This document shows, piece by piece, positions 1-6,932 of a stretch of DNA of 6,932 nucleotides. Under the pieces are notes generated by a model that saw only the letters and a list, made by a program, of their open reading frames with translations, had not been told where the DNA came from and did no database searches. Positions within the stretch are counted from its first letter, which is position 1; every line of letters begins with the position of its first letter. The position numbers and the translations under genes are program-made. Source of the stretch: PVC group bacterium (GTDB lineage: Bacteria; GCA-001730085; JADFSZ01); the NCBI GenBank assembly GCA_022560555.1, contig JADFSZ010000092.1, forward strand, positions 1-6,932. The letters run 5' to 3'.

Positions 1-204
1 CGGAACGGGAATACCAAGATTTGTCATTTCAGCAAGATTGGCCCCTTTGCCGCCAAGAAGCTGCTTCATTTTGGTTTTCCCTTCTCCTTTACCCCTACCA
101 AAGAAGTAAACATATTTCTCTTTCCGGGATTTTTTTAAGCGTGCGGGAGTTTTAATGCTTTTTCTGGTAGATGTTTTTTTTCGAGTTTTTTTCTTTGCAG
201 CCAT
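1..204 (-). CDS. ppdK: pyruvate, phosphate dikinase, N-terminal 68 codons only (the gene continues past the window start)
   Basis: My own minus-strand translation from ATG 204..202 is [68 protein letters not shown]. The KYVYFFG...M(K/R)[21 protein letters not shown] block is the conserved PPDK N-terminus (compare Clostridium symbiosum MAKWVYKFEEG..MRNLLGGKGCNLAEM). An in-frame TAA lies 18 nt upstream of the ATG. An AAAGGAA Shine-Dalgarno sits 7 nt upstream. No other canonical start occurs before the conserved KYVYFFG block. This ORF is missing from the supplied track because it runs off the window. Confidence 0.85.
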
Positions 205-210
205 TACTGG

Positions 211-217
211 TTCCTTT
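211..217 (-). promoter_or_regulatory. Shine-Dalgarno site for ppdK
   Basis: The minus strand reads ACGAAAGGAACCAGTA-ATG. The AGGA core lies 7 nt before the ATG at 204. Confidence 0.5.
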
Positions 218-300
218 CGTTAATAAGAGTACATTTCGTCTAAATTATTGATAATAAATATGTTGGGAGGATCGTTCACTGAAGACCTCACGAGTTGTTT

Positions 301-329
301 ATGATAGCAATATTATATAGTGTTTTCAA
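301..329 (-). promoter_or_regulatory. candidate sigma70-type promoter for ppdK
   Basis: The minus strand reads TTGAAA (329..324), a 17-nt spacer, then TATCAT (306..301). Each hexamer matches consensus at 5 of 6 positions. It sits about 95 nt upstream of the ppdK ATG, in the 180-nt glyS-ppdK spacer. A perfect TATAAT (317..312) lies inside the spacer, but I found no good -35 for it. This is a sequence-pattern call only. Confidence 0.3.
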
Positions 330-384
330 GTACTTTTCGCGAGATCATTTATATACGTAAGTCTTTAATTATAAATTAATTAAG

Positions 385-2565
385 TCATGTCCCAACCACG
401 ATTTGGCGAAAATCAATCATTTCCACGAAAGTACGGCTGTTTTTCTCAAGAAGGGCAAGCCGGTTTTTTTTCAATACTTCATTGGGGGACATAACGAGGA
501 CTTCATCAAAAAAATCATCAACAAGAGGCCTCAGCGATACCAGAGCCCCAAGTGCATCATAATAATTTCTATCGCGATAGGCTTTTTCGACAGGTGTTTT
601 CACTTTTTCATACTCATTCCAGAGAATCTTTTCTTGGGAATCTTCTAACAGAGAATCACTAAACGGATGCGTTTCATGCGAGTGTTCCTGGTCTAACCAT
701 CCGGCTTGTTTGAGAATATTAGTGACCCGTGAAAATGTGGTCGTTATGGATTTAAAATCTTCCGGCTTTTCTCGGCTGAACCGGTTAACATCACTGGCAA
801 TTTTCATGATTTTGTGAATATTTAAACTCAAACGCTCCGCTTGACACACGGCCCGCGCTATGTCATAACGGATCCCCTCCTGAGTCAAAACAAATTCAAT
901 CCGGTCAAAGAGAAAATCCCGAATCCTGTTTTGCATGTTCGAATTGGGCACACCAGGAATTTTTGTCAAAGCACCGAACAAAGAAAAATCAAATTCGAAT
1001 TTTTGGGCAATTTTGATCAGTCCTGCCCCTTGACGCCGCAGGGCATAAGGATCTTTCGATCCCGTCACGATGATACCCGCTTCAAAACAATTCGCGATTG
1101 TATCCAGTTTATCCGCAAAAGATAAAACGGCCCCTATTTTTGAATCCGGTAAAGCATCCTCGGAAAAGCGAGGCAAATAATGTTCTCTTATCGCTTCAGC
1201 CGCAGCCGGGGCCTCTTTATCAAACAAAGCATATTCTTTTCCCATTTGCCCTTGAAGATCAGGAAACTCCCCCACCATATGCGTGACAAGATCCGCCTTA
1301 GAAAGCACGGAGGCTCTCAGAAGTGTTCCTAGTTCACCTGAGGATAATTTGAGATTTTCAGCCATCAGCTTACACACATCACTCACATGCTCCTGTTTGT
1401 CAAAATACGATATTTTCGTTTCCTTTAAGAAAACTACGTTTTTAAGCTTTTCGCTTTTATCAGCCAGCGTTGTTTTTGTGTCTTCATGAAAGAAAAATTC
1501 CGCGTCGGACAATCGAGCGGCTAATACTTTTTCGTTCCCCTTCACAATGCCTCCCGAGGCACCCTTGGCAACACCATTAGCCACAAAAACAAATTTTGGC
1601 AAAAGTTTTCCTTTTTTATCATGAAGCGGAAAATATCTCTGATGAGATTTCATCGCGCTCTCAAGAACACACCCGGGAAGCTCGAGAAACCGTTTATGAA
1701 ATGTTCCTGTGAGCACCACCGGATGTTCTACAAGGTTAGCAACCTCGTCTATCAAAGCCTCATCAAATGATACATTCCCCTGACTGTGTTTTTTAAGTCC
1801 TTTCACAATGATGCTTTTTCGTTCTTCAAAATCAACAATGACTCCTGCCGCTTTCATCTTTTTTTTGTATTGATGGATATTGGCTTCAGTGAGCCGGACT
1901 ATTGGCGTACGTCCCTTCAAAAACCGGTGCCCATAAGAAATCCGTCCTGATTTGACTTTTCCTATCGAAAAGTTAATCACCTTTTTGTCCAGCAAGGCTA
2001 CGACGGAACGAATCGGACGCGCAAAACGAATCAAGTTATTCGGATCCCAACGCATACTCTTTGGAAATTTCAGATTCAATATCCAATTTTGGATGATGTC
2101 CGGGAGAACTTTTTGTGCCGATTGCCCCTTGTCAGGAGGACAATCATAAAAGAGATGTTCCCGTCCGTTTCTATTCTTATAAGAGAGCTCTGCCGGGGAA
2201 ACATTAAGAGACTTCGCAAAACCAAGGGCCGCTTTGGTCCAGCTTCCGTTTTCATCGCACGCCTTATCTTTAGCAGGACCAAAAAGACCCGGGGAAACTA
2301 GTTCGGTTTGATGCAATAGAATATCTTTGACAAAAACCACAATCCGCCTCGGCGTGGCGCAAACAATCACGTCATTCGCCTTGAAAGGCTCGCTTCTTAG
2401 GCGTCCTTTTGGCGGAGCAAGATCGGACATAACCGTTCGTTCCTTTAAGAAATACTGGAGGAAGGCTTCATCAATATAGCCGGCGGGTAACTCTTCCGTG
2501 CCTATTTCCAAAAGCAAGTTGCTTGTTTTTTTATTGGTTTTTGACGTTTTTTTCTTTTTTTTCAC
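385..2565 (-). CDS. glyS: glycine--tRNA ligase beta subunit
   Basis: The ORF 385..2643 translation matches bacterial GlyRS-beta along its full length. Recognised motifs are [99 protein letters not shown] and NRLALLEK. The TGA stop is at 385..387. The start is ambiguous. I place it at GTG 2565..2563, which has AAAGG 8 nt upstream and overlaps glyQ by 35 nt. Alternatives are TTG 2571, TTG 2517 (giving [11 protein letters not shown], with no SD) and ATG 2643 (a 113-nt overlap, which I reject). Confidence 0.9.
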
Positions 2566-3406
2566 TCTCAAAACCTTTGCAATATTTTTCGGCACATTGG
2601 ATGGCCAGTTTCCGAATGCGCGCAATATATCCGACTCGCTCATTCACACTGATCGCCTTTCGGGCATCCAAGATATTAAAAGCGTGAGAACATTTTAAAA
2701 CATAGTCATAGGCCGGCCTCACAAGCCCCTTAAGAAGACACTGTCCGGCTTCTTTTTCAAACTGATCAAATGTTTCAAAATGCATCTTTACATCAGCAAC
2801 TTCAAAGCTATATTGAGAAAATTCTCTTTCGGCCTGATGGAAAATATCCCTATAGCGAAACATTTTGTTATAGGCAAGATCATAAACATTATCGACATCC
2901 TGCAAGAACATGGCGATCCGTTCCAGTCCATACGTCAGCTCCACGGAAATGGGATAAAGCTCAATCCCTCCGACCTGCTGAAAATAGGTAAACTGTGTGA
3001 CCTCCATGCCATCCAGCCAGACCTCCCACCCAAGACCCGTTGCGCCCAATGTCGGCGACTCCCAATCATCCTCGACAAAGCGTACATCATGCTTTTTAAA
3101 ATCAACGCCCATAGCCTTTAAGCTGTTTAAGTATATATCCTGGATATTTTCGGGTGAGGGTTTGATGATCACTTGAAACTGATGATGCTGATAGAGCCGA
3201 TTAGGATTGTCGCCGTAACGGCCATCGGTAGGTCTCCTGCAAGGTTCGACATAAGCCATTTGTGTCGGATGGGGCCCAAGAACACCAAAAAATGTCGCGG
3301 GGTTAAACGTCCCGGCTCCTGTTTCGACATCATAGGGCTGGCGAATGATACAGCCATAGCGGCCCCAATATTCTTGTAGTCTGAGAATAATATCTTGAAA
3401 AAACAT
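2531..3406 (-). CDS. glyQ: glycine--tRNA ligase alpha subunit
   Basis: The 291-aa translation is near-collinear with E. coli GlyQ. Shared blocks are [96 protein letters not shown], and [22 protein letters not shown]. The ATG is at 3406..3404 and the TAA at 2533..2531. Confidence 0.96.
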
Positions 3407-3409
3407 GAC

Positions 3410-3592
3410 TTATAAAAACAGGGTTCCACACATGTCAAGTAGCATTGGCAAAATAAGCTTAAATAGACAAGAAAAATATAACATAACTACGCCCCCAAAC
3501 ACAAGACATTTGTCCGGCACTGTAAGTTGATAAATAACTGAAGATGAATGGTTTTGTGAAAAATCAGAAGGGGGAAAACCGCTGTTTTTCAT
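3410..3592 (-). CDS. hypothetical 60-aa ORF filling the cyclase-glyQ spacer (possible small membrane protein; weak support)
   Basis: ATG 3592 lies 5 nt after the cyclase TAG. The TAA at 3412..3410 lies 3 nt before the glyQ ATG. The C-terminal half (CLVFGGVVMLYFSCLFKLILPMLLDMCGTLFL) is hydrophobic. I see no convincing SD and recognise no homology. An open frame of this length in AT-rich spacer is somewhat unexpected but not decisive. Confidence 0.2.
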   Translation of the reverse strand: MKNSGFPPSDFSQNHSSSVIYQLTVPDKCLVFGGVVMLYFSCLFKLILPMLLDMCGTLFL

Positions 3593-3597
3593 GAGCT

Positions 3598-5301
3598 CTA
3601 TTTTGACTCTTTATTCTCAACATCCTCAATTGTGCCAACACAGTTTTTGCCCAATTCTTTGGCTTTATACAAACCTTCATCGGCTCTTTTAAGAACAGTC
3701 TCTTCATCATCCCCGACACGAAAACATGCTATTCCGATACTAGTGGTTATATTGAATACCTGACGACCATCTGAAATTTTATGCCTTTCTATATTCTTTC
3801 TCAGCTTTTCTGCAGCAATGAGCCCCCCTTTCAAAGCCGTCCATCTTAAAATAATGGTCATCTCGTCACCACCATATCTTGCTACCATATCCATAGTCCG
3901 CACTGTTCCCTTGATAATACCCGCAACCTCATTCAAAACAACATTCCCAACCCCGTGTCCGAACGTATCGTTAATATGCTTAAAATTGTCTATATCCATC
4001 ATGATAATGCAAAATGTTCTATTGGTTTCGGTCATTGCTTTTGAACACTCATCTCGGAGCGCAATTTTTAAAAACCTCATATTATAGAGTCCGGTAAGCT
4101 CGTCATTCATGGATAAGTCAAAAAAGCGCTTTTTTTCTATGGCCACATGCAGGAGATTGTAGACATTGATGGCCGAATAGCTTCCAAACAAAGCCACTAT
4201 AGGCATAGAACAATCCATCCATATTCCCCTCATGAACAAGGTGAATGAAGCCGCGAAAAAAACAGGGATTGAAATAAAAACGCCTATCATTTCTCTTAGC
4301 GGCTTCTCTCCTTTGGCTGAAATGGACGGCAGGAAGGCAAACAGATATATCAAAATGGTTGTCAACCACAGAGGGCTTTTTTTAATGAAATCTTGATTGA
4401 GAATATTATCAATCGTATTCGCAATGACACCGACCGCAGGGTATTCCGGCTCCAGAGGAATCGGCTTAATATCATGAAGGCCTATGCCGGTTGGACCAAC
4501 CAGGCAAATGCTATCCTTAAAATATTCGTTCTCTTTGGTATACGTTCCGCTGTCCTGAGAAGCTGCGTATAGATTTAATACTTCCAAAAAAGAGTAGTGG
4601 CGATAAGTTGTTTTCCAGCCACCCCTCCAATTTATGAGCATCTCATTATTTTTCAGGAAAGGTATTTTTATCTTTTGCGAACTACTAGCAAGAGCAAGGA
4701 AATCTTTACCAATTCGCTTAACGGCTAAACCCTGGTAATCCATTGCTATCTGTAAAGCCACATGATAATGCAGCTTCCTTGCCCCCATAAAAATCAAAGG
4801 TACTTTTCGCAAAATACCGTCGATATCGGGATAGATATTGATCGAACCCGCGCCTTTTAAATGTTTAAGGAACTTTTTTATGGGAAACAGGATCTCAACG
4901 TCCCCCTTTGCGGATTCGCGTTGACGAACGAAAGGGAGATAAACGTTGCCGGCTTGTTTAATCGATTCGCTAAAGAGGTCGTCTTGCTCTTGGGTAGATT
5001 GTTCGGAAAAAATAATGTCAAAAAATATACTTTTTGCGCCCAGTCCTTTTAATGCCTGGACAGCGGCGGCAAACCACTTACGATCCCACGGCCATTGTCC
5101 TATCTTTTGTATATTTTCATCATCAATCTCAATAATAATGATTCTGTGATCGTAAGGCTGGGGGCCTCTCAGGTGAAAAAAACTGTCTAAGACACCCTTC
5201 TCGAGACGTTGTAAAAGGTTCCCGCTGGAAAAAACCAGCACCAACGAGGACACAGACAGGGCTATTGCATAATTGATAAGTTTATATCGACTTAGTTTCA
5301 A
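3598..5301 (-). CDS. CHASE2 sensor domain-containing GGDEF (diguanylate cyclase family) membrane protein
   Basis: The protein is 567 aa. Its layout is: N-terminal TM (INYAIALSVSSLVLVFSS); a CHASE2-type extracytoplasmic region at about aa 27-310 (nt ~4372..5223) with the hallmark RIIIIEIDDENIQKIGQWPWDRKWFAAAVQAL...GAKSIFFDIIF; three TM helices at aa 311-385; and a cytoplasmic GGDEF domain at about aa 398-556 (nt ~3634..4110). GGDEF motifs seen are DELTGLYNMRF, DIDNFKHINDTFGH, an RxxD I-site (RTMD, 3889..3900), RYGGDEM (the GGDEM pentapeptide spans 3859..3873), and KRADEGLYKAK. The start is TTG 5301..5299, the only canonical start after an in-frame TGA. The TAG stop is at 3598..3600. Confidence 0.9.
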   Translation of the reverse strand: MKLSRYKLINYAIALSVSSLVLVFSSGNLLQRLEKGVLDSFFHLRGPQPYDHRIIIIEIDDENIQKIGQWPWDRKWFAAAVQALKGLGAKSIFFDIIFSEQSTQEQDDLFSESIKQAGNVYLPFVRQRESAKGDVEILFPIKKFLKHLKGAGSINIYPDIDGILRKVPLIFMGARKLHYHVALQIAMDYQGLAVKRIGKDFLALASSSQKIKIPFLKNNEMLINWRGGWKTTYRHYSFLEVLNLYAASQDSGTYTKENEYFKDSICLVGPTGIGLHDIKPIPLEPEYPAVGVIANTIDNILNQDFIKKSPLWLTTILIYLFAFLPSISAKGEKPLREMIGVFISIPVFFAASFTLFMRGIWMDCSMPIVALFGSYSAINVYNLLHVAIEKKRFFDLSMNDELTGLYNMRFLKIALRDECSKAMTETNRTFCIIMMDIDNFKHINDTFGHGVGNVVLNEVAGIIKGTVRTMDMVARYGGDEMTIILRWTALKGGLIAAEKLRKNIERHKISDGRQVFNITTSIGIACFRVGDDEETVLKRADEGLYKAKELGKNCVGTIEDVENKESK

Positions 5302-5303
5302 TA

Positions 5304-5777
5304 CTATTCCAATGCCTCGACTTCAACAGAAAAGGTTGTTCCTCTCACACCCACAACAGATGTCGGCGTTTTGATCTCAAACTTTGAATTCTCATTATGC
5401 AGTTCTTTTGCCCTGATCAAAACTTTACCGATAGCTAGATCCAGCAACGTTGTCTGGGCACCATCCTTGTCATCCGTCATAAGCTCCAAAATCAAGAGCT
5501 GGGAGTTCTCACTTATCTCAATTTCAGAAGTCTCGCCTGATCCGTTCAGGATGATCAGGGCGAAAGATTTTGATTTGGTTTTTATAATATCACCTTGATT
5601 AAGAATCATATTTTTTTGGACAGGAACCCAATTTTCCTGACCGGAGAGTTTCGCTTCCACCTCCCCCTCAAGCTCAACAACCTTTGCGACACGCGGAATC
5701 TCTTTAGAATATGCCTGTGAAGACATAATCATGACAAATACTGCCATGCAAATATACGTGAAAATCTTCATCTTCAT
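5304..5777 (-). CDS. secreted FecR-domain protein
   Basis: The protein is 157 aa. It has a Sec-type signal peptide (MKMKIFTYICMAVFVMIMSSQAYS/KE) followed by a single FecR-like beta-sandwich pattern: G.VE......W.PV.....L..GD.I.T...S.A.I.L......I......L......., then L..G.VLIR......KFEIKTP.SVVGVRGTTFSVE. The ATG at 5777 has a strong SD (GGAGGTGG) 3 nt upstream. The TAG stop is at 5304..5306. Confidence 0.85.
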   Translation of the reverse strand: MKMKIFTYICMAVFVMIMSSQAYSKEIPRVAKVVELEGEVEAKLSGQENWVPVQKNMILNQGDIIKTKSKSFALIILNGSGETSEIEISENSQLLILELMTDDKDGAQTTLLDLAIGKVLIRAKELHNENSKFEIKTPTSVVGVRGTTFSVEVEALE

Positions 5778-5780
5778 AAT

Positions 5781-5788
5781 CCACCTCC
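5781..5788 (-). promoter_or_regulatory. Shine-Dalgarno site for the FecR-domain gene
   Basis: The minus strand reads ACAGGAGGTGGATT-ATG. This is the closest match to anti-SD complementarity anywhere in the window. Confidence 0.65.
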
Positions 5789-5796
5789 TGTATGTT

Positions 5797-5831
5797 AACG
5801 TATTTAGTTAGATGAACTAAAGTCAATTATA
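5797..5831 (-). promoter_or_regulatory. candidate promoter elements upstream of the FecR / CHASE2-GGDEF pair
   Basis: The elements lie in the 89-nt gap after the exoprotein stop. On the minus strand, TTGACT (5826..5821) is followed by 18 nt and then TACGTT (5802..5797). A perfect TATAAT (5831..5826) overlaps the TTGACT but lacks a good -35. A 6-bp inverted repeat, TTAGTT-n5-AACTAA (5804..5820), sits in the spacer. Pattern-based only. Confidence 0.25.
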
Positions 5832-5866
5832 TTTGATCTATTGCATGCAGCATTTTACACTTCATC

Positions 5867-6932
5867 TTAATCGACAACACCTTCCCGTGTCGTCGAATTC
5901 TGCAGCTCCGGTGTAAGCACCGTCTCTTTTTCGTCATCAGGCCCGTTTTCATCATACGGGGCCTCGACAACCTTCCCTTCATAAATGATGATAACCGTTC
6001 TGTATTTAGCATGAATGTAACGCTTCTTCCATTTTTTACCATCTTTATAGTCGATAATAAAATAATCTTTTTCGCTTCGAGACTCTGTTCCTCTTGATAT
6101 TATCATTGTCTTGGAACCCGCGTCATATGACACCGTAACTTCGGATTCTGTTTCAAAAAGCGCAGCAAAAGACGTCTGTACATCTTCCAATGTATCTTCA
6201 TAGCTCGGGCTTGAGGCGTCACCAAGCAGGGCTATGACCTCAGGAATAAGTATCTCCGGTAATTCCGGAACAACAGGCGCGCTCCCCCCAAAATTCCAAT
6301 TCAGATTGCTTCCGCCGTCAAAACTACCCATGGAGGCATCTATAAGTAATCCTCCTGATGCGTCCGAGAAAGATACGCTGACATTATCGGCCGTCGCCAG
6401 TGCACCATTAATGATAAATATCCAGTCCGCTGTGGCATTCAACGCAAGCAAGTCCCCTACTTCACCGGTAAGAGCTAGATCTCCCCCTACTGTGATCGTT
6501 GTGCCGTTCATGGCATCGGCATCCGCTATCACTTGGCTGTCTGTCCCCATCGTAAAGTTTCCTGTGGTTTCGATGGTTTGACCATTAAAGTCTATTGTCC
6601 CGTTTTGGGCATCAAACAAGCCGCTCGTAAAACCACCCGTCAATTGTTTCGTGTCTCCAGGCGCGTTGATGATAAGATCTCCGAGAGTCTTGTTGGCAAA
6701 GCTGATCGTCTGCGTACCGTCAGATGCGTTGTTGCCAAGGGTCATTGTTGAATTCGTCACAGTCAACGTGTCAAGATTTTGAAAATCAACGTTCCCCGCA
6801 ACACTCATAATATCATTGGATATATCCAGTGTGACAGCATCAGCTGCATCCGCACCGATTGTAAAAGCACCGCTCAGCGTGAAATTATCCGTTGTTGTCA
6901 AAGAAAAAGTTTCGCCGCCACCGGCATCGGAT
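5867..6932 (-). CDS. C-terminal part of a large beta-helix-like repeat exoprotein or adhesin-like protein (5' end lies outside the window)
   Basis: The frame stays open from the window edge: SDAGGGETFS precedes the TTG that the track shows as 'M' at 6901. The true start is therefore upstream of the window. Residues up to about 6284 are Gly/Thr/Asp/Asn/Ala-rich, with short alternating beta-strand-like segments (TLSGAFTIGADAADAVTLDISNDIMSVAGNVDF, TIDFNGQTIETTGNFTMG, TTITVGGDLALTG). This region ends in GGSNLNWNFGG (6284..6316), a motif I recognise as closing beta-helix passenger-type modules. A compositionally different C-terminal region of about 138 aa follows. The TAA stop is at 5867..5869. 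Confidence 0.75.
   Translation of the reverse strand, partial: SDAGGGETFSLTTTDNFTLSGAFTIGADAADAVTLDISNDIMSVAGNVDFQNLDTLTVTNSTMTLGNNASDGTQTISFANKTLGDLIINAPGDTKQLTGGFTSGLFDAQNGTIDFNGQTIETTGNFTMGTDSQVIADADAMNGTTITVGGDLALTGEVGDLLALNATADWIFIINGALATADNVSVSFSDASGGLLIDASMGSFDGGSNLNWNFGGSAPVVPELPEILIPEVIALLGDASSPSYEDTLEDVQTSFAALFETESEVTVSYDAGSKTMIISRGTESRSEKDYFIIDYKDGKKWKKRYIHAKYRTVIIIYEGKVVEAPYDENGPDDEKETVLTPELQNSTTREGVVD

What the first reader, a model, noticed from the sequence alone, without database searches (positions are those of the whole stretch)
3598..6932. Exoprotein tail / secreted FecR protein / CHASE2-GGDEF cyclase: a candidate envelope-sensing cyclic-dinucleotide module with no known ligand
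Seen in sequence: three co-oriented genes encode, in order, a beta-helix-like exoprotein, a 157-aa protein that is only a signal peptide plus one FecR domain, and a membrane cyclase. The cyclase's predicted 1+3 TM topology places CHASE2 outside the membrane and GGDEF inside. The FecR stop and the cyclase TTG start are 2 nt apart. Established knowledge: CHASE2 is an extracytoplasmic sensor domain whose ligand and activation mechanism remain undefined. FecR-type domains are periplasmic signal-relay modules in FecA/FecR/FecI-type surface signalling. Inference: the exported FecR protein sits in the same compartment as CHASE2 and is the most plausible co-sensor or gatekeeper. The surface beta-helix protein could be the input, or a regulated output, of a surface-to-second-messenger relay. 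As I recall, FecR plus CHASE2 neighbourhoods (sometimes with hemagglutinin-like exoproteins) recur in genomes without any functional description, but I cannot verify that here.
Basis: partly seen in the sequence, partly recalled or inferred. Interest (0 to 1): 0.72.

Follow-up and report, generated by a model that had tools for sequence, protein, structure and literature searches.

The report
Secreted FecR partner of CHASE2 cyclase
An uncultured Omnitrophota bacterium encodes a small exported FecR-domain protein back-to-back with a membrane CHASE2 diguanylate cyclase and next to a giant secreted adhesin-like protein; the FecR–CHASE2 pair is a widespread sensory cassette already noted in the literature, while its link to a two-partner secretion system appears not to have been described.

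Summary
On the minus strand lie a 5'-truncated exoprotein gene (6932..5867), a 157-aa signal-peptide-plus-FecR protein (5777..5304) and a 567-aa CHASE2-GGDEF protein (5301..3598; 1+3 TM). The FecR stop and cyclase TTG start are 2 nt apart.

FecR→CHASE2 adjacency far exceeds chance: 55 of 73 species-level Omnitrophota genomes and 6 of 6 proteobacterial loci inspected, across four output domains. It is not undescribed. It has been noted in Burkholderia and Campylobacterota. In Sinorhizobium, I find that the outer-membrane receptor NsrA, required for CHASE2 cyclase signalling, carries an N-terminal FecR domain, and its gene overlaps cyaK.

What looks new is clade-specific. In the window's clade the pair clusters with a ShlB-type TpsB transporter and TPS-domain exoproteins (16 of 23 loci with enough flank). 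Those exoproteins end in a Pro-rich linker plus a conserved ~50-aa C-terminal module, also present in the window. In three genomes that module is fused to a FecR domain.

Best model: FecR is a periplasmic adaptor coupling an outer-membrane or surface event to CHASE2 and c-di-GMP synthesis. Whether the exoprotein is input or output is unresolved. This is a new variant of a known kind, of moderate interest.

The parts
5867..6932 (-). 3' part (354 codons plus stop) of an exoprotein gene whose 5' end lies off the contig; most likely the C-terminal region of a two-partner-secretion (TpsA) exoprotein
   Evidence: The ORF is open to the window edge and NCBI annotates it as partial. BLASTP to the C-terminal regions of TPS-domain exoproteins encoded beside FecR/CHASE2 gives L010 E 3.7e-24 (res 1196-1500 of 1567), L008 5.7e-13 and L007 8.6e-11. 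It occupies the same gene order as L010: TpsB, TpsA, FecR, CHASE2-GGDEF. It has no Pfam hit of its own.
6290..6316 (-). Shaft-end motif GGSNLNWNF (relatives: DSGNNTNWF)
   Evidence: The same motif precedes the Pro-rich linker in module-bearing exoproteins. Coordinates.
6176..6289 (-). Pro-rich, acidic low-complexity linker (GGSAPVVPELPEILIPEV...)
   Evidence: In 30 module-bearing proteins, the 70 aa before the module contain 13% Pro versus 2% in the body (Wilcoxon p = 2e-6) and 28% versus 14% charged residues. Coordinates.
5870..6037 (-). Conserved C-terminal module (~50 aa core: Y.K.Y..GKY[RK]T.VIV[FY]EG.V.V.PYDE.GP...L..G)
   Evidence: An HMM and alignment cover 22 copies. An exhaustive phmmer search found 78 representatives among 1.84 billion proteins, with 64 of 77 ending within 30 aa of the C-terminus. 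Four of six long carriers have an N-terminal TPS domain. The module is fused after a FecR domain in L035, L038 and L039.
5778..5866 (-). 89-nt intergenic spacer with a Shine-Dalgarno-like GGAGGTGG just upstream of the FecR ATG
   Evidence: Sequence read. There are no promoter or terminator matches beyond chance and no minus-strand terminator.
5304..5777 (-). Gene for the 157-aa exported FecR-domain-only protein (signal peptide 5706-5777; FecR domain 5322-5588)
   Evidence: Pfam FecR 3.4e-10. 294 homologs of about 155 aa. AF2 pLDDT 87.9, all-beta. Foldseek hits to a FecR-family anti-sigma periplasmic domain (4m0n) and the MpIBP anchor domain (5ix9). A gene of this family is adjacent to the cyclase in 55 of 73 genomes.
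3598..5301 (-). Gene for the CHASE2-GGDEF membrane diguanylate cyclase. TTG start 2 nt after the FecR stop. TM1 5224-5289; periplasmic CHASE2 4372-5223; TM2-4 4129-4371; GGDEF 3643-4107; GGDEM motif 3859-3873; RxxD I-site 3889-3900; Asn453 3943-3945
   Evidence: Pfam and NCBIfam hits. More than 1,600 homologs. AF2 model. Catalytic residues conserved across 111 relatives. Coordinates.

Best explanation
The FecR gene and the CHASE2-GGDEF gene form one sensory unit.

How it most likely works:
- The small FecR protein is exported to the periplasm. There it acts as an adaptor or co-sensor for the periplasmic CHASE2 domain of the inner-membrane cyclase.
- It couples an event at the outer membrane or cell surface to synthesis of c-di-GMP by the cytoplasmic GGDEF domain.
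- In this Omnitrophota clade the outer-membrane partner is most likely a two-partner secretion system. A TpsB (ShlB-type) barrel holds a giant TpsA exoprotein. The exoprotein's last ~50 residues form a conserved module behind a Pro-rich linker, and this module plausibly stays on the periplasmic side, where FecR and CHASE2 are.
- The arrangement is a 'split' counterpart of Sinorhizobium NsrA-CyaK, where FecR domain, TPR repeats and outer-membrane barrel are a single polypeptide encoded directly upstream of a CHASE2 adenylate cyclase.

Shown: domain identities, predicted topology, translational-coupling geometry, cross-phylum conservation of the FecR→CHASE2 gene order, clade-specific clustering with TpsB and TpsA, and the existence, position and FecR fusion of the C-terminal module.

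Inferred: physical FecR-CHASE2 contact, periplasmic location of the module, the direction of information flow, and enzymatic activity.
For: FecR–CHASE2 pairing:
- The junction gap is 2 nt here. A FecR-family ORF lies immediately upstream and co-oriented in 55 of 73 species-level genomes, most often 1-3 nt away. By clade this is 33 of 37 and 23 of 36.
- All 6 proteobacterial CHASE2 loci inspected have a FecR-domain gene directly upstream. Their outputs are adenylate cyclase, histidine kinase or EAL.
- NsrA has FecR (2.3e-15), TPR repeats and a barrel, and its gene overlaps cyaK. NsrA is required for CyaK and CyaD signalling (PMC7529298).

Compartment:
- FecR has a signal peptide and CHASE2 lies between TM helices.

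TPS link:
- Unbiased clustering of 536 neighbouring proteins puts ShlB/POTRA_2 (17 loci) and TPS exoproteins (15 loci) at the top.
- TPS evidence is present in 16 of 23 close-clade loci with at least 3 kb upstream, and never without FecR.
- In L102 the order is TpsA-(2 nt)-FecR, then TpsB on the opposite strand, then CHASE2-GGDEF.

C-terminal module:
- It sits at the C-terminus in 64 of 77 hits, behind a Pro-rich linker, on TPS-domain proteins.
- It is fused to a FecR domain in three genomes, in the gene directly downstream of the cyclase.

Weaker support:
- FecR divergence tracks CHASE2 slightly better than GGDEF (partial r 0.44 versus 0.32).
- The FecR model resembles the periplasmic anchor domain 5ix9 (prob 0.99, TM 0.71) and a FecR-family anti-sigma domain.

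Precedent:
- TpsA C-termini retained in the periplasm are known: the CdrA tail cleaved by LapG, and the FhaB prodomain (PMC5422565).

Enzyme:
- The GGDEF catalytic residues and the RxxD I-site are conserved.
Against: - No interaction was predicted or measured; no multimer prediction was available.
- 18 of 73 related cyclase genes lack an adjacent FecR gene by my HMM, some with no room for one (L072: tyrS ends 24 nt before the cyclase). FecR is therefore not obligatory for the family.
- The TPS link is absent from the distant clade (1 of 29) and from the six proteobacterial loci inspected.
- Gene orientation between the TPS genes and the pair varies among loci.
- A module-bearing TpsA/TpsB pair occurs without FecR/CHASE2 (L104), and module-bearing TpsAs lie away from the pair in L106.
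- The window itself contains no TpsB gene and no TPS domain, because the contig ends.
- The similarity between the module and the FecR N-terminal hairpin is weak (hhalign P 0.008, probability 5%).
- The co-evolution signal is small and confounded by shared phylogeny.
- Foldseek E-values are all above 0.1.
- The window enzyme has Asn at the guanine-contact position and GGDEM instead of GGDEF, so its activity and product are unverified.
Confidence: 0.55

Rival explanations
1. Inside-out control. The exoprotein is a regulated output rather than the input. FecR/CHASE2 sense some other envelope or environmental cue, and the resulting c-di-GMP governs expression, secretion, retention or release of the TPS adhesin. 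This would resemble c-di-GMP control of CdrA/CdrB and the Lap system in Pseudomonas.
For: - c-di-GMP is known to control a TPS adhesin. cdrAB expression is controlled via FleQ, and CdrA release via LapG cleavage of its periplasmic C-terminal tail (PMC5422565).
- The passenger domains of module-bearing TpsAs look like adhesins (Laminin_G_3, DUF2341, YDG).
- The linker-plus-terminal-module layout mirrors the LapA retention module.
- A transglutaminase-like 175-aa protein lies beside TpsB in L005.
- FecR/CHASE2 pairs function without TPS in other clades, so TPS need not be the sensor input.
Against: - No LapD-, LapG-, PilZ- or FleQ-type effector recurs in the neighbourhood clustering.
- The fusion of the module to a FecR domain and TpsB sitting between FecR and the cyclase suggest the TPS proteins work with the sensory side.
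- The NsrA precedent has the outer-membrane component upstream of the cyclase in the signalling order (PMC7529298).
- The two models are not mutually exclusive; a feedback loop is possible.
Confidence: 0.25
2. FecR is a dedicated periplasmic partner of CHASE2 (inhibitor, chaperone or ligand-binding subunit) with no outer-membrane connection. The TPS genes are neighbours in one clade for reasons unrelated to signalling, such as inherited synteny or an island insertion between rpsA and tyrS.
For: - FecR/CHASE2 pairs occur without TPS in 28 of 29 distant-clade loci and in the six proteobacterial loci inspected.
- Orientation between the TPS genes and the pair is variable.
- Module-bearing TPS systems exist away from FecR/CHASE2.
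Against: - TPS genes are the top two recurrent neighbour families in an unbiased clustering. They persist across many species-level genomes at 39-50% protein identity despite rearrangements.
- The FecR-module fusion proteins sit next to the cyclase.
- TpsB lies between FecR and the cyclase in L102.
- In other lineages the FecR partner is itself tied to the envelope, through LysM in Burkholderiales and an outer-membrane barrel in NsrA.
Confidence: 0.15
3. Classical FecR-type cell-surface signalling. The FecR protein acts as an anti-sigma factor relaying a TonB-dependent transducer signal to an ECF sigma factor, and the cyclase is a bystander.
For: The only support is the Pfam FecR hit and the fold match to a putative anti-sigma factor periplasmic domain, 4m0n.
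Against: - The protein is 157 aa, made only of a signal peptide and the FecR domain. It has no cytoplasmic anti-sigma domain and no membrane anchor.
- There is no ECF sigma or TonB-dependent receptor gene in the window, and none among the recurrent neighbours.
- The conserved partner is the CHASE2 gene, 1-3 nt downstream.
Confidence: 0.02

Closest known systems
Sinorhizobium meliloti NsrA-CyaK (and CyaD1/CyaD2): outer-membrane receptor plus CHASE2 adenylate cyclases
   Same: - A FecR-domain protein is encoded immediately upstream of, and coupled to, a CHASE2 membrane nucleotide cyclase. nsrA's stop overlaps cyaK's start; here the gap is 2 nt.
- An outer-membrane beta-barrel component belongs to the system.
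- The FecR-bearing protein is genetically required for signal perception by the CHASE2 cyclase (PMC7529298).
   Different: - NsrA is a single 1,200-aa polypeptide of FecR, TPR repeats and a barrel. Here FecR stands alone (157 aa), and the candidate barrel is a separate ShlB-type TpsB with a TpsA cargo.
- The NsrA barrel shows no ShlB similarity in Pfam.
- The output is a class III adenylate cyclase (cAMP, Clr) rather than GGDEF (c-di-GMP).
- The phylum and lifestyle differ.
Burkholderia/Pseudomonas 'BiofilmReg' operon (RR - LysM/FecR protein - CHASE2 histidine kinase - DUF4136)
   Same: An exported FecR-domain protein is encoded directly upstream of a CHASE2 receptor with 1+3 TM topology (PMC5192318). 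This was re-verified in B. thailandensis, Variovorax and Eleftheria.
   Different: - That partner is 430-560 aa, with LysM (peptidoglycan-binding) and extra C-terminal domains.
- The output is a histidine kinase with a response regulator.
- No TPS genes are present.
- Only the response regulator was mutated experimentally.
Campylobacterota CHASE2 adenylate cyclase cluster (cyclase, phosphodiesterase, FecR-domain outer-membrane protein, TPR protein)
   Same: The FecR domain, an outer-membrane component and a CHASE2 cyclase are clustered, and the authors infer that they form one pathway (PMC9239204).
   Different: - The output is cAMP.
- FecR is said to be part of an outer-membrane protein.
- No TPS exoprotein is present.
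- The work is purely comparative.
FecA/FecR/FecI cell-surface signalling
   Same: A periplasmic FecR-family beta domain (Pfam PF04773; fold match to 4m0n) is placed between an outer-membrane protein and an inner-membrane signalling step.
   Different: - There is no anti-sigma N-domain and no TM anchor.
- There is no ECF sigma and no TonB-dependent transducer.
- The downstream element is a CHASE2 receptor cyclase.
c-di-GMP-controlled giant adhesins: LapA/LapD/LapG (T1SS) and CdrA/CdrB (TPS)
   Same: - A giant surface protein has a small folded terminal domain and an extended linker at the end that is exported last.
- c-di-GMP enzymes are genetically linked to an adhesin secretion system.
- CdrA is a TpsA whose C-terminal tail is periplasmic (PMC5422565).
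   Different: - Those systems work inside-out, with c-di-GMP acting on LapD, LapG and then adhesin release.
- No LapD or LapG recurs here.
- The linked enzyme is a periplasm-sensing cyclase with a FecR partner, which suggests outside-in signalling or a feedback loop.

Membership tests
CHASE2 sensor domain (Pfam PF05226) | Profile match above the curated threshold | tested here: met
   183.6 bits against a cut-off of 26.3, E 6.8e-54, res 20-321
CHASE2 sensor domain (Pfam PF05226) | Extracytoplasmic placement between one N-terminal TM helix and further TM helices before the output domain | tested here: met
   Hydropathy and AF2 helices 5-26, 311-328, 334-357 and 365-391. This is a prediction only. 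The N-terminus MKLSRYK is positively charged, consistent with a cytoplasmic N-terminus.
GGDEF diguanylate cyclase (PF00990 / TIGR00254) | Profile match above threshold | tested here: met
   PF00990 141.4 bits; TIGR00254 167.6 bits against a cut-off of 37.4
GGDEF diguanylate cyclase (PF00990 / TIGR00254) | Intact GG[D/E]EF active-site motif and metal/substrate-binding residues | tested here: inconclusive
   The motif reads GGDEM. Met in place of Phe is typical of the family (87 of 111). The DxD, FK, ND and GH residues and the RxxD I-site are conserved. The guanine-contact Asp is Asn453, seen in only 2 of 178 relatives.
GGDEF diguanylate cyclase (PF00990 / TIGR00254) | c-di-GMP synthesis from GTP | not testable with these tools
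   Needs an enzyme assay.
Hypr GGDEF (cGAMP-producing) | Ser (or Thr) at the Watson-Crick-face position (GacA Ser348) combined with GGDEF rather than GGEEF | tested here: not met
   The position is Asn, not Ser. The only relative with Asn has GGEEM, so there is no 'Goldilocks' covariation (rule from PMC6456294).
FecR domain (Pfam PF04773) | Profile match above the curated threshold | tested here: met
   40.7 bits against a cut-off of 24, E 3.4e-10, res 64-152. Fold match to the FecR-family periplasmic domain 4m0n, prob 0.90.
FecR-type anti-sigma factor (FecA/FecR/FecI surface signalling) | N-terminal cytoplasmic anti-sigma domain and a single TM anchor | tested here: not met
   The protein is 157 aa, with only a cleavable-type signal peptide followed by the beta domain.
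FecR-type anti-sigma factor (FecA/FecR/FecI surface signalling) | Genetic linkage to an ECF sigma factor and a TonB-dependent transducer | tested here: not met
   None is present in the window, and none is among the recurrent neighbours in 80 loci.
Two-partner secretion (type Vb) system | TpsA exoprotein with an N-terminal TPS secretion domain (PF05860) | not testable with these tools
   The N-terminus of the window ORF lies off the contig. Relatives that align to its C-terminal region and share its C-terminal module do have the TPS domain (L010 3.8e-23; 4 of 6 long carriers).
Two-partner secretion (type Vb) system | Cognate TpsB transporter (POTRA_2 + ShlB barrel) encoded nearby | not testable with these tools
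   It is not within the 6.9-kb contig. It is present in 5 of 5 long metagenomic contexts, in 17 of 80 genome loci (12 of 23 close-clade loci with at least 3 kb upstream) and in L102.
NsrA-CyaK-type FecR/CHASE2 cyclase system | FecR-domain gene directly upstream of, and coupled to, a CHASE2 nucleotide cyclase gene | tested here: met
   The gap is 2 nt here. nsrA and cyaK overlap, and NsrA has a FecR domain at 2.3e-15.
NsrA-CyaK-type FecR/CHASE2 cyclase system | FecR domain fused through TPR repeats to an outer-membrane beta-barrel; class III cyclase output | tested here: not met
   FecR stands alone and the output is GGDEF. The window module therefore works like this system but is not a member of it.
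Lap-type adhesin retention system | Small folded retention domain plus extended linker at the terminus exported last | tested here: inconclusive
   A Pro-rich linker and a conserved terminal module are present. Localisation is not testable, and the module's own fold was not predicted.
Lap-type adhesin retention system | LapG-type protease and LapD-type c-di-GMP receptor | tested here: not met
   Neither is among the recurrent neighbours. There is one weak Transglut_core/DUF553 neighbour, in L005 only.

The most novel reading that the evidence does not exclude
The TPS exoprotein acts as a contact or tension sensor. Its conserved C-terminal module stays in the periplasm as a plug behind a Pro-rich linker threaded through TpsB. 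There it is read by the FecR protein, possibly by beta-strand exchange because the module resembles FecR's own N-terminal hairpin. Engagement or pulling of the giant surface protein by a substrate or host cell would then be converted, through FecR and CHASE2, into c-di-GMP synthesis. That would provide a physical input for a CHASE2 receptor and a new outside-in function for type Vb secretion systems, in a phylum (Omnitrophota) that, to my recollection and not checked here, is suspected of host-attached lifestyles.
Probability: 0.2. Interest if true: 0.8.

Novelty: new variant of a known kind. Interest (0 to 1): 0.55.

Why it matters
CHASE2 is one of the most widespread bacterial extracytoplasmic sensor domains whose input and activation mechanism are still unknown. 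It has no solved structure and, as shown here, no recognisable structural relative.

Three points follow from this work:
- A FecR-domain gene sits directly upstream of CHASE2 genes across phyla and across four output types.
- The one genetically characterised CHASE2 partner, NsrA, carries that same domain. This argues that FecR-CHASE2 is the conserved core of the sensor and that the variable element is whatever FecR is tethered to (outer-membrane barrel, LysM, or here a TPS system).
- The Omnitrophota version is the most reduced form, with a 133-aa mature FecR and a 284-aa CHASE2 domain. That makes it a convenient pair for structure prediction, co-expression and binding studies.

The link to a two-partner secretion system, and the newly delineated TpsA C-terminal module, give a concrete and testable candidate for a surface-to-second-messenger relay.

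Tried and rejected
1. Extending the contig. The window is the whole NCBI contig, and the only other contigs carrying the identical FecR protein are 1.3 and 0.7 kb.
2. Homologs of the exoprotein tail. Only three turned up (P0242-P0244). They share just the repetitive shaft segment and sit in unrelated contexts, one of them a Mu-like prophage. They say nothing about the missing N-terminus.
3. Solved CHASE2 structures by sequence: none. Fold search of a confident CHASE2 model against the PDB gave nothing meaningful (best probability 0.21).
4. NsrA barrel versus ShlB/Omp85. There is no Pfam similarity even at E ≤ 10, so I do not claim that NsrA's barrel and TpsB are homologous.
5. Module versus FecR N-terminal hairpin by hhalign. 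The match falls in the expected register but is weak (score 18.7, P 0.008, probability 5%; 0 of 20 column shuffles reach it). I treat it as suggestive only.
6. Mirror-tree co-evolution of FecR with CHASE2 versus GGDEF. The difference is small (partial r 0.44 versus 0.32) and not decisive.
7. Hypr-GGDEF reading of Asn453. Rejected: the residue is not Ser, and the position does not covary with GGDEx versus GGEEx.
8. Promoter and terminator scan. No signal above shuffles.
9. Rfam and tRNA scans. No riboswitch or other RNA element.
10. Literature linking CHASE2 to TPS or hemagglutinin. None found; the single hit was a false match to 'Chase200'. No paper describes a FecR partner for a CHASE2 diguanylate cyclase.
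11. Classical FecR anti-sigma reading. Rejected on anatomy.
12. The NsrA primary paper (PMC5952392) is not in the held library, so NsrA function is cited through PMC7529298.

Full report
**What is in the window.**
All genes are on the minus strand. Reading 5' to 3', they are:
- A 5'-truncated ORF open to the window edge (6932..5867).
- After an 89-nt spacer with a GGAGG Shine-Dalgarno, a 157-aa ORF (5777..5304).
- A 567-aa ORF starting at TTG (5301..3598).
- After 191 nt, glyQ and glyS.

Pfam gives CHASE2 (6.8e-54, res 20-321) and GGDEF (2.8e-41, res 399-553) for the 567-aa protein. It gives FecR (3.4e-10, res 64-152) for the 157-aa protein, and nothing for the truncated ORF. The FecR stop and the cyclase start read TAG-TA-TTG, a 2-nt gap. 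Hydropathy and a confident AlphaFold2 model (pLDDT 86.7, pTM 0.87) show one N-terminal helix, an alpha/beta domain and three further helices. This places CHASE2 outside and GGDEF inside. The FecR protein has a typical signal peptide and an all-beta body (pLDDT 87.9). The exception is 'beta-helix-like', which remains an impression from G/T/N/S-rich repeats.

**Provenance.**
The window is an entire 6,932-bp contig of a 'PVC group' MAG. The cyclase has more than 1,600 homologs, and the best are 43-52% identical proteins of about 560 aa from Candidatus Omnitrophota. The FecR protein has 294 homologs of about 155 aa. The contig cannot be extended.

**Is the FecR/CHASE2 adjacency real?**
I fetched 80 species-level genome loci with a CHASE2-only profile; nearly all are Omnitrophota. 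I then scanned them with HMMs built in-session.
- A FecR-family ORF lies immediately upstream and co-oriented in 55 of the 73 loci with room for one. The commonest gap is 1-3 nt.
- Only 11 other FecR-family ORFs occur in the 881 kb examined.
- By clade the figures are 33 of 37 (at least 39% identity to the window's CHASE2 region) and 23 of 36 (more distant).

Outside the phylum, a tblastn search of the plasmid and chromid collection reached proteobacterial CHASE2 genes. In all six loci I opened, a FecR-domain gene sits directly upstream:
- S. meliloti nsrA-cyaK.
- Response regulator, LysM/FecR protein and CHASE2 kinase in B. thailandensis, Variovorax and Eleftheria.
- FecR and a CHASE2-EAL protein in R. 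leguminosarum.
- Crp, FecR (205 aa) and a CHASE2 adenylate cyclase in Paroceanicella.

The pair is thus a general cassette that is independent of the output domain.

**It is not undescribed.**
The adjacency is reported for the Burkholderia/Pseudomonas 'BiofilmReg' operon (PMC5192318) and for Campylobacterota CHASE2 adenylate cyclases (PMC9239204). A FecR-domain gene also accompanies the S. meliloti cAMP circuit (PMC5498481). Most importantly, the outer-membrane protein NsrA is required for signal perception by the CHASE2 cyclases CyaK and CyaD1/D2 (PMC7529298). NsrA proves to be an N-terminal FecR domain (2.3e-15), TPR repeats and a C-terminal barrel, and its stop codon overlaps the cyaK start. 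That is the closest functional precedent. The window's module is a split version of it with a c-di-GMP output.

**The exoprotein and the TPS link.**
On long contigs carrying FecR homologs, 5 of 5 independent neighbourhoods contain a ShlB/POTRA_2 transporter. Four of these also contain TPS-domain exoproteins of 1,369-2,657 aa. L010 reproduces the window's order: TpsB, TpsA, FecR, CHASE2-GGDEF.

The window's truncated ORF aligns to the C-terminal region of the L010 TpsA (E 3.7e-24) and to the ends of the L008 and L007 TpsAs. An unbiased clustering of 536 neighbouring proteins from the 80 loci puts ShlB (17 loci) and TPS exoproteins (15 loci) first. The other recurrent clusters are housekeeping synteny.

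The link is clade-specific. TPS evidence appears in 16 of 23 close-clade loci with at least 3 kb upstream, against 1 of 29 in the distant clade, and never without FecR. In L102 the four genes are interleaved: TpsA, then FecR after 2 nt, then TpsB on the opposite strand, then CHASE2-GGDEF.

**A conserved TpsA C-terminal module.**
The window ORF ends with ...KYRTVIIIYEGKVVEAPYDENGP.... The same ~50-aa module ends the exoproteins encoded upstream of FecR in at least ten further genomes, sometimes in two copies.
- An exhaustive search of 1.84 billion representatives with the window's last 81 residues found only 78 proteins. In 64 of 77 of them the match ends within 30 residues of the C-terminus, in proteins of up to 3,600 aa.
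- Four of six long carriers have an N-terminal TPS domain and adhesin-like passenger domains.
- The 70 residues before the module are Pro-rich (13% versus 2%, p = 2e-6) and highly charged.
- The window shows the same order: shaft-end motif GGSNLNWNF, Pro-rich linker, module.
- In L035, L038 and L039 the gene directly downstream of the cyclase encodes a signal sequence, a FecR domain (Pfam about 24 bits) and this module in one polypeptide. Such a domain fusion argues that the module and the FecR domain work together.

The module aligns to FecR's own N-terminal hairpin, but only weakly. Not every module-bearing TPS system is next to FecR/CHASE2.

**Structure-based hints.**
By probability, the best PDB matches of the FecR model are two:
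- 5ix9 (prob 0.99, TM 0.71, 1.6 Å over 66 residues). This is the periplasmic anchor domain of the MpIBP adhesin, which was used as the template for modelling the LapA retention module.
- A FecR-family putative anti-sigma periplasmic domain, 4m0n (prob 0.90).

E-values are all above 0.1, so these are leads only. CHASE2 has no solved structure and no structural relative.

**The enzyme.**
Across 111 relatives the metal-binding and substrate-binding residues and the RxxD I-site are conserved, and the signature motif is GG(E/D)EM. The window protein has Asn453 where 176 of 178 distinct relatives have the guanine-contacting Asp. It is not the Ser of Hypr GGDEFs, and it shows no 'Goldilocks' covariation. 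The most likely product remains c-di-GMP, but that is inference.

**Mechanism.**
The best-supported model has FecR as a periplasmic adaptor or co-sensor of CHASE2. It would couple an outer-membrane or surface component to cyclase activity. In this clade that component is a TpsB/TpsA system whose exoprotein keeps a C-terminal module on the periplasmic side.

Periplasm-retained TpsA C-termini are established for CdrA and FhaB (PMC5422565). Support for a FecR-CHASE2 contact is indirect. It rests on the shared compartment, the coupling geometry, the cross-phylum conservation, the NsrA genetics and a small co-evolution excess.

The main rival is inside-out control, in which c-di-GMP regulates the adhesin as in the CdrA and Lap systems. 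A feedback loop combining both directions is possible. Coincidental synteny with TPS and a classical anti-sigma role are less likely, and the anti-sigma role is excluded by the anatomy.

**Verdict.**
- The FecR-CHASE2 core is a known, although mechanistically unsolved, kind of system. It has one genetically characterised member.
- The stand-alone FecR with a GGDEF output, the TPS coupling and the TpsA C-terminal module make this a new variant.
- It offers a compact model pair for working out how CHASE2 receptors are activated.

Noticed in passing
window 3943-3945 (minus strand; cyclase residue 453): Asn replaces the guanine-contacting Asp of GGDEF domains (PleD D344 / GacA S348 position). Only this protein and its closest relative P0004 have Asn, out of 178 distinct family members. 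It might alter nucleotide specificity or activity.
   Followed up: partly
window 3859-3873 and family alignment (P0001-P0120): The whole Omnitrophota CHASE2-GGDEF family carries GG(E/D)EM instead of GG(D/E)EF (Met in 87 of 111, Ile in 15, Phe in only 8).
   Followed up: partly
window 2531-2643: The first ATG of the glyS ORF lies 113 nt inside the 3' end of glyQ in another frame, and homology to GlyS starts only at residue 43. The true glyS start is probably later, or the two genes overlap unusually.
   Followed up: no
L035:3798-4862, L038:4725-5804, L039:9772-10821: Directly downstream of the cyclase lie ~350-aa proteins that combine a signal/TM segment, a FecR domain, the TpsA-type C-terminal module and a long Glu/Lys-rich tail. 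These genomes therefore have two FecR-domain genes flanking the cyclase.
   Followed up: partly
L102:6001-15302 (also L103): The four genes are interleaved: TpsA, then FecR after 2 nt, then TpsB on the opposite strand, then CHASE2-GGDEF, then tyrS. The cluster sits between rpsA and tyrS. This is the same housekeeping context (cmk, acyltransferase, rpsA, tyrS) in which the distant-clade cyclases sit without TPS genes, which suggests loss or gain of the TPS genes at a fixed site.
   Followed up: partly
L104:6001-14738: A module-bearing TpsA (TPS, DUF2341, Laminin_G_3) and its TpsB lie next to a HAMP histidine kinase and near a HAMP-HD_5 protein, with no FecR/CHASE2. The module is therefore not exclusive to the FecR/CHASE2 context.
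   Followed up: no
L005:3774-4301 and 9045-9850 (also L006): Beside the TpsB gene is a 175-aa protein with weak transglutaminase-core/DUF553 hits, which may be a LapG-like protease. Two small proteins lie next to FecR, and one has a type IV pilin N-methylation motif. A T2SSE-type ATPase also recurs near the pair in 9 of 80 loci.
   Followed up: no
L097/L098:9001-10566 (P0244): A 521-aa homolog of the window exoprotein's repeat region is encoded within a Mu-like prophage structural module (terminase, portal, Mu F, capsid). The shaft repeat is therefore shared with a probable phage fibre or receptor-binding protein.
   Followed up: no
L011:10466-12099; L003:11023-12153; L032:1403-3082: In some assemblies the cyclase gene is broken. 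In L011 it is split into CHASE2 (425 aa) and GGDEF (103 aa) ORFs. In L003 and L032 the ORF is shortened and there is a 557-nt gap after FecR, although tblastn matches residues 3-392. These are possible pseudogenes or assembly errors.
   Followed up: no
L093:4246-7848 (S. meliloti nsrA): Besides its FecR domain, NsrA gives sub-threshold NCBIfam matches to TPR-containing envelope proteins, including the TPR-plus-porin PgaA. Its barrel has no ShlB/Omp85 match in Pfam. The small FecR protein and NsrA's FecR region both give sub-threshold hits to the Leptospira lipoproteins LipL45 and Lsa33.
   Followed up: partly

Follow-up and report, generated by a model that had tools for sequence, protein, structure and literature searches.

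A CHASE2-GGDEF sensor protein of Candidatus Omnitrophota with Asn at the nucleobase selectivity position and Met at the predicted cross-dimer position

The window, the whole stretch of 6,932 nucleotides that was analysed, encodes a CHASE2-GGDEF protein of Candidatus Omnitrophota in which, as shown by alignment, both guanine-specific contacts of canonical diguanylate cyclases (DGCs) are replaced, the Asp at the selectivity position by Asn453 and the cross-dimer Arg by Met408. The protein belongs to a widespread minority of GGDEF domains, designated Asn-type, in which Asn goes hand in hand with the absence of the cross-dimer Arg. The product cannot be read from the sequence; tentatively, we favor a functional cyclase whose product is still c-di-GMP but whose discrimination for guanine is weakened. 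GGDEF enzymes are the most abundant bacterial cyclic-dinucleotide synthases, and the default annotation of almost all of them is diguanylate cyclase. Only the Hypr enzymes are known to deviate in product specificity; they are set apart by two positions, selectivity and cross-dimer, and the window led to a widespread class in which both have changed together, to Asn instead of Ser/Thr. If Asn-type enzymes take ATP, GGDEF-based cGAMP or c-di-AMP signalling would be far wider than thought and many genomes would be misannotated; should they prove to be ordinary DGCs, the covariation would reveal a coupling of Asp and Arg across the dimer interface that is relevant to the catalytic mechanism. The features on which the analysis is based are as follows.

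3598..5301, minus strand: gene for the CHASE2-GGDEF membrane sensor cyclase, 567 residues, TTG start as listed (open reading frame list and Pfam)
4339..5244, minus strand: CHASE2 extracytoplasmic sensor domain, residues 20-321 (Pfam PF05226, 183.6 bits, 6.8e-54)
3643..4107, minus strand: GGDEF catalytic domain, residues 399-553 (Pfam, 2.8e-41; TIGR00254; AlphaFold2 model)
4078..4080, minus strand: Met408, codon ATG, cross-dimer position (PleD R300, Idiomarina R537, GacA Y304; alignment and residue counting)
3988..3996, minus strand: Asp436-Ile-Asp438, metal-binding motif (PleD D327; alignment), invariant across the family
3970..3972, minus strand: Asn444, sugar-edge base contact (PleD N335, GacA N339; alignment)
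3943..3945, minus strand: Asn453, codon AAT, nucleobase selectivity position (PleD D344, GacA S348; HMMER alignment)
3889..3900, minus strand: Arg468-Thr-Met-Asp471, RxxD allosteric I-site with a five-residue linker to the signature (Arg in 98% and Asp in 98% of the family)
3859..3873, minus strand: GGDEM signature, residues 477-481, with Asp479 where the family has Glu and the Met that is the family norm
3646..3660, minus strand: Lys548 (PleD K442) and Lys552 (position of PleD R446), phosphate contacts (alignment)
5304..5777, minus strand: FecR-domain protein, 157 residues (Pfam FecR, 3.4e-10), immediately upstream of the cyclase gene
5867..6901, minus strand: upstream open reading frame of 344 residues, rich in Thr, Gly, Asp and Asn (open reading frame list)

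Inspection of the translation by eye places hydrophobic segments of the cyclase at about residues 7-29 and 311-388, and the predicted order of N-terminal helix, CHASE2 domain, membrane helices and cytoplasmic output is that of a CHASE2 sensor. The FecR-domain protein has a hydrophobic, signal-like segment at its N terminus. A Pfam scan of the 344-residue reading frame gave no match, and its C terminus is homologous to a gene fragment upstream of P0004, the closest Asn-containing relative of the cyclase. The cyclase would be an inner-membrane sensor, co-transcribed with the small FecR-domain protein, and its cytoplasmic GGDEF domains may dimerise in response to an extracytoplasmic stimulus.

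The GGDEF domain scores well above the profile cut-offs (PF00990, 141.4 bits against 23.8; TIGR00254, 167.6 bits against 37.4). An AlphaFold2 model of residues 395-567 has a mean pLDDT of 95 and superimposes on PleD (2wb4) with a TM score of 0.89 and an rmsd of 1.5 Å and on GacA (6d9m) with a TM score of 0.86. HMMER alignments with PDB chains, including PleD and GacA, run ungapped from the DxD motif to the signature and place Asn453 at PleD Asp344 and GacA Ser348, 24 residues ahead of the first Gly of the signature, as in PleD. The original prediction had assigned Asn453 to PleD Asp344 with the same spacing. In the model, Asn453 lies in the helix formed by model residues 55-72, equivalent to α2. 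Every motif that the prediction had listed is there (GGDEM, an NMR turn at residues 407-409, DID, GGDE, KRAD and the RxxD I-site), and the NMR turn gains in importance because it holds Met408, the second Hypr determinant. Its description of the metal, catalytic and I-site residues as intact stands except at the position of PleD R446, which is Lys552, as in GacA.

The fold is that of the PleD-type cyclases (PleD, 1W25/2V0N/2WB4; the Idiomarina phytochrome DGC, 5LLX), with 40% sequence identity, and the window protein shares with them the DxD motif, the equivalents of PleD N335 and K442, the general-base Glu of the GG(D/E)E signature, the RxxD site and the ungapped spacing of the motifs. It differs in having Asn453 for D344, Met408 for R300, Lys552 for R446 and Met as the fifth signature residue, and its input domain is a CHASE2 transmembrane sensor, whereas PleD has Rec domains. 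Of the two PleD residues that read guanine, N335 and D344, the Asn is kept (Asn444) and the Asp is lost. Because the acidic pair of Gly477-Gly-Asp-Glu480, the metal Asp and the catalytic residues are retained, the domain does not have the features of a degenerate receptor and is probably catalytically competent.

The cross-dimer Arg stacks on guanine and is present in 94% of predicted DGCs, whereas the Hypr GGDEF enzymes are defined by Ser/Thr at the selectivity position and exclusively have a GGDE[F/Y] signature; in those that produce cGAMP, the cross-dimer residue is Tyr, Ser, Ala or Gln (PMC6456294). The window protein has neither the cross-dimer Arg of the canonical enzymes nor the Ser/Thr of the Hypr enzymes. 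Its non-Arg cross-dimer residue is a Hypr trait, although Met is not among the residues of the characterised enzymes, and its signature agrees with the Hypr motif in Asp479 but ends in Met rather than Phe/Tyr. With the Hypr enzymes GacA (5VS9/6D9M) and Bdellovibrio Bd0367 it shares the non-Asp selectivity residue, the non-Arg cross-dimer residue, the signature Asp, the GKN sequence that contains the Lys552 equivalent and the I-site. The architectures are CHASE2-TM in the window protein and Rec-GGDEF in the Hypr enzymes, and the lineages are Omnitrophota as against Geobacter and Bdellovibrio for the named Hypr enzymes.

These similarities make it a real possibility, although not the one that we favor, that the window protein is a Hypr-like promiscuous cyclase that accepts ATP as well as GTP and makes substantial 3',3'-cGAMP and/or c-di-AMP where ATP exceeds GTP. 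The Asn amide would flip, its oxygen accepting from adenine N6-H or guanine N1-H and its NH2 donating to adenine N1 or guanine O6. All three steps in the published path from DGC to cGAMP synthase (the GGDE-type signature, the cross-dimer residue and the selectivity residue) have been taken in kind, as Asp479, Met408 and Asn453. The best match among PDB sequences is GacA (8.5e-35, compared with 1.3e-32 for PleD). In GacA, experiment has shown that Asp at 348 or Arg at 304 biases the enzyme toward guanine, and the absence of both determinants from the window protein counts against c-di-GMP as the product. In GTPases, GTP binding becomes much weaker when the Asp that reads guanine at the analogous position is changed to Asn, an analogy that also weighs against c-di-GMP. 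Asn is, however, different from Ser/Thr, and no biochemistry for Asn was found in the accessible literature; the original prediction, to which no characterised Asn variant was known, agrees with what was found, and the literature searched gave nothing relevant on a D344N, S347N or S348N substitution. An Rfam scan of the whole window gave no c-di-GMP or cGAMP riboswitch, the GEMM type included, nor does the window contain any further cGAMP component, although a GEMM-type riboswitch nearby is not a defining feature of Hypr enzymes.

The family of the window protein in Omnitrophota comprises about 160 homologue clusters at 90% identity. Members such as P0005 and P0044 are annotated as "diguanylate cyclase" or "CHASE2 domain-containing protein". 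The window protein has their length, architecture, FecR neighbour, hydrophobic cross-dimer residue and the usual fifth signature residue, Met or Ile, but differs in having Asn rather than Asp at the selectivity column, Asp479 rather than Glu and Lys552 rather than Arg. Asp occupies the selectivity column in 117 of 119 homologues, and in the set of aligned family sequences its share is 96%; Asn at the D344 column is thus rare within this family, though not an oddity in general, Asn-type domains being widespread elsewhere. The third signature position is Glu in 94% of the family, and GGEEM is the signature of 93 of the 119 homologues; the Met that had made GGDEM seem noteworthy is thus the norm, and the rare features are Asn and the GGD. 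Enzymes with GGDEM are classed as DGCs in a review (PMC8402453), and Bacillus subtilis DgcP, which has GGEEL, is reported to make c-di-GMP (PMC5422440). The cross-dimer residues of the family are Ile (93), Val (15) and Met (7); that Asp-type members also have a hydrophobic residue here makes it a family-wide trait and weakens Met408 as a sign of Hypr-like activity. FecR genes with a conserved C-terminal motif adjoin the cyclase gene at all three loci that could be checked (P0005, P0044 and P0029), and the FecR-domain protein is, on this gene order, a conserved partner of the family. This shared partner, and the Asp-type active sites of the other members, about 115 with the same architecture, argue for c-di-GMP as the product.

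Non-Asp selectivity residues are confined to a single clade (bootstrap 96), where they occur in three of the four members as against none of about 115 outside it, so that the Asn is confirmed, at the level of sequence comparison, as real and above chance. The selectivity codons are AAT (Asn) in the window and in P0004, GAT (Asp) in P0023 and AGC (Ser) in P0029; the orthologues do not, therefore, conserve Asn, which the original prediction had proposed to check. The signature is GGEEM in P0004 and GGEEF in P0029, which also lacks the RxxD I-site. Lys at the column of Lys552 is found in all four members and in GacA, compared with Arg in 93% of the family, and this agreement, like the occurrence of a Ser variant (AGC beside AAT) within the same clade, is consistent with a Hypr-like enzyme; on the other side are the GGEEM of P0004 and the Ser/GGEEF pairing in P0029, a combination that the Goldilocks model predicts to be inactive (PMC6456294). 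A profile search built on the four sequences, which are 47-54% identical, found no further member, so the clade is limited to these four, and a metagenome scan for closer orthologues returned generic GGDEF domains alone among the matches listed.

It is very improbable that the AAT is an error of sequencing or assembly, or a deleterious mutation private to this sequence, produced by a single G-to-A change from GAT. Asn is indeed one transition away from the Asp codon, and the window is a single sequence, with no identical protein in the database searched; but the same AAT is present in P0004, the nearest relative, from an independent assembly, the substitutions at Asp479 and Lys552 accompany Asn453, and natural Asn-type domains are numerous, with at least 120 in a scan of species genomes. 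It is likewise improbable, though less extremely so, that the GGDEF domain is catalytically impaired and is turning into a sensor or receptor that signals through c-di-GMP at the I-site or through GTP binding. The ratio of GGDEF to CHASE2 conservation is lowest in the four clade members (0.90-1.00; family median, 1.10), the selectivity residue drifts among them (Asn, Asn, Asp, Ser), and P0029 combines loss of the I-site with the predicted-inactive pairing. This divergence of the clade GGDEF domains relative to their own CHASE2 domains also counts against ordinary c-di-GMP synthesis. Nevertheless, at columns where family conservation reaches 90% or more the window domain has just five substitutions, all conservative, and the general base Glu480, the DxD motif, Asn444 and Lys548 are intact. 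Many genera of several phyla, moreover, have Asn-type domains in which no motif is damaged, which indicates that an active site with Asn can persist under long-term selection.

Asn-type domains have Asn at the selectivity position within an intact ND..GH..G and GG[DE]E framework, and the species-genome motif scan found them in at least 120 stretches from many genera and several phyla. With an intact signature, they account for about 1% or less of all GGDEF domains but are spread over many phyla; this estimate is based on two of 219 representative domains, none of 100 domains from viral contigs and, in viral contigs overall, a single Asn match compared with at least 120 when Asp and Asn are counted together. 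Arg occupies the cross-dimer position in 22% of the Asn-type domains among the matches listed but in 94% of Asp-type domains (94% and 89% in the control samples), and the cross-dimer position is the only column that covaries strongly with the selectivity residue (Jensen-Shannon divergence, 0.49; next column, 0.21), which speaks against Asn as a neutral replacement for Asp. The replacements are usually Tyr, Ala or Phe, and Gln is also seen; across phyla they overlap the residues of the cGAMP-producing Hypr enzymes and count in favor of a Hypr-like enzyme. The window protein shares with the other Asn-type domains the framework and the mostly non-Arg cross-dimer position but has Met there, and their sensor domains are unrelated to its own.

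The signatures of the Asn-type matches listed are GGDE in 77 and GGEE in 43, and the split between GGDEF and GGEEF among them (64/36) is the same as in Asp-type domains (61/39; p=0.68). The Asn class thus tolerates GGEEF (36% of the matches listed), in contrast to the GGDE[F/Y]-only Ser/Thr types, which suggests, in favor of c-di-GMP as the product, that Asn is sterically like Asp and unlike the short Ser of Hypr enzymes (PMC6456294). An apparent rule that Asn-type domains always have GGDEF (23 of 23) came from a sample biased by words shared with the query and was discarded, the unbiased motif scan being in disagreement with it.

The domain matches, the intact catalytic residues and the high-confidence fold are as expected for the c-di-GMP-producing cyclase that we favor. 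Asn-type domains are found fused to EAL, PilZ and HD_5 modules typical of c-di-GMP networks, and the EAL and PilZ partners tell against Hypr-like activity; those without the cross-dimer Arg are, however, seldom fused to EAL (three of 89 among the matches listed), which reduces the force of this argument for the window protein. The canonical GGDEF-type enzyme GSU3350 remains a pure diguanylate cyclase when its Asp is changed to Ser (PMC6456294). In such a cyclase, Asn453 would take the place of the Asp carboxylate to which guanine donates hydrogen bonds through its Watson-Crick edge; the Asn amide oxygen could serve as acceptor for N1-H and the amide NH2 as donor to O6, and two GTP would be condensed to c-di-GMP. 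Guanine recognition would be weaker and less exclusive than in the Asp/Arg enzymes, so that the Km for GTP may be raised and ATP tolerated to some extent. It is doubtful that the Asn-type domains jointly form a second natural GGDEF specificity class that accepts ATP and makes 3',3'-cGAMP or c-di-AMP. Such a class would have an origin separate from that of the Ser/Thr Hypr enzymes and a much broader phylogenetic range, with members in Acidobacteriota, Bacillota, Gemmatimonadota, Omnitrophota and other phyla, and the AAT codon of the clade would be a step between GAT and AGC.

The Asn-type proteins are diverse in architecture. A Bacillales group (L140/L166) is TM-GAF-GGDEF, with Asn, Tyr and GGEEF in L140; a protein of Acidobacteriota (L152) is HD_5-GAF-GGDEF-PilZ with Asn, Ala and GGDEF; and Asn is combined with the cross-dimer Arg in Collinsella (L133; GGDEF-PAS-GGDEF-EAL) and Nostoc (L149; GGDEF-EAL). 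Further CHASE2-GGDEF proteins of Omnitrophota (L155/L126) are just 27-32% identical to the family of the window protein, which suggests that Asn arose independently in them. The L140 group was considered as a source of DgcP orthologues, but this was not established, DgcP being described as soluble with GGEEL, and a search of PDB sequences with the L140 domain gave known GGDEF structures alone, with no close relative. A sample of metagenome-derived domains consisted mostly of one His/GGEEF group and was left out as a control; it contains Asp-type families without the cross-dimer Arg. In proteins with two GGDEF domains, Asn in the second domain is mostly within a degenerate signature.

The ORF listing for the window contains five genes, all on the minus strand.

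5867..6901, minus strand: ORF of 344 aa with no Pfam match (ORF listing, Pfam)
5304..5777, minus strand: FecR-domain protein of 157 aa with a hydrophobic, signal-like N-terminal segment (ORF listing, Pfam)
3598..5301, minus strand: CHASE2-GGDEF ORF of 567 aa, the window protein (ORF listing, Pfam)
2531..3406, minus strand: glyQ (ORF listing)
385..2643, minus strand: glyS (ORF listing)

In the 567-aa protein, Pfam places CHASE2 at aa 20-321 (6.8e-54) and GGDEF at aa 399-553 (2.8e-41). Its homologues, 33-52% identical and alike in length and architecture, come exclusively from Candidatus Omnitrophota, and no identical or near-identical protein was found in a collection of 5.8 billion sequences. 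With its listed start at 2643, glyS shares 113 nt (2531..2643) with the end of glyQ. Pfam recognises the GlyS beta subunit only from residue 43 on, so the true glyS start is probably further downstream and the overlap probably a longest-ORF artefact. Thr, Gly, Asp and Asn abound in the first two-thirds of the 344-aa ORF, whose real start may be nearer the window edge; a gene fragment directly upstream of the homologue P0004 (L001:2-121) shows homology to the C-terminal segment of this ORF (…YEGKVVEAPYDENGP…). No riboswitch or other RNA family was detectable within the window.

The original prediction had aligned N453 with PleD D344, the selectivity position. The coordinates given for N453 (codon AAT, 3945..3943) and for the GGDEM signature (aa 477-481, 3873..3859) are right, and HMMER alignments to PDB chains, gapless between DxD motif and signature, place N453 at D344 of PleD and also on S348 of the Hypr enzyme GacA. 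GacA is the closest PDB sequence match (6d9m, 8.5e-35), with PleD behind it (1.3e-32). Modelled with AlphaFold2 (mean pLDDT 95), aa 395-567 superpose on PleD 2wb4 with a TM of 0.89 and an rmsd of 1.5 A and on GacA with a TM of 0.86; N453 lies in the helix equivalent to alpha2, and the structure-aware comparison therefore leaves the residue assignment unmoved. The metal and catalytic residues had been described as intact, which holds for D436/D438, N444 (PleD N335), E480, whose equivalent is the general base (PMC6456294), K548 (PleD K442) and the RxxD I-site (R468-D471), but not for PleD R446, which is replaced by Lys552, as it is by Lys in GacA.

The upstream turn, noted earlier as NMR instead of NRR and left uninterpreted, places M408 (codon 4080..4078) at the cross-dimer position, equivalent by residue counting and PDB alignment to PleD R300, Idiomarina R537 and GacA Y304. 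Of predicted diguanylate cyclases, 94% have Arg at this position, where it stacks on the guanine held by the opposite monomer; the Arg is replaced in Hypr enzymes, and Y304R shifts GacA toward c-di-GMP (PMC6456294). Because M408 and N453 occupy the cross-dimer and selectivity positions, the window protein lacks both guanine-specific contacts while having a GGDE-type signature. The three steps of the evolutionary route proposed toward Hypr enzymes, GGDEF not GGEEF, then R304Y and D348S in either order (PMC6456294), are thus matched in kind, with Asn and Met here instead of Ser and Tyr.

GGDEM had been considered unusual for its Met, which is instead the family norm, because GGEEM occurs in 93 of 119 family homologues (GGEEI in 13, GGEEF in 7); the unusual part is Asp at signature position 3, found in only five of the 119. 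At the D344 column, 117 of 119 have Asp, the exceptions being P0004 (Asn, GGEEM) and P0029 (Ser, GGEEF). Across the GGDEF-domain columns with a family conservation of 90% or more, the window protein departs from the family residue at five positions only (F411L, Y447F, D453N, E479D and R552K), three of which line the nucleotide site. The cross-dimer residue in the family (about 120 sequences) is Ile in 93, Val in 15, Met in 7 and never Arg. With these residues and GGEEM as its usual signature, the Omnitrophota CHASE2-GGDEF family as a whole is, judged by sequence, a non-canonical Asp-type group. Three members, P0001-P0003 (713-730 aa), are about 150 aa longer than the others; in P0003, HMMER matches the query GGDEF domain in two stretches, which suggests an additional C-terminal GGDEF-like domain.

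In a neighbour-joining tree, the window protein and three homologues form a clade (bootstrap 96/100), without a resolved order among them. The residue and codon at the selectivity position are as follows.

Window protein: Asn, AAT
P0004: Asn, AAT
P0023: Asp, GAT
P0029 (L325:101-1789): Ser, AGC

Three of the four members are thus non-Asp, against none of about 115 others, and the variation at this column is confined to the clade because all remaining family members have Asp. Conservation of Asn in orthologues can therefore not be claimed. On the codon path from Asp (GAY) to Ser (AGY), Asn is a single-step intermediate. That Asn453 is a sequence error is very improbable. The R446 position is Lys in all four members and Arg in 93% of the family. 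In P0029 the I-site is gone (RxxD to ADAG), and Ser is combined with GGEEF, a combination predicted to be inactive by the published Goldilocks model. All four members have the lowest ratios of GGDEF to CHASE2 conservation in the family (0.90-1.00 vs a median of 1.10); that the window protein is an impaired or receptor GGDEF domain is nevertheless improbable in our estimate. Downstream of P0004, P0023 and P0029 lies tyrS, and a ShlB-type gene is shared by two of the three. Searching with a profile of all four sequences brought no additional clade member to light.

Among 291 GGDEF domains from the best 150 cluster representatives, the selectivity residue is Asp in 261 and Asn in 11; both the N335 equivalent and an intact signature are present in only two of the 11, and the remainder are degenerate second domains. 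When viral contigs were scanned for a motif (ND..GH..G[DN], 23 residues, GG[DE]E), the 100 distinct domains among the matches listed all had Asp; restricted to Asn, the scan matched just one locus across the entire viral collection. From these counts, Asn-type domains with an intact signature make up about 1% or less of GGDEF domains. Run on a single genome from each species, the scan restricted to Asn gave at least 120 matches, those listed coming from Acidobacteriota, Gemmatimonadota, Collinsella, Bacillales, Nostoc, proteobacteria and Omnitrophota; they include two more CHASE2-GGDEF proteins, only 27-32% identical to the family of the window protein. Of the 120 distinct Asn-type motifs among the matches listed, 77 have Asp and 43 have Glu at signature position 3, no different from the 61/39 of Asp-type domains here (p=0.68); the published Asp-type GGDEF/GGEEF split is 57/43 (PMC6456294). 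Asn-type domains are free of the restriction to GGDE[F/Y] that holds for Ser/Thr Hypr enzymes, as would be expected if Asn can reach as far as Asp.

Canonical diguanylate cyclases are defined by Asp344 and the cross-dimer Arg, both absent from the window protein, and Hypr enzymes by Ser or Thr at the selectivity position, where it has Asn. Lying outside both definitions, it would be assigned to a broader Asn-type class, and no characterisation of that class was found in the literature searched. The original prediction knew of no characterised Asn variant, and none was found in the full-text search, which did not reach the 2016 paper that reportedly first tabulated residues at this position. 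Reviews of 2020, 2023 and 2026 mention Ser alone.

When 129 Asn-type domains were compared column by column with 343 Asp-type domains, the two samples coming from different collections, the cross-dimer position was the sole strongly divergent column (Jensen-Shannon divergence 0.49; next 0.21). Arg is found there in 90/96 (94%) of the viral and 193/216 (89%) of the representative Asp-type domains and in only 25/114 (22%) of the Asn-type domains, in which the replacements include Tyr 29, Ala 21, Phe 14, Gln 6, Leu 5, Thr 4 and Met 3. The 22% vs 94% contrast sets loci L123-L242 (genome-contig scan) against L002-L121. Asn is associated with loss of Arg by Fisher's exact test on sequences (p = 3e-28) and after crude single-linkage clustering at 45% identity (p = 1e-5; Arg:non-Arg clusters 8:15 for Asn-type, 39:5 for Asp-type). 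Asp-type families without the cross-dimer Arg also exist, among them that of the window protein and a His-bearing group that dominates the metagenome sample.

This covariation fits a charge coupling, in which Asp344 would pair, charge to charge, with the Arg of the other subunit around the guanine, and the two would be swapped jointly for a neutral pair, the product remaining c-di-GMP. By analogy with Hypr enzymes, it would also fit a change of specificity. Since its carboxamide could pair with the N1-H/O6 edge of guanine or, flipped, with the N6-H/N1 edge of adenine, Asn is a plausible generic purine reader. We consider it close to an even call that the window protein is an active cyclase making mainly c-di-GMP, with weakened guanine discrimination. 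Several Asn-type domains have EAL, PilZ and HD_5 partners, their signature usage is Asp-like, and D-to-S alone left GSU3350 non-promiscuous (PMC6456294), all of which speak for c-di-GMP. A promiscuous, Hypr-like cyclase is a possible but less probable reading. Altered specificity is favoured by the absence of the two guanine determinants that experiments have validated, by which residues have taken their place, and by how seldom Asn-type domains without the Arg have EAL partners: GGDEF-EAL proteins account for 3/89 domains with Asn and non-Arg, 14/25 with Asn and Arg, and 12/90 Asp/Arg controls.

Other Asn-type groups have architectures of their own. In Collinsella (L125, L131, L133, L160, L169, L179, L181), two Asn-type genes lie about 3 kb apart and encode GGDEF-PAS-GGDEF-EAL (905 aa) and GGDEF-PAS-GGDEF (509 aa) proteins, both with Asn in the N-terminal domain, inside the unusual motif HCND.FGH..GNRYIL. 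A large group in Acidobacteriota (L152:537-3326, Acidobacteriaceae, and related loci) shares the motif FGHLEGN…YDYVARMGGDEF; by Pfam, L152 is a multi-TM protein with HD_5 (HD-GYP-like), GAF, GGDEF and PilZ domains, and its cross-dimer residue is Ala. Several metagenomic GGDEF proteins (P0150, P0155, P0159, P0165, P0217 and others) combine Ser with GGDE[F/Y] and look like Hypr-type enzymes; the cross-dimer residue is Met in 6/10 Ser-type domains of that sample.

FecR-domain genes or fragments adjacent to CHASE2-GGDEF genes were found at four loci.

Window, 5304..5777, minus strand: FecR-domain gene
L323:4486-4950: FecR-domain gene
L326:3932-4405: FecR-domain gene
L325:3-95: C-terminus of a FecR-domain gene, visible upstream of P0029

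A FecR-domain gene of 154-157 aa adjoins the CHASE2-GGDEF gene in the window and at the P0005 (upstream) and P0044 (downstream) loci. The proteins share the motif RFEVKTPTSVVGVRGT, and the conserved C-terminal motif RFEVKTPTSVVGVRGTxFxVEVE recurs up- or downstream of CHASE2-GGDEF on several Omnitrophota contigs. The FecR-domain protein is probably a sensor partner, and the unit likely consists of a secreted FecR-like partner and a CHASE2 sensor cyclase.
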